Source: an uncultured Candidatus Binatia bacterium
Lineage (GTDB): Bacteria > Desulfobacterota > Binatia > UBA9968 > JAJDTQ01
Reading direction: 5' to 3'
Assembly (NCBI GenBank): GCA_964291295.2
Contig: OZ219754.1
Coordinates: forward strand, 1,472,001-1,536,000
DNA length: 64,000 bases
Shown: piece after piece, positions 1 through 64,000 of the stretch
Numbering within the stretch: the first letter of the stretch is position 1
Layout of the letters: each line of letters starts with the position of its first letter
Translations under genes and position numbers: made by a program
The notes under the pieces: model-generated
What the model was told of the DNA's origin: nothing
What the model saw: only the letters and a program-made list of their open reading frames with translations
Database searches by the model: none

Positions 1-2
1 AC

Positions 3-578
3 AAGCTCCGGGAAACCATCATCGACAACGTCATCCGGGCGGTGGTGCCGGCCCGCTACCTCGACGGCGATACGGCATTCCTGGTCAATCCCACCGGCAG
101 CTTCGAGATCGGCGGCCCCCAGGCGGACGCCGGTCTCACCGGGCGCAAGATCATCGTCGACACCTACGGCGGCATGGGCCGCCACGGCGGCGGCGCGTTT
201 TCCGGCAAGGACCCCTCCAAGGTGGACCGCAGCGCCGCGTACGTGGCCCGCTACGTGGCCAAGAACATCGTGGCCGCGGGACTGGCGCGCCGCTGCGAGA
301 TCCAGCTCGCCTACGTCATCGGCGTGGCGGAGCCGGTGTCCATCGCCGTCGACACCTTCGGCACCGGCGTGGTCCCGGACCCGGAGATCGTGAAGCTGGT
401 GCGCGAGCACTTCGAGCTCACTCCCAAGGGAATCATCGACGCGCTCCAGCTGCGGGCGCCGATCTACCAGAAATCCGCCGCCTACGGCCACTTCGGCCGC
501 AAACCGGAAAACGGCCTCTTCACCTGGGAGAAGACCGACCGGGCCGGGAAGCTGAGCGGCGCCGCCACCACGGGCTAG
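3..578 (+). CDS. metK: S-adenosylmethionine synthetase, C-terminal part (5' truncated by window edge)
   Basis: Signature motifs [40 protein letters not shown]. Confidence 0.97.
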
Positions 579-661
579 TCCTCGACGCACGCCCCCAACC
601 TGTTCGGCGGTGACGGCGGCGCTGCCCCGGTGCGGCGGCGCCGTCACGGACGGAGAAGAAC

Positions 662-1930
662 ATGGCGAAACCGAAGTTCGACATCGCGGATCCCGGACTG
701 GCCGCGGAAGGCTGGAAGCGGGTGCTTTGGGCCGATCAGGAGATGCCGGTCCTGCGCAGCGTGCGTGCCCGTTTCGAGAAGGAAAAGCCGTTCAAGGGCC
801 TGCGGTTCTCCGCCTGCCTGCACGTGACCGCGGAGACCGCCAACCTCGCGCGCACCCTCAAGGCCGGCGGCGCCAGCGTGGTGCTGTGCGCATCCAATCC
901 ACTGTCGACGCAGGACGATGTGGCGGCGGCGCTGGTGAAGAAGGAGCGGCTGGCGGTGTTCGCGGTGCGCGGCGAGGACCACGAGAGCTACTACAGCCAC
1001 CTGAGGGCGGCGCTGGACCACCGCCCGGTGATCACGATGGACGACGGCGCCGACCTCGTTTCCATGCTGCATCAGGAGTACGCCCACCTGGCGGGCGGCA
1101 TGATGGCGTCCATGGAGGAGACCACCACCGGAGTCATCCGGCTCCGCGCCCTGGCTGCGGACAAGGCCCTCAGGATCCCCGTCATCGCGGTCAACGACGC
1201 CGCCACCAAGCACCTGTTCGACAACCGCTACGGCACCGGCCAGTCCACCATCGACGGCATCATCCGGGCAACGGACGTGCTGCTGGCGGGCAAGCGGGTG
1301 GTGGTGGCGGGCTACGGCTGGTGCGGCCGGGGCGTGGCCGCACGCGCCCGCGGCATGGGTGCCAAGGTGGTGGTCACCGAGGTGGATCCGGTGCGCGCCC
1401 TCGAAGCCTCCATGGACGGCTTCGAGGTCATGCCGATGAAGGATGCCGCCAGGGTCGGCGACCTCTTCATCACCCTCACCGGCGACATGCACGTGATCGG
1501 CAGGGAGCACCTCAAGGTCATGAAGGATGGCGCCATCATCTGCAACTCCGGCCACTTCGACATCGAGATCGACATCAAGGCCCTCACCGCCATGGCCGCC
1601 GGGTGCGAGAAGAACGTGCGCAACCACGTGGACTGCTACACCCTGCCCGACGGCAGGCGCCTCTTCCTTGTCGGCGAAGGCCGTCTCGTGAACCTCGCCG
1701 CCGCCGAAGGCCATCCCGCCTCTGTCATGGACATGAGCTTCGCCACCCAGGCGCTGGCCTCGGAATGGGCCGTCCAGCAGCGCGGCAAGCTCTCGCCCCA
1801 GGTCTACGAAGTCCCCCAGTCCCTGGAGGAATGGGTCGCCCGCATCAAGCTGGCCGCCATGGGCATCCGGATGGACAAGCTCACCCGGGAGCAGAAGCGT
1901 TATCTGTCTTCGTGGGAGATGGGGACCTGA
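662..1930 (+). CDS. ahcY: Adenosylhomocysteinase
   Basis: [57 protein letters not shown]; follows metK. Confidence 0.97.
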
Positions 1931-2019
1931 GGCGCACGGGCCGCGCGCCCATGACCCGGCGCGGGCGCGCAGGCACGCCCGTGCCTGCCCCGCCCCTGCC
2001 CGCCGGCGCACGGGGGCGT

Positions 2020-3192
2020 TCACACGAGCCGGGCGAAGAGTTCGTTGGCCAGCAGCAGACCCCGCGGCGCGAAACGCAGGCGGCGGTGCTCCCCGATCAA
2101 CAGCCCCTCCGACAGCCAGTCGGCGATGTCGGGAAAAGCCTCCTCGGGTCTTGTTCCGAAACGCCGTCCGAACGCCGGCAGCGAGACCCCGCCGATCATT
2201 CGCAACCCCGTGAACAGACATTCCGCCATGGCCTGCCGCCGCTCCGGGCGTTCCTGGTCGGTCACCGCGTGGCCGTCCTCGCCGGCACGGCGCATGTACG
2301 CCGCCGGCGTGCGCTCGTTCCACCAGCGTCGCCCCAGGGGATCGTCCGGCCTGCGGTGATGGCTGTGGGCGCCGGCGCCGATGCCGAGGTAGTCGCCGCC
2401 CTCCCAGTAGTTGATATTGTGGCGTGACTCCCGGCCGGGGCGGGCGTAGTTGGAGATCTCGTAACGCTCCAGGCCGGCGTCCGCCAAGTGGTGCTGGATG
2501 CGGTCGGCCATCTCGATCTCCACCTCCTCGTCCAGGGGTTCCAGCAGGCCCTGGCGGTAGCGGGCGTGGAAGGGGGTGCCTTCCTCGATGGTCAGGTTGT
2601 AGGCGGACAGGTGCGGCGGTTCGTGGGCGAGCGCCTGCGAGAGGTCCCGGCCTGCGCCGTCCACGGTCTGTCCCGGAATCCCGTGGATCAGGTCGAGGCT
2701 GAAGTTGTCAAAGCCCGCGGCCCGGACGCTTCGCAGGGCCGCGCGGGTCTCGTCCGGGCCGTGTGTCCGGCCCAGGAATCGGAGCAGCCCGGCGTCGAAG
2801 CTCTGCGCACCGATGCTGATGCGGTTCACCCCACAGGCGCGGTAGTCGTGGAAGCGGCCGGCGTCCACCACGCCGGGGTTTGCCTCCAGCGTGATCTCCG
2901 CCGGTTCGTCGAAACCGAAGAGCCGGGCGGCCTCGTCGAGCAGCGCGCCGATGCCGGTTCCGTGGAAGGTGGAGGGGGTGCCGCCGCCGAAGAAGACGGT
3001 CTTGACGGTGCGGTTCGCCCAGGCTTCGGACCCGGCGTAGTGACGCAGTTCACGCCGCAGGGCCTGCGTGTAGGCCTGCTCGGGTATGCGCGCGGCCACG
3101 TGCGAGTTGAAGTCGCAGTAGGGGCACTTGCTGGCGCACCAGGGAATGTGAACGTAGAGTGAAAAGGAGTCCGGCATGCGGTGCTCCGCCAT
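2020..3192 (-). CDS. hemW: Radical SAM heme chaperone HemW (HemN-like); start uncertain (3177/3192/3213)
   Basis: YVHIPWCASKCPYCDFNS (CxxxCxxC), GGGTPS, YEISNYA, HNINYW, YLGIGAGAHS. Confidence 0.9.
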   Translation of the reverse strand: MAEHRMPDSFSLYVHIPWCASKCPYCDFNSHVAARIPEQAYTQALRRELRHYAGSEAWANRTVKTVFFGGGTPSTFHGTGIGALLDEAARLFGFDEPAEITLEANPGVVDAGRFHDYRACGVNRISIGAQSFDAGLLRFLGRTHGPDETRAALRSVRAAGFDNFSLDLIHGIPGQTVDGAGRDLSQALAHEPPHLSAYNLTIEEGTPFHARYRQGLLEPLDEEVEIEMADRIQHHLADAGLERYEISNYARPGRESRHNINYWEGGDYLGIGAGAHSHHRRPDDPLGRRWWNERTPAAYMRRAGEDGHAVTDQERPERRQAMAECLFTGLRMIGGVSLPAFGRRFGTRPEEAFPDIADWLSEGLLIGEHRRLRFAPRGLLLANELFARLV

Positions 3193-3223
3193 GCGGCGGC
3201 GGGGCCGCCTCATGGCCCGGGGG

Positions 3224-4282
3224 TCACGGCTTGATGTCCTGCAGGAACCAGTCGCTCGCCACCTCCCTGCCCAGCCCCATCTTCCCGGCCGCCCGGAGGA
3301 TGCAGTGGCCCATGGCGGCGAACTGCACCCCGGTGCCGATGTTGTTGAGGAAGAAGGTGGTCTGGTGGGCGCCGGTGCGGCCGGGAGCGCGGCCGGACAG
3401 GAAGTCCGAGATCTCCGGATAGACGGTCCAGTCCCGGGGCTTCTCCCGGCGGACGCCCGGCAACGAGTCCGTGCCCGGCGGCAGGTGATGCCGTATGCCG
3501 CCCATCCGCGTATGAATGCCGGTGATGTCCGCCCTGGCGAATACGCTGTCGTCGAGTTCGAATTCGCGGATGGCGTTGTAGTGCACGCCGGGTTCCAGCA
3601 GGTCGCCCGACATGATGGGGGTCGAGGTGCTCGTGGCGGTGCAGACGATGTCGCATCCCGCCACCGCTGCCGCCACGCTGCCGGTAGGCTCCACCACGAT
3701 GCCGCCGGCCCCGTCCATCTCCCGGGCGAACGATTCCCGGTGTTCGGGCCGGGGGCTGTAGACCTTGACGGTCCTGATGGGCAGCACGTGGGTCAGCAGG
3801 CGGAAGTGGGCGCGCGCCTGGCCGCCGGTGCCGATGAGCCCCAGGGTGCCGGCTTCCGGCCGGCAGAGCGCCCTGGCCCCCAGGGCGCTGGTGATGGCCA
3901 CCCGGGTCTGCTGGATGACGCCGTCCGGCATGATCCCCAGGAGTTCACCGGTCTCCAGGCTGAACAACTGGACCAGGCCCAGAAACAGCCCGTTCCCGGC
4001 CAGCGGAAGCTTCTCCATCCGGACCGCGCCGTCATGGGTCTCTTCCCGGACCACGTCCGAGGTGATCCGCAGGGCCAGCGTGCCGAAGCGCTCCACCGCC
4101 CCCTCCACGGACTTGAAGCTGTAGGAGGCGTCGGCCATGGAGTGGTGCGTGTAGACGTGGCTGGTGGGGCGGTGCACCGAACGGCCCTCGGGAAGGTCCC
4201 GGTAGGCCGTCGCCAAGGCCTCCAGACATTCGTCGAGGTCGATGGCTGCCCGCACGTCGTCGTTGTCGAGGATTCGTGTCAT
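3224..4282 (-). CDS. Ornithine cyclodeaminase/mu-crystallin family protein
   Basis: TRVAITSALGA, GLIGTGGQA Rossmann motif, DIVCTAT, C-terminal GTGVQFAA. Confidence 0.85.
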   Translation of the reverse strand: MTRILDNDDVRAAIDLDECLEALATAYRDLPEGRSVHRPTSHVYTHHSMADASYSFKSVEGAVERFGTLALRITSDVVREETHDGAVRMEKLPLAGNGLFLGLVQLFSLETGELLGIMPDGVIQQTRVAITSALGARALCRPEAGTLGLIGTGGQARAHFRLLTHVLPIRTVKVYSPRPEHRESFAREMDGAGGIVVEPTGSVAAAVAGCDIVCTATSTSTPIMSGDLLEPGVHYNAIREFELDDSVFARADITGIHTRMGGIRHHLPPGTDSLPGVRREKPRDWTVYPEISDFLSGRAPGRTGAHQTTFFLNNIGTGVQFAAMGHCILRAAGKMGLGREVASDWFLQDIKP

Positions 4283-4799
4283 GGGGGTCCCTTCCGCGGG
4301 TTGGTGTCATGCGCCGCCGCGGTCCCGGGGCCGTTCCGGATGCCTCGGGCGGCTTCGCCGCGCGGCGACCCGGTGAACGGTCCCGCGGCCGGGAGGTCGA
4401 GAGCAACGACGCGAGAGCAACCACGGGAACCGCAGCGGGCGCAACGCCGGGGACATCCGGACGACGGTCGTCTCCATGGAAATTGCGCAAGACGGAGGGC
4501 TGTGGTTATCTTGTTGCAGGGCCGCGGCCAAGGCTCACACAGTGTAGGGCCATTGTCCTGTCCGGTCAATCGCGCGCCGGTGCGCGGGCGTGTCGCCGGC
4601 CCGACAGGATACGGACAGGATACGAGTTGCAATACGAGTTGCAGACGGAAAGTCACGCACGGAAGTTGCGGACAGAGGTTGCGGACCGAAAGCTTGCGGA
4701 CGGCATTTGCGGGCAGGATGCGCGTCCGACCGGCGGCCGAGGCAACGTCCGGTTTCGCCTTGCCCGGTTTCGCCTTGCCCGTCTTCTCGGAGGTTCCCC

Positions 4800-5660
4800 A
4801 TGCTGACCAACAAGGTAAGCGAGATCATGACGACCGCGGTCATCACCGCCGAGCCGTCGAGCACCATCCGGGATGTGACCCGACTGATGGTGGAGCGCCG
4901 GGTGGGCCGGGTGGTGATCACGGAGAACGCCGCTCCGGCCGGTATCTTCACGGAGACGGATCTCCTGAGACGGGTCATGAACCGCACTCTGGATGTGCAC
5001 AGGACGCCGGTACGCCGGGTCATGACCACGCCGGTCCAGGGGGTTCCCGAGGGGACCTCCATCGTCGAGGTGCTGGGGCGGATGTACAAGGGGCGCTACC
5101 GGCACTTGCTGGTCTACGGCCGCGACCGGCGCATGGCCGGTCTGGTGTCCATGCGCCGGATACTCAATCTGGTGGTGGAGCTGGGCGCGAACCTGCGCGA
5201 TTCCCGGACGGTGGGGGAGGTGGTTGCCAGCACGGTGACCGTGGTCGATGCCGCCACTCCGGTCACCGAGGTCATCGACCGGATGGTGCGGAAGCAGACG
5301 GGCTGCGTGATGGTTTCCGTCGACGGCCGGCCCGGCGGCATCTTTACCGAGCGGGACGTGCTGACGCGCATCGCCCTGGAAGACCGGGACATGGGTCAGG
5401 TTCCGGTGTCCCGGGTCATGACCCCCGATCCGCTGGTCGCCAGCGGCTCGACGCCGGTCCAGGAAGTGCTGGCGACCATGCGCGAGAACGGTTTTCGTCA
5501 CATGCCCGTGGCCGGCGGCGGGCACGAGCTGGCGGGCATCGTTTCGGTGGGCGACGTGCTCCAGTATGCCAAGGCGCTGGACATCGACGACGTGGTGCGC
5601 AAGGCGTGGAAGGAGATCGAGGAGTTCTGGGAGTCGGAGGAGAACTACACGCCGGGGTAG
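4800..5660 (+). CDS. Tandem CBS-domain protein (4 CBS repeats)
   Basis: Two GIFTE(T/R)D motifs, VxxVMT, RH(L/M)(L/P)V; GGAGG RBS before ATG 4800. Confidence 0.88.
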   Translation: MLTNKVSEIMTTAVITAEPSSTIRDVTRLMVERRVGRVVITENAAPAGIFTETDLLRRVMNRTLDVHRTPVRRVMTTPVQGVPEGTSIVEVLGRMYKGRYRHLLVYGRDRRMAGLVSMRRILNLVVELGANLRDSRTVGEVVASTVTVVDAATPVTEVIDRMVRKQTGCVMVSVDGRPGGIFTERDVLTRIALEDRDMGQVPVSRVMTPDPLVASGSTPVQEVLATMRENGFRHMPVAGGGHELAGIVSVGDVLQYAKALDIDDVVRKAWKEIEEFWESEENYTPG

Positions 5661-5706
5661 ACCGGGTCGGAACCTGCGGGTTTCGCGGTGACGGGCGGTC
5701 AATTGC

Positions 5707-5735
5707 TTGTTCCGGTTACGTTCTGTTGTTACAAT
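5707..5735 (+). promoter_or_regulatory. Putative sigma70 promoter for the oxidoreductase operon
   Basis: TTGTTC-17 nt-TACAAT with extended TG, about 40 nt upstream of ATG 5777. Confidence 0.5.
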
Positions 5736-5776
5736 GCCCGGCTATCCAATTTCGCCCCGCAACAATGGAGAACGAC

Positions 5777-7627
5777 ATGCCCGTTGTCAACGATCTCAGC
5801 ATTTGCGTCGCCACTGCCAACGGTTCGGGAAGCGCATCGTCCAACAACATCCTGTTCAAGTCCATCTTCAAGATGGGCATTCCCTGTTCCTCCAAGAACA
5901 TGTTTCCGTCCAACATCCAGGGACTGCCGACCTGGTACCAGATTCGGGCCAACGCTGACGGCTATCTCGGACGGAAGGACGTCATCGACGTCATGGTGAT
6001 GTTCAACGACGACACCGCGGACAAGGACATCCACCGGGTGCGGGATGGCGGGTTGATCCTTTACGACGACACCCGGCCGTTGCCGGACCATCTGAAGCGC
6101 GGCGGGGTCCGGTATCTCGGCGTGCCGGCCAACGGGCTGGTCCAGAAACACGTCGAAGCCGGTCCGCTGCGCGCCAAGCAGCGCAACATGCTGTACGTGG
6201 GCGCCCTGGCCTGTCTCTTCGGCATCGACATGGAGACGATTCGCGAGGTATTGAGCGACACCTTCGGCAACAAGCCCGCGGTCATCGAGTCCAACCTGCT
6301 CTGCATCGAGCTCGGCTACAACCACATGCGCGACAACAATCTGAGCCAGTCCATCGCCATGCTGGAGAAGATCCCGGGCGGAAATGACGGAAAGATCGTC
6401 ACCGAAGGCAACACCGCCTGCGCGCTCGGCGCGATATACGGCGGCGTCACGTTCTGCGCCTGGTATCCCATCACCCCGTCCAGTTCCCTGGCCGAGGCCC
6501 TGGAGCGGTACCTGCCGCGGTTGCGCCGGGACAAGGACGGCAAGCACACGTACGCCGTGATCCAGGCCGAGGACGAGGTCGCGGCCACCAGCATGGTGGC
6601 CGGGGCCGGCTGGACGGGCGCCCGGGCCATGACCTCCACCTCGGGGCCGGGACTCTCCCTGATGAACGAGACCCTCGGTCTCCAGTACTTCGCGGAGATA
6701 CCGGGCGTGTACTTCATCATCCAGCGCGGCGGGCCGTCCACCGGGCTGCCGACCCGCACGCAGCAGGCCGATATCCAGCTCATGCACGTGGCCTCCCACG
6801 GCGACACCCGGCACATCATTCTCATCCCCCACGACATGAAGTCCTGCTTCGACCTGAGCCGCAAGAGCTTCGACCTTGCCGACCGGTTCCAGACCCCCGT
6901 GTTCGTCATGATGGACCTCGACCTCGGCATGAACCTCTGGGGCTCGGATCCGCTGGAACTGGTACGGGAGCCGTTCGACCGGGGCAAGGTTCTCAGCGCC
7001 GCGGACCTGGACCGGCAGGGAAGTTTCGCGCGCTACCGGGACGTGGACGGCGACGGCGTGCCCCAGAGAACCCTGCCCGGCACCGAGCATCCGCTGGCGG
7101 CGTACTTCGCCCGCGGTTCGGGTCACGACGACCAGGCGCGCTACTCCGAGGACGAGCAGGACTACAAGGAGACCCTGGACCGGTTGCGGCGCAAGCACCA
7201 GACGGCCCGCGCCTGGGTCCCCGCGCCGTGGATCGAGGCCCGGCCCGACGTGAGTACCGGCGTGATCTGCTTCGGCTCCAGCTACGAGGCCGTGCGGGAG
7301 GCCCGGGACCGCCTCCGGGCACGGGGCACGGAAACGAATCACCTGCTCCTGAGAGCGTTGCCCCTGACCGATGATGTGGGAGGGTTCCTGGCCTCCCACG
7401 AAGTGGTCTATCTCATGGAGCAGAACCGCGACGGGCAGATGGCGGCGATCTTCAAGGACGAATATCCCGAGTTCGCCACCCGGATCGTGAGCATACTCGT
7501 CTACGACGGACTCCCCGCCACCGCCGGCGAGATCGTGCGGCAGGTCGAGACGCATCGCGAGGCGACCACCAACGGAATCGAAACGAAAGTGGACGAATCA
7601 TGGCAAAAGCAAATCGCGTCGGTCTGA
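5777..7627 (+). CDS. 2-oxoacid:ferredoxin oxidoreductase alpha subunit (gamma-alpha fusion)
   Basis: ATANGSGS, FPSNIQGLPTW, WYPITPSSS, QAEDE, TSTSGPGLSLM, QRGGPSTGLPT; GGAG RBS; the 1483-aa track ORF is over-extended. Confidence 0.92.
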   Translation: MPVVNDLSICVATANGSGSASSNNILFKSIFKMGIPCSSKNMFPSNIQGLPTWYQIRANADGYLGRKDVIDVMVMFNDDTADKDIHRVRDGGLILYDDTRPLPDHLKRGGVRYLGVPANGLVQKHVEAGPLRAKQRNMLYVGALACLFGIDMETIREVLSDTFGNKPAVIESNLLCIELGYNHMRDNNLSQSIAMLEKIPGGNDGKIVTEGNTACALGAIYGGVTFCAWYPITPSSSLAEALERYLPRLRRDKDGKHTYAVIQAEDEVAATSMVAGAGWTGARAMTSTSGPGLSLMNETLGLQYFAEIPGVYFIIQRGGPSTGLPTRTQQADIQLMHVASHGDTRHIILIPHDMKSCFDLSRKSFDLADRFQTPVFVMMDLDLGMNLWGSDPLELVREPFDRGKVLSAADLDRQGSFARYRDVDGDGVPQRTLPGTEHPLAAYFARGSGHDDQARYSEDEQDYKETLDRLRRKHQTARAWVPAPWIEARPDVSTGVICFGSSYEAVREARDRLRARGTETNHLLLRALPLTDDVGGFLASHEVVYLMEQNRDGQMAAIFKDEYPEFATRIVSILVYDGLPATAGEIVRQVETHREATTNGIETKVDESWQKQIASV

Positions 7628-8622
7628 CCGAAAGGGACTACAAGGGAGCGGAGTCGACCATGTGCCGCGGCTGCGGCCATGACGCCATCTCGGCGTCCAT
7701 CATGCGCGCCTTCTTCGCCAGCAGCGTGGACCCGCGCAAGGTCATCAAGCTGAGCGGCATCGGCTGCTCCTCCAAGACGCCCAACTACTTCATGAACCAG
7801 GCCTTCGGCATCAACGCCGTGCACGGCCGGATGGCGTCGGTGGCCACCGGCGCCAATGTCGGCAACCACGGCATGATTCCGCTGGGAATCTCCGGGGACG
7901 GCGACACCTCGGCCATCGGCCTCGGCAACTTCTGCCACATGATGCGGCGCAATGTGAACATCACCTACGTCATCGAGAACAACGGCGTGTACGGGCTGAC
8001 CAAGGGGCAGTTCTCCGCCACCGCGGACGAGGGCACGGTGATGAAGGGCGGAAAGATCAACGACATGCCGGCCATCGACCTGTGCGAACTGGCCATCACC
8101 TTGGGCGCCACCTACGTCGCCCGGAGCTTTTCCGGCGACCGGAAGCAGCTCGCGCCGCTGATCCAGGGCGCGGTGGCCCACAAGGGGAGCGCCATCCTGG
8201 ACGTGCTCAGCCCCTGCGTCACCTTCAACGACCATTCCGGCTCCACCAAGAGCCTCAAGTACATCCGCGAGCACCTGGACCCGCTCCACGACATCGATTT
8301 CATTCCGCCCTACGAGAACATCGAGGTGGACTACGACGAGGGGACCGATCAGGAAGTGACCCTGCACGATGGTTCGCGGATCACGCTCCACAAGCTCGGC
8401 CACAACTACGACCCCACCAACCGGATGCAGGCGGTGACCGCGCTCCATGCGGCGGTGGCCGAGCACAAGTTTCTGACCGGCCTCGTCTACCTCGACGAGG
8501 AACGGGCGGAGTTCATCGAGGACCTCAATCTTTGCGACACGCCGCTGGCCTTCCTGGACCAGGAAGCGGTGCAGCCGTCCCCCGAAACGTTGGACGCCAT
8601 CAACGCCGAGCTCATGAAATAG
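7600..8622 (+). CDS. 2-oxoacid:ferredoxin oxidoreductase beta subunit (TPP-binding)
   Basis: CRGCGH, SGIGCSSK, HGR, GDGD...NN TPP motif, YGLTKGQFS, SPCVTFN. Confidence 0.93.
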   Translation: MAKANRVGLTERDYKGAESTMCRGCGHDAISASIMRAFFASSVDPRKVIKLSGIGCSSKTPNYFMNQAFGINAVHGRMASVATGANVGNHGMIPLGISGDGDTSAIGLGNFCHMMRRNVNITYVIENNGVYGLTKGQFSATADEGTVMKGGKINDMPAIDLCELAITLGATYVARSFSGDRKQLAPLIQGAVAHKGSAILDVLSPCVTFNDHSGSTKSLKYIREHLDPLHDIDFIPPYENIEVDYDEGTDQEVTLHDGSRITLHKLGHNYDPTNRMQAVTALHAAVAEHKFLTGLVYLDEERAEFIEDLNLCDTPLAFLDQEAVQPSPETLDAINAELMK

Positions 8623-8642
8623 CCCGTCCGCGGCGCGACGAC

Positions 8643-9353
8643 ATGAGCACACCCCGTGAAGTCCTGATCCTCCACACCTCCGACCTGCATCTGGGCGAGG
8701 ACGGCGTTCCGGGCGGCGACGCGTCCGGCAACGTGCCGGTCCTCCAGCAGGTTCTTTCCACGGCCCGCACCGAGCAGGCCGACCTGGTCATCCTGGCCGG
8801 GGACACCTTCGACCACAACCGCCAGGGCGCCGGGCTCCTCAAGGACGTCTCGGAAGTCATGACGGACGCCGGTCTTCCCATCGTCATCCTGCCCGGCAAC
8901 CACGATCCGCTGACGCCGGACTCGGTCTACCGCAGGGCCGAATTCGCCAGCGCCGGCAACGTGCGGGTGCTGGGCCTCACCGCGGAACGGGGCGACTTTC
9001 CCGAACTCGACCTGGAGATCTGGGGCCGGCCCCATGTGGACTATCTGGACATGAAGCCGCTCCCCGAGCCTCCGGAACGGCGCACCCGCTGGCAGTTGGC
9101 CGTGGCCCACGGCCACTACGTCGAGGCCGCGCCCGGCTCGGCCGTGCTGCTGGGGTCGTGGCTGATCCGCCAGGAGAACCTCACCCGCAGCGGCGCCGAC
9201 TACGTGGCCCTGGGCCACTGGAACCGGGCCGTGCGGGTGGGCGATCCACGGATACCCGCCTACTACTCCGGCTCGCCGAGCTACGCCGGCACCGTCAACG
9301 CCATCCGGCTGCAGGGGGACGGCCGCGTGGTGGTGACGCAGATCCCGGTGTGA
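8643..9353 (+). CDS. Metallophosphoesterase (SbcD/Mre11-like nuclease domain)
   Basis: HTSDLHLG, AGDTFD, PGNHD, AHGH, YVALGHW, YSGSP. Confidence 0.85.
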   Translation: MSTPREVLILHTSDLHLGEDGVPGGDASGNVPVLQQVLSTARTEQADLVILAGDTFDHNRQGAGLLKDVSEVMTDAGLPIVILPGNHDPLTPDSVYRRAEFASAGNVRVLGLTAERGDFPELDLEIWGRPHVDYLDMKPLPEPPERRTRWQLAVAHGHYVEAAPGSAVLLGSWLIRQENLTRSGADYVALGHWNRAVRVGDPRIPAYYSGSPSYAGTVNAIRLQGDGRVVVTQIPV

Positions 9354-9466
9354 CCGGAACCGCGCCGGTTGGCCGTCGTTTCGCTCCGAAGCGTGCCGCC
9401 GCACCCGTCATTCCGGACCGGTCCGGGTAGGGGGTGACGGCTGCGCGGCGGATCGGCCGCGGTGTT

Positions 9467-10462
9467 TCAGTGATGGTGCGGGCGCTTGCGCTGGAGCCCG
9501 CCGTGACCCATGCGCAGGATCTCCTCGCGCGTCACCCGGGTTCCGGACAGGAGCTTGGGCAGCATGAAGTCGAAGGCGGTGACCGGGTCGTGGAGGACGC
9601 ATCCGGACAGGCCCAGGACCGGTATGTCTCCCAGGTAGCTCATCAGGAACATCGAGCCGGGCAGCACCGGGAAGCCGTGCGAGACGACATGGGCGCCGCT
9701 GCGGCGGATGCCTTCGGGGGTGAGGTCGTCCGGGTCCACGGACATGCCGCCGCTTACCAGGATGATCTCCGCGCCCCGGGCCGCGAAGTCCTTGATGTGG
9801 CCGGCGATGACGTCGGGGTCGTCGGGGGCCAGGGTGGCCGGCTCCAGGGTCGAGCCCATGGCCTCCACCTTCCTGCGCACCGCGGGCTCGAAGCCGTCCT
9901 TGATCCGGCCGGTGAACACCTCGCTGCCGGTCACCAGCAAAAAGACCTTGCGCGCGGGCACGGCGGCCACCGAGACGATGGATCCGCTCCGGCACAGGGC
10001 TTCCGCCCGCCCCACCCGCGCTTCCTCCACCACCACCGGGATGGTGCGGGTGCCACCCACCACCGTACCTTCCCGGACAAACTCTCCGGAGGGAAGCGTG
10101 GCGAGGATCAGGTCTCCCAGTTCGTTGAAGCGGAACAGCCGCTCCTCGTCCACCTCCAGCACGCCGTCCCGCTCCGCCACCAGGTTGACCCGGCCCTCGC
10201 TCGGATCGGTGAGCGTCAGCCCGGTGCCCGCGGCCGCCCGGGCCAGCCGCCTGGCGGCATCCTCCTCGTGCAGTTCGTCCGCCGCCAGCTCCATGATGTA
10301 GATGTGGGCCTTGCCCACGTCCAGCAGCCGGGGCACGTCCTCCTCGGCGATACGATGGCCGCGCCTGAACCGGGGCCCCTTGTGGCCGCCGGGAATGATC
10401 TCGGTGATGTCGTGAGCCAGCCGCAAACCCACCGCCTCTTCAACCGGAATGACCTTGAGCAT
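9467..10462 (-). CDS. Molybdopterin-binding protein (MoeA/CinA-like domain)
   Basis: LAHDITEI, HEEDAA, TGSEV, GGMSVDPDDLTP, PVLPGSMF, MGHGG. Confidence 0.85.
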   Translation of the reverse strand: MLKVIPVEEAVGLRLAHDITEIIPGGHKGPRFRRGHRIAEEDVPRLLDVGKAHIYIMELAADELHEEDAARRLARAAAGTGLTLTDPSEGRVNLVAERDGVLEVDEERLFRFNELGDLILATLPSGEFVREGTVVGGTRTIPVVVEEARVGRAEALCRSGSIVSVAAVPARKVFLLVTGSEVFTGRIKDGFEPAVRRKVEAMGSTLEPATLAPDDPDVIAGHIKDFAARGAEIILVSGGMSVDPDDLTPEGIRRSGAHVVSHGFPVLPGSMFLMSYLGDIPVLGLSGCVLHDPVTAFDFMLPKLLSGTRVTREEILRMGHGGLQRKRPHHH

Positions 10463-10482
10463 CCGTCGTCTCTCCCGGGAAT

Positions 10483-11568
10483 CTAGTCCCGTATGTTCTG
10501 GGTGAACCACTCCCTGGGGATCTCCCGGCCCATACCGAGCTCCCGCGCCTTCCGCACCACATACCCGGCCACGGAGGCGAACTGGAGTCCCTGGGTGCCG
10601 TCGTTCAGGAACAGGGTCACGTCCGAATCCTTGCGCCGACCCTGGGCCGCACCGTCCATCAGATCCGTCAGCAGGGGGTGCCGCCCGGCGAAGAGGTCGA
10701 CGCCGGGATTGACCACGCGCGCGGTCTCCTCGTCGGTGCCGGCGACATAGGAAGCGTATCCGGCGATGCGCCGCATGCCCTGGTCCAGGGTGCCGATGGT
10801 ACCGCGCCCGAGCTTCACGATGACGTCGCAGCGGTGGAGGATGCCGGGTTCCCATTCGTTGCCGCGGACGCAGGTGACGAAGGCGCCGTCCTCCACCCAG
10901 CCGGAGTCTTCCACCACCACCCGGACCGAGTCGGTACAGGTGGCCACCATGTCCGAGCCCCGTACCACCTCTTCCACGCCTTCATGCGCCGTCACCGGGA
11001 CGCCGAGCCGCGCGCTCATCCGGCGCGCGTAGGCCTCGCGGTTGGCCGGGGTGGGACTGTAGACCTTGACTTCCCGGAGCCTGCGGACCTCGGCGAAGGC
11101 CCGCAGGTAGGTTTCGGCCATGCCGCCGGAGCCGAGCATGCCCACCACCGAGGCCGCCTCCCGGGCCAGGTACCGGGCCGCCAGTCCGGCGCAGGCGCCC
11201 ACTCGCATGTGCTGGATGACGCCGTCGTTGATGATGGCCAGCGGCTCGGCGTTCCGCGCCGAGAACACCAGCACCAGCCCGCAGTAGGTGCCGGGCTCCA
11301 TGCAGTATTTCTCCACCGTGCGGCCTTCCGGCCATTCGAGCATGTCGGACTTCATGCGAATGGCGAACACGCCGAAGGAGCGGGAGGCGCCCTCCATGGT
11401 CCCCCACCGGTACATGCGCCCGGGGTCGTCCTGGGGCACGTAGAGGTCGATGCGCGGCCGGTACACCGCACGTTCCGCCAGCAGGTCGTGGTAGCCCGTC
11501 TCCAGGGCGTCGATGCACCCCTTCATGTCGAGGATTTCCGCTACGGTTTCATTGTTGATGAGCAGCAT
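10483..11568 (-). CDS. Ornithine cyclodeaminase/mu-crystallin family protein (second paralog)
   Basis: DGVIQHMRVGA, GMLGSGGMA, QGLQFA; C-terminus EWFTQNIRD resembles the 3224-4282 paralog. Confidence 0.85.
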   Translation of the reverse strand: MLLINNETVAEILDMKGCIDALETGYHDLLAERAVYRPRIDLYVPQDDPGRMYRWGTMEGASRSFGVFAIRMKSDMLEWPEGRTVEKYCMEPGTYCGLVLVFSARNAEPLAIINDGVIQHMRVGACAGLAARYLAREAASVVGMLGSGGMAETYLRAFAEVRRLREVKVYSPTPANREAYARRMSARLGVPVTAHEGVEEVVRGSDMVATCTDSVRVVVEDSGWVEDGAFVTCVRGNEWEPGILHRCDVIVKLGRGTIGTLDQGMRRIAGYASYVAGTDEETARVVNPGVDLFAGRHPLLTDLMDGAAQGRRKDSDVTLFLNDGTQGLQFASVAGYVVRKARELGMGREIPREWFTQNIRD

Positions 11569-11709
11569 GGGATCGTCCAGGTGAGGGGCCGCGAAGGGTT
11601 GAAGCGCAACAGGGTCGAATCGTGACGGACTGAATCGTGACGGGTCAAACCTTGAATGGGTGAACCGTTGGTGCGGGAGGTGGGCGCGTGGCAGGTCGGC
11701 GACGGTGCG

Positions 11710-12729
11710 TCATCCCCCCAGTGTGATCATCTCGATCTTGTGGTGCCGTTGCGGGTCGTAGCCGCCGGGCGATCGGATGGCGTTCAGCCGCTCGGCCGAG
11801 AACCGGTCGGTGCGGCCGCTCCAGATGTCCTCCATCCACCGGCGGATCTCGTCGTCGCCGGCGCCGCTCCGCAGCCGCGCCTTGAGGTCGTGGCCGGTGC
11901 GGGAAAAGAGGCAGGTGACCAGCCGTCCGTCGGCGGTCAGGCGGCCCCGGCTGCAAGTGTCGCAGAACGGTTCGGTCACGGACGCCACGATGCCCACCGT
12001 CCCCTTGCCGTCGCGGAATGCGTAGTCCACGGCCGGGGCGTTGCCGCCGTCCCTGCCCACCGGTTCCAGCGTGAAGCGCGCCTGGAGCCGCTCCAGGATG
12101 TCCTTCTTCGTCACCGTCCGTTCCAGGCGCCAGGCGTTGGCCGTTCCCACGTCCATGTACTCGATGAAGCGGATCACGAAACCGTGTTGGCGTCCAAAGG
12201 CCGCGAGGTCGAGGATGTCGTCCTCGTTGACGCCGCGTTCGATGACCGCATTGATCTTGATCGGCTTCAGGCCGGCGTCCCGGGCTGCGAAGAGTCCCTT
12301 CAGGACGCCGCCCAGGTCGCCGCGTCCGGTCACGCGCCTGAAGCGCTCCGGGTCGAGGCTGTCGATGCTCACGTTGATTCGCTTGAGGCCGGCGTCCCGC
12401 AAGGCCCGGGCCATGCCGCTCAGCCGCGAGCCGTTGGTGGTGAGCGCGATGTCCTCGATGCCGTGGATGCGGGCGAGTTGGCGCACCAAGTCCGGGAGGT
12501 CGCGCCGCAGCAACGGCTCACCCCCGGTCAAGCGGATCTTCCGCACGCCCAGGGGCACCGCCAGCCGCACCACCCGGCAGATCTCCTCGTAGGTCAGGAT
12601 CTCCTTCTTGTCGATCCAGTCGTAGTGGTCGAAGGGCATGCAGTAGGCGCAGCGGAAGTTGCACCGGTCCGTCACGGAGATTCGCAGATCCTGCAGGGGG
12701 CGCTGTAATCGGTCGGTCCACACGACCAA
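11710..12729 (-). CDS. moaA: GTP 3',8-cyclase
   Basis: LRISVTDRCNFRCAYCMP, TGGEPLLR, FIEYMD, FCDTCSRGR, C-terminal GG. Confidence 0.95.
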   Translation of the reverse strand: MVVWTDRLQRPLQDLRISVTDRCNFRCAYCMPFDHYDWIDKKEILTYEEICRVVRLAVPLGVRKIRLTGGEPLLRRDLPDLVRQLARIHGIEDIALTTNGSRLSGMARALRDAGLKRINVSIDSLDPERFRRVTGRGDLGGVLKGLFAARDAGLKPIKINAVIERGVNEDDILDLAAFGRQHGFVIRFIEYMDVGTANAWRLERTVTKKDILERLQARFTLEPVGRDGGNAPAVDYAFRDGKGTVGIVASVTEPFCDTCSRGRLTADGRLVTCLFSRTGHDLKARLRSGAGDDEIRRWMEDIWSGRTDRFSAERLNAIRSPGGYDPQRHHKIEMITLGG

Positions 12730-12731
12730 AC

Positions 12732-12760
12732 AATATGGAACCCGCCGGCAACCAAGTCAA
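12732..12760 (-). promoter_or_regulatory. Putative sigma70 promoter of moaA (leaderless or near-leaderless)
   Basis: Minus strand TTGACT-17 nt-CATATT immediately before the start region. Confidence 0.5.
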
Positions 12761-12778
12761 GGAGCGGGGAACGGCAGC

Positions 12779-12807
12779 TTGACGGATGGCGTTCCAGGCG
12801 GAATAAT
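12779..12807 (+). promoter_or_regulatory. Putative sigma70 promoter of the isochorismatase-family gene
   Basis: TTGACG-17 nt-AATAAT. Confidence 0.5.
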
Positions 12808-12840
12808 CGCCGGAATACTACACACGACCGGGGAGGCGGC

Positions 12841-12971
12841 GCCGCGAAAAGTGGTGCCGCGACCGCGAAAAGTGGTGCCGCGAAAAGTGGTGCCGCGACA
12901 AGTGGTGCCGCGACAAGTGGTGCCGCGAAAAGTCGTGCCGAGAAAAGTCGTGCCGCGACACGTTGTCCCGC
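12841..12971. repeat. 15-bp tandem repeat (about 8 copies, GCCGCGA(A/C)AAGT(G/C)GT)
   Basis: Directly visible head-to-tail copies with no spacers. Confidence 0.92.
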
Positions 12972-13003
12972 CTCCCCGGCGCATTTCCCGGAGGGAACCG
13001 CCT

Positions 13004-13723
13004 ATGGCCCATTCATGGGACGATATTCTGACCGACCGCGACAAGGAAGTGTTCGCGCTGTCCGGCTACGGCGCCAGGGCCGGATTCGGCCAGCGGCCCG
13101 CGGTGCTGGTCATCGATGTCAATTACAACTTCGTCGGCGACCGCCGGGAGCCGATCCTGGAATCGGTCAAGCGCTTTCGCAACAGTTGCGGCGAGGAGGG
13201 GTGGGTCGGCGTGGACCACATCGCCAGGCTGCTGGAAGACGCCAGAAAGAAGCACCTGCCGATCTTTTTCACCACCGGCCACGGCGAGGAGGAATCCGTC
13301 GCCTTCGGCCGCTGGCATGGCAAGAATTCCCGCGGCGGCGAGGATTTCGACGAGCTGGCGAAGAAGGGCAACGAGATCGTCGCCGAGATCGCTCCCCGCA
13401 AGGGCGAGGTGGTGGTGCGCAAGCAGAAGCCCAGCGCCTTCTTCGGGACCCCGCTCATGAGTATGCTGAACGAGGTGCACGCCGATACCGTGCTGGTGAC
13501 CGGCACCACCACCAGCGGTTGCGTCCGGGCTTCGGTCATCGACGCGTTCTCGTACAACTACACCGTTGCGGTGGTCGAGGAGTGCACTTTCGACCGGGGC
13601 CAGTCGTCCCACAAGATCAACCTCTTCGACATGAACATGAAGTACGCCGACGTGGTGTCGCTGGACGAAACCCTGGACTATATCCGGAGCCTGCCCGACA
13701 ACCTCTACGCTCCGGCGCTGTAG
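13004..13723 (+). CDS. Isochorismatase-family cysteine hydrolase (N-carbamoylsarcosine amidase/maleamate amidohydrolase-like)
   Basis: LVIDV, KQKPSAFFGT, GTTTSGCVRASVIDA catalytic D-K-C triad. Confidence 0.9.
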   Translation: MAHSWDDILTDRDKEVFALSGYGARAGFGQRPAVLVIDVNYNFVGDRREPILESVKRFRNSCGEEGWVGVDHIARLLEDARKKHLPIFFTTGHGEEESVAFGRWHGKNSRGGEDFDELAKKGNEIVAEIAPRKGEVVVRKQKPSAFFGTPLMSMLNEVHADTVLVTGTTTSGCVRASVIDAFSYNYTVAVVEECTFDRGQSSHKINLFDMNMKYADVVSLDETLDYIRSLPDNLYAPAL

Positions 13724-13775
13724 CGTCGGGTTCCGACCCGCCCGGCCCCGGCGCGGCCGGAAGCGGGTGCGGCTC

Positions 13776-14693
13776 ATGGACGAATTCTCACGGCGAATCC
13801 GCGGTTTCGGAGACTACCTGCGGGATCAGGCGCGGTTCTCTCCCAATTCGGTCAAGGGCTACCTGACGGATGTGGAAGGCTTCCGCCGGTATCTGGAAGA
13901 CAACGGATTCGACCTGGATGCCCCCGGGAACCGGGCGTTCCAGTCGGTGGACACGCCCTGGATCCGGGGCTACCTGAAGACCCTGCACCAGACCTGCAAG
14001 AAGAGCAGCATCGGCCGGAAGCTCGCGGCCCTGAAGGGGTTTTTTCGCTATCTGCTGCGCGAAGGGGTGGTCGTCCGGGATCCGTTGGCCGGTTTCTCGA
14101 CCCCCCGGCAGGAGGTCCCGCTGGTGACCTTCCTTTCCGTCGACGAGGCGTTCCGGGTGCTGGGCTGCCTGCCGGAAGAAGGGATCTTCCCGGCCCGGGA
14201 CCGTGCGGTGATGGAGGTGCTCTATTCGTCCGGGGTTCGGGTCAGCGAGCTGGTGGGCGTGGACTGGCGCGACGTGGACTTCTCGCTGGGGGTGCTCAAG
14301 GTCTTCGGCAAGGGGTCCAGGGAGCGCATCGTCCCGGTGGGGGAGGTGGCGCTGGCGGCGCTGCGGGACTGGGCCGTGCACCAGCGCGGCCATTGGGGGC
14401 GCGAGGCCCGGGGCGCGGAGCCCGTCTTCCTGAACCGTTTCGGCGCCCGCATCACCACCCGGAGCGTGGCCCGGATCGTGGAGAAGTACCTGCGCCTCGC
14501 CGGCATCCCGGTGCGCATGGGCCCCCACGGCCTGCGCCACACGTTCGCCACCCATCTGCTGAACGCCGGCGCGGACCTGCGCTCGATCCAGGAACTTCTG
14601 GGCCATGTCAGCCTGTCCACCACCCAGCGCTACACCCACGTCAATCTCGACCAGCTGACCGCCGTCTACGACCGCGCCCATCCCAGGGCCTGA
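13776..14693 (+). CDS. xerC: Tyrosine recombinase XerC
   Basis: LYSSGVRVSEL, GKGSRER, HGLRHTFATH, LLGH, TQRY; adjacent to hslVU. Confidence 0.88.
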   Translation: MDEFSRRIRGFGDYLRDQARFSPNSVKGYLTDVEGFRRYLEDNGFDLDAPGNRAFQSVDTPWIRGYLKTLHQTCKKSSIGRKLAALKGFFRYLLREGVVVRDPLAGFSTPRQEVPLVTFLSVDEAFRVLGCLPEEGIFPARDRAVMEVLYSSGVRVSELVGVDWRDVDFSLGVLKVFGKGSRERIVPVGEVALAALRDWAVHQRGHWGREARGAEPVFLNRFGARITTRSVARIVEKYLRLAGIPVRMGPHGLRHTFATHLLNAGADLRSIQELLGHVSLSTTQRYTHVNLDQLTAVYDRAHPRA

Positions 14694-14753
14694 AGCGGCC
14701 GCCGGGAGCGCGGGGGCCTGCCAAGTCCCCGGTTTCATGTTAGAGTCTCAAGG

Positions 14754-15284
14754 ATGTTTCACGGCACCACCATCCTTGCGGTGCGGCACGGGGGCCGGAT
14801 CGTGGTGGCGGGCGACGGCCAGGTAAGCCTCGGCGACACGGCGCTGAAGCACACCGCCCGCAAGGTCCGCAAGCTCTATGGCGACCGCGTGATCGCGGGG
14901 TTCGCCGGCGCCACCGCGGACGCGTTCACGCTGTTCGAGAAATTCGAGAACAAGCTTGAGCAGCACGGCGGCGTGTTCCGGCGCGCCGCCGTGGAGTTGG
15001 CCAAGGAATGGCGCACCGACCGGGTGCTCCGGCGGCTGGAGGCCTTGATGATCGTGGCCGATGTCGAGGATTCCCTGGTGGTGTCGGGCAATGGCGACGT
15101 GGTGGAGCCCGACGACGGCGTGATCGCCATCGGCTCCGGCGGGAACTATGCGCTTGCGGCCGCGCGCGCTTTGGTTCATCATAGCCCGCTTGATGCCCGC
15201 GCCATCGCCGAGGAGGCCATGAGGGTGGCCGCGGCGATCTGCGTCTATACGAACGACCATCTGACCATCGAGGAGTTGCCCTGA
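14754..15284 (+). CDS. hslV: ATP-dependent protease subunit HslV
   Basis: [26 protein letters not shown]. Confidence 0.97.
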
Positions 15285-15350
15285 TTCCGGCCCGGCCTGG
15301 ACCTTTGCGGCCCGGCGTGCGCGGGACACGGATTTCTCAAGACCGATCCC

Positions 15351-16742
15351 ATGAAGGATGAAAGCCGACAGACCAGCGTCCAGGTGTTGAACGGACCGTC
15401 GTTGACGCCGGTCATGACGCCGCGCGAGATCGTTTCGGAGCTGGACCGCTACATCGTGGGTCAGCGCGACGCCAAGCGGGCGGTGGCCGTGGCCGTGCGC
15501 AACCGGTGGCGGCGCCAGCTGGTGCCCGAGGATCTGCGGGACGAGATCGCCCCGAAGAACATCATCATGATCGGCCCCACCGGTGTGGGAAAGACCGAGA
15601 TCTCCCGGCGGCTGGCCAGGCTGGCGCAGGCGCCGTTCATCAAGGTGGAGGCCTCGAAGTTCACCGAGGTGGGGTACGTCGGCAGGGACGTGGAGTCCAT
15701 CATCCGGGATCTCATGGATCTGGCCGTCAAGATGGTCCGGGAGGAGGAACAGGAAAAGGTCCAGGTCAAGGCGAGGGATCTGGCGGAAGAACGGGTCCTG
15801 GATCTGCTGTTGCCGGAACCGGCGGCCCCGGAAAACGGCGACGGCGAGGTGGAGCGGCCGTCGCCCGCCACCCGGGAAAAGCTCCGGACGATGCTTCGGG
15901 CGGGGAAGCTCGACCAACGCGACGTCGATGTCGAGTTGACCCAGAGCATGACGCCGACCATCGAGGTGCTCACCCCGCAGGGGATGGAGGAGATGGAGTC
16001 GAACCTCAAGGAGATGTTCTCCCATCTGCTTCCCCGCCAGTCCAGGAGAAAGACGGTGAAGATTCCCGAGGCCATGAAGCTGCTCGCCCAGGAGGAAGCG
16101 GCCCGGCTCGTGGACATGGACCGGGTGGTGGGCGAGGCCACGAGACGGGTGGAACAGTCCGGGATCGTTTTCATCGACGAGATCGACAAGATCGCCGGGC
16201 GGGAATCCGTCCACGGGCCCGACGTGTCCCGGGAAGGGGTCCAGCGGGATCTGCTGCCCCTTGTGGAAGGCTCGACGGTGAGTTCGAAGTACGGGCTGGT
16301 GCGAACCGATCACATTCTCTTCATCGCCTCCGGCGCCTTTCACAACTCCAGGCCGTCGGACCTGATCCCGGAGTTCCAGGGCCGTTTCCCCATTCGTGTC
16401 GAGTTGAGTTCGCTGGACAAGAACGACTTCGTGCGCATCCTCACCGAGCCCCGGAACGCGCTGATACGCCAGTACGTGGCGTTGCTGGAGACCGAGAAGA
16501 TCCGCCTGCGGTTCCAGCAGGACGCCATCGAGGAGGTGGCGCGCATCAGCGCCGAGGCCAACGAGAAGATGGAGAACATCGGCGCCCGCCGGCTCCACAC
16601 GATCCTCGAGAAGCTCCTGGACGAGGTCTCCTTCACCGCCCCGGAGTTGTCCGGCCGGGAGGTCCGTATCGACGCGGCGTACGTCAACGAACGTCTGGAC
16701 GCCATCCTGAAGGACCAGGACCTGTCCCGGTACATTCTATAG
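15351..16742 (+). CDS. hslU: ATP-dependent protease ATPase subunit HslU
   Basis: [39 protein letters not shown]. Confidence 0.97.
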
Positions 16743-16766
16743 CACCCCGCCCCGGAGCAGCCTGAA

Positions 16767-17660
16767 GTGGATGATTTCATAGGCAAGGCGGAAGTCCTGC
16801 TGGAAGCGCTGCCGTTCATCAAGCGCTTTTTCGGCAAGACGTTCGTGGTGAAGTACGGCGGCGCGGCCATGGTGGACGCGCAGCTCAAGCAGAGCTTCGC
16901 CCAGGACATCGTGCTGCTCAAGTACGTGGGCATCAATGTGGTGGTGGTCCACGGCGGCGGCCCCCAGATCAACCAGACCCTGGGCAGGATGGGCATCGAG
17001 AGCCGCTATGTGCGGGGCATGCGGGTCACCGACTCGGAGACCCTCGACATCATCGAGATGGTGCTGGTGGGCAAGGTCAACAAGGAGATCGTCGCCCTCA
17101 TCAACCAGCACGGCGGCGCCGCGGTGGGCCTCAGCGGCAAGGACGGCGAGCTTGTCCTGGCGCGCAAGATGAACGTGACGGTGCCGGGCGACGGCGAGAG
17201 CACCGAGATCATCGACATCGGCATGGTGGGGGAGGTGGTCCGGGTCGACCCCACGGTGATCCGCTCCCTGGACGGCAACCGGTTCATCCCGGTCATCGCG
17301 CCGGTGGGCGTGGGCGAGACGGGCGAGACCTACAACATCAACGCCGATCTGGTGGCGGGACGGGTGGCCGCCGCCCTGGGTGCGGAAAAGCTCATCCTGC
17401 TCACCGACGTGGAAGGGGTGCGGGACCGGGACGGCGGGCTGATCCGCACCCTCACCGTCTCCGAGGCGGCGGCGCTCATCAACGGAGACGTGGTCTCTTC
17501 CGGCATGATCCCCAAGGTCGAGTGCTGTGTGGAGGCCCTGAACGACGGCGTGGTCAAGACCCACATCCTCGACGGCCGGGACCGGCACGCCGTGCTGCTG
17601 GAGATCTTCACCAACCAGGGCGTCGGCACCGAAGTGATACGGGATCCGCAGGGCGGCTGA
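16767..17660 (+). CDS. argB: Acetylglutamate kinase
   Basis: VVKYGG, VHGGGP, GMRVTD, NINAD, GMIPK. Confidence 0.96.
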
Positions 17661-17663
17661 GCC

Positions 17664-18860
17664 ATGTCGAACCTTGAGGTACGGGAACGGACCGACGCAA
17701 GCGTGATGCACACCTACGCGCGCTTCCCCATCGCGCTGGTGAGGGGGGAAGGGGCGCGGGTGTGGGACGCCGACGGCAAGGAGTATCTGGACTTCGCGGC
17801 CGGCATCGCCGTCAACAGTCTCGGGCACTGCCACCCGGCGGTGGCCAAGGCCGTGTCGGAGCAGGTGCGGACCCTGATCCACGTCTCGAACCTGTACCAC
17901 ATCGAGCCTCAGGCCCGACTGGCAAAGGCGCTCTGCGACCATTCCTTCGCCGACCGGGTGTTCTTCTGCAACAGCGGCGCCGAGGCCAACGAGGCGGCCA
18001 TCAAGCTGGCCCGGCGCCACGGCGCCGAACAGGCCGGCGGGAGAAGCGAGATCCTCACCGCCCTCAACTCCTTTCACGGGCGTACCCTGGCCACCCTGAC
18101 GGCCACCGGCCAGGAGAAGATCCGGCTCGGCTACGATCCGCTGCCGGCGGGTTTCCGCCACGTCCCGTTCAACGACCTCGACGCGGCGGAGGCGGCGGTG
18201 GACGAGCGCACCGCGGCCATCCTGGTGGAGCCCATCCAGGGCGAGGGCGGCGTGGTGGTGCCGGACGTCTCCTATATCCGGGGGCTGCGGCAGCTCTGCG
18301 ACGACAAGGGCGTGCTGCTGATGTTCGACGAGGTCCAGGTGGGCATGGGCCGCACCGGCCGGCTCTTCGGCTACCAGCACTTCGGCGTCGAGCCCGACGT
18401 CATGACCTTGGCCAAGGCCCTGGGCGGCGGCCTGCCCCTGGGCGCCATGCTGGCGCGCGAAGCCGTGGCCGGGAGCTTTCCGCCGGGGTCCCACGCCTCC
18501 ACCTTCGGCGGCAACCCGGTGGTGTGCCGCGCCGGGCTGGCGGTGATGGACACCCTCCTGGAACAGGGGCTGGCGGCGCACGGCGAGGCGGTGGGCGGCC
18601 TGTTGCGGCAGGGGCTGGAGGCGCTGGCGCAACGCTTCGGCTTCATCCGCGAAGTGCGCGGCAAGGGGCTCCTGCTGGGCGTGGAGCTGGACCGCGAGTG
18701 CGCGCCGGTGGTGCGGGAGTGCATGGAGGAGGGCCTGCTGGTGGTGCCGGCAGGTCCCCGCGTGCTGCGCATGGCACCGCCGCTGATCATCGAGGCGGAG
18801 GACGTGGAAGAGGCGCTGTCCGTCCTCGAGCGGGTTCTGGAAAGGGTGTCGGAGCCATGA
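17664..18860 (+). CDS. argD: Acetylornithine aminotransferase
   Basis: NSGAEANE, FHGRT, EPIQGEGG, DEVQ, AKALGGG, STFGGNP. Confidence 0.94.
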   Translation: MSNLEVRERTDASVMHTYARFPIALVRGEGARVWDADGKEYLDFAAGIAVNSLGHCHPAVAKAVSEQVRTLIHVSNLYHIEPQARLAKALCDHSFADRVFFCNSGAEANEAAIKLARRHGAEQAGGRSEILTALNSFHGRTLATLTATGQEKIRLGYDPLPAGFRHVPFNDLDAAEAAVDERTAAILVEPIQGEGGVVVPDVSYIRGLRQLCDDKGVLLMFDEVQVGMGRTGRLFGYQHFGVEPDVMTLAKALGGGLPLGAMLAREAVAGSFPPGSHASTFGGNPVVCRAGLAVMDTLLEQGLAAHGEAVGGLLRQGLEALAQRFGFIREVRGKGLLLGVELDRECAPVVRECMEEGLLVVPAGPRVLRMAPPLIIEAEDVEEALSVLERVLERVSEP

Positions 18861-19833
18861 AGACGCGGGCGGTACGGACGTTGCGGGATCTTGCCCGGGC
18901 GGACCTGGACGAAGTCCTCGCGCTGGCCGCAGCCCTCAAGCGGGAACGCCGGGCGGGGTGCCTGCGGCCGTTGCTGGCCGGAAGGAAGCTCGCACTGCTG
19001 TTCCAGAAGCCCAGCCTGAGGACCCGGGCCACCTTCGACATCGGCATGACGGAACTGGGGGGTTCCACGCTGTTCCTGGGACCCGACGAGGTGCAACTGG
19101 GCCAACGCGAGACGCCGGCCGACTGCGTCCGGGTGTTGAGCCGGCTGGTGGACATCATCGCGGTGCGGACCTTCGCCCAGGAGGTGGTGACGGAGATGGC
19201 GCGCCACGCTTCGGTGCCGGTCATCAACGCGCTGTCCGACCGCTATCATCCCTGCCAGGTGCTGGCGGACCTGCTCACCCTGCGGGAGTGCCGGGGGCGG
19301 ATCGAAGGGCTCAGGGTGGCGTTCGTGGGGGACGGCAACAACGTGGCGCATTCCTGGCTGCTGGCCGCGGAAAAGCTGCCGTTCCGGTTCACCCTGGCCT
19401 GTCCCGAGGGTTTCGGACCCGACGGCGCGGTCTTCGACGCGGCGGTGGCCGCGGGCGCGGACGCGGCCGTCACCCATGAACCGGCCGAGGCCGTGAAGGA
19501 CGCCGACGCCATCTATACCGACGTGTGGGCGAGCATGGGCCGGGAGGCCGAGGCCGGCGACCGGCGGCGGGCCTTCGCCGCCTTTCAGGTCAACGCCGCG
19601 CTGGTGGCCCGGGCGAAGCGGGATGTGGCGGTGATGCACTGCCTGCCGGCCCACCGGGGCCAGGAGATCACCGGCGAGGTCATCGAAGGCCGCCACTCGG
19701 TGGTGTTCGAGCAGGCCGAGAACCGCCTCCACGTCCAGAAGGCGCTGATGGTGTGGTGCCTCGGCGGGGAAGCCCGGATGGCCGGGCAGGTCCGACAGTC
19801 CACGCAGCATCAGCGGAGCGAACGGAGAGGTCC

Positions 19834-19837
<4 letters not shown>
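18857..19837 (+). CDS. argF: Ornithine carbamoyltransferase
   Basis: [35 protein letters not shown]; ATGA overlap with argD. Confidence 0.94.
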
Positions 19838-21033
<1,196 letters not shown>

Positions 21034-21038
21034 CCGGC

Positions 21039-22412
21039 ATGGCGAAGAAGAAACAGCTCTGGGGAGGCCGGTTCGCCGGCTCCACCGCGGATTCGGTGGT
21101 GGCCTTCACCGCCTCCGTGGACGTGGACCGGCGTCTTTACCGCCACGATATCGCCGGCAGCGTCGCCCATGCCCGCATGCTCGGCCGGCAGGGCATCATC
21201 CCCGCGGCCGACGCCCGCAGGATCGTCTCCGGCCTGCGGGCGGTCCGGAAGGAGATCGAGAGCGGCGCCTTCCCCTTCAGCCTTGCCGACGAAGATATCC
21301 ACATGAACATCGAGCGCCGGCTCACCGAGATGATCGGCAGCGTCGGGGAGAAGCTGCACACCGCCCGGAGCCGCAACGACCAGGTGAGCCTGGACATGCG
21401 GCTCTACCTCCGGGAGGCCCTGGACGGCATCCTGGGAGATCTGGAGGCGTTGCAGCAGGCGCTGGCGGCCGCGGCCCGGAGGAACGAGGATGTGCTGATG
21501 CCCGGCTACACCCACCTCCAGCGGGCCCAGCCCGTGCTCCTGGCCCACCACCTGCTGGCCTATGTGGAGATGTTCGAGCGGGACCGGAGCCGCTACCACC
21601 ATTGCCGGGCGGAGACCGACGTCATGCCCTTGGGCTCCGGTGCGCTGGCGGGCACGAGTTTTCCCATCGACCGCGCCTACGTCGCCCGGCTACTGGGCTT
21701 TGCGCGGCTTTCGCCGAACAGCATCGACGCCGTCGGCGACCGGGATTTCGTGCTCGAGTTCCTGTCGGCGTCCGCCATCCTGTTCGTGCATCTCAGCCGC
21801 ATGGCGGACGAGTGGATACTCTGGTCGAGCGAGGAGTTCGGCTTCATCGAACTGCCCGACGCCTACTGCACGGGCAGCTCCATGATGCCGCAGAAGAAGA
21901 ACCCCGACGTGGCCGAACTGATCCGCGGCAAGACCGGGCGGGTGTACGGCCACCTCCACGCGCTGCTGACCATCATGAAGGGGCTGCCGCTGGCCTACAA
22001 CCGCGACCTCCAGGAGGACAAGGAGCCGCTGTTCGACACCGTGGACACGGTGTCGGCGTGCCTGCGCATGGCCCGGGAGCTGGTGAACGGGCTGAAGGTC
22101 CGGGCCGACCGGATGCTGGCGGCGGCGGAGGACGGCTTCATGAACGCCACCGACCTGGCGGACTACGTCGTCGGCCGGGGTTTCAGCTTCCGCGCCGCAC
22201 ACGACGCCGTGGGCCGGGCGGTGCGCCGCTGCATCGACACGGGGTGCCGGCTGCAGGACCTCTCCCTGGAGGAGCTCCGGGAGTACTTTCCGGACATCGG
22301 ACCGGACGTCTACAAGGTTCTGAAGGTCCGCGCGGTGGTGGCGCGGCGGCGCGCACCGGGCGGCACCGCGCCCGTCAATGTGCGCCGGCGGCTGAAGCGG
22401 CTGGGGGTCTGA
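21039..22412 (+). CDS. argH: Argininosuccinate lyase
   Basis: LWGGRF, EDIH, RSRNDQ, GYTHLQ, GSSMMPQKKNPD. Confidence 0.97.
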   Translation: MAKKKQLWGGRFAGSTADSVVAFTASVDVDRRLYRHDIAGSVAHARMLGRQGIIPAADARRIVSGLRAVRKEIESGAFPFSLADEDIHMNIERRLTEMIGSVGEKLHTARSRNDQVSLDMRLYLREALDGILGDLEALQQALAAAARRNEDVLMPGYTHLQRAQPVLLAHHLLAYVEMFERDRSRYHHCRAETDVMPLGSGALAGTSFPIDRAYVARLLGFARLSPNSIDAVGDRDFVLEFLSASAILFVHLSRMADEWILWSSEEFGFIELPDAYCTGSSMMPQKKNPDVAELIRGKTGRVYGHLHALLTIMKGLPLAYNRDLQEDKEPLFDTVDTVSACLRMARELVNGLKVRADRMLAAAEDGFMNATDLADYVVGRGFSFRAAHDAVGRAVRRCIDTGCRLQDLSLEELREYFPDIGPDVYKVLKVRAVVARRRAPGGTAPVNVRRRLKRLGV

Positions 22413-22414
22413 GG

Positions 22415-22867
22415 ATGATGGCGCGGCATGCCTGGGTCGCGGGCCTGCTGGTGCTGCCGGCGGTGCTGTCCGCCGGCTGCGGCAAGAGAGGCGCGCCGCG
22501 GGTTCCGGAGTGGACGGTGCCCGCCGCCATCACCGACCTCAGGGCCCGGGTCGAGAACCACGGCATCGTCCTCGGGTGGTCGCGCCCGAGGGTGGCGCTC
22601 GATGGCCGGAGGCTCACCGACCTGGCGGCGTTCGTGGTGCTGCGCAAGAGCACGCGCGCGGATTGCCCGCAATGCCGCGCCACGTATCGCCAGCGGGCGG
22701 TGGTGCGGGTGGAGGAGCCGGGCTGGTTCTTCAGGCAAGTGGAATACGGCTATACGGACCGGGATCTCCGTGCCGGCACGGTCTACCGGTACCGGGTCCG
22801 GGCCCGTCTGTCGGACGGCTCCGCCGGCGGGCCGTCGAACGATGTGCGTGTGGCATGGCAACCGTGA
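22415..22867 (+). CDS. Lipoprotein with LptM/YifL-like N-terminus and fibronectin type III-like domain
   Basis: Lipobox LSAGC followed by GKRGAP; FN3-like LGWS...YTDRD...YRYRVRA...SN; CxxC (CPQC). Confidence 0.75.
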   Translation: MMARHAWVAGLLVLPAVLSAGCGKRGAPRVPEWTVPAAITDLRARVENHGIVLGWSRPRVALDGRRLTDLAAFVVLRKSTRADCPQCRATYRQRAVVRVEEPGWFFRQVEYGYTDRDLRAGTVYRYRVRARLSDGSAGGPSNDVRVAWQP

Positions 22868-24120
22868 AGGATCATTTCACGTACAGGAACGATGCGATGT
22901 ACTGCGACGACGTGTCCGTCCGGGCCATCGTCGAGGCGGTGGGGACGCCGGTGTACATCTACAGCCTTGCCCGGTTGCGTGAGGCCTTCCGTTCCTTTGA
23001 CCGGGCCTTTGCCGCCCACCGCCATCTGGTCTGCTTCTCGGTCAAGGCCAACTCCAACCTCGCGGTGCTGCGGGCCTTCGTGAACGAGGGGTCGGGGTTC
23101 GACATCGTTTCCGGCGGCGAACTTTTCCGGGTGCTCAAGGCCGGCGCCGACCCGCGCCGGGTGGTGTTCTCGGGCGTGGGCAAGACCCGGGACGAGATGG
23201 CGTATGCGCTGCGCTCCGGCATTCTGATGTTCAACGTCGAATCGGAACCGGAGATGGAGGCGCTGAACGAAGTGGCCGGGAGTCTGGGCGTGGTGGCGCC
23301 GGTGAGCTTCCGCATCAATCCCGACGTGGACCCGCAGACCCATCCGTATATCTCCACCGGAATGAAGAAGAGCAAGTTCGGCATCGCCATCGACCCCGCG
23401 GCCCGGGCCTACCGCCGGGCCATCGCCCTGCCCCACCTGGAAGTCGTGGGGGTGGACTGCCACATCGGTTCCCAGCTCACCTCCACGGCTCCCTTCGCGG
23501 ACGCCGCCGAGCGCGTGCGGGCCTTTGTCGCATCGTTGCAGCGGGAAGGGGCCGATATCCGCTACGTGGACCTGGGCGGCGGCCTGGGCATCCGCTACCG
23601 CGACGAGGAACCGCCGGACCCGGGGGACTACGCCCGGGCGCTGGTGAAGGGGGTCCACGGCCTGGACGTGACCCTGGTGCTGGAGCCGGGCCGGTCCATG
23701 GTGGGCGACGCCGGTATCCTGGCCACCCGGGTGCTCTATCTCAAGCGTACCGAGGCCAGGAACTTCGTGGTGGTGGACGGCGCCATGAACGATCTCATCC
23801 GCCCCTCCCTGTACGGGGCGTTCCAGGGGTTGCGCCCGGTGGAGCGGCGCGACTCCGAACTCATGACCGCCGACGTGGTGGGCCCCATCTGCGAGAGCGG
23901 CGACTTTTTTGCCCGGGACCGCCCGGTCCGGACGCCGGTGCCGGGGGACCTCATGGCCGTCATGAGCGCCGGCGCCTATGGCTTCACCATGGCGTCCAAC
24001 TACAACACCCGGCCCAGGGCGGCGGAGGTGCTGGTGGACGGCGGGGAGTTTGCGGTGGTGCGGGAAAGGGAGACCCTGGAAGGGTTGGTGGCGGGCGAGA
24101 CGATACCCGCGATGCTGTAG
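22864..24120 (+). CDS. lysA: Diaminopimelate decarboxylase
   Basis: SVKANSN, SKFG, HIGSQ, DLGGG, EPGR, GPICESGD, YNTRP. Confidence 0.96.
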   Translation: MKDHFTYRNDAMYCDDVSVRAIVEAVGTPVYIYSLARLREAFRSFDRAFAAHRHLVCFSVKANSNLAVLRAFVNEGSGFDIVSGGELFRVLKAGADPRRVVFSGVGKTRDEMAYALRSGILMFNVESEPEMEALNEVAGSLGVVAPVSFRINPDVDPQTHPYISTGMKKSKFGIAIDPAARAYRRAIALPHLEVVGVDCHIGSQLTSTAPFADAAERVRAFVASLQREGADIRYVDLGGGLGIRYRDEEPPDPGDYARALVKGVHGLDVTLVLEPGRSMVGDAGILATRVLYLKRTEARNFVVVDGAMNDLIRPSLYGAFQGLRPVERRDSELMTADVVGPICESGDFFARDRPVRTPVPGDLMAVMSAGAYGFTMASNYNTRPRAAEVLVDGGEFAVVRERETLEGLVAGETIPAML

Positions 24121-24182
24121 GGGCCATGCGGCCGGACCCGCGCTCCCGGATCGTACTGCAGCGCGCGGCCGCGGAGGAGCCC

Positions 24183-25004
24183 ATGACCGAGATCACGTTT
24201 ACCAAGATGCATGGCTGCGGCAACGACTTCGTGGTGCTGGACTGCATGGAGGGGGCGCCGGCGGCTCTGGCCGACATTGCCAGGAACCTGTGCCACCGCC
24301 GCTTCGGCGTGGGCGCGGACCAGTTGCTCACCGTCCGGCCGTCGGATTCGGCGGACTTCAGGATGGAGATCTACAACGCCGACGGCGGCGAGGTGGAGAT
24401 GTGCGGCAACGGTATTCGTTGCTTTGCCAGGTATGTCCACGAACATGGTTTGACCCGGAAGCGGGAGATCGAGGTGGAGACGCTCGCCGGCGTCATCCGG
24501 CCTCGGCTCAGGGGTGACCGGGTGGAGGTGGACATGGGCCGGCCCGTGCTCGACGGGCGGGCCATCCCGGTGGCCGCCGGCGGGCGCATCCTCGACCATC
24601 CGCTGGCCGTCGACGGCGTCGAATACACCGTGACCTGCGTTTCGATGGGGAACCCCCATTGCGTCCTCTATGTGGACGACGTGGACGCGCTGGACCTGCC
24701 CCGCTTGGGACCCCGCTTCGAACACCACGGCTTCTTCCCCCATCGGGTCAACACGGAGTTCGTCCAGGTGCTGGGGCGCGGCGAGGTGCGCATGCGCGTG
24801 TGGGAGCGCGGTGCCGGCGAGACCTGGGCGTGCGGCACCGGCGCCAGTGCGGTGGGCGTTGCCGGCGTCTTGACCGGCAGAACCGGCAGGAAGATCACGG
24901 TACATCTGATGGGCGGCGACCTGGAGATACGCTGGGCCGACGACGACCGTGTCCACATGACCGGTCCGGCCCGGGAAGTGTTCCAGGGCCGTATCCGCCT
25001 GTGA
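24183..25004 (+). CDS. dapF: Diaminopimelate epimerase
   Basis: KMHGCGNDF, MCGNGIRC, GNPH, ERGAGETWACGTG. Confidence 0.96.
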   Translation: MTEITFTKMHGCGNDFVVLDCMEGAPAALADIARNLCHRRFGVGADQLLTVRPSDSADFRMEIYNADGGEVEMCGNGIRCFARYVHEHGLTRKREIEVETLAGVIRPRLRGDRVEVDMGRPVLDGRAIPVAAGGRILDHPLAVDGVEYTVTCVSMGNPHCVLYVDDVDALDLPRLGPRFEHHGFFPHRVNTEFVQVLGRGEVRMRVWERGAGETWACGTGASAVGVAGVLTGRTGRKITVHLMGGDLEIRWADDDRVHMTGPAREVFQGRIRL

Positions 25005-25192
25005 CTCGCGCCGGGGCGGATGGGGGAGGGCGGCCCGCGCCGCCGCCCCGCTTTCGCATCGGGCCGGGCCGTTGCGGTCGGGCCGGTGCACGTGGCGGCC
25101 GGTCCCTTGCACCTTGTTCACATGGGTACGGCGGCGGTGCGCCGGCGCCGGCCGGCGCACGTCCTGAATGACGCCGTCATGGGAGTGACGCC

Positions 25193-26077
25193 ATGTTCAC
25201 CGGATCGATGACAGCCATGGTGACGCCGTTCAGGGACGGCGCTGTGGACTACGCCGCTCTCGAGGCGCTGGTGGAGTTCCAGATCGGGCAGGGCACCCAC
25301 GCCCTGGTGCCGTGCGGCTCCACCGGAGAGTCGGCCACCCTGGACCACGCCGAGCACCACGCCGTCATCAAGACGGTGGTCCGGGCGGCAGGGCGGCGGG
25401 TTCCGGTCATTGCCGGCACCGGCTCCAACTCCACCCGCGAGGCCATGGATCTCACCCGGGCGGCGGAGGAGTCGGGCGCGGACGGTGCGCTGTTGATCTC
25501 GCCCTACTACAACAAGCCCACCCAGGAAGGCGTCTACCGCCATTACCGGGCGGTGGCCGAGCACGTGGGCATCCCGCTCATCGTCTACAACATACCCGGC
25601 CGCACGGCTTCGAAGATCGAGCCCGAGACCCTCGCGCGGCTGGCGGCCATCGACAACGTGGCCGGGGTCAAGGAAGCCACGGGTTCGGTGGACCAGGCCA
25701 TCGACGTCCTGCGCCTGTGCGGCGACTCGCTGGCCGTCTACTCCGGCGAGGACTCGCTGGTGTATTCGCTCATGGCCCTGGGCGGCAAGGGTGTCATCAC
25801 CACCACCGGCAATGTCGCACCCCGGGCCATGGCCGACCTCGCGGAGGCCTGCATGCGGGAGGACTGGGCCGCCGGCCGCCGGATCCAGTTCGAGTTGATG
25901 CCGCTGATCCGTTGTCTTTTCAGCGAAACCAATCCCATTCCCGTCAAGACCGCCCTGTCCCTCATGGGCCGATGCGGCGCCGAGCTCCGGTTGCCGCTGA
26001 CCCCCATGGACGAGTCGAACCTGGAGCGGCTGAAGCGTGCCCTGGCCGACCGCGGGTTGACCGGGCGTCCTTCGTGA
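25193..26077 (+). CDS. dapA: 4-hydroxy-tetrahydrodipicolinate synthase
   Basis: GSTGES, PYYNKP, YNIPGRT, KEA, NPIPVK. Confidence 0.96.
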   Translation: MFTGSMTAMVTPFRDGAVDYAALEALVEFQIGQGTHALVPCGSTGESATLDHAEHHAVIKTVVRAAGRRVPVIAGTGSNSTREAMDLTRAAEESGADGALLISPYYNKPTQEGVYRHYRAVAEHVGIPLIVYNIPGRTASKIEPETLARLAAIDNVAGVKEATGSVDQAIDVLRLCGDSLAVYSGEDSLVYSLMALGGKGVITTTGNVAPRAMADLAEACMREDWAAGRRIQFELMPLIRCLFSETNPIPVKTALSLMGRCGAELRLPLTPMDESNLERLKRALADRGLTGRPS

Positions 26078-26122
26078 CCGCGGGCGGGCCGGCGCATCTC
26101 CATGCGGGCAGGGACACGGAAC

Positions 26123-26956
26123 ATGAGCACGCTGGGTCTGATCGTCTGCGGGCCGGGGGGAAGGATGGGCGGGGCGCTGGTGCGCCTGATCCGGGACACC
26201 CCGGGCGTCACCCTCGCCGGGGCCTGCGACCGGCCCGGCAGCCCGCGGCTGGGACGGGACGCCGGCGAGGTGGCCGGGGCCGGCCATCTGGGGGTCGAAA
26301 TCGTCGATCGTATCGAGCCGCTTGTCGAGCCAGGCATCGAGCCACCGGCGGAGGAAAGGCGCGTCATCGTCGATCTGACGACGCCCGAGGCTTCCGTTGC
26401 CCACATGAAGGCCGCGGCCGGCACCGCCACCCCCATCGTCATCGGCACCACGGGGTTCAACGCGAGACAACTCCGGCAGATCCGTACCCTGGCGGCCCGG
26501 ACGCCGGCCGTTCTCGCTCCCAACATGAGCCTTGGAGTGAACCTGCTGCTGGAGCTGGTGGGGAGGGTGGCGCGCAGCCTCGGCGACGCCTACGACGTGG
26601 AGGTGGTGGAGGCGCACCACCGGTTCAAGAAGGACGCCCCCAGCGGCACCGCGCTGGCGCTGGCCCGGGCCGCCGGCGATGCTCTGGGGCGCAGGCTGGA
26701 ACGGGTGGGCGTGGAGGGCCGCCGCGGCGCCGGCGCGCGCAAGACAACCGACATCGGCCTGCTCTCGGTCCGGGCCGGAGACATCGCGGGCGAGCACACC
26801 GTGCTGTTCGGCGGCATCGGCGAACGGCTGGAGCTGATCCACCGGGCCCACGGCCGCGGCGCCTTCGGCCGCGGCGCGATCCGGGCGGCGCAGTGGGTGG
26901 CGGAGCGGGAGAACGGCCTTTACGGCATGCGCGAGGTGCTGGGGCTGGCCGTGTAG
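26123..26956 (+). CDS. dapB: 4-hydroxy-tetrahydrodipicolinate reductase
   Basis: GRMG, GTTG, APNMSLG, EAHHRFKKDAPSGTA, GEH. Confidence 0.96.
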   Translation: MSTLGLIVCGPGGRMGGALVRLIRDTPGVTLAGACDRPGSPRLGRDAGEVAGAGHLGVEIVDRIEPLVEPGIEPPAEERRVIVDLTTPEASVAHMKAAAGTATPIVIGTTGFNARQLRQIRTLAARTPAVLAPNMSLGVNLLLELVGRVARSLGDAYDVEVVEAHHRFKKDAPSGTALALARAAGDALGRRLERVGVEGRRGAGARKTTDIGLLSVRAGDIAGEHTVLFGGIGERLELIHRAHGRGAFGRGAIRAAQWVAERENGLYGMREVLGLAV

Positions 26957-27054
26957 GGTTCCGGAACAGCTGAAAAATTCGTGCTCCCGGGCGGTTTTCA
27001 GGCGGTCAGGTTGACATCCGGAATCGCTTGTATTAATCACGGTTTCTATTCTCT

Positions 27055-27405
27055 GTGGCGTCAGATCCTCCCATATCGGACCCTGAGTCTGCGGAAGCGG
27101 AAGTCGAACGGCTGGCCGAGCGTATCGGCCGGTTGATTCGTTCCGTCGAGTCGGAAAAACGGGAAGACCTCAAGGAACTGGCCTTCTCCCTGGTCCGTGA
27201 AGAGTTGATCCGAGGGGATGAGCCACAACCGCCCGCGGGCGGGTCGGCGCCGGCGCCGTTGAATCCGTTGGGCGCGGGCGTGCTTTTTGTCGCCTTGGGG
27301 GCGGGCCTTTCCTTCGTGTTCGGGCCTGTCGGTCTGGCGTTGATGGCCGGTGGCCTCTTCTTCATCGTGTGGGGGGCTATCCTGAGTTGGACAAGAAAAA
27401 AGTAG
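27055..27405 (+). CDS. Small membrane protein (2 TM) at head of Rieske/b operon
   Basis: Acidic N-terminus, two hydrophobic C-terminal helices; 7 nt upstream of the Rieske gene. Confidence 0.6.
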   Translation: MASDPPISDPESAEAEVERLAERIGRLIRSVESEKREDLKELAFSLVREELIRGDEPQPPAGGSAPAPLNPLGAGVLFVALGAGLSFVFGPVGLALMAGGLFFIVWGAILSWTRKK

Positions 27406-27412
27406 AGGCGCG

Positions 27413-27937
27413 ATGGCAACGAACGGGAAACGAGAGATAAAGAGAGGCATCTGGAGCCGCCGGGATTTCTTCGGCCGGCTCGGCTGGACCGGCTTCGGCG
27501 TGTTCTCGCTGGTCTCCCTCTTCGCCTTCATGCGCTCCGCGTTTCCGCGGGTGCTCTTCAAGCCGCCTTCGACCTTCAAGGCGGGCTTTCCCTCCGACTA
27601 CACCGTCGGCGAGGTGAGCGAGAAGTTCAAGAAGGACTATCGCGTGTGGATCGTGCGCGAAGAGGCGGGATTCTACGCGGTCTTCGCCAAGTGCACGCAT
27701 CTCGGCTGCACGCCGCGCTGGCTGGCGGCCGAGAGCAAGTTCAAGTGCCCCTGTCACGGCAGCGGCTTCTTCAAGTCGGGACTGAACTTCGAGGGGCCGG
27801 CCCCGCGGCCGCTGGACCGGTTCGAGATCGCCCTAGCGGAGGATGGGCAGCTCATCGTGGACAAGTCCAGGGAGTTCCGCATGGGGCCCAGCGGCGAGCC
27901 GGACGAGCAACATCCCGAAAGCATCCTCAAGGTTTGA
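27413..27937 (+). CDS. Rieske 2Fe-2S subunit of Rieske/cytochrome b complex
   Basis: Tat motif SRRDFF, CTHLGC and CPCHGS, GPAPRPL. Confidence 0.95.
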   Translation: MATNGKREIKRGIWSRRDFFGRLGWTGFGVFSLVSLFAFMRSAFPRVLFKPPSTFKAGFPSDYTVGEVSEKFKKDYRVWIVREEAGFYAVFAKCTHLGCTPRWLAAESKFKCPCHGSGFFKSGLNFEGPAPRPLDRFEIALAEDGQLIVDKSREFRMGPSGEPDEQHPESILKV

Positions 27938-27944
27938 GACGGAC

Positions 27945-28715
27945 ATGATCAACTTCGAACAGATCAAGAAGGACGTCGTCGAGAGCCATATCTGGAAGTC
28001 GATCTTCCGGCACGGCTACGAGGACACGCCGCGCAACCGCGTGCTCATGGTGACGGGCAACGTGTGGATGCACCTGCATCCCGCCAAGGTCCGCAAGCAT
28101 GCCGTGCGCATGCGCTTCACCTGGTGCATGGGGGGCCTCACCTTCCTCATGTTTCTCCTGACGGTGGTGACCGGCATCTATCTCATGTTCTACTACCGGC
28201 CGGTGCCGCAATACGCCTACGCGGACATGAAGTATCTGGAGTTCGACATGCCCTTCGGGATGTTGATGCGCAACATGCACCGGTGGGCGGCCCACGCCAT
28301 GGTGATCTTCGTGTGGCTGCACATGTTCCGGGTCTTTCTCACCGGCTCCTACAAGCCGCCGCGGGAGTTCAACTGGATCGTCGGCGTGCTGCTGCTGGTG
28401 CTGACCCTGCTGTTGAGCTTCACCGGCTACCTGCTGCCCTGGGACCAGCTGGCCATCTGGGCGGTGACGGTGGGCTCCAACATGGCGCGCGCCACGCCGC
28501 TGCTGGGGCATGAAGGACCCTTCGCCGAGTTTGTCGGCGCCAATCCGGTGTACGATGCGCGGGCGTTCCTGTTCGGCGGCGGCGAGATCGGTCCCCACAC
28601 CCTGCTGCGGTTCTACATACTCCACTGCATCTTCATTCCGCTGGTGGCCAGCCTGCTCATGGCGGTGCACTTCTGGCGCATCCGCAGGGACGGTTTTTCC
28701 GGTCCCCCACTGTAG
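27945..28715 (+). CDS. Cytochrome b N-terminal (b6-like) subunit
   Basis: WCMGG, RNMHRWAAH, HMFRVF, FTGYLLPWDQ, LH...H heme ligands. Confidence 0.93.
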   Translation: MINFEQIKKDVVESHIWKSIFRHGYEDTPRNRVLMVTGNVWMHLHPAKVRKHAVRMRFTWCMGGLTFLMFLLTVVTGIYLMFYYRPVPQYAYADMKYLEFDMPFGMLMRNMHRWAAHAMVIFVWLHMFRVFLTGSYKPPREFNWIVGVLLLVLTLLLSFTGYLLPWDQLAIWAVTVGSNMARATPLLGHEGPFAEFVGANPVYDARAFLFGGGEIGPHTLLRFYILHCIFIPLVASLLMAVHFWRIRRDGFSGPPL

Positions 28716-28766
28716 TTTCCGGTTCGACCACGCGGATTCATCGTCTCAGGGAAAGGTAGCCACCGT

Positions 28767-29537
28767 ATGGCTGAGGCCGAGGAAAGAAGCCGGGCGATCG
28801 TCGTCGACGACAAGATCCATACCTGGCCGCATCTCGTTCGCGGCGAGTTTCTGGTCACGATCTTCGTGATGGTGGCCATGGGGCTGTGGTCGCTGCTGGT
28901 GGACGCGCCGCTGGAAGAGCCCGCCAATCCGGCCCGCACTCCCAACCCGTCCAAGGCGCCGTGGTATTTCCTCGGCCTGCAGGAGATGCTGGTGTACTTC
29001 GACCCTTGGTACGCCGGGGTGGTGCTGCCGACGTTCATCATCATCGGGCTGATGGTGATCCCCTTCATCGACATCAACACCAAGGGCAACGGCTACTACA
29101 CCTTCAAGGACCGCAAGTGGGAGATCCTGACCTTCTTCATCGGGTTCCACATCCTCTGGGTGGTCACCATCATCATCGGGACGTTTTTCCGCGGCCCCGG
29201 ATGGAACCTGTTCTGGCCGTGGCAGAGGTGGGACCCCCACAAGGTGGTGGCGTTGACCAACGTGGACCTGCCCTACCTCGTGGGGCTGCGGGACTACTGG
29301 GCCCAGGCCGGCTTCGGGCTGTTCCTGGTGCTGCTCTACTACGTGGTTTCGGTGTGGCTGTTCTACAAGTGGATCATCTGGATCAAGGGCAGGGAGTTCA
29401 TGGTCCGGTGGGGTGCCGTCCGGTTCGCGATCACCTCCTTTCTCTTCGTGACCATGATGGGGCTGCCGGTGAAGATGTTTCTGCGGCTGGTGTTCAACAT
29501 CAAGTACATCATGGTCACGCCCTGGCTCAACATCTGA
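28767..29537 (+). CDS. Cytochrome b C-terminal (subunit IV-like)
   Basis: WP, PANPARTP, APWYF (PEWY-equivalent), multiple TM helices. Confidence 0.88.
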   Translation: MAEAEERSRAIVVDDKIHTWPHLVRGEFLVTIFVMVAMGLWSLLVDAPLEEPANPARTPNPSKAPWYFLGLQEMLVYFDPWYAGVVLPTFIIIGLMVIPFIDINTKGNGYYTFKDRKWEILTFFIGFHILWVVTIIIGTFFRGPGWNLFWPWQRWDPHKVVALTNVDLPYLVGLRDYWAQAGFGLFLVLLYYVVSVWLFYKWIIWIKGREFMVRWGAVRFAITSFLFVTMMGLPVKMFLRLVFNIKYIMVTPWLNI

Positions 29538-29584
29538 ACCGTTGATTCAGAATCGCTGATTCAGATTCACTGATTCAATATCCG

Positions 29585-29752
29585 ATGTTCTATGTAGCAA
29601 AGCTGCTCCAGGCCCTGGGTATCGCCGACGTGGGTTACGCGGTGTTCGTGGGCATCTTTCAGGGCATCGCCATGGCCGAGGAGATCATCCTGACGCTCAT
29701 CGGCGTGGCGGTGTTCTCGCTCGGGCGTCTGCTGGAGAGCAAGGCGGCCTGA
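29585..29752 (+). CDS. 55-aa two-TM membrane protein (below ORF-track cutoff)
   Basis: MFYVAKLLQALGIADVGYAVFVGIFQGIAMAEEIILTLIGVAVFSLGRLLESKAA; GC3-rich codons, inside the operon. Confidence 0.7.
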   Translation: MFYVAKLLQALGIADVGYAVFVGIFQGIAMAEEIILTLIGVAVFSLGRLLESKAA

Positions 29753-29796
29753 CACCCGGTCGAGACAGATTCTCTGCGCGCTGTAAGGGAGAATGA

Positions 29797-32526
29797 ATGG
29801 CGGTTCGCGGCGTAGATCCCAACGAAGAGAAGAAGTCCTACGGGGCAGTCTTTTTCGTAGGCTCCATTCTTCTGGTGGTGGTGGCCCTGTGGGCGGTGTT
29901 CGACGACAACATCACCCGGCGGGTGTGGAAGATCCATCAGACCGAGTTCATCCGCACGGATTACGAACGCGCCGCCGCGGCATTGGCCAGGGAGCAGGAG
30001 CGACTGAACGCGGACCCCAAGTACCAGGAACTGGTGAAGAGGCGCGACGCCGAGTTGCGGAGCCTCGACAGCGGCGAGAAGGGTGAGCGGCTGGCGGAGA
30101 TGAAGGAGCTTCAGCAGCAGGTGGAGGTCGAATACTTCGACGCCGATCAGGAGGTCAAGTTCGTCAAGAGCCAGCAGGAGGAGGCGTGGTACGAGTTCGA
30201 CCACGCCGTCCAGCAGGGCCGGGACGCGGGTCCGTACCGGAAGCACATCACGGAGTTGGAAGAAATCCAGCACTCGCTGGAGCCCGCGCTGGCGGCGGCC
30301 CGCAGGAAGCGCGCGGATGTCAAGGCGGAGATCAGGGAAGTCGGCAGCGCCCTGAAGGCCATCGAGGAACAGCTTTACGGGATGGAGGGCGAGATACGGA
30401 AGGCGCGGCGCCAGATGGACAACGCCACGGTCACCGTCGGCCCGGAGGGTTTCCCGCAGTTTACCCTCTACAAGGTTCCCAAGATCGAGCAGGTGGTGCT
30501 CAAGGATTTCGACCGCAACAATTTCGACCAGCAGGTGGACAGGGTGGACCGTTGCCAGAGTTGCCACATCGCCATCAACCGCGCCGGATTCGATGACCTG
30601 CCGCATCCCCTGAAGACGCACCCCCGGCGCAGGGTCTTCCTGGGCGACGCGGCGCATCCGCCCCGCATCTACGGCTGCACCGCCTGCCATGAAGGACAGG
30701 GGGAGGCTGTCAACAGCCTGGCCCAGGCCCACGGCAATGTGAAGTTCTGGGAACATCCGCTGCTTGAGGGCAACGACGTGCAGGCCAACTGCATTACCTG
30801 TCATCTGAACGTCCAGGGTCTGGAGGGCGCCGAGGTGGTGGCGCACGGGCAACGGATCTTCGAACAGGTGGGCTGCACCGGTTGTCATCTGGTGGAGGGC
30901 TACGACGACATTCCCAAGGTCGGCCCCAGCCTCAGAAAGGTCCGCGCCAAGGTGGATCCCGCCTGGATGGTCCAGTGGATCCAGGATCCGCGCGCATTTC
31001 GGCCGCACACCCGCATGCCGCACTTCTACTTCAATGAGGAGGAGGCGGTGGCCGCGGCCTCCTATCTGTGGGCTGCGTCGAAGCAGGAAGCCGATGCCTG
31101 GCTCCAGCAGTCGCCCATGCCGGAAGGGTACCGGCCGGGCGACGCGGCCATGGTCGAGAAGGGCAGGGAGCTGGCCCGCGCGGTGGGTTGCCTGGGATGC
31201 CACGGACTGGCCGAAGGCGAGTTCACCACGCGCATCGCGGGCAAGGACCTGGTGCCGAACCTGAAGGACATCGCCGCCAAGGCGAACCCGCGCTGGACCT
31301 ACCACTGGCTGCGGAATCCCAAGGGCTACAACCCGGACACCCGGATGCCGAGCCTGCGGCTGTCGGACGACGAGGCGCTGGCGCTGACCACCTACCTGAT
31401 GACGCTGGGCTCCAGGCCCGAGCCGGACGCCGGGATGGTGGCCCGCCTTGAGCAGCCCGACAACATCGCCAGGGGCGAGAGGCTGGTGCGAAAGTACGGA
31501 TGCGCCGGCTGTCACGACATCCCGGGGATGGAAAAGGAGTCCCGCATCGGCGTCGAACTCACGACGTTCGGCTCCAAGCCGCTGGAGGAGCTGTTCTTCG
31601 GCAACGATACGACCATCAAGCACACCTGGAAGGATTGGACCTTCAACAAGATCCGCAATCCGCGGGTGTATGCCACGGAGCGGGTGGAGCAGTTGATGCC
31701 CCACTTCGATCTGCCCGATGAAGACATCAAGGCCCTGCGGGTGCTGCTGCATGGTTTCGTGGAGCGGAAGGTGCCCGAGGCATTCAAGGCGGATCACTCC
31801 GAGCGGGCGCGGCATATCCTGGCGGGGCGCCGGCAGATCCAGGAGTACAATTGCGTGGGCTGCCACGTCATCAACGGCGAGGGCGGATACGTTGCAAAGT
31901 ACTACGAGGAGAACCCGACCCTTGCCCCGCCGATGCTCAACGGGCAGGGCGAGAAGGTTCAGGCCAACTGGCTGTTCGGCTTCCTGCAGAACCCGGAAAC
32001 CCCGATACGGCCGTGGCTCAGGATCCGCATGCCCACCTTCGGTTTCGGCGGTCCCCACGCGGACGCCTTCGTGAACTACTTCGCGGCCCTTTCCGAGGTG
32101 GAAATCCCCTACGTCCACTTCGACGAGGCGCGGGTGCCCGCGGGATTTCTGGATGCCGGCCAAAAGCTCTTTTCCGACGACTACTTCGAGTGCGGCAGCT
32201 GCCATGTGCGGGGCGACAGGAAGCCCGACGGACCGATGGAAGACTGGGCCCCGGACCTCAACATGGCCCGCCAGCGGCTGAATCCGGACTGGATCGAGAA
32301 ATGGCTGCTCGACCCGCAGACGCTCCAGCCGGGAACCAGGATGCCGTCCTTCTATCCGGGCGGACCCGAGGACATTCTCGGCGGTGACGAGAAGAAGCAG
32401 ATCGAGGCGCTGACCGACTACATCATGTCGCTGGGTTCGGGGGCGGGGGCCACGGCCATGGCCGAAGGGGACCCGGCAACGGAGCCGGACGGGGAAAGTG
32501 TTGAGGAAATCGACAAACAGGGTTAA
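29797..32526 (+). CDS. Membrane-anchored multiheme cytochrome c (8 CxxCH) with coiled-coil stalk
   Basis: CQSCH, CTACH, CITCH, CTGCH, CLGCH, CAGCH, CVGCH, CGSCH; repeated P...RMP motifs; N-terminal TM. Confidence 0.93.
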   Translation: MAVRGVDPNEEKKSYGAVFFVGSILLVVVALWAVFDDNITRRVWKIHQTEFIRTDYERAAAALAREQERLNADPKYQELVKRRDAELRSLDSGEKGERLAEMKELQQQVEVEYFDADQEVKFVKSQQEEAWYEFDHAVQQGRDAGPYRKHITELEEIQHSLEPALAAARRKRADVKAEIREVGSALKAIEEQLYGMEGEIRKARRQMDNATVTVGPEGFPQFTLYKVPKIEQVVLKDFDRNNFDQQVDRVDRCQSCHIAINRAGFDDLPHPLKTHPRRRVFLGDAAHPPRIYGCTACHEGQGEAVNSLAQAHGNVKFWEHPLLEGNDVQANCITCHLNVQGLEGAEVVAHGQRIFEQVGCTGCHLVEGYDDIPKVGPSLRKVRAKVDPAWMVQWIQDPRAFRPHTRMPHFYFNEEEAVAAASYLWAASKQEADAWLQQSPMPEGYRPGDAAMVEKGRELARAVGCLGCHGLAEGEFTTRIAGKDLVPNLKDIAAKANPRWTYHWLRNPKGYNPDTRMPSLRLSDDEALALTTYLMTLGSRPEPDAGMVARLEQPDNIARGERLVRKYGCAGCHDIPGMEKESRIGVELTTFGSKPLEELFFGNDTTIKHTWKDWTFNKIRNPRVYATERVEQLMPHFDLPDEDIKALRVLLHGFVERKVPEAFKADHSERARHILAGRRQIQEYNCVGCHVINGEGGYVAKYYEENPTLAPPMLNGQGEKVQANWLFGFLQNPETPIRPWLRIRMPTFGFGGPHADAFVNYFAALSEVEIPYVHFDEARVPAGFLDAGQKLFSDDYFECGSCHVRGDRKPDGPMEDWAPDLNMARQRLNPDWIEKWLLDPQTLQPGTRMPSFYPGGPEDILGGDEKKQIEALTDYIMSLGSGAGATAMAEGDPATEPDGESVEEIDKQG

Positions 32527-32565
32527 CCTGAAAGAGCAAGATCACTCGGAACAGGAGAATACGAA

Positions 32566-33297
32566 ATGAACCGCAGATTTCCGTCCTTCGCCACGCTGGC
32601 GTCCTTCGCGACCACTTTCGCCGCCGTTGTCGCCGCCGTCGCGCTGACCCTCGGCGCCTATCAGCCCGCGGCCGCCGCCACCGGCGGCATCTCCGGAACC
32701 GTGGTCTTCAACGGCACCGTTCCCGAGCCCAGGAAACTCAAGGTCACCAAGGACAAGCGGCGTTGTGACATGTCGCCCAAGTTCGACGAGTCGCTGAAGG
32801 TCAAGGATGGCAAGCTGGCGAACGTCGTGGTGTACATCGCCGAGGTCGAGGGTGGCAAGAAGCTGGAGACAAAAGGGGTCACACTCGATCAGAACGGCTG
32901 CCGGTATGCGCCGCACGTGTTGGCGGTTCCGGCCGGTGCCGACGTCACCATCCTCAATCCGGACAAGGTGCTGCACAACATCCACACCTACAGCAAGATC
33001 AACAAGCCCATCAACCGCGCACAGCCGAAATTCAAGAAGAAACTGACGGTGAAGTTCACGGAGCCGGAGGTCTTCGAAGTCAAATGCGACGTACACGGCT
33101 GGATGGGCGGCTGGATCTTCGTGGCCGGCAATCCCTACTACAGCGTCACCGGTGACGATGGCGCCTTCAGCCTCGCCGACCTGCCCGCGGGCAAGTACAA
33201 TGTCGAGATCTGGCATGAGAAGCTCGGCACCATGACCAGGGAAGTGGAAGTCAAGGCCGGAGAGACCGCCACGCTCGACATCGAATTTGCCGGCTGA
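32566..33297 (+). CDS. Secreted cupredoxin-like/carboxypeptidase-regulatory-like domain protein
   Basis: Signal peptide; HNIH and CDVHGWM potential type-1 Cu ligands; LPAGKY...WHE C-terminal beta-sandwich. Confidence 0.75.
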   Translation: MNRRFPSFATLASFATTFAAVVAAVALTLGAYQPAAAATGGISGTVVFNGTVPEPRKLKVTKDKRRCDMSPKFDESLKVKDGKLANVVVYIAEVEGGKKLETKGVTLDQNGCRYAPHVLAVPAGADVTILNPDKVLHNIHTYSKINKPINRAQPKFKKKLTVKFTEPEVFEVKCDVHGWMGGWIFVAGNPYYSVTGDDGAFSLADLPAGKYNVEIWHEKLGTMTREVEVKAGETATLDIEFAG

Positions 33298-33358
33298 TTT
33301 GTCGGCTGATCCGCGCCGAGACCCGGCCGCGCGGCTTGGTCAGCCGCGGCCACTGCTC

Positions 33359-33406
33359 AAGGAAACGCCATGCCGGCCTGCCGCCGGCATGGCGTTTCCT
33401 TTTCTT
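33359..33406 (+). terminator. Rho-independent terminator after the respiratory operon
   Basis: Perfect stem GGAAACGCCATGCCGGC/GCCGGCATGGCGTTTCC followed by TTTTCTT. Confidence 0.85.
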
Positions 33407-33421
33407 GCCGCGGGGGGCTGG

Positions 33422-34105
33422 CTACATGCCCACCCGGCTCTTGAAGAAGTTCCAGGCGCGCTCCATGTCGGGCGGCGGCAGAGCCTCCCGCTGGCGCGCC
33501 CCGGCCGCTTCCTCGGGAAGGAAGCGCGGTGTGCCTATCTGCAGGGCGCCGTAGAGCACCTGCGCCGCTTCTTCGAGGTAGATGGCCATCATCACCGCTT
33601 CCGGAATGGTACGGCCCACCGTCACCTGCCCGTTGCCTTGCAGCAGCAAGGCGCCGCCGCCGCCCAAGGCCCGGGCCGCCCCCTCTCCCAATTCCGGGGT
33701 GGAGATGAGGTCGATGGTCCGGAAGACCGGCACGCCTCCACTGAAAAAGCTGCCGTGGTTGTGCACCGCCTCCAGGGGCGTGTCCGTGACCGAGAAGATG
33801 TTGGCGGTCCTGGCGTGGATTCGCGTGATGGCGTTGATGTCCGGCCGGGCGTTGAAGATGGCCGTGTGCAGCGGGGTCTCGAAGGAGGGGGAAGCCGGTG
33901 CTTCCAGCACCTGGCCCTGAAGGTTCACCACCACCAGTTGTCCCGGTTCCACAAGTTCGAGACTCACCCGCGGGGTGATCACGAACAGATCCGAGTCCGG
34001 GATCCGCGCACTCACGTGTCCGAACCCCTGCACCAGCCCCTCGCGGCTCAGGATCCTGGCAGCCGCGATGATATCCTCGTCAAGCTTTTCGACTCGATCC
34101 GGCAT
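33422..34105 (-). CDS. Class II aldolase/adducin family protein
   Basis: GFGHVSAR, ETPLHTAIF, RPDI, LLLQGNG, LEEAA. Confidence 0.88.
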   Translation of the reverse strand: MPDRVEKLDEDIIAAARILSREGLVQGFGHVSARIPDSDLFVITPRVSLELVEPGQLVVVNLQGQVLEAPASPSFETPLHTAIFNARPDINAITRIHARTANIFSVTDTPLEAVHNHGSFFSGGVPVFRTIDLISTPELGEGAARALGGGGALLLQGNGQVTVGRTIPEAVMMAIYLEEAAQVLYGALQIGTPRFLPEEAAGARQREALPPPDMERAWNFFKSRVGM

Positions 34106-34282
34106 CTTGATGGATGATGGCGATGGTGTGCCGCGCCTGCTGTGTGATTCTGCTCCGGGATCAGTGGACCACTCGCAGCTCAAGGCCCTGTAACACGATC
34201 CAGTGCCTCAGGGAAACGGCCCCATGTCCAACCTGGCACAGGCGCCGAAGCGAACGCGACCGCACCTTCGGGACCGGTTCAT

Positions 34283-35350
34283 TCACCGGGGTGGCCGCGA
34301 AGCACTCTTCCATTCGAGGTCCTGAACCGTATACGCATTGAACAGTCCCTCGATAATGCGGTCGTGCGCGGTCTTCCATCTCTTCTTGGCATGGCCGGGT
34401 GTCTTGTCCCAGACCATGACGCTGAACACACACTCGTAGGTGCGAACCTGCCGATTCCTCCCTTGGGCGACCAGATGGCGTACCGCCTCGGTGAACTCGT
34501 TGTCGCTCAGTTTTCTCCCGTAGGGCAGATCGTCAACGAGCAATCGTTCCCATTCGTCCGTGTATGGTCCGCCGCCGTCGTCGAAAGCCCCTCCCGATGG
34601 TGCGGTTCTCGGAGCCAGTTCAATACTGTCCTCGTATATCGCCACATTGAATACATAGTAGGGTTTCTCACGCGTCTTCCCATGGCCGGCGCTGAGGATT
34701 TGATACCAGCACGGCGGGTTCTTGCCCTTGCGGCGCAGGAGGGTCAGGTTGCGTTGGGCCTGGTCGCGTTCACGTTCGGCGGCGCGGCGTGCCTGTTCCG
34801 CTTCTTGCTGCGCCTTGCGGGCATCCTCGGCGGCATTCACGAGGGTTTCGATCCGGTCCGGATGCACCTGTGCGGACAGGTTTTCGTACTCGCGGCGCAG
34901 GAGGGTCAGGTTGCGTTGGGCCTGGTCGCGTTCGCGTTCGGCGGCGCGGCGTGCCTGTTCCGCTTCTTGCTGCGCCTTGCGGGCATCCTCGGCGGCATTC
35001 ACGAGGGTTTCGATCCGGTCCGGATGCACCTGTGCGGACAGGTTTTCGTACTCGCGGCGCAGGAGGGTCAGGTTGCGTTGGGCCTGGTCGCGTTCGCGTT
35101 CGGCGGCGCGGCGTGCCTGTTCCGCTTCTTGCTGCGCCTTGCGGGCATCCTCGGCGGCATTCACGAGGGTTTCGATCCGGTCCGGATGCACCCATACCCG
35201 CGGTGTCGGCGTACTTTCCGGATTGGACTCCGGCCGTGGCTCGTTCCGTTGGACAAGGCCCAGAAGAGCAATGAGCAACAGGAAGGTAAGGAGAAGGAAC
35301 GTTTCGGCGACGGTAAGGCCGAGAATGGTACCTCGCCGGTACGTGCTCAT
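34283..35350 (-). CDS. Single-TM MotB/ExbD-like partner protein with 54-aa tandem coiled-coil repeats (hypothetical)
   Basis: RRGTILGLTVAETFLLLTFLLL N-terminal TM with one acidic residue; ATGA-coupled to the MotA-like gene; C-terminal domain with 2 Cys. Confidence 0.6.
   Translation of the reverse strand: MSTYRRGTILGLTVAETFLLLTFLLLIALLGLVQRNEPRPESNPESTPTPRVWVHPDRIETLVNAAEDARKAQQEAEQARRAAERERDQAQRNLTLLRREYENLSAQVHPDRIETLVNAAEDARKAQQEAEQARRAAERERDQAQRNLTLLRREYENLSAQVHPDRIETLVNAAEDARKAQQEAEQARRAAERERDQAQRNLTLLRRKGKNPPCWYQILSAGHGKTREKPYYVFNVAIYEDSIELAPRTAPSGGAFDDGGGPYTDEWERLLVDDLPYGRKLSDNEFTEAVRHLVAQGRNRQVRTYECVFSVMVWDKTPGHAKKRWKTAHDRIIEGLFNAYTVQDLEWKSASRPPR
34730..35191. repeat. 162-bp in-frame tandem repeat, about 2.9 near-identical copies
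   Basis: CGGCGCAGGAGGGTCAGG recurs at 34731, 34893, 35055. Confidence 0.95.
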
Positions 35351-36801
35351 CGATGCCAGCTCCAGAATCTCCAGAATCCGAAACGCCGGCGTTGGCGAAG
35401 AGTCCTGGTCCGTGCTTTGGCCTCATCGGCAAGGACGTGGAGCGCATCCGCCGTGCGCCGCGTCTGCTCCTCGGTCGTGCGCAGGCCTTGCGTGAGAGCG
35501 TCGATCAGCTCCACTGCCTTGGCGGCCCGTTCCACAGCGGCCGCTCCCTGGTCGGTGATGGCATGAAGGGTCTCCCCGATCTCTCTTGTCGCCGCCACGG
35601 TTTGCTCCGTGTCGCGACTGGTGCGAATGTGCGCGTCGAACTCGCTGATTGCATCGAACACGCCCTTCATCGTCTCGGTGCCGGCGTGAACCGGCTCAAG
35701 GGCGGTGCCCACCTTGTTGACCGTCAGCTCCAGAGAAGCAATGGCCTTCGCCGTCTCCTGGGCGCGGTCGCCGAAGGCCGCACTTGCATCGCCCGCATGC
35801 CCGAGACCGGATCCGAGGCGGTCGAACGCCTCGACAACCCGCTCGTGTGTGGTAGACACGCTTTGCGTCAACGAGAGGGACTGCTTCGCAGCAGCATCGA
35901 AGTTACCCCGAAGGGCATCAAGGCTTTGGGCACTCGCGGATCGGATCTCATCATGAAATGAGCGCGTGGTCTCGCGGACTTCGGCGAGATAGCTGGCGTG
36001 GGCGGATTGGAGTTGTTCCACCAGGCTTTCAGCCTGCCTCGCCGCGGTGCCGAGGGAGCCGCCGATGGCGTCGAGGGTACTCTCGGCCTGGCTCTTGAGT
36101 TCCTGGGAGAACGTCTCGGTGTTGCGCTGGAGCGTATCCTTGAACGCGGTGCTCTGTGACTTCAGCGTTTCACTGTGGTTGTGAAGACGTTCCTCGGTGT
36201 CGTTCATATGGCTTCTGACAAGCCGGTTGAACCGTGCGAGAGCGTTCACGGCCTGGTTGAGTTCGCGGGCGATTCTCCTGAGTTCGTGAGCGATTCTATT
36301 GGGTCCGTGCGGGATGGTCGCGACCAGGAGTCGATGGGTCCCTTCAGGGTCCTGGGCGCCTGCGCCCGCGGGGGGCGCATCGGTATCATCGTATCCCCGG
36401 GCGAATTCGGATGGCCCCGTCAATCCGGCCCGGGGCCAGTTGAGCACCAGGATGCGGCAGGCAATCCCCGCGATGGTGGAGGTGAGGGCGATGCCGAAAT
36501 TTTTCAGCAGGTCATGGATTTTCTCGTCACTGCGCACCTCCTCGGTATCGGCCCCGAAGAGTTCCACGAGGGAAAACATGAGGGAGATGAGCGTGAACAG
36601 GAGCCCCAGATAGTAGACGTTGTCGGCTTTCTCCTCGCGGGCATCCTCATCGTTGAGCACGTAGTAGATTGTCAGTCCGGCAACCGTCACCGCCGCGACC
36701 ACCGCCGCAAACCAGGCGTTGGCGAATGCGCTTTTGGTCAAGTAGATGCCAATACCGCCGCCGAGCAAGGCGGCCAGGAACGACAAGGCGTTGTTGGTCA
36801 T
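35347..36801 (-). CDS. MotA/ExbB/ZorA-like membrane protein with long helical C-terminal tail
   Basis: YYLGLLFTLISL and FGIALTSTIAG match the two pore helices of the MotA/TolQ/ExbB family; about 350-aa Ala/Glu-rich helical tail. Confidence 0.65.
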   Translation of the reverse strand: MTNNALSFLAALLGGGIGIYLTKSAFANAWFAAVVAAVTVAGLTIYYVLNDEDAREEKADNVYYLGLLFTLISLMFSLVELFGADTEEVRSDEKIHDLLKNFGIALTSTIAGIACRILVLNWPRAGLTGPSEFARGYDDTDAPPAGAGAQDPEGTHRLLVATIPHGPNRIAHELRRIARELNQAVNALARFNRLVRSHMNDTEERLHNHSETLKSQSTAFKDTLQRNTETFSQELKSQAESTLDAIGGSLGTAARQAESLVEQLQSAHASYLAEVRETTRSFHDEIRSASAQSLDALRGNFDAAAKQSLSLTQSVSTTHERVVEAFDRLGSGLGHAGDASAAFGDRAQETAKAIASLELTVNKVGTALEPVHAGTETMKGVFDAISEFDAHIRTSRDTEQTVAATREIGETLHAITDQGAAAVERAAKAVELIDALTQGLRTTEEQTRRTADALHVLADEAKARTRTLRQRRRFGFWRFWSWHR

Positions 36802-36925
36802 TCTGGGTATATCCGTGATGGCCTCGGTGCCCGGTCACCATCTGTGGCTGGCCAGAGACCGGTGTGCCCTCGCTTCCCGGATGCCGGTCACCACTTCCGG
36901 GTCTCGATCCGGGCAGGAACCTGGA

Positions 36926-37756
36926 TCAGATGGAATCCTGCCATCCGATCTCTCCTCCCTGCTGCACGATCAAGTCGGTCCACCAGTAGTAATGACGTTC
37001 GCTCTGCCACTTCGCGTAGTTGGGCCGTTCGAGCCGGAAAAGGCTGACCCGCGTGCCGGTCAGATCGGTGAGGAGGTCGCGGGCTTGGCGGCGTATCTCC
37101 TTGACGTCTGGATAGGGTCCGTAGTGAGACAGCCGCGGGCTGTGTTGGAGCAGGTCGGAGAAGACGATGAGATGGACCTTGAAACGTTCGTCCCCGCGCT
37201 TGCCGGACACGTGACGGGCAGCAAGGACCGCAATCGTTTCGAGCAGCGGCGAGCTCTGCCGCGGTTCGTTTGCTTCTGCCGGGAATCCGGCTTTCAGCGC
37301 ATGCTCGAATTGCCTCCAGTCCCGTTCGGCGAAACTCCGGCCCTGGTGGATGTCGTCGCGCCACGTACGATCCTTCGGGTTCTTGAGCGGGCGGCATACT
37401 TCAAGCAGCTTCTTCGGCTTGCCCGGGTCCTGCGTCAGTTCGTAGATCGCAAGGAGTTCCCCCGGGGCAATGCCCATGGGTCCCGTTTGCTCCGACGCGA
37501 TCTGTTTGGCGAGACGTTCGAGTTCGGCTCGATGCTTTGGGGTCAGCGGATCGCTTGTATCAAGGAGCAGCACGGTAGCGCCGCCGGGACCGGTGGCCTT
37601 GGGGCAGAGGCGGTCGTCGGTTTCCGGGACCCGGGTGCCGACCTGGTAGAACACGGCCACACCGATGATAAGACACGCGCCCACCCCGATTGGGAGCATG
37701 ATCGACTGCCAGTGCGCCTTGGCTGCGGCTCGGCGGCGTGCGTCCCGCCTCATCAT
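36926..37756 (-). CDS. Single-TM protein with vWA-like domain (hypothetical)
   Basis: TM after basic N-terminus; VLLLDTSD (MIDAS-like), SSPLLETI, LIVFSDLLQ. Confidence 0.6.
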   Translation of the reverse strand: MMRRDARRRAAAKAHWQSIMLPIGVGACLIIGVAVFYQVGTRVPETDDRLCPKATGPGGATVLLLDTSDPLTPKHRAELERLAKQIASEQTGPMGIAPGELLAIYELTQDPGKPKKLLEVCRPLKNPKDRTWRDDIHQGRSFAERDWRQFEHALKAGFPAEANEPRQSSPLLETIAVLAARHVSGKRGDERFKVHLIVFSDLLQHSPRLSHYGPYPDVKEIRRQARDLLTDLTGTRVSLFRLERPNYAKWQSERHYYWWTDLIVQQGGEIGWQDSI

Positions 37757-39195
37757 GCGTCCTCCGCGTAGTCAGCGACGACGTGATCGAGCATCTGGTA
37801 GCGCGCTCGGAGTTGAGCGTAGGTCTCCTCCACCCGTGCAAACCCCGCCTTCGTCACATTCGGGATGTCGCCCCACTCGGGAGGAGGCGGGATATGGAAT
37901 TGCGGAGGCTGGATCACATCTTCGTCGATGGTCGGCTCGCTGCCAAAGAAGGGCGGCGCCGCGGCGGTCCGCTCGGCGAGGTTCGCGTCGCGATAGGCCG
38001 CGAGAAGATAGCTCAGATCCTTGTTGTACTGCCGGAGGTTCGCCGGATAGTTGTCGACAACCATCCGCAATCGGTGGATCGTGTCCTCCCAGCCGGCCCG
38101 GTCTATCTCATAGCGGCTCTTGATCTCGTCGATGGCCTTGTTTGCCTCGTTGCGCGCGGATTCCAGTTCTTCAAGTGCGTCGTTGAGATTGTCCTGGTAG
38201 CGTCCGAGCAGTTCTTCGACCTTTCGGTGCCTCGCGCCGTACCCGGGAAAGGGGTCGTCGGCGGTGAACATCTTGTATGTGGTCAGGACGAATACCGCGA
38301 CGCCGATGAAAGCCAGCCCGGCGGAAGGAAGGCTCTCCCATGGCAGGGGATTTTCGATCATTGTGCGGCAAGCGTCGGCGAACGCCTCGTCGATGGCCTC
38401 GAACTTTCCCTCCCTTTCCGCGCGCACATAGACGTCGCGCACATGGCCGGCCACGTTGTTCCAGGCCAATGCGGCCCCGGTGCAGAGCAGGCCCGAGGCG
38501 AAGGCCAACAGCTTCATGACCCCCCAGTCGTAGAGGATGAAGCGCGAGACCCGTCCGGCGCAGATCCCCAGGAAGACATTGACGAGGGTCAGTACCGCTG
38601 CAATCATCCACCCTTCGAACACCCCGCCGCGTGAGACGCTTCCCAGGAGGTTGGCGTTGGCGAAGCTCTCGATGATTCCAGCCACCGGAATCCACAGCCA
38701 GTGCGAGATCCGGTTGTTCGGATAGTGCGCGACTCGCGAGAGCCGATGGCGCTGGCGGAAGTCCTTCAGGTCGCGGGAGGCCTCCTGGTACTCCGCGCAC
38801 TGCTTGTCGAGATCGCTCAGGTTTTGTTCGGTCCGGGTACGGAGATCCTGACAACGTTGCGTGACGACGGCATCAAGGCCGATCACCGGATTCTGCTCCC
38901 CCCAGTCCTGGACCCATCCGTTGAGATTGGCGAGTTCGTCATCAATGTACCTGGTAACGTCTTCCTTGCAGTCGAGCGCCCGCTTCCGGACCCAGCTTTC
39001 GATTTTCTGGTACGTCTCATCGGGCAGGGCCTGATCAGGGCCAGGCTGGTTCATCTTGCCCCGCTTCTTGCCTTCCGCCTGGATTCCGTGGGCGGCGAGC
39101 CAGGCGTCACCGTCGAGGCGGACGTACTGACGCTTGATCCGGTCGAAGCCTCGAATGTCTTCCCATCCAGAGCGAGTGGGGATCCTTTTCAGCAT
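37753..39195 (-). CDS. Four-TM membrane protein with N- and C-terminal helical/coiled-coil domains (hypothetical)
   Basis: Four hydrophobic segments then DDPFPGYG and YRDAN motifs; GAGAGG RBS; ATGA overlap with next gene. Confidence 0.75.
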   Translation of the reverse strand: MLKRIPTRSGWEDIRGFDRIKRQYVRLDGDAWLAAHGIQAEGKKRGKMNQPGPDQALPDETYQKIESWVRKRALDCKEDVTRYIDDELANLNGWVQDWGEQNPVIGLDAVVTQRCQDLRTRTEQNLSDLDKQCAEYQEASRDLKDFRQRHRLSRVAHYPNNRISHWLWIPVAGIIESFANANLLGSVSRGGVFEGWMIAAVLTLVNVFLGICAGRVSRFILYDWGVMKLLAFASGLLCTGAALAWNNVAGHVRDVYVRAEREGKFEAIDEAFADACRTMIENPLPWESLPSAGLAFIGVAVFVLTTYKMFTADDPFPGYGARHRKVEELLGRYQDNLNDALEELESARNEANKAIDEIKSRYEIDRAGWEDTIHRLRMVVDNYPANLRQYNKDLSYLLAAYRDANLAERTAAAPPFFGSEPTIDEDVIQPPQFHIPPPPEWGDIPNVTKAGFARVEETYAQLRARYQMLDHVVADYAEDA

Positions 39196-39754
39196 TGGGG
39201 CCTCTCGTCTCTCCCGCGCTTCGCTGTCCTGCGGCACGTGTCTCCTGTGTCTCTTGAGGCGCAGCGTTCGTTCCGGGCGGAAATCGAGTTTACTCGTGAA
39301 TCCGCGTCAACGGATCGCAGCCGGAGCACGCCCGCATGCGTATGAACATCACCGCGCGCAGGCCATGGCGGACATCCGCAGCTTCAGCGGCAACTGAATC
39401 GACGATATGCCCGGCGGGGCAGAATCAATGTCCGCCGGAGTCGAGCGGAAGCAGGGTTGCCTGTTGCGCCCTGGCCGACTCAACACGGCGGCGGCACGAT
39501 TTGGCGTCGTGCGCGAGACGACCGGCCCGCAGCCTACCCGCGCCCTCCGCATTGTCGTCCCGCCGGAAGAGGTAACAAAACGCTCCGCGCGGTTCAAGTT
39601 GTTGACGGCGCTCCTCACACGGTTCGCACCGCCGTAGACTGCCGACACCGCACTGGGCACCGCGCGGACTCTGGCAGATCAAACGGAAATATCTTATCGT
39701 CCATGGAAGTGGCTTGAGGTTCATCCCGTATCACTGGATCGGAAGTTGGCACTC

Positions 39755-42700
39755 ATGAATGAAGCAGAGTCGCTGTTTCAGGACACCATACTGAGGGTTC
39801 TCGAAACTGCGCCGCAGGGTCTTACGGTGGAGCGAATTCGGTCTCAACTGGCGAAAGCCGGAGCGGTCGCCGCCAAGCATGAGATCGTACGTACGCTCGC
39901 GCAAATGAACGATCGTCAGCTGATTCAGATTGATGCAACGCGCCGCTGGCTGGTCCGCCATAATTCTCTGAAGACAGGGAAGGACGGACATGCTGTTTCA
40001 GGCACGTCCGAGAAGTACCTGGTTTCCATTCCCTGTCAGGCAGTGGCAGGCAAGAGGCCTGAAATGGCTCAGGAGATGCCTGCGGGAAAAGGAGTCGAGC
40101 GCAGTCTCGATCTGCTCCAACAGCTTCTGCCATACTACCAGGAGTCCTTGCGAGCCGGCGATGGTGGCTCGCCACAGGCATTTGCCAACCAGTACGGAGA
40201 CAGCTTCGGGTTTCTGGAACCGGACAGGCCTTGGTGGCCCACAGCCGCACGCGGCCACACACTCATTGTTTCGTTGTCGAGTGTGCCGCCGGGTTTGCGA
40301 TCCCTCGTGGCGAAGCAGCACAGTTCGCATATGCTCCTGGGCTACCCGCTGCACATGGTGGCGCCGCGCGACGCGGATGGCGACGTCTTTATCCGGCCCG
40401 TTTCGGTCATCCGATGCCGTTACGAGCAGACGGAGACCCACCTGCGAATAGATGTTCCGGTGGTCCAGCCAACGATCGTGCGTGACTGGCTGCGGGGCCA
40501 GGTCAAGTATGGTGGTTGGACGGCGTCACGGCTATTGAGTTGGCTCTTGATTGAGGATGAAACGGCCGGTCTTCAGGCCGAGGATGAGGCCGAGGCTCCG
40601 GAGTTTCTGGAGATACCCACTTTAGCCGCACGATTGGAGTCGGCTGCCGGGAAATCAGTGCAACAGCGGCTCGTGCCAAGCGCCGTAGCCGGTCGTGTGC
40701 CGCGCAAGTGCGCAACGGGTTATTACAATGGTTTGGCCCTGTTCCCGGAAGCGGCCGGGAAGTACGCGCGTTCTGCCATCAAGGACTACGAGAGGCTGTG
40801 CAGGGAATCACGGGAGAGCCTGGGCAACAGCTCGCTGGGCGCATGTTTCGGCATACCCCGGCCCGTCTCACCCATCCCTGCCATCCTGCACCCGTTTCCT
40901 CTCGGTGAGACCCAGTTGCTGGCAACCAGCGCGGCCTTGTCCGAACCGCTGACCGTCATCACCGGCCCGCCGGGTACGGGCAAATCGCAGGTCATTGCCG
41001 CAATCATGCTTAGTGCCGCCGCAGCCGGGCGGTCCGTTCTACTTGCAGCGCGCCAGCATCGTGCGATCGACGCAGTCAAGGAACGCCTGGAGGCCCTGAC
41101 TGACGACCGGAGTCTGCTTGTTCGGGCAAATGAATCCGAGGGGTTCGGGAAGTTCACCTTCGCTGACGGCCTGCGGGCCTTGCAGACTCGAGCGGGTGAC
41201 CCGGATGCGGTTCGCCGTTTCGATCAGCGCTTGGCCGATATTGCTGAGGTTGATCTGGCACGTTGGCGTCTGCTGGAGGCTTGGCGGCGCTTGAAGTCCA
41301 CGAGCGAAGAGGCAGGTGTCCTTCTGGCGGAACTCGACAAGCTGGCGACCGAACGGACCAGGTTGTCGGCCAAGGTACCGTTCTCCCCGGAGACCCGCAC
41401 CGGCTCGTCACTTCTCTTGCGGGCTTTGCGTTTCCTGGCTCGTCTTCTGCATTGTACGGTGGCCGGTGATACGCTTCTGGGCGGGATATCTCGCGATGCG
41501 TATTTCGAGCGCGAAGAAACTCGGCTGAGGGCGGCTTTGCACGAAGTCGAGGAACGCATTCGAAAGCTGAGGGCCGAGCTGGATGGGCAGAAGGAAACGC
41601 CGGTCACCTTGGGGGCGAAGGTGCAGGCGATGAGTACCGAAGCCATGGAGCCCCTCCTGGACTGTCTGAACGCCGTCACGTCGGAAGACCGGCAGGCACT
41701 CGTGAGCATCGCTGGTGACGCCGGGATCATGGGATGGCAAGGCGTCGACTCGGATGCGTGCCAACGGATCCTGAAGTACATGCCCTTGTGGGCAGTGACC
41801 ACGTTGGCCGCCGGCAGCCGTATTCCGCTGAAGTCAGGACTGTTCGACTATGTCGTGTTCGACGAGGCCGGTGTGACCGATATCGCTTCCTCTCTGCCGC
41901 TTCTTTTCAGGGCCAAGTCCGCAGTGATCGTTGGCGATCCGATGCAGCTTGGCATGATCTGCAATCTCGATCCACGCGAAGAACGGATGATGCTGAGCCG
42001 CCATGGCCTGTTGCGGCCTGGCATAGGGCTCTTTGCTCAAAGTCAAACGGATCTGTTCCAGTTCGCGGCTTCGGTCGGGGAGAGTGCTCCGTTCCTGTTG
42101 AGCGAACATTACCGGTGTCATCCAGACATCGCAGCCTACTTTAACGAGGCCTTCTATGGTCGCCGCCTGACGACTCTCACGGACGAGAGAGCGTTACGGG
42201 TTCCCCGGGGCCTCAAGGCCGGTCTTCACTGGACGGATGTGCAGGGCTTGGTGTCGACGGGCCGAGACATCGGGATGGGCGGTTCGGTGTATTCCGACTC
42301 GGAAGCAGAAGCTGTCGTGGAAAAACTGGAGGAGGTGGCAGCGCTGGATTTCGAAGGAACGGTGGGGATTGTCACCTTCTTTGCACCCCAGGCAAGGCGC
42401 ATCAATGAAATGGCAGTTCGGAGGATCGGTTCCGACAAACTGAACCGTCTGAACGTCAAGGTGTTCACCGCCAACAAGTTTCAAGGTGACGAGCGCGACG
42501 TGATGCTGGTGTCATTGTGTCTGGCACCGGACATGCCGCCGGGCGCGCGAAAGTTCCTGGCAGAGGAGAAACGCCTCTTGAATGTCGCCATCAGTCGAGC
42601 TCGCGCGGTTTGCAATGTTTTCGGCAACAAGACATTTGCGGCTGGCTGCGGTATCCCGCACATCGAAACCCTGGTCCGCCGTGTGGACACCGCCATGTGG

Positions 42701-43048
42701 TCGCGTGACGTCCCCTTCGATGATCGCTTCGACAGTCCTTGGGAGAAGCGCCTTTACGATGCCTTGGTCGCACACGGCCTGGACCCGATTCCGCAGCATC
42801 CGGTGGCCGGTCGCTTCCTGGATCTGGCCATCGTCGATGAATCCCGGCATCCGCCTTTACGCTTGGACATCGAGGTCGATGGGGTCGCCTTCCACACCGA
42901 CGTCGAAGGAAACCGGCTCGCGTCCGACCTGTGGCGGGATCATCAGTTGCGGGGCTTGGGTTGGAAGGTTCTGCGCTTCTGGGTCTACGAATTGAGGGAC
43001 GACATGGAGGAGTGTCTTGAACAAGTCGACAAAGTCATCGGATGTTGA
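39755..43048 (+). CDS. SF1 (Upf1/DNA2-like) helicase with N-terminal wHTH-like region and C-terminal DUF559/Vsr-like nuclease
   Basis: GPPGTGKS, FDEAG, VGDPMQL, EHYRCHP, FQGDERD, NVAISRAR; DSPWE...LDLA...IEVDG...H...RD...GWKVLRFW. Confidence 0.9.
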   Translation: MNEAESLFQDTILRVLETAPQGLTVERIRSQLAKAGAVAAKHEIVRTLAQMNDRQLIQIDATRRWLVRHNSLKTGKDGHAVSGTSEKYLVSIPCQAVAGKRPEMAQEMPAGKGVERSLDLLQQLLPYYQESLRAGDGGSPQAFANQYGDSFGFLEPDRPWWPTAARGHTLIVSLSSVPPGLRSLVAKQHSSHMLLGYPLHMVAPRDADGDVFIRPVSVIRCRYEQTETHLRIDVPVVQPTIVRDWLRGQVKYGGWTASRLLSWLLIEDETAGLQAEDEAEAPEFLEIPTLAARLESAAGKSVQQRLVPSAVAGRVPRKCATGYYNGLALFPEAAGKYARSAIKDYERLCRESRESLGNSSLGACFGIPRPVSPIPAILHPFPLGETQLLATSAALSEPLTVITGPPGTGKSQVIAAIMLSAAAAGRSVLLAARQHRAIDAVKERLEALTDDRSLLVRANESEGFGKFTFADGLRALQTRAGDPDAVRRFDQRLADIAEVDLARWRLLEAWRRLKSTSEEAGVLLAELDKLATERTRLSAKVPFSPETRTGSSLLLRALRFLARLLHCTVAGDTLLGGISRDAYFEREETRLRAALHEVEERIRKLRAELDGQKETPVTLGAKVQAMSTEAMEPLLDCLNAVTSEDRQALVSIAGDAGIMGWQGVDSDACQRILKYMPLWAVTTLAAGSRIPLKSGLFDYVVFDEAGVTDIASSLPLLFRAKSAVIVGDPMQLGMICNLDPREERMMLSRHGLLRPGIGLFAQSQTDLFQFAASVGESAPFLLSEHYRCHPDIAAYFNEAFYGRRLTTLTDERALRVPRGLKAGLHWTDVQGLVSTGRDIGMGGSVYSDSEAEAVVEKLEEVAALDFEGTVGIVTFFAPQARRINEMAVRRIGSDKLNRLNVKVFTANKFQGDERDVMLVSLCLAPDMPPGARKFLAEEKRLLNVAISRARAVCNVFGNKTFAAGCGIPHIETLVRRVDTAMWSRDVPFDDRFDSPWEKRLYDALVAHGLDPIPQHPVAGRFLDLAIVDESRHPPLRLDIEVDGVAFHTDVEGNRLASDLWRDHQLRGLGWKVLRFWVYELRDDMEECLEQVDKVIGC

Positions 43049-45263
43049 TCCTTCTGTTCCGCCACGGCCCGCCGACCTGTCGGCCAAACCCCGTCCGGCC
43101 CTTTGGCTGCTTGGTGCACTTGCGCTGATCGGAATAGGCTCCGCTGCATTCCTGGCCCTGGTGGTGATGGAGAGCGTCATCAGCCGGAAAATGAAACAGG
43201 CTGAAGTCGTCGCGCTTTCGGCGAGACTCGAGAGTTCGCAGGTCGTCGTGGCAGAGGTCGAGGCAGAAATCGGTGTCAAGCAGGAAACCCTCAACGCCTT
43301 GCAGCAAACTGTAAACAGGCTGATGACACAGAAAGATCGGCTGGCCGCACAGAAGGATGCCTTGGATGGAAACATTGAGGAAGCCCGTGTTCTTATCGAG
43401 GGCGCCAAGACTGCAAGACGCATACAGGCGGAACTGAAACAGGCAGAGATCCAGTCCCGCCGTCGCTTGCGCGAGTTCGAAAATGAGCGCGCGAGCCTGT
43501 CGAACCAGATCGACTCCGAACGACAGCGTGCAGTGGACCTCAAAGCGCAGAGAGAGCGCGAAGAGAATTTTCTGCTTGCCATTCGCGGCGACCTCAAGGA
43601 GTTGCGTGCAGAACGCCACCGTGCGGAAGAGGAAAGGGACACGGCCCAACGTGACCTGGCTGGACTACAGGCACGAATTGAGGAGGCACGACAGCGCCTG
43701 ACCGTGGTCTCCGGGCGGCTTGACAACGGTCTGAACGAATTGGGGGCGCTCGAAGGTCGACTGGAAGGCCTGCGTATGCAGGCCAAGAAGGCCAGTCAAG
43801 AGACGGGTCGCGAAACTGTAGCTCTGAAAAGCGCCCGGAATCAGCGGGAGACGCTGGCGGCCGAGGTCGCGCAACTGGATTCACGCAAGTCCGCGTTGGA
43901 ACAGGAAATCGCGGGGCTAAAGAGTGATCGGGAGCGTCTCGGTCAGGCGGAGCAGGACCTCGCGACCGCTATTCAGGAGCTGCGGGTGATACAAGGTGAA
44001 ATCAAGGAGTCACGCCAAAGGGCGGAATCAGCTCAAGCACTGATAAATCGGTTGCCGCAGATTGCGGACGAATTGGAGGCGTTGGAGGCGAGGCGAGATG
44101 CTGCGGCGAAGGTGGTTGCCGACCTGGAGGGGCAACGTGCGGAGCGGGATCGTCTGTTGGCGGCGGTCGGTGCACTGGAAGGGGGCTTGCGGGGATTGCA
44201 GGGGGAGGAGGCGGAGATCAAGGCCCGGCTTCCCGCTCTGGAGGCGCGGCGGGATGCCGCGGTCAGGGAGATTGCCGATCTGGAGGGGAAGCGGGATGCT
44301 GCGGCGAACGCGGTTGCCGACCTGGAGGGGCAACGTGCGGAGCGGGACGGCTTGTTGGCGGAGATTGGTGCACTGGAAGGGGGCTTGAGGGGACTGCAGG
44401 GGGAGGAGGCGGAGATCAAGGCCCGGCTTCCTGTTTTGGAGGCGCGGCGGGATGCCGCGGTCAGGGAGATTGCCGATCTGGAGGCGAGGCGAGATGCTGC
44501 GGCGAAGGTGGTTGCCGACCTGGAGGGGCAACGTGCGGAGCGGGATCGTCTGTTGGCGGCGGTCGGTGCACTGGAAGGGGGCTTGCGGGGATTGCAGGGG
44601 GAGGAGGCGGAGATCAAGGCCCGGCTTCCCGCTCTGGAGGCGCGGCGGGATGCCGCGGTCAGGGAGATTGCCGATCTGGAGGGGCAACGTGCGGAGCGGG
44701 ACGGCTTGTTGGCGGAGATTGGTGCACTGGAAGGGGGCTTGAGGGGACTGCAGGGGGAGGAGGCGGAGATCAAGGCCCGGCTTCCTGTTTTGGAGGCGCG
44801 GCGGGATGCCGCGGTCAGGGAGATTGCCGATCTGGAGGGGCAACGTGCGGAGCGGGACGGCTTGTTGGCGGAGATTGGTGCACTGGAAGGGGGCTTGCGG
44901 GGATTGCAGGGGGAGGAGGCGGAGATCAAGGCCCGGCTCCCCGCTCTGGAGGCGCGGCGGGATGCCGCGGTCAGGGAGATTGCCGATCTGGAGGGGCAAC
45001 GTGCGGAGCGGGACCGCTTGTTGGCGGAGATTGGTGCACTGGAAGGGGGCTTGAGGGGACTGCAGGGGGAGGAGGCGGAGATCAAGGCCCGGCTCCCCGC
45101 TCTGGAGGCGCGGCGGGATGCCGCGGTCAGGGAGATTGCCGATCTGGAGGCGCAAATCAAACTCCGAAAGGACACGCAGAAGGTCGAAGCCGACAGACTC
45201 GAAGAACGACCGATCGAATCGCAAAGACTCGAAGAGCCTGCAGTGCCCGTCGAAACACCATAG
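43017..45263 (+). CDS. N-terminally anchored long coiled-coil protein with tandem repeats
   Basis: GGAGGAG RBS plus TTG start overlapping helicase end; TM LWLLGALALIGIGSAAFLALVV; continuous heptad pattern. Confidence 0.85.
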   Translation: MNKSTKSSDVDPSVPPRPADLSAKPRPALWLLGALALIGIGSAAFLALVVMESVISRKMKQAEVVALSARLESSQVVVAEVEAEIGVKQETLNALQQTVNRLMTQKDRLAAQKDALDGNIEEARVLIEGAKTARRIQAELKQAEIQSRRRLREFENERASLSNQIDSERQRAVDLKAQREREENFLLAIRGDLKELRAERHRAEEERDTAQRDLAGLQARIEEARQRLTVVSGRLDNGLNELGALEGRLEGLRMQAKKASQETGRETVALKSARNQRETLAAEVAQLDSRKSALEQEIAGLKSDRERLGQAEQDLATAIQELRVIQGEIKESRQRAESAQALINRLPQIADELEALEARRDAAAKVVADLEGQRAERDRLLAAVGALEGGLRGLQGEEAEIKARLPALEARRDAAVREIADLEGKRDAAANAVADLEGQRAERDGLLAEIGALEGGLRGLQGEEAEIKARLPVLEARRDAAVREIADLEARRDAAAKVVADLEGQRAERDRLLAAVGALEGGLRGLQGEEAEIKARLPALEARRDAAVREIADLEGQRAERDGLLAEIGALEGGLRGLQGEEAEIKARLPVLEARRDAAVREIADLEGQRAERDGLLAEIGALEGGLRGLQGEEAEIKARLPALEARRDAAVREIADLEGQRAERDRLLAEIGALEGGLRGLQGEEAEIKARLPALEARRDAAVREIADLEAQIKLRKDTQKVEADRLEERPIESQRLEEPAVPVETP
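44083..45152. repeat. In-frame tandem repeat: six 156-bp units, the first ones separated by 42-bp sub-units
   Basis: GGGCAACGTGCGGAGCGGGA at 44130, 44328, 44526, 44682, 44838, 44994 (periods 198,198,156,156,156). Confidence 0.95.
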
Positions 45264-45299
45264 GATCGGCGACAAGTTGATATTCGGAAGGACAACACG

Positions 45300-47393
45300 A
45301 TGAATTGGGTGCTGAACCCCGACATGCTTTTGATCTTGAGCGCAGTCACCATGGTTTTCGTCCTGCTTGTCGCCTTTTTCCTGGGCGTGCGCCACCAGCT
45401 TGCGTGGGAGCGTTTGCCCGCGGCGGCGCGGAGCGCGGAGTTGGCAACGCTTGTTGCGCAGCGAGAAGCCGAACTTCTACACGGGGAACAACGGCTGACG
45501 AGGCTTCATGAGCAGATCCGTGATTCCGAGACCAGGCTTCTGGAGCGTGACCGGTTCGAATCCGAGGCAGAATACTGGAAATCACAAAGCGAAGCCCTCA
45601 AGGCGGAATATGCAGGTCTTGATCAAATACGCGCTGAAATCGAGGTGGTTCGCGAACACTACCGGCAGGAGATCGAGAATCTGGGGGATGTTGAAAGACA
45701 ACTACGCGAGGTCAACGGTGACCTGGAGGACAAGCGCTTGCGTGTGGCCCAAGCGGACAGTCAACTGCACCAGATCGCCGTTGAGGACGGCCGCCTGCGT
45801 GAGGCACGGCAGGAATTGTCACAGGCAGTGGAGGAGATGGAAACCAAGCTCAGCACACAAAAGGCTGAGAGCGCATTCGCACAGGAAAATCTTGAGCGGA
45901 TACAGGATCGGGTGGTCAGAATTGAGCGCGAAGTTGCAATGCTCGAATCCCGGCAAAAGGAGTTGCTTGGCGAAATCCGGGTGGCCGAGAGCCAGTTGCA
46001 AGCCGCCAAGTCCGAGTTGAGCGGCCTTGACCCCAGGCACCAAGAGCTTGCCAGTGTCCTGGAGTCCCTGGAATCCGCCCAGCGAGAGCTCAAAGACAGG
46101 CAAGAATCGTTACTTCTGCTGAAGTCCGAAGAGGCCAGGTTGCATGCTCAGATTGCACGCATGAGGGCGGAATTCGATGCGACCCAGGACAATTCTGCCG
46201 CGCTTGCCGATCTTCTGGAACCGCCAGCCTACCTGAAGGGGGAGGACAGGCTGGCCAGGCCGCAGCCCGACGAACAGGAGTGGGATGCGCTGCAACGAGT
46301 TCGACAACACCTGAAAAAGAACGGTCTCTTCTTTAGCGGCCGCGTGATCGATGCGTTCCACACCAGTCTGAAGATGGCTGTCATCTCTCCGCTCACGGTA
46401 CTCGCCGGTGTCAGCGGAACGGGGAAGAGCCAGTTGCCTCGCTTCTACGCGGATGCGATGGGCATGCATTTTCTCAAGATTCCGGTTCAGCCACGATGGG
46501 ACGGCCCGCAGGACCTTTTTGGCTTCTACAACTATATCGAGCGGCGTTACAAGGCGACCGATCTTTCACGCGGGCTGGTCCATATGGACCCCTACAACTG
46601 GGGTGAGCAATCAAGAAAATTCAGCGACCGTGTGTTACTTGTCCTGTTGGATGAGATGAACCTGGCTCGCGTGGAGTACTATTTCTCGGAGTTCTTAAGC
46701 CGTCTGGAAGGCCGCCCATTCGATGAAAACGCGGGCAAGGAATACATTCGGCGGCCCTCCGAATTCGAGATAGACGTTGGTCCACAGGGTGAGACCCGGC
46801 GCGTCCATGTCGGCCAGAATATCCTTTTTGTCGGAACGATGAACGAGGACGAGTCGACGCTGGCGCTATCGGACAAGGTGCTGGACCGAGCGAATGTGTT
46901 GCGTTTTCCAAAGCCGGTCGAACTCAAGTCGGAACTTCCGACCAGGGACGAGGCGTATCTGGCCGACGGTTACCTGCCAAGATCCCGTTGGACAGAGAAG
47001 TGGGTTCGCAGAGAAAAGGACATGGAGAAGGCCGTCTCTGACGAATCGTCCCGTATCATTCAAGATGTCAACGATATCATGGAAGAGTTGGGGCGTCCGT
47101 TTGGCCATCGCATGGGCCAGGCCATGCTCTGTTACGTCGCGAACTATCCCGTTCGGCGCGGTCAGTCGTCGTTGGAAGTGGGTAAACAGGCGATATGCGA
47201 TCAAATTGAGTTGAGAGTCCTTCCAAGGTTGCGGGGTATTCTGGTGGAGGAGAACCGCGGCGGTCTTGGCAAACTCTCCGATGTTGCGAAGTCTTTGAAC
47301 GATGATGGGCTCGCAAACGAGATCCAACACGCAATACAACGCTCGCAGGCGACAAGCGGTCTGTTTGTCTGGCGCGGATTTACCAGAGAATAG
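45300..47393 (+). CDS. McrB-family AAA+ NTPase with N-terminal TM helix and coiled coil
   Basis: GVSGTGKS, VQPRW, LLDEMNLARVEYYFSEFLS, GTMNEDES, LSDKVLDRAN. Confidence 0.9.
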   Translation: MNWVLNPDMLLILSAVTMVFVLLVAFFLGVRHQLAWERLPAAARSAELATLVAQREAELLHGEQRLTRLHEQIRDSETRLLERDRFESEAEYWKSQSEALKAEYAGLDQIRAEIEVVREHYRQEIENLGDVERQLREVNGDLEDKRLRVAQADSQLHQIAVEDGRLREARQELSQAVEEMETKLSTQKAESAFAQENLERIQDRVVRIEREVAMLESRQKELLGEIRVAESQLQAAKSELSGLDPRHQELASVLESLESAQRELKDRQESLLLLKSEEARLHAQIARMRAEFDATQDNSAALADLLEPPAYLKGEDRLARPQPDEQEWDALQRVRQHLKKNGLFFSGRVIDAFHTSLKMAVISPLTVLAGVSGTGKSQLPRFYADAMGMHFLKIPVQPRWDGPQDLFGFYNYIERRYKATDLSRGLVHMDPYNWGEQSRKFSDRVLLVLLDEMNLARVEYYFSEFLSRLEGRPFDENAGKEYIRRPSEFEIDVGPQGETRRVHVGQNILFVGTMNEDESTLALSDKVLDRANVLRFPKPVELKSELPTRDEAYLADGYLPRSRWTEKWVRREKDMEKAVSDESSRIIQDVNDIMEELGRPFGHRMGQAMLCYVANYPVRRGQSSLEVGKQAICDQIELRVLPRLRGILVEENRGGLGKLSDVAKSLNDDGLANEIQHAIQRSQATSGLFVWRGFTRE

Positions 47394-47404
47394 AAGACCG
47401 AATC

Positions 47405-49009
47405 ATGGCGACTGCGGACCTGGCCCTGTTACACCTGCCTTGGGACTTGATCCGGAATGGGCAGACTCAATGCAGAATCTCGGCTCACGAAACGGTGCGA
47501 TATAGCGGATGTATCGTTCCTCTCGTGTTCAGTCGTGACGCCCAACCCCTGTTTGTGAACGGCGATGATCGGACGAGCGACGTGTTTGTCGAGTTCCAGA
47601 CGCGTCATGGCGAGAAGCAGAAGGTCTGGGACATCCCGATTCCATTGCACCACAAGGAGGTCTGCACGCTGCGCTTCCACACTTGGGACGGGGATGCGTT
47701 GATCGAGTTGGAACATCGCGTCAGCCGTCCGACCCGAAGCTTTGACGATGAGAAGGGGACTCTGCAAGAATCGACGGGAGACCGGATCGTCCGTTTCTTG
47801 CGGACCATCGCCGCACGGACGCGGGACTTCGAGACTGCGCTGGAAGCCGGTCTTGATCCGTGGGAGCATGTTCTCTTGTTGTGGCTCAAGCCCGATGAGC
47901 CTCGAGGTCCCACGATGGATATCCTGGTTCGGCACGCACGCGAGCATCAGTCCACTTGGGCAGACATCGCTGATCGTCCGAGACGGCTGCTGAATCACAG
48001 CCGCGAACTCGTCGCCCTGTCGCGTGTGCAAGAGGTGGATATCCATTGTATGCGCTGGCTGTCGCGCCAACCCGGCGACACGCTGGCGGAGCGGGCCGGG
48101 GGCCGGCAACGCATTCTGGCATTGGCCCGCCACGAAGACCGCAATACTCTGGAGAACCGGGTTTTCCTGGACCTGATGGTCCGCAGCGTGGATGCCGCAA
48201 GAGACTGGCTCGCCATGAATGAAGGCCGGTTGATTACATCAAGGACACAATCCATCAGGCGGTACAAGCAGGAATGCTGCAATCTCGGCATTGAATTGGC
48301 GACTCGTGGCGTGTCGCGCCAAGTTGAACCGGTTCAGCCCAACTACGTATTGCTCCACGACGAACGTTATCGTCGTGTCTGGACGGCGCGGCACGAAATT
48401 CTCCGACGCGAGAGGGCGACAGATGATCTGTGGCGTTGGCAGCATCGATCCTGGGCGGAGTTTTGCAAATCCGTCGTCGCCGTAAGCCTGCTCTGGATTT
48501 CCGGTGCCGACCGCTTCTTCGCAACGCCGTTGTCTGTTGCCCATGAACACCGGTGCGGACACTGGTTGATTCACGATGATCCCATGATCGTCGTCGCACA
48601 TTGGCAAAACGAATGGGTCGTGGAGTTGCTGTCGGGCGATTCGGAAGACATTCCCCATGGAATGCGCCAGCTATGCGCATCCTTGTGGCTTCACTGCGCT
48701 GAGTTCGGTGGTGGGGACGACATGTACATCCCGGTATGGACGGTTCATGCCCTTGACGGATCGTCGAATCTGCGTGAGCTCGTTGACTCCGCCAACGAAG
48801 CCCTGGAAATGCTGCCGAACCGCCGTCAGTTTGCCGGTGGGATCGTGTTGGCTTCGCTTGTCGACCCAAACCTTGGGACAACAAGCGAAGAAGCGGAGTT
48901 TGTATCGGGCTGCATGTTCGGCCCCTGCGACCACCAACTCACCGATGCGCTTGAGCGTCTGGGTGAGCGCATCCGGCATCGGATCGAGGTGTCGTTGTGC
49001 GAGCATTGA
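47405..49009 (+). CDS. McrC-like DUF2357 family protein
   Basis: NTLENRVF and PNYVLLHDERYRRVW motifs; directly downstream of McrB-like gene. Confidence 0.8.
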   Translation: MATADLALLHLPWDLIRNGQTQCRISAHETVRYSGCIVPLVFSRDAQPLFVNGDDRTSDVFVEFQTRHGEKQKVWDIPIPLHHKEVCTLRFHTWDGDALIELEHRVSRPTRSFDDEKGTLQESTGDRIVRFLRTIAARTRDFETALEAGLDPWEHVLLLWLKPDEPRGPTMDILVRHAREHQSTWADIADRPRRLLNHSRELVALSRVQEVDIHCMRWLSRQPGDTLAERAGGRQRILALARHEDRNTLENRVFLDLMVRSVDAARDWLAMNEGRLITSRTQSIRRYKQECCNLGIELATRGVSRQVEPVQPNYVLLHDERYRRVWTARHEILRRERATDDLWRWQHRSWAEFCKSVVAVSLLWISGADRFFATPLSVAHEHRCGHWLIHDDPMIVVAHWQNEWVVELLSGDSEDIPHGMRQLCASLWLHCAEFGGGDDMYIPVWTVHALDGSSNLRELVDSANEALEMLPNRRQFAGGIVLASLVDPNLGTTSEEAEFVSGCMFGPCDHQLTDALERLGERIRHRIEVSLCEH

Positions 49010-51528
49010 TCGGCGTCGACCTGAACGGGGTCACGGACCAACTTGCCAGACTTGACGACGACGGGGAGAGGTGCATCGATCTCGGTATTCGCGGCTGCAT
49101 GGTGCGCCTGAACGTGCGGCCAGACCGATGGCTGGCCGGTGTACAGAATGAACTTGCACCGCGTGGACCTGGTTGGGGGCGCGTCGGCTCAAGCGATAAT
49201 CGGGTCGAGATGTTGAGGATGTTGGAACGGATACGTGACGCCGAACCCGACGAGCGGGTCAGGACCGCCGTGATCTCCTCCCTGCCAAGCGTCACGGGTG
49301 ACAGCGAACTCGCCGTCTTTGCCGTTCCGGATATTCCAGCTTATGGAGAGGAGTTCCGCGACCGCTATCTCCGGTTGCTGAACCTCGTCACCGGGCTGCG
49401 GCCCTTGCTGCTCTGGCGCCCGGTGGCGGCCCTTCTGGGCCGCGTTGCCGACGCGCCGCAACAGTTTCACCACGGACAGGAGGTCGCCGTCCTGTCGCTT
49501 ATGGCGGACGGAATACACCTGTCCATGCTGTCGCTGGAATCTCACGATGACGGCTCGTTGCTGGTTCCACAGCGAGACAGGTCTGGCCAGAGGACCGGTG
49601 CATCTTTTCGTGGCGAAGTCCTGGTGGAGGATGCGCGAAGCCGTCTTGTACGGCAAACGAACTTGTCCGCGGAGGACATTGAGGCTTCGGCAATGTCTCC
49701 CTGGCTTTTCGCCGTAGGCAAAGAGCGGCGACCGGAGCTTGTCCGGCTGGCCGGCAACCGTGGCTGGTTGAAACTTCCGGGCCTCGATCACCGTCCACCT
49801 TTGCCGGACAGTCTGGATTTGCAGAATGAGTTGCTGGATACACTGCGTGCCGCGCGAGCTCTGCTCATCGAAGGACCGTTCGCCGGCAACAGACAATGGT
49901 GCGATGGCGTGAAGGCCGCCTTGACGGCACGAGTGGATCTGCCGGACTTCATCGAGACCGCGGACAGTTCCACCGTCGCGCGTGGCTGTCTGGAAGCGGC
50001 AAGGCGGTACCGGTGCGACCAGCCGATCTATTTCGACTTTTTGCCCCAACTCGAGATCAACGCCCTGGTTGATGACGAACCACAATTCGTAGACTTGATC
50101 AGGAGCGGCGAGCGGTGCCCGGGAGGTGAAACCTTTGTGGCACATGCCCCAGGAGATTACCGTATCAATCAGGGGGCAACGCACCTCACCTTCTGGTTGT
50201 TCAAGGAAGATTCCGATTGCGCCCGCAAGGCCGAAGCCTCACTTCCGGGCAGGGCGGATCAGTCATACGACCTTGACGTGATAGTGAGGCAGACGCCAGG
50301 TCAAGGCTTCGCACAAGTGCAAATCTCCTCGTCCGATTTCGACGAACTCCGTCGGCACCCCATCACCCTCGATTGGGAGGGTATGGAGAACGATGATCGA
50401 TGCCGTGACGACATCCTGAAGGAATTGGGCGAGCAAACTCAATCCGGGCGCGGCTGGCGGAAGACCGACGTCAAACCGGGTCACCCTTTCCTATGGCTGG
50501 ACGTGCATCCCAAGGGAAACCTGATGGAGCAATTGGCGGCGTATCGAGCGGCGCCGTTGATTCAGAAGGGCAGGGTTGACCGCGATGTGACGGCGTCGCT
50601 GGAGACTCTACGTGGCCGCTTCTCCCGGCTCGAAAGGCCTTCCTTTATTGCTCCAAGGATGGGATTGGCCGTGGAGGAAGACGAAAGCTTCAGGCCTCTG
50701 GACAGTAACGGAGCACTACCTGAACCGGCGAGCGGAATCCAGATTCCGAGGGGTGCGGAAGAGGAACTGGATGAGACCCTATCCAAGTGCGATAACGACT
50801 TGGTTGTTTTGCAACAGCGTTTCGGTGAACAGATAGACACGCCGATCCTGGGTCATATCGTGGGTTTTGCCAGTTGGTGTTTCGTCCGGTGTCCACCCGG
50901 CATTGCGGAGGTGCTGCTGGGTACCTACGAAGGAAAATACAAATACAAGATCCATCACATTCTGCTAAGCGAAGGCGTTGCGCGTGTCATCTCGAAACCA
51001 TGCCAGATGGAGCGCTATTTCGGCGCCGTGGAAATTCGGCTTGCCAGAAAGGGCAATTTGACCACGTCCGATTATGCGGGCGTCGCTCGTGTCCTCAGTA
51101 CCCACGAGAACGCAGCGGTCATTCTCCCCTCTGTGCTCGCAGACCGGCTCCGAGTTGAGGCTGTGCGGGACATCGACTGCGAGAACTCCAAGGGCATGGA
51201 CGCGGCCTACAAGAGACGTTTCAAGTCGGCTCTGTTGATGCTGGCTGTGCTCCTGCGGCACCGTCAAAAACGCCAAGGGTTCCTTGATCCTGGGAGTGAA
51301 CAGGGGAAGAAACTGCTGTCCCTACTCCACACGGCGAAGCAACGCAACCTCAAATTTGGGAAAAAAGGCCTGCAGCGAGCGTCCCGTGTCAGCGGAGCGA
51401 CCAGAAAGGACCGTCGTTTCGACGACAACGCCAAGTTAATTCACGAGATCGCGGAATACATCCTCTTGAGGGGTAGGGACCCGAACTTCATTGTGCGCAT
51501 ACGTCGTTGGATTGACGACGACGAATGA
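48997..51528 (+). CDS. Degenerate Hsp70/actin-fold protein with C-terminal helical extension
   Basis: IGVDLNG (cf GIDLG), VFAVPD, LLWRPVAALL (cf EPTAAA), LLIEG, VARGC; overlaps McrC-like stop. Confidence 0.6.
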   Translation: MRALIGVDLNGVTDQLARLDDDGERCIDLGIRGCMVRLNVRPDRWLAGVQNELAPRGPGWGRVGSSDNRVEMLRMLERIRDAEPDERVRTAVISSLPSVTGDSELAVFAVPDIPAYGEEFRDRYLRLLNLVTGLRPLLLWRPVAALLGRVADAPQQFHHGQEVAVLSLMADGIHLSMLSLESHDDGSLLVPQRDRSGQRTGASFRGEVLVEDARSRLVRQTNLSAEDIEASAMSPWLFAVGKERRPELVRLAGNRGWLKLPGLDHRPPLPDSLDLQNELLDTLRAARALLIEGPFAGNRQWCDGVKAALTARVDLPDFIETADSSTVARGCLEAARRYRCDQPIYFDFLPQLEINALVDDEPQFVDLIRSGERCPGGETFVAHAPGDYRINQGATHLTFWLFKEDSDCARKAEASLPGRADQSYDLDVIVRQTPGQGFAQVQISSSDFDELRRHPITLDWEGMENDDRCRDDILKELGEQTQSGRGWRKTDVKPGHPFLWLDVHPKGNLMEQLAAYRAAPLIQKGRVDRDVTASLETLRGRFSRLERPSFIAPRMGLAVEEDESFRPLDSNGALPEPASGIQIPRGAEEELDETLSKCDNDLVVLQQRFGEQIDTPILGHIVGFASWCFVRCPPGIAEVLLGTYEGKYKYKIHHILLSEGVARVISKPCQMERYFGAVEIRLARKGNLTTSDYAGVARVLSTHENAAVILPSVLADRLRVEAVRDIDCENSKGMDAAYKRRFKSALLMLAVLLRHRQKRQGFLDPGSEQGKKLLSLLHTAKQRNLKFGKKGLQRASRVSGATRKDRRFDDNAKLIHEIAEYILLRGRDPNFIVRIRRWIDDDE

Positions 51529-51846
51529 GTACGTTTTCTCGAGTTTCCCATGCCGGCTGATTGCAGGCGTCCGTAGCTTGTTGTGCCTGATCAGCCTCCC
51601 GATCCGTCCGGGGGTCAAGAAATTCCGAATGGTATCGACAAGCAACTGCCACCGTCCACCGAATCAATTGCTTCCTTGCTCCTCGACGCGAGTGCAGCAA
51701 GGGACGCCAGGTGTCGGCGCACAGCAACGAGGACCGCCAGGGTATGCCCCACATCCGGGGTGGGCGGTCGAACGGGAACCCGCAATATCGCAGGGTGTCG
51801 GGAGGCCACGAACGGCCGCTTGGCCCGGGCGGACCGCAGCCTGCCG

Positions 51847-52530
51847 TCACTCGCGGTTCAGTTCGGCGATGTAGTCCGGCAGATCCGCTTCGAGACTGTA
51901 CTCCGGTGCGTACCCCAGTTCGGCTCGGCACGGGTGAACTCCATGCGCGGGCACGCGGGGTGCAAGATTGCCTCGGCGCAGGCGCATGTCGGGTAAGACT
52001 TTGTGTAAAGCGCCGCCTCGACGTTCTCGACGGTGGGTAGGGCACCGCTGCCGAGGTTGTCGGTGTCGTGGGGCAGCGTCGCGGTGTGCACCGCCGCGCA
52101 ATGCCCTCGGCGAGGTCCTCGACGTACACGAGATACGCGGTTTCGTGGGCGTTGAGCACCGCCTCTTTCCGGCCATGGCGGCCCACACGGCCTCCTGAAC
52201 CGCCACTCCCGGACCGCGGCCACGGCTCGGTATCCGTGGGCTCCAGTGAAGCGCAGCATCACGAGCCCGAAGGCTTGTCTGGCGGCGGAGCTCTTCAGCA
52301 CGTGCGCGCACGCCAGCTTCGATGCGTTGTGCACGCACCCGCGGCCGTCCACGGGCGAATCTTCCCGGAGCTACGTCCCGGCATCGGCGCCTTGGTACGC
52401 GGCCTGTGTGCTGGCATGTAACAGCCGCCGCAGGCCGGCCAGCCGGACGGCTTCGGCGACGTTGAGCGTCGCCACCAAGTTGACCCGGAACGCTGTGTAT
52501 GGGTTCGGGATCCTGGCCTCGCCGCCGGAC
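51847..52530 (-). pseudogene. NAD-dependent epimerase/dehydratase pseudogene
   Basis: VNLVATLNVAEA...HASTQAAY, stop at 52371, NASKLAC, then frameshifted VYVEDLAEG, NLGSG, ELGYAPEYSLE segments in different frames; 5' end missing. Confidence 0.75.
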
Positions 52531-52745
52531 GCCGCCGGAGGGACGACGCATCTTCGAGCCCGGGAATTCACACCATCCCTGAACCGTCTCTGCTCCCCTC
52601 GTCCCCGCACCCCGCTACACCACCCGAGCCCGTTTGTCGCGCTCCCCGCGGCGGCCCGGGCGGCTTTGCATCGCCCGCGGTCCCTGCTACCCGTGACGGG
52701 TGGCCGCACCGCGTCCGCCGCGCCAGCGCGCCAGGAGTCGTTCTC

Positions 52746-53762
52746 ATGGTCATCGACGTTCATACCCACATCGTCCCCGAACGCTTTCCGCCGGTGGGGA
52801 GCCGCGCCGCGGGTCATCGCTGGCCGTCCATGGACCACACCGGTCCGGACAGCGCCAACGTCATGATCGCGGGCCGGAACTTCCGCACGGTGCGGGACCG
52901 TTGCTGGTCGGTGCCGCGGCGCTTGCGGGACATGGCGGCTCCCGACTACGCGGTGGACCGTCAGGTGCTGTCGCCCATGCCGGAGCTCCCGGCCTGGCGG
53001 CTGGAGCCGCGCGACGGGCTCGATCTGGCGCGCTGGCTGAACGAGGTTCTGATGCGCATGGTGGATCAGGCACCGGACCGCTTCTATGCGCTGGGTTCGG
53101 TGCCGCTCCAGGACGTCGAACTGGCCGCCGGGGAGCTTCGACGGGTCAAGTCGCTGGGCCTTCACGGCGTCGAGTTGCTGAGCAATGTCAACGGCAGGAG
53201 CCTGGGCGAAGACGCGTTCCTGCCCTTTTTCAAAGCCGCCGAGGAGCTGGCCGTGCCCATCTTCGTGCATGCCCAGCACGCCACTTTCATGGACCGGGTG
53301 GTGGGGCCGCCTTTCCTCGAGAACATCGTGGCGTTCCCCCTGGAAGGCGCGCTGGGCATCGCCAGCATGATTACCGGGGGGCTCATGGAGGCGTGCCCGC
53401 GGCTCAATCTCTGTTTCAGCCATGGCGGCGGCACCTTCATCCAGCTCCTGCCACGCCTGGAGAACGCCTGGCACAAGAACCCCCGCTTCCAGGCACTCAT
53501 GCCTCGGAAACCTTCCGAATACGCCCGCATGTTCTTCTATGACGACGTGTTCTTCGACGACCGCACGGTGCGCTATCTAATGGATACGGTGGGCGCGAGC
53601 CAGGTGCTCATCGGCTCGGACTATCCGTTCATGTTCCGGGACCAGTCGCCGGAGGAGGAGTTCGACGCTCTGGGGCTCGGTGCCGAGGAGCGGGAATGGG
53701 TATCTTCCGGCAACTGCCTGCGGTTCCTCGGCCTGGCGGCGGACCCGGGAAGCGATGCGTGA
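52746..53762 (+). CDS. Amidohydrolase 2 family (ACMSD-like decarboxylase)
   Basis: IDVHTH, FVHA, SHGGG, IGSDYPF. Confidence 0.9.
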   Translation: MVIDVHTHIVPERFPPVGSRAAGHRWPSMDHTGPDSANVMIAGRNFRTVRDRCWSVPRRLRDMAAPDYAVDRQVLSPMPELPAWRLEPRDGLDLARWLNEVLMRMVDQAPDRFYALGSVPLQDVELAAGELRRVKSLGLHGVELLSNVNGRSLGEDAFLPFFKAAEELAVPIFVHAQHATFMDRVVGPPFLENIVAFPLEGALGIASMITGGLMEACPRLNLCFSHGGGTFIQLLPRLENAWHKNPRFQALMPRKPSEYARMFFYDDVFFDDRTVRYLMDTVGASQVLIGSDYPFMFRDQSPEEEFDALGLGAEEREWVSSGNCLRFLGLAADPGSDA

Positions 53763-54408
53763 CGATGCATGACGATGCGTGAAATGGGGCACCTCGCGCC
53801 ACTCTGTTGAAAAGTTGCGTCGCACGAGGCTCGCCCGCGTTCCTCCACCACGCCACGGCAACAAACGAACTCCCGGGCTTCCGGGACGAACTTCCGGAGC
53901 GAACTCCCGAAACACAGTCCCGATGCGAGCTCCCGACCCCCGCCGGTGTCAGATTGTGGTGAGCCCGTACAGTTCTGTGGTAGCCCCGCACCGTTGCCGT
54001 AGATCTGTCACGAGCGCGTACATCTGCTTGAGTCACAAGCCCGTACAGATATCCGTACATCTGTCCGGACAGCTGTACGTACATCTGCTTGATCTTGCCC
54101 CGACCGCGGGTGTAGCGTTGTCCAATGCCCTGTGCCCACCGTCAGACCGCCAGCATGAAACTCGACGCATAAGGTACAGACAGGGAAGTACGGTCGCAGG
54201 AAAATGCAGACAGTGGAAATATCAACAGGAAACAAGCAGGGCCTGTCCACGGCCTTCCCCCTGTCGCCGTTGCAAGTCCCGTTGCAAGTCCATGGGGTCC
54301 GAACGCGACGGAAGCGTTGAAACCGGAGCGTTGCGGCCGGGGCGTTGAATCCGGAGTATTGAGTCCGGCGTGTTGAATCCGGCGCGTTGAATCCGAAAGT
54401 CTCAAGCC

Positions 54409-55299
54409 GTGATCAAGGGTATCGTCATCCCGGTCATTACCCCGTTCGAACACGACGGAACGGTGGACGAGCCGATGCTCCGGCAACTGGTGGACTTCCA
54501 TGTCGGCGCCGGCGTCCAGGGTCTGTTCATGCTGGGCTCCTCGGGGCAGGGGCCGGCCATGTCCATGGCGGAGCGCAAGCGCACGGCCGAGATCGCCGCT
54601 CACCAGAACGCCGGGCGCGCACCGCTCATCGTGCACGTGGGAACGGCCGACGCCGAGAGCACCGTGGAGTTGGCGCGCCACGCCGCGGATCAGGGCGTTG
54701 ACGGCATCGGCGTGATCCCGCCGTACTACTATGCCGACCACTCGGAGTACGAGATCATGGCCCATTTCCGGGCGGTGGCGGACGCGGTGCCGCTGCCCAT
54801 CTTCATCTACGAGAACCCGAAGTACTCGGGGATCTCCATCGCACCGCCCTTCGCGCAGCGCATGAAGCAGGAGCTCCCCGCCATCCGCGGCATCAAGGTG
54901 GCCTACGGCGCCGGTGCGATGCTGGACTACGTGCGGCTGTTCCCGCCGGACGTGGCGGTGTTCACCGGCAACGCCGACATTTTCGGGCTGGTGCCCTTCG
55001 GGGTGGCGGGCATGATCAATCCGCCCACGAGCTGCATTCCCGAACTGTGCGTCGAGCTGTGGCGCGCCCTGGAGCGCCAGGACTACCACCAGGCCGTGCG
55101 GTTGCAGCGGCGGGTCAACGATGTCACCGCCGTGGTCATCGGGCAGATCAGGCGTCACGGCCGGGCGGTGGTGGCCGAGATGTACCGCCTGCGCGGGTTT
55201 GCCGTCAAGCGGTTCCCGAAATGGGAGACCCGGCCGTTGTCGCCGGAGGCGCGGGAATCGGTGCACCGCGAGCTGAGCCGCGGCGGTTTCCTGGGCTGA
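54409..55299 (+). CDS. DHDPS/NAL-family aldolase/dehydratase
   Basis: ITPF, LGSSGQ, IPPYY, IYENP, Schiff-base GIK. Confidence 0.88.
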   Translation: MIKGIVIPVITPFEHDGTVDEPMLRQLVDFHVGAGVQGLFMLGSSGQGPAMSMAERKRTAEIAAHQNAGRAPLIVHVGTADAESTVELARHAADQGVDGIGVIPPYYYADHSEYEIMAHFRAVADAVPLPIFIYENPKYSGISIAPPFAQRMKQELPAIRGIKVAYGAGAMLDYVRLFPPDVAVFTGNADIFGLVPFGVAGMINPPTSCIPELCVELWRALERQDYHQAVRLQRRVNDVTAVVIGQIRRHGRAVVAEMYRLRGFAVKRFPKWETRPLSPEARESVHRELSRGGFLG

Positions 55300-55329
55300 C
55301 ACGGCCGGGTGCTGAGCCGGGGTGACGGA

Positions 55330-56544
55330 ATGGACACGTTCAGGAGCACCAACAGGGACATCCCGAGGGTGGGGCGCGGCACTCCCGCCGGCGAGTGGCT
55401 GCGGCGTTACTGGCTGGCGGTGGGCACGGAGGCGGAGCTTCATGACGTGCCCTTGGCCGTGCGGGTCCTGGGCGAGGATCTGGTGCTGTTCCGTGATCGG
55501 CGGGGCCGGCTGGGGCTTGTCGGCCAGAGCTGCTCCCACCGCGGATCGTCCCTGGAATATGGCGACATCGAAGCGCGCGGCATCCGCTGCCCCTATCACG
55601 GTTGGCTCTACGACGTTTCGGGAAACTGTCTGGAGCAGCCGTCCGAGCCGCCGGAGAGCGCCTTCTGCGCCAAGGTGAAGCACCCGGCCTTTCCGGTGCG
55701 GACGTTGGGCGGTTTGATCTTCGCCTACCTGGGGCCGGACCCGGCCAGTCCGCCGCCCCTGCCCAACTATTCCCCGCTGGTGGATCACGGCGGTCAGCGG
55801 TTGGTGGAAAGCACCCGCTACTTCGACTACAACTGGTTCAACTTCTACGAGAACAGCGCCGACCCCTGCCACGTCTGGCTACTGCACAGCCGCAGCGCCT
55901 ACGGCGAGCAGACCTGGGGCGGGGCGTTCTTCAGCGCCGGCAACCCGCCCGCCTACGAGCCGGTGGAGACCCCGTACGGCATGAAGATCGTCATGTCCAA
56001 GCCGGGTCCGGCGGAGGGCACCGCGTTCGTGGACGAGATGAGCCTCGGGCTGCCGAGCATCCTGCAGGTGGGGGATACCGAGTTCGTGCACGCGCGGGTT
56101 GCGCCCGAGGTGCTGGAGACGGTGGGTTCCAACTACGAACACTTCATGCTCCTCACGCCCAACGACGACCACCACTTCATGCTGTTCACCGTGGACTACT
56201 ACACCGGTCCGGACCCCGACATCTTCGAGCGGCTGGGGCGCATGAGGAAGCGGGAAGTGCCCAGGGACGAAGTCAAGCCCTACGACAGGCGGCCGCTCAT
56301 GCCCTTCCGTGGCAACATCCGTCAGGAAGACATGGTCACCCAGGGCACTCAGCGGCTTCTGGGCGAACGGGAGGAACGGCTGGGAACCTCGGACCGCGGC
56401 ATCATCATGCTGCGGCGGATGGTCCGGAACGCCATCGATGCCGTGGCCGCGGGCCGGGAACCCAAGGGGTTGCGACTTGAGGAAAACGCGGAGGGCCTGG
56501 TGAAGCTGGATTCGTTCGTGGGGGTGAGGCCCGCGGGTCCGTGA
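55330..56544 (+). CDS. Rieske non-heme iron oxygenase alpha subunit (phthalate dioxygenase/LigX-like)
   Basis: CSHRG...CPYHGW, ENSADPCHVWLLH, QED, LGTSDRGI. Confidence 0.9.
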   Translation: MDTFRSTNRDIPRVGRGTPAGEWLRRYWLAVGTEAELHDVPLAVRVLGEDLVLFRDRRGRLGLVGQSCSHRGSSLEYGDIEARGIRCPYHGWLYDVSGNCLEQPSEPPESAFCAKVKHPAFPVRTLGGLIFAYLGPDPASPPPLPNYSPLVDHGGQRLVESTRYFDYNWFNFYENSADPCHVWLLHSRSAYGEQTWGGAFFSAGNPPAYEPVETPYGMKIVMSKPGPAEGTAFVDEMSLGLPSILQVGDTEFVHARVAPEVLETVGSNYEHFMLLTPNDDHHFMLFTVDYYTGPDPDIFERLGRMRKREVPRDEVKPYDRRPLMPFRGNIRQEDMVTQGTQRLLGEREERLGTSDRGIIMLRRMVRNAIDAVAAGREPKGLRLEENAEGLVKLDSFVGVRPAGP

Positions 56545-57440
56545 ACGCCGTGTCCAGGGTTGTCGTCACCGGCGGCAGCGGCCGCCTCGGACAGCAGACC
56601 ATCGGCCACCTGCTGGAACATGGCTATCAGGCGTTGAGCCTCGACATCGCGCCGCCGCCGAAGCCGCTGTGCCAATCCTGGATCTGCGACCTGCGCCGCC
56701 CGGGAGACCTCTACGAGGCCTTCAGGGGCGCCGGTGCGGTGATCCATCTCGGCGCGTATCAGGCCCCCGGCCTGGCGCCGGACTGCGAGACCTTCAGCAA
56801 CAATGTCACCGCTACCTACAACGTGCTCAAGGCCGCCGTGGACCTGGGTGTGCCGCGCGTGGTGTGCGCCTCGAGCGTGGCCGCCTACGGATTCCTTTAC
56901 GCCCCGGCATTCCGGGCGCCGGAGTACCTGCCGCTGGACGAGGCCCATCCGTGCCGGCCGCAGGATCCCTATGCCCTCTCCAAGGTATTCGGCGAGCAAC
57001 TGGCGGATTCCTGCACGCGCTACAGCGATGTGACGGTGGTCAGCCTGCGTTTCAGCGGCGTCCAGTTCGATTCGACCTACGCGACGCTCCCGGAGCGCTG
57101 GGCCGACCCCGGGGCGAAGATGGGAACGTTCTGGAGCTACATCGACGCGCGGGACGCGGTGGTGGCTTGCCGCCTGGCCGTTGAAACCCCCCTGTCCGGA
57201 CACGAGGTCTTCAACATCGCCGCCGCGGCCAGCCGATACCCCGAGCCCACCGGCGAACTCGTCCGGCGGTACATCCCGGGTACCAGGATCAAGGAGGGCT
57301 ATTCCGGCCACTGGGGCGGCCTCGACGTCACCCGGGCGGCACGGAGGCTCGGCTTCAAGGCCGTGCATGGCTGGCGGGACCATCTCGGTCCCGACGGCAC
57401 TCCGAAAGCCCCTTCTCCTTCCGGGAGGGAATCGGGATGA
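56541..57440 (+). CDS. NAD-dependent epimerase/dehydratase family protein
   Basis: VTGGSGRLG, ASS, YALSK. Confidence 0.9.
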   Translation: MNAVSRVVVTGGSGRLGQQTIGHLLEHGYQALSLDIAPPPKPLCQSWICDLRRPGDLYEAFRGAGAVIHLGAYQAPGLAPDCETFSNNVTATYNVLKAAVDLGVPRVVCASSVAAYGFLYAPAFRAPEYLPLDEAHPCRPQDPYALSKVFGEQLADSCTRYSDVTVVSLRFSGVQFDSTYATLPERWADPGAKMGTFWSYIDARDAVVACRLAVETPLSGHEVFNIAAAASRYPEPTGELVRRYIPGTRIKEGYSGHWGGLDVTRAARRLGFKAVHGWRDHLGPDGTPKAPSPSGRESG

Positions 57441-57499
57441 GCGGGTCCGGGTGTCCGCGCCGCCGCCACGGACCCTGTCGCCACCGACTCTGTCCCCGG

Positions 57500-57880
57500 T
57501 CAGGCGAGCGCCACCACCTCCACTTCCACCAGCGCCCCCTTGGGCAACCCGGCCACCGCCACGGTGGTGCGGGCGGGCCTGGCGGATCCCAGACACTCCT
57601 CGTAGATGGCATTGACGTCGGCGAAATCAGCCATGTCGACAAGATAGATGGTCGTCCTGACGACCTGGCTCCAGGAGGTGCCCGCCGCCTCCAGAACCGC
57701 GGTGACGTTGGCGAGCACCCGGCGCGCCTGTTCTTTCACGCCCCCCGGGACGAGTTCGCCGGTTCCCGGCTCCAGACCGATCTGCCCGGCCGTGTAGACG
57801 AAGCCGTTGGCCTTGATGGCCTGCTGGTACGGCCCGATGGCTTCGGGTGCCTTGTGGGTATGAATCGCTTCCATGGACAT
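57500..57880 (-). CDS. ridA: RidA/YjgF family enamine deaminase
   Basis: AIGPYQQA, AGQI, PARTTV, LPKGALVEVE. Confidence 0.9.
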   Translation of the reverse strand: MSMEAIHTHKAPEAIGPYQQAIKANGFVYTAGQIGLEPGTGELVPGGVKEQARRVLANVTAVLEAAGTSWSQVVRTTIYLVDMADFADVNAIYEECLGSARPARTTVAVAGLPKGALVEVEVVALA

Positions 57881-57978
57881 GGTCTCTCCCTGGCATTGGT
57901 TGCATGTGAATCGACGGGCATGATGCCGGACTTCCGGCGAAACAGCGGACAGCGGACCTTCAGCGGAACATCCGAGCC

Positions 57979-58170
57979 ATGAGACTGATGACCGCCCACA
58001 AGATTCTCATCGGGACGTCCATCGTCTTCTTTGTCTTCTTCAGCGGCTGGGAACTGGCGAACTTTCTGGACGCCAAGGAGGCTTGGGCCCTGGTGCGGAG
58101 CGTGCTGTACCTCGGCGTTGCCGCGGGGTTCGCCGTCTATTTCAGGACCCTGAAGAACAGGGTGCTGTGA
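57979..58170 (+). CDS. Small two-TM membrane protein
   Basis: 63 aa, AHKILI then two hydrophobic helices; abuts the HNH gene. Confidence 0.65.
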   Translation: MRLMTAHKILIGTSIVFFVFFSGWELANFLDAKEAWALVRSVLYLGVAAGFAVYFRTLKNRVL

Positions 58171-58171
58171 G

Positions 58172-58444
58172 ATGGTCCCGGATCCGGACCCCTTCATCGT
58201 TCCCGTTACCGACGACGAGATCCGCCGCGAGCGCCGCAAGGCCCGCGAACTGCGCCACAGCCAGTGGTGGAAGAACCGGATCCACAAGGGCGTGTGCGCC
58301 CATTGCGGCGACCGGTTTCCCCCGCGGGAACTGACCATGGACCACTTGGTGCCCATCATCCGCGGCGGCAGGAGCACCCGGGGCAACCTCGTCCCCAGTT
58401 GCAAGCCCTGCAACAGCGCCAGGAAGCACAGTCTGCCTTTCTGA
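58172..58444 (+). CDS. Small HNH endonuclease
   Basis: CAHC...LTMDHLVP..RGG.S..GNLVPSCKPCN..K. Confidence 0.88.
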   Translation: MVPDPDPFIVPVTDDEIRRERRKARELRHSQWWKNRIHKGVCAHCGDRFPPRELTMDHLVPIIRGGRSTRGNLVPSCKPCNSARKHSLPF

Positions 58445-58495
58445 TCTCCGTGGCCGTAGCTTTCGTGGCCGTTTCGGTCCGCTCATATCGGCCTG

Positions 58496-58948
58496 CTATC
58501 TGGGCGTGTAGTCGCCGCGCAGCAGCAGTACGCGCACGTTCGCCTTGAGGCCGTAGCGCGGCACGTCGTCGAAGACCGCGCGGACCTTCTCGTGGGCAAA
58601 GTACCTGCCCGCGTCCTCGATGCTGTCGAACTCGAACTCGACGACGCGGTGCGGCGACGCGCCGAAGTAGTCATCGTAGGAAGTGATACGCTTGACTTCG
58701 TCAGGGGCCATGAGATCCTTGGCCACGCGGTTCACCCAGGCGATATACTTGTCCTTGCCGCCCAGGGGATAGTCCACCGAGTAGACGTACTTCACGGCCG
58801 CCCGGCCGTTCGTTCCCGTGGTCATTCCCTTGGCCAGTTCCTGGGCGTGGGCTTGCGAAGCCCCCGCAAGCAACTGGAATCCAAGCAGGCCGAGTGCGAA
58901 AAGCCCCGCGGCCGCCAACGCGGACCCGGGAGTTCGTCCTGATGTCAT
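58496..58948 (-). CDS. Secreted dimeric alpha-beta barrel-like protein (hypothetical)
   Basis: Signal peptide ending AHA; VEFEFDSIEDA motif. Confidence 0.65.
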   Translation of the reverse strand: MTSGRTPGSALAAAGLFALGLLGFQLLAGASQAHAQELAKGMTTGTNGRAAVKYVYSVDYPLGGKDKYIAWVNRVAKDLMAPDEVKRITSYDDYFGASPHRVVEFEFDSIEDAGRYFAHEKVRAVFDDVPRYGLKANVRVLLLRGDYTPR

Positions 58949-59050
58949 GGTTCACCCCTTTCGTTTGCGCCTGGCCATGCCCGTTCCCGCAGAGAACGAC
59001 GCATCGACACGGCATCGCCCGCGGCGCGTGGCACGTCCCCGCGGCCGCGG

Positions 59051-59755
59051 TCACTCCCCGAACGTTCTCCGGTAGTCCTCCGACGCCTGCGGGCCGGCAC
59101 GGTCGAAGACCTTCTCGCGCAAGCCGCCGGCATACTGTGCGGGAATGAAGTGGACTTTCTCGGTGAGGGACGGCTTCAGGCGCACGCCCCGGGCACGCAG
59201 CCCGTCGGCCGCGACGAGGTTGTCGAGGACAGTGCGGATCTCGTCATGGTGCGTCCACATGGCCTTGTAGACGATCCGGCCCTCCTTGCTCACGATGTGG
59301 ACCATGTTGGGCAGCGCGCCGTACAGCCGATGCACGGTGCCCGCCAGGTCGTCCACCAGCACGGGGTTCTCGATGCCGTCTTCCTCCCTGCACTTGCGCG
59401 CGTATGCCAGCTTCTGTTCGAAGTCCCGGTGCGGGCCGTAGTTCTCTCCGGGATGGGGCTCGCGCACGTAGACGGTGAAAAATTCGAAGCCCTGGTCCCG
59501 GTAGTGCCGGTACATGGCGTTGAGGGGCGAGACCTCGCCCACGAAGGGCGGTCAGGTAATGCTGCCGAATTCCAGCAGCACGTGCCTGCGGTCCCTGAAG
59601 GCGGACAGCCGGACCGTTTCGCCGTCAAGGGTCGGAAGGCTGAAATCGGGCGCCTCCTCGCCGGCGCGCAGGCGCGCGGCAAAGTCGCCGGCCTTGGCCG
59701 AACTCTCCGAGCGGTTGAACGTTTCGTAGTTGTAGACGCTGATCGACGGGTCCAT
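59051..59755 (-). CDS. Iodothyronine deiodinase-like thioredoxin-fold selenoprotein (Sec at TGA 59552-59554)
   Basis: Track ORFs 59552-59755 and 59051-59542 are one frame joined by TGA: APDF...FGSIT-U-PPF...YVREPHP...VLVDD...YGALPN. Confidence 0.9.
59525..59540 (-). promoter_or_regulatory. Bacterial SECIS element
   Basis: GGGCGA-GGTC-TCGCCC hairpin beginning 11 nt after the UGA; same spacing and AGGUCU apex as the E. coli fdhF SECIS. Confidence 0.85.
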
Positions 59756-59912
59756 GCTCGTACTCCTTCTTGCGCCGCCCGGTCTCGCCGCACCTGTTCT
59801 CGCGGCGTCTGGAAACGCTCGCGGTGCCTGGAAACGGACACGAAACTACCACGAACGAGGCCGGCGGGTCTACGGTCCACATGGGCCGGATTCCATATGG
59901 CCCCGGTCCGCA

Positions 59913-60914
59913 TCACCCCGGCGCCGCCGCCGCAGGGCCGCGGTGGAAGCCGGCGTCTTCCTCCAGGACAGCCAGCAGCCTGCGCATGTCGTCGGGCAGG
60001 GGCGCGCTCCATTCGTGCGCCGTTCCGGTCCGCGGGTGAGCCAGCGCCAGCCGTTCCGCGTGCAGCGCCTGCCGCCGGAAACTTCGCAAGGACTCCGTGA
60101 ACCGTGCGTCCCGACCCCTGTGGCCCGCGGCGCTCCGGCCGCCGTACACCGGATCGCCGGCCACCGGGTGTCCGATGTGAGCCATGTGCACACGGATCTG
60201 GTGGGTGCGTCCGGACTCCAGCCGGACCCGCAGCAGGGTATGGTTCCGGTACACCGCCCGCACGTCGTAGTGGCTGGTGGCCTGCTTGCCGCGCCGTTGC
60301 ACCGCCATGCGGGTCCGGTGGACGGGATGCCGCCCGATGGCGGCCGTGACGGTGCCGCCGGCCCGGACCGTCCCCCGGACCAGCGCCAGATACTCCCGCT
60401 TGATGCACCGCGCCTGCAGCTGGCGGACCAGGCGCAGCCGGACGGGGTCGGTCTTGGCCACCACCAGGAGCCCGGACGTATCCTTGTCCAGCCGGTGAAC
60501 GATGCCGGCCCTGGGAACCGCCTCAAGTGCGGGTGCGTGATGCAGCACCGCGTTCAGCAGGGTGTCCTCGGGGTTGCCGGCGCCGGGATGGACCACCATG
60601 CCCGCGGGCTTGTTGATCACCATCAGCGCCGCGTCCTCGTGGACGATGTCCAGCGGTATGGGCTGGGCCTTCCATGAGACTTCGGCGGGCTCCGGCAACG
60701 CCAGGGCAATGGAGGCGCCGGCCGCGACCTTGTCCGAGCACTGGGGAACGCGGCCGTCCAGGGTGACATGTCCTTCCCGGACCCCTCGCTGGAGCCGCGA
60801 CCGCGAGTGGTCCGGCAACAGTATCGCCAGTGCCGCGTCCAGCCGCTTGCCGTGCAGCGCCGCCGGAACGGTCAGCCGTATCCCGGGCTTCGGGTCGTGG
60901 GTGGTGGTGCTCAT
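59913..60914 (-). CDS. rluD: 23S rRNA pseudouridine synthase RluD
   Basis: S4-like RLD...SRS, NKPAG, HRLDKDTSG, GRTHQIRVH, QALHA. Confidence 0.92.
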   Translation of the reverse strand: MSTTTHDPKPGIRLTVPAALHGKRLDAALAILLPDHSRSRLQRGVREGHVTLDGRVPQCSDKVAAGASIALALPEPAEVSWKAQPIPLDIVHEDAALMVINKPAGMVVHPGAGNPEDTLLNAVLHHAPALEAVPRAGIVHRLDKDTSGLLVVAKTDPVRLRLVRQLQARCIKREYLALVRGTVRAGGTVTAAIGRHPVHRTRMAVQRRGKQATSHYDVRAVYRNHTLLRVRLESGRTHQIRVHMAHIGHPVAGDPVYGGRSAAGHRGRDARFTESLRSFRRQALHAERLALAHPRTGTAHEWSAPLPDDMRRLLAVLEEDAGFHRGPAAAAPG

Positions 60915-61050
60915 GGCGGAGGTCGAGACCGCTCCGTTCGGATGGAACCGGCCCGGACTCAGGACTGTTCCGGGACTGTCTCAGGTCAAGACTGTTCCTT
61001 TCGCGGCGCGATTGCAACAAGGCCGAAGCATCGGCCCTGCCGGACCCGCA

Positions 61051-61079
61051 TTGACCGGCACACTGGCGGGCAGTAGACT
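61051..61079 (+). promoter_or_regulatory. Sigma70 promoter of the UbiD-family gene (leaderless)
   Basis: TTGACC-17 nt-TAGACT, ATG 6 nt downstream, no SD. Confidence 0.6.
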
Positions 61080-61085
61080 CCGGCC

Positions 61086-62480
61086 ATGGACCTGAGAAGC
61101 TACGTCGAGTCCGTCAGGCGGCTTGCCCCCGAGCGTCTGCTGGAGGTCACGGACAAGCATGATATCAACCTGGAAGTGTGCGCCCTGATTGCCGACCTGG
61201 AGAAGCGCAAGCAGGAGCCGCTGGTGCTGTTCTCCAACATCGACAACCTGAGCGGCGAGCCTTCCGAGTTTCCTCTGCTCATGAACGTGTTCGCGTCCCG
61301 CGCAGCCTGCGCGGTGGCCTTGGGCCTGCCGCCCGAAAAGGCCGGCCGGGAGTTGATGATCGAGTTCCAGGCCCGTGAAGCGCGCCGGGAGAAGCCCGTC
61401 GTCGTGGACGCCGCCGGCGCGCCGGTGAAGCAGGTCCGGCTCGATCCCAACCTCCACTTCCTGCCGGTGCCGACCCATCACGTCGCCGACCTCGGCCCCT
61501 ATCTCACCACGACCTGGTGCGCCCGGGACCCGGACACCGGGGTCTACAACTCGTCGTTCCACCGCTGTTACGTGCGCGACCCGAAGCATCTGGTGATGTT
61601 CTTCGAGCGCCGGCATCTGTGGGACTACTTCGTCCGGGCGGAGGAGCGCGGCGAGGCGTTGCCGGTGGCCTGTGTCGTCGGCCACCATCCCGCCTACTAT
61701 CTCGGCAACTGCATCCTCAACGGCATCGCCGAGGACGAATACGAGAGCATCGGCGGGCTCATGGGCGAGCCCCTGCGGCTGGTGCCGTCCGAGACCTTCG
61801 GTGACGGACTGCTGGTGCCCGCAGACGCCGAGATGGTGATCGAGGGCCGGGTGCTGCCGCACCAGCGGGAGATGGAAGGACCCTTCGGGGACTTCACGGG
61901 CCTGTACGGCGCCGCCGGAGAGTCGCCGGTGGTGGAGGTGACCGCCATCACGCACCGTCGGGGCGCCTGGTGCATGGACATCCTTGCGGGGCACCGGGAC
62001 CATCGCCTCCTGGGCGCTGTGCCCAAGGAAGGCAGTATCTACCGCAAGGTGCAGGCGGTGGTGCCCACGGTGCGGTCGGTCTGCCTGCCGTTGAGCGGCA
62101 CCGGCCGGTTCCATTGCTACATCAGCATCGACAAGCGCTGCGAGGGCGAGGCCAAACTGGCGGCCATGGCGGCATTCACCGGGTCGGAACTGTTGAAGCA
62201 TGTCATCGTCGTCGACGCCGACATCGACGTGTACGACGAGGAGGAGGTGCTGTGGGCCGTCGCCACCCGGGTGGACGCCGCCACCGACATCGCCGTCATC
62301 GACCGGGTCAAGGGGAGCCGGCTGGATCCGGTGCATCCGGGCAAGGACTGGGGCTCGAAGCTGATCATCGACGCCTGCCGCAACCGGGATATCGACTTTC
62401 CGGAGCGCATCGCGGCCGCGGCGTACCGGCCAGGCAAAGGCGCGGGGAGCGGCGGGCGCCGGCAGGCGGATGATGCGTGA
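61086..62480 (+). CDS. UbiD-family prFMN-dependent (de)carboxylase
   Basis: YNSSFHR, AEMVIEG, EGPFGDFTG, VVDADIDV, WAVATR, LDP, KLIIDA. Confidence 0.92.
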   Translation: MDLRSYVESVRRLAPERLLEVTDKHDINLEVCALIADLEKRKQEPLVLFSNIDNLSGEPSEFPLLMNVFASRAACAVALGLPPEKAGRELMIEFQAREARREKPVVVDAAGAPVKQVRLDPNLHFLPVPTHHVADLGPYLTTTWCARDPDTGVYNSSFHRCYVRDPKHLVMFFERRHLWDYFVRAEERGEALPVACVVGHHPAYYLGNCILNGIAEDEYESIGGLMGEPLRLVPSETFGDGLLVPADAEMVIEGRVLPHQREMEGPFGDFTGLYGAAGESPVVEVTAITHRRGAWCMDILAGHRDHRLLGAVPKEGSIYRKVQAVVPTVRSVCLPLSGTGRFHCYISIDKRCEGEAKLAAMAAFTGSELLKHVIVVDADIDVYDEEEVLWAVATRVDAATDIAVIDRVKGSRLDPVHPGKDWGSKLIIDACRNRDIDFPERIAAAAYRPGKGAGSGGRRQADDA

Positions 62481-62904
62481 GGCGGACGAACCGCGGATCG
62501 AGGTGGTACAGGTCTCCTGTACCAGGGGCGAAGGCGATTGGCGCATGGTCTGGCGCGTCGCCAACTGGACCGGCTCCGAGATGCGTCTGCGGGACGCGAG
62601 GTTCCCCCACGGGCGGTTCCGCAGCCGCCTGATGGAGTTGACGGACGTTCGCATCGCGCCGGGCGGGGCCGCGGAGCTGGAAGCGCGGGTGGTCTGCAAT
62701 GGCGGGGGCGGCGATGTGGAGAACGCCTTCCTGATCACCACGGTCGAATGGCGGAACGTCCGTTGGCGGCTCCTGGCGCGCATGACCGTGCGCTTCGCGG
62801 CCGACGGGTCACCCGCCGCGGCGACCGAACGGGTGACGGTTCAGCGGGTGGGGTTTGCCGGCCCCGGGTATCGAGAGAATGCGGCAAGTGTCCAGCGGGC
62901 ATGA
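62470..62904 (+). CDS. Hypothetical beta-rich protein
   Basis: Overlaps UbiD stop; typical codon bias. Confidence 0.6.
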   Translation: MMREADEPRIEVVQVSCTRGEGDWRMVWRVANWTGSEMRLRDARFPHGRFRSRLMELTDVRIAPGGAAELEARVVCNGGGGDVENAFLITTVEWRNVRWRLLARMTVRFAADGSPAAATERVTVQRVGFAGPGYRENAASVQRA

Positions 62905-63003
62905 CCCTCGGGCGGGCGCAAACCGAGGTACCAACACCGAGGCACAAACCGGATGCGGCTCGGGACCGCGTCGTGACGGCGTCGTGAATGTTGCGAGGAA
63001 AGC

Positions 63004-63219
63004 ATGACCGAACGGGAAAAGTATATCTGGAAGCGCATGGGCGGCTGATACGAGAATTGAGGCCTCGGCTTCGAAGAGACCGCGGGTATGGTCTCCAACA
63101 CTCTCGACATGGAACTCGACGACCTCGTCGCGACGTTGAAATGCGTGCGCGAAACCTGCGGCGAGGATCCCGAGTACCTGAAGCTGCGCGCACGGCTGCC
63201 GGACGACTGGCCGATCTAG
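63004..63219 (+). CDS. Putative 71-aa selenoprotein with two in-frame UGA (UxxxU)
   Basis: GAGG RBS plus ATG; MTEREKYIWKRMGG-U-YEN-U-GLGFEETAGMVSNTLDMELDDLVATLKCVRETCGEDPEYLKLRARLPDDWPI; hairpin GAGACC-N8-GGTCTC at 63076-63095. Confidence 0.6.
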
Positions 63220-63374
63220 TGGTGTGTCTCATGAATGGCCTTGCAGTCTGCGATCTTGCGCAGGATGGAGTGGACGGATGTGTTCCAGGCGAAAGGTTGG
63301 GAATTGGCATTGTGGCAAGCCAGGGAGTGCTTGATGGCGGCAATCCGTTCCGGGACGCTGCGAAGGACGCCGGG
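63216..63374 (-). mobile_element. IS630-family transposase 3' remnant ending at a CTAG site
   Basis: Minus strand reads GVLRSVPERIAAIKHSLACHNANSQPFAWNTSVHSILRKIADCKAIHETHH*, resembling IS630 C-termini; ends in TAG. Confidence 0.7.
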
Positions 63375-63385
63375 GAACCTGCCCG

Positions 63386-64000
63386 GTGAGCCTTCCGACT
63401 ACGCCCCACGATGCGCTGTTCCGGGTACTGGTCTCCGAGCCGGCCCGCGCCGCCGCGCTGCTGGCGCAATACCTGCCGCAAGAAGTCGCCGTTCTCCTCG
63501 ACCCCGAGGCCCCGCCCGAGGCGGTGGAGGGCCACTTCGTGGACGAGGACGCCGCGCGGACCCAATGCGATGCGCTGTTCCGGGTGAGACTGAGGAGCGG
63601 CCACGATGCGCGGCTCTATGTACTGCTCGAACACAAGAGCCGCGTCGACGCGGACACGCCGCTCCAACTCCTGAAATACATGGTCAACATCTGGCGCCGC
63701 GAGGTCGAGAATGGCGCTGGCGGGGACCGGCTGCCGGCGATCATTCCGCTGGTTTTCTACCACGGTCGGGGCCGCTGGACTGCGGCGCCCTCGGTGCCGG
63801 GGATGATCGACGCGCCCGGGGAGTTGGAGCCTTTCGTCAGGGAGTTCGCCTATGTGCTGCATGACCTTGGCGAGATTGCGCCAGGGCGGTTGTCGGTCTC
63901 GCCCGAAGTGCGGGCCGGGCTTCTGGCACTCAAGGTGGTATATGCCGAGGACATACCGACGGATCTTCTGGACCAGATGACGGGCGGGCCGGTTGCAGGG
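63386..64000 (+). CDS. Rpn/YhgA-like recombination-promoting nuclease (3' truncated by window edge)
   Basis: PHDALF, FVD, DALFRV, YVLLEHKS, QLLKYM, IIPLVFYHG. Confidence 0.88.
   Translation, partial: MSLPTTPHDALFRVLVSEPARAAALLAQYLPQEVAVLLDPEAPPEAVEGHFVDEDAARTQCDALFRVRLRSGHDARLYVLLEHKSRVDADTPLQLLKYMVNIWRREVENGAGGDRLPAIIPLVFYHGRGRWTAAPSVPGMIDAPGELEPFVREFAYVLHDLGEIAPGRLSVSPEVRAGLLALKVVYAEDIPTDLLDQMTGGPVAG

Follow-up and report, generated by a model that had tools for sequence, protein, structure and literature searches.

The 71-codon open reading frame at positions 63004-63219, on the plus strand of the window (the whole 64,000-nucleotide stretch analysed here), is very probably a real translated gene in which the UGA codons 15 and 19 are both read as selenocysteine. 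As judged from its sequence conservation, it appears to represent a conserved bacterial selenoprotein family, so far undescribed, with an unusual arrangement of two UGA codons and an unexplored partnership with other genes.

The reading frame and its homologues

The coding sequence (TAG stop codon at 63217-63219 included) is preceded by a Shine-Dalgarno-like GAGGA at 62995-62999, located 5 nt 5' of the ATG at 63004, and it contains in-frame UGA codons at 63046-63048 (codon 15, Sec15) and at 63058-63060 (codon 19, Sec19), the second of which also forms the 5' end of a hairpin described below. Its read-through product has 71 amino acids and reads MTEREKYIWKRMGG-U-YEN-U-GLGFEETAGMVSN... The Shine-Dalgarno sequence, the start, both TGAs, the stop and the length had all been proposed in a previous sequence-only reading of this DNA, and each was recovered as proposed; in genus relatives, GGAGG, GAGGA or AGGGA is found where the window has its Shine-Dalgarno sequence. 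The host-like third-position composition claimed in that reading was also borne out, given that GC3 of the 71-codon frame is 0.80 (0.79 5' of the first UGA and 0.85 3' of the second), compared with 0.81-0.89 in neighbouring genes and with 0.59 and 0.41 in the other two frames. Long open reading frames overlapping the gene in other frames or on the opposite strand are shadow frames of the kind common at this genome's G+C content of 66%.

When the read-through protein was used in a six-frame search, a full-length frame with exactly two TGAs was found in 49 of 61 related genomes, at identities ranging between 41% and 90% in three families. A class-wide profile built from 48 full-length Sec-form sequences detected the full-length frame in 79 of 401 sampled genomes of the class, including three unpublished ones (G344, G354 and G393), and every one of these 79 matches carries two TGAs. 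By family, matches were obtained in f1 (22/26), f3 (49/64), f2 (3/4), f9 (3/55) and f20 (1/1); the 15 other families of this 401-genome sample gave none. In a phylum-wide sample, also of 401 genomes, the genome of the window was the sole match.

Codon-by-codon reading of 57 loci revealed that both TGAs are kept in all of them, that the frame stays open for 71-73 codons with neither a frameshift nor an additional stop in any locus, and that the last residues before its stop codon are always L-P-x-(D/E/N)-W-P-x. Many of these loci use TGA itself as the final stop (e.g. L036-L039), and TGA is therefore not reassigned genome-wide and still terminates translation. This recurrence of both TGAs at identical codons in all 57 loci far exceeds chance. 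Fourteen columns are invariant in the 48-sequence alignment (G14, U15, N18, U19, E24, E25, T26, G28, M29, S31, N32, R62, P66 and W69), so that the Sec form may be described by the motif G-U-x-x-N-U-G followed by a near-invariant G-F-E-E-T-(T/A)-G-M-V-S-N. Conservation is found on both sides of the UGA codons and begins at the N-terminus, not at Met 63088: codons 3-14 and the C-terminal part have pN/pS values of 0.49 and 0.52, respectively, with pS of about 0.6 in both. A second pair of cysteines pointed out previously, C-x4-C (CVRETC), is indeed present in the protein of the window as C47 and C52, but it is lineage-specific, with C47 occurring only in this genome and C52 being restricted to part of the genus; neither is among the conserved columns, and the pair was rejected as a family signature.

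Protein databases contain this family mostly in shortened form, as had been predicted for standard gene callers. In a word-indexed search of 5.8 billion proteins, the only matches were pieces of 43 aa, which start at Met29, and pieces of 51 aa; both are gene-caller truncations of Sec genes, given that gene finders shorten the 71-residue gene because of the two UGA codons inside it. When 1.84 billion representatives were searched exhaustively with a profile, 125 matches were obtained at E ≤ 0.001, mostly 43-aa stumps. Among the 22 longer matches that were read, 20 are proteins of 60-133 aa with C-x3-C exactly at both U positions; of the remaining two, one is a mis-called frame joined to a Sec-form C-terminus and the other an unrelated repeat protein. 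An alignment of 23 rows (6 Sec forms and 17 Cys forms) is invariant at C/U15, C/U19, F23, T26, M29, L45, R62, P66 and P70, and both UGA positions are Cys in all 17 Cys-form rows. Trp was never found at either position in the TGA-form or Cys-form homologues read, which, together with the 79 genomes that keep both TGAs, agrees with the earlier argument that recoding is likelier than two nonsense mutations.

Like the Sec form, the Cys-form homologues (e.g. P0066 and P0028) have 71-73 aa, share the same invariant positions and adjoin a gene for a TENA/CADD-like protein with the heme-oxygenase fold; they differ from it in having Cys at both positions and F in place of W in the C-terminal motif. They come from metagenome-assembled genomes labelled Thermoplasmata, Heimdall-/Hodarchaeales, Marsarchaeota, Sulfolobaceae and Chloroflexota, mostly archaeal, and all of them were deposited as 'hypothetical protein', with no name and no described function. 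In the ESM Atlas, P0066 reached a best score of 0.76, in clusters without names, which is a lead only.

With respect to expression, the search for RNA runs found none of the source organism and only small-share contigs of a relative, from one metatranscriptome study. In two runs (labelled sponge metagenome), contigs of 199 and 215 nt align with 63016-63212 and 62995-63157, with 16 and 13 differences (about 92% identity), none of them at either TGA. A variant with another tripeptide between the two UGAs also turned up in this comparison. The presence of the relative's gene in an RNA library is a weak hint of expression, since DNA carry-over is possible.

Selenocysteine machinery and hairpins downstream of the UGA codons

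The genome of the window encodes the machinery for selenocysteine incorporation, with a selA-selB-selD cluster (567, 364.9 and 373.8 bits, respectively), in which selD holds an in-frame TGA of its own, and a tRNA-Sec (75.2 bits). The gene selA was also found in five of five other carriers tested, including the four outliers from families f9 and f20. The sequence-only reading had deduced that this genome decodes UGA from a Sec gene 3.3 kb away, and this gene proved to be a deiodinase-like/AhpC-TSA gene of the thioredoxin fold (59051-59755, minus strand; PF00837, 53.2 bits), whose in-frame TGA at 59552-59554 lies in the context GSIT-U-PPF. Both of these other Sec genes are followed by hairpins with GGUC-type loops: in selD, the hairpin GGUGCAGG-UCC-CUGCACC has its loop start 33 nt 3' of the UGA, and in the deiodinase-like gene the loop of the hairpin GGGCGA-GGUC-UCGCCC is 17 nt 3' of the UGA.

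Two hairpins were predicted with RNAalifold in the small gene. Hairpin 1 (63058-63073, plus strand) is UGAGGC-CUCG-GCUUCG, with a 6-bp stem and a variable tetraloop. Hairpin 2 (63076-63095, plus strand), the candidate SECIS, is GAGACCG-CGGGUA-UGGUCUC, with a 7-bp stem and GGU in the loop; this is the GAGACC/GGTCTC hairpin that had been noticed before, beginning 15 nt 3' of the second UGA, and its two arms (63076-63081 and 63090-63095) are extended by the pair G63082-U63089, leaving a loop at 63083-63088. The consensus of the two is UGAGGC-NNNN-GCUUCG and GAGACCR-CGGGYA-UGGUCUC. The loop of hairpin 2 lies 22 nt 3' of the second UGA and 34 nt 3' of the first, distances that are within, or 1 nt beyond, the 17-33 nt of the two other Sec genes of the genome.

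Pairing is retained in 99.5% of cells (57 sequences, 49 distinct), with a value of 99.3% for hairpin 1, and one-sided stem changes retain the pairs (G-U to A-U or G-C, and A-U to G-U). In the covariation test of both hairpins, none of the 13 pairs had double-sided changes and shuffles gave the observed value; the test is uninformative because the stems hardly vary, and the structure therefore rests on invariance. This invariance is evident at synonymous sites, as pS is 0.19 in codons 20-31 and 0.59-0.62 in the three remaining parts of the gene. Among in-register sequences, the third position never varies in GAG25 and ACC26 (56 of 56) and is kept in 55 of 56 for GTC30, and the third base of Ser31, the first position outside the stem of hairpin 2, takes all four letters. 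Similarly, the tetraloop of hairpin 1 varies (CUCG, GCCG, GUCG, GCAA, GGAA, GGCA and others) on a fixed stem. From the second UGA to GGUCUC the nucleotide sequence is almost invariant across three families; part of this invariance overlaps the most conserved residues, FEETTGMVS, and constraints on protein and RNA are for this reason confounded at those residues. Taken by itself, the hairpin region has an unexceptional folding energy (z -1.30, with 16 of 200 shuffles folding equally well), and a comparison of 62900-63300 with Rfam gave no match at E ≤ 10.

Like bacterial SECIS elements of the fdhF type, hairpin 2 is a G+C-rich hairpin shortly 3' of a UGA, inside the coding sequence and with an apical GGU. 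Unlike them, it is preceded by two UGAs 12 nt apart, and there is an additional conserved hairpin that contains the second UGA. The SECIS of E. coli has a strict spacing requirement. Because its GGU loop and its distances from the UGAs resemble those of the selD and deiodinase-like hairpins, we postulate that hairpin 2 is the SelB-binding element, even with a loop of CGGGYA versus GGUC in those two genes. Both UGAs would then be decoded as selenocysteine most likely via hairpin 2, which may serve both codons, with hairpin 1 as an auxiliary element; alternatively, each hairpin could serve the UGA that precedes it. If both codons are indeed decoded, the gene would offer a compact natural test case of a bacterial ribosome decoding two UGAs 12 nt apart.

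It is improbable that the two UGAs are read through or bypassed without selenocysteine, either by near-cognate insertion of Cys, Trp or Arg or by production of a 14-codon leader and a separate 43-aa protein starting at Met 63088, in which case the hairpins would have a regulatory or stalling role. Such a mechanism would fit the very many genomes in which a 43-aa frame is called from the ATG inside hairpin 2, as well as hairpins that lack covariation and a hairpin 2 loop that starts with C instead of G (the commonest loop of hairpin 1, CUCG, likewise has no G in its first two places). However, Met29 has no Shine-Dalgarno-like sequence upstream and its ATG is base-paired within hairpin 2, residues 1-28 show conservation at the protein level and can be aligned with the Cys forms from end to end, both C/U positions included, all carriers tested possess the Sec machinery, and the model of the whole chain described below is a single compact domain. 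The decoding of both UGAs as selenocysteine thus remains the preferred explanation.

Still less credible is the idea that the locus is mainly an RNA element, be it a cis-regulatory structure or a small RNA, in which the open frame is incidental. The near-invariant stretch between the second UGA and GGUCUC, with its low pS, is what such an element would produce, but outside codons 20-31 synonymous sites diverge (pS of about 0.6) while residues are kept, the frame with its conserved C-terminal motif is maintained in all 57 loci, and archaeal Cys-form homologues share the protein, besides the lack of an Rfam match in the region searched.

Known selenoprotein families and the predicted fold

A review of May 2026 (PMC13188914) gives in its Table 1 the motifs and Sec counts of 119 prokaryotic selenoprotein families, among which double-Sec proteins are rare, forming a small subset. 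The U-x3-U spacing, which had been regarded as unfamiliar, occurs in none of the 119; the nearest entries are UxxU (NF041115, TIGR02605 and a Prx-like family), UxxxxU (TsoB, NF045694) and double selenoproteins of the CU type, each of them represented in NCBIfam. In the metal-binding protein NF041115, the FmdB-family TIGR02605, the Prx-like UxxU family, TsoB and MbdU (NF045648), as in the gene of the window, two UGAs are a few codons apart, and their Sec pairs presumably form a diselenol for redox chemistry or metal binding. The protein studied here differs from them in its U-x3-U spacing and in its predicted all-helical bundle, and the NCBIfam models of known two-Sec families (NF041115, TIGR02605, NF045694 and NF045648) do not match it at E ≤ 1.

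More generally, the full protein, with C substituted for U, matched no Pfam or NCBIfam family at E ≤ 1, and eleven Cys-form homologues compared with the same two libraries gave nothing above the cut-off. A full-text search of the literature returned no biological paper containing 'UxxxU', and the family was not found described under two-Sec, tandem-UGA or HDO-partner topics; nor do passages of PMC12013277, PMC1976440, PMC1794560 and the preprint of Haft and Gwadz contain a description. Since U-x3-U is missing from the table and no profile matches, the gene would therefore define a new selenoprotein family, one that current annotation has missed entirely, with only stumps in public databases and no profile library that recognizes it.

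The AlphaFold2 model, computed with a 48-sequence alignment (pLDDT 93.7, pTM 0.79), predicts four helices (residues 3-19, 23-33, 38-52 and 56-63), according to which the small protein would be a compact four-helix bundle. In this model, Sec15 and Sec19 are placed one helical turn apart (i, i+4) on one face near the end of helix 1, a U-x3-U pair on a single helix face being a motif absent from the 2026 inventory. The family is mildly acidic (median pI 5.15, net charge -3).

A profile search of the PDB with the 48-sequence alignment gave nothing below E 0.03. The best structural matches of the model, all weak, are tetra-helical helix-turn-helix (HTH) domains (LuxR/NarL/GerE, sigma-70 region 4 and the N-terminal domain of DtxR/MntR), with a best Foldseek E of 0.34 and TM of 0.54-0.59, and with a best VIA Z of 6.3 (range 5-6.3; rmsd 4.3 over 62 residues, HTH-type domain). 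Unlike HTH domains, the protein of the window matches no Pfam HTH model and is mildly acidic. An HTH identity was not adopted, given that E ≥ 0.34 and Z < 8 are in the range of chance helical arrangements; weak fold matches of this type say nothing on redox function.

Linked genes, possible function and the 3' insertion

In other loci of the family, the gene directly upstream of the small gene encodes a protein of 135-155 aa, co-oriented and ending about 20-120 nt before the small gene. In the window, this partner gene (62470-62904, plus strand) encodes 144 aa of a predicted all-beta protein with no Pfam or NCBIfam match. Among the positions invariant in an alignment of 35 sequences are W24, N32, P46, H47, F50, C76, E84, N85, F87, W99 and R104. 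AlphaFold2 predicts a nine-stranded beta sandwich (pLDDT 89.8), and the best Foldseek matches of this model are generic Ig-like sandwiches (ASF1, ApaG, TRAP; best E 1.5e-3, TM about 0.35), none of them a significant structural relative.

Directly downstream of the small gene, in 54 of 57 loci, there is a convergent HDO-like gene encoding a protein of 266-270 aa with the heme-oxygenase fold (67-86% identity), the three exceptions being L041, L072 and the locus of the window, whose genome has an intact HDO-like gene 8.4 kb away (C1:1543408-1544208, minus strand). Being convergent, the bacterial HDO-like gene is not co-transcribed with the small gene. The bacterial protein matches Haem_oxygenas_2 (PF14518, 53-64 bits) and also TENA_THI-4. 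Its nearest solved relatives are the CT610/CADD 4-aminobenzoate synthases (PDB 1rcw/8va9, E 1.9e-12), and with CADD, the self-sacrificing 4-aminobenzoate synthase of the HDO superfamily, it shares matches to Haem_oxygenas_2, to TIGR04305 and to the PDB. Unlike CADD proper, its score with TIGR04305, the CADD family model, is far under the cut-off (49.7 bits for the bacterial and 30.1 bits for the archaeal protein, against a cut-off of 200), and the enzyme is therefore regarded as a distant relative of CADD, with the match indicating superfamily membership only. The abstracts of PMC9522330, PMC11965152 and PMC13108848 describe enzymes of the CADD type as HDO-superfamily oxygenases of the Mn/Fe or Fe/Fe kind and mention no small Cys/Sec or thiol partner of CADD.

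Five relatives that lack the small gene, with genomes 97-99% complete, also lack the upstream partner (0/5) and have only HDO paralogues of 26-31% identity, while all five have selA. Because the partner and a close HDO-like gene are absent where the small gene is absent, the three genes form an accessory module that is gained and lost as a unit.

The linkage extends to archaea. A set of 56 archaeal loci was fetched with the pattern MGNC[FY][AE]AC, which reaches only one archaeal subgroup, and 41 of them contain a gene for a 294-307-aa protein on the same strand, starting -4 to +25 nt after the Cys-form gene; the other 15 have ambiguous ORF calls or contig ends. This neighbour, exemplified at L094, matches zf-C2H2_9 (51.1 bits), TENA_THI-4 (106.4 bits) and Haem_oxygenas_2 (49.7 bits), and is close to PDB 4lqx (E 1.5e-118). 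Unlike the bacterial loci, the Cys-form loci have a neighbour enzyme that is co-directional and carries the N-terminal zf-C2H2_9, and the 140-aa beta partner was not detected in them, as the HMM of the bacterial beta-sandwich protein gave no match at E ≤ 1 in six-frame ORFs of the 56 loci. A tblastn search of the bacterial loci with the archaeal HDO protein found nothing at E ≤ 1e-5. From the archaeal and the bacterial adjacency, the small C/U-x3-C/U protein is thus linked to a heme-oxygenase-fold dimetal enzyme in both domains. A complex prediction with the archaeal Cys-form and the zf-TENA/HDO protein, run without controls, gave a score of 0.00 and a mark of 0.32, which speak neither for nor against binding.

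As to function, two selenols on one face of a helix could form a redox-active diselenol/diselenide or a metal site, and the small protein may serve as reductant or metal-delivery factor for the adjacent dimetal enzyme, which activates oxygen; in bacteria, the beta-sandwich protein would be a third component of the system. We propose this role as redox or metal partner of the HDO-like enzyme tentatively, as one possibility suggested by the gene linkage and the model. Doubtful as a whole is the more complete scenario, in which an obligately di-Sec bacterial family carries a helix-borne U-x3-U diselenol that is dedicated to a CADD-like dimetal oxygenase as its reductant or metal-delivery partner, the partnership being old and represented in archaea by an operon with Cys, and in which a single SECIS is accompanied by a second hairpin sequestering the second UGA. 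In either form, the linkage could give a first clue to what an uncharacterised CADD-like dimetal oxygenase and the archaeal C-x3-C small proteins do.

At its 3' end, the small gene abuts an insertion, a multicopy element of the Rpn/YhgA type (Transposase_31) with inverted ends, of which the left end and start occupy 63216-64000 (plus strand); the element is 1.73 kb long and continues to the window-equivalent position 64943. Transposase_31 (PF04754) matches over 63386-64000 with 144.5 bits, for a cut-off of 21, and about 19 related element ends were found in the genome, most of them starting with CTAG or CTGG and paired in opposite orientation 1.4-1.7 kb apart. The terminal CTAG of the element provides codon 71 with its third base and the frame with its TAG stop, which corrects the previous description of the frame, in that its last base and stop codon now come from the end of an inserted mobile element.

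The position beside a mobile-element cluster, with the 3' end abutting an insertion, could suggest a decaying pseudogene with two nonsense mutations, a reading that is hardly tenable and is refuted by the recurrence of both TGAs at identical codons in 49 of 61 relatives and in 79 of the 401 class genomes, from at least five families, by the substitution pattern, by the absence of any frameshift or other stop in the 57 loci, and by an insertion that leaves the last codon and a stop intact. In the genome of the window, the small gene and the HDO-like gene are separated by several insertions: besides the Rpn/YhgA element, there are a Tn5-like transposase whose N-terminus is DruA-like, another DDE transposase, an HTH protein and an unknown ORF.

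Other selenocysteine genes of the window genome

In addition to the small gene with two in-frame UGA codons (window 63004-63219, forward strand), the window contains a gene on the reverse strand (59051-59755) encoding a deiodinase-like/AhpC-TSA thioredoxin-fold selenoprotein (PF00837, 53.2 bits), whose TGA at 59552-59554 lies in the context GSIT-U-PPF and is followed, 11 nt 3' of the UGA, by the canonical hairpin GGGCGA-GGUC-UCGCCC. This gene is broken into pieces of 67 and 163 aa in ORF lists. Elsewhere in the genome there is a selA-selB-selD cluster (G000:C1:687502-691807), in which selD itself is interrupted by a TGA in frame (KAAG-U-AAKLG); a hairpin of the fdhF-like kind, GGUGCAGG-UCC-CUGCACC, starts 25 nt 3' of this UGA. 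All nine formate-dehydrogenase-like matches of this genome are free of stops, and FdhA is therefore not among its selenoproteins.

Variants of the small gene in relatives

In one relative only (locus L035, G025:C3), unrelated sequence richer in A+T (…AGTATATAAGT CCC ACT GAA…) stands where the small gene normally has its ATG and Shine-Dalgarno sequence; this copy may lack a start or may begin at a different one. A more divergent homologue was also observed in a metatranscriptome (RNA-library contigs X1 and X2, with loose ends at window 63068), reading …GGT TGA CAC CGT CGT TGA GGC GGG…, where Arg takes the place of the Asn that elsewhere invariably precedes the second UGA. The 5' strand of hairpin 1, the conserved stem-loop beginning with that UGA, differs in this homologue, and variants of this kind could supply the missing hairpin covariation.

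Genes and mobile elements flanking the small gene

Upstream, the gene for the predicted all-beta partner protein (window 62470-62904) lies directly 3' of a UbiD-family decarboxylase gene (61086-62480, forward strand; TIGR00148, 294.9 bits), which it overlaps by 11 nt; the synteny of the UbiD-family gene is kept within the genus and absent in other families.

At the 3' end there is a 1.73-kb Rpn/YhgA (Transposase_31) element, which occupies window positions 63216-64000 and extends to the equivalent of 64943 (C1:1535216-1536943). Its inverted ends, of about 150-200 nt, begin with CTAG(T/C)GGTGTGTCTCATGAATGGCC, and the selenoprotein gene regains from this terminal CTAG both the third base of its Ile71 codon and its stop, TAG. 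About 19 copies of these ends were found in the genome, equal to roughly ten copies of the element.

Just past the window end (L150:1005-4365, equal to C1:1537005-1540365), Tn5-type transposase domains are fused in a 778-aa ORF to an N-terminal region resembling DruA of Druantia (77.2 bits). A second DDE_Tnp_1 transposase follows, and the two insertions separate the selenoprotein gene from the HDO-like gene that usually adjoins it.
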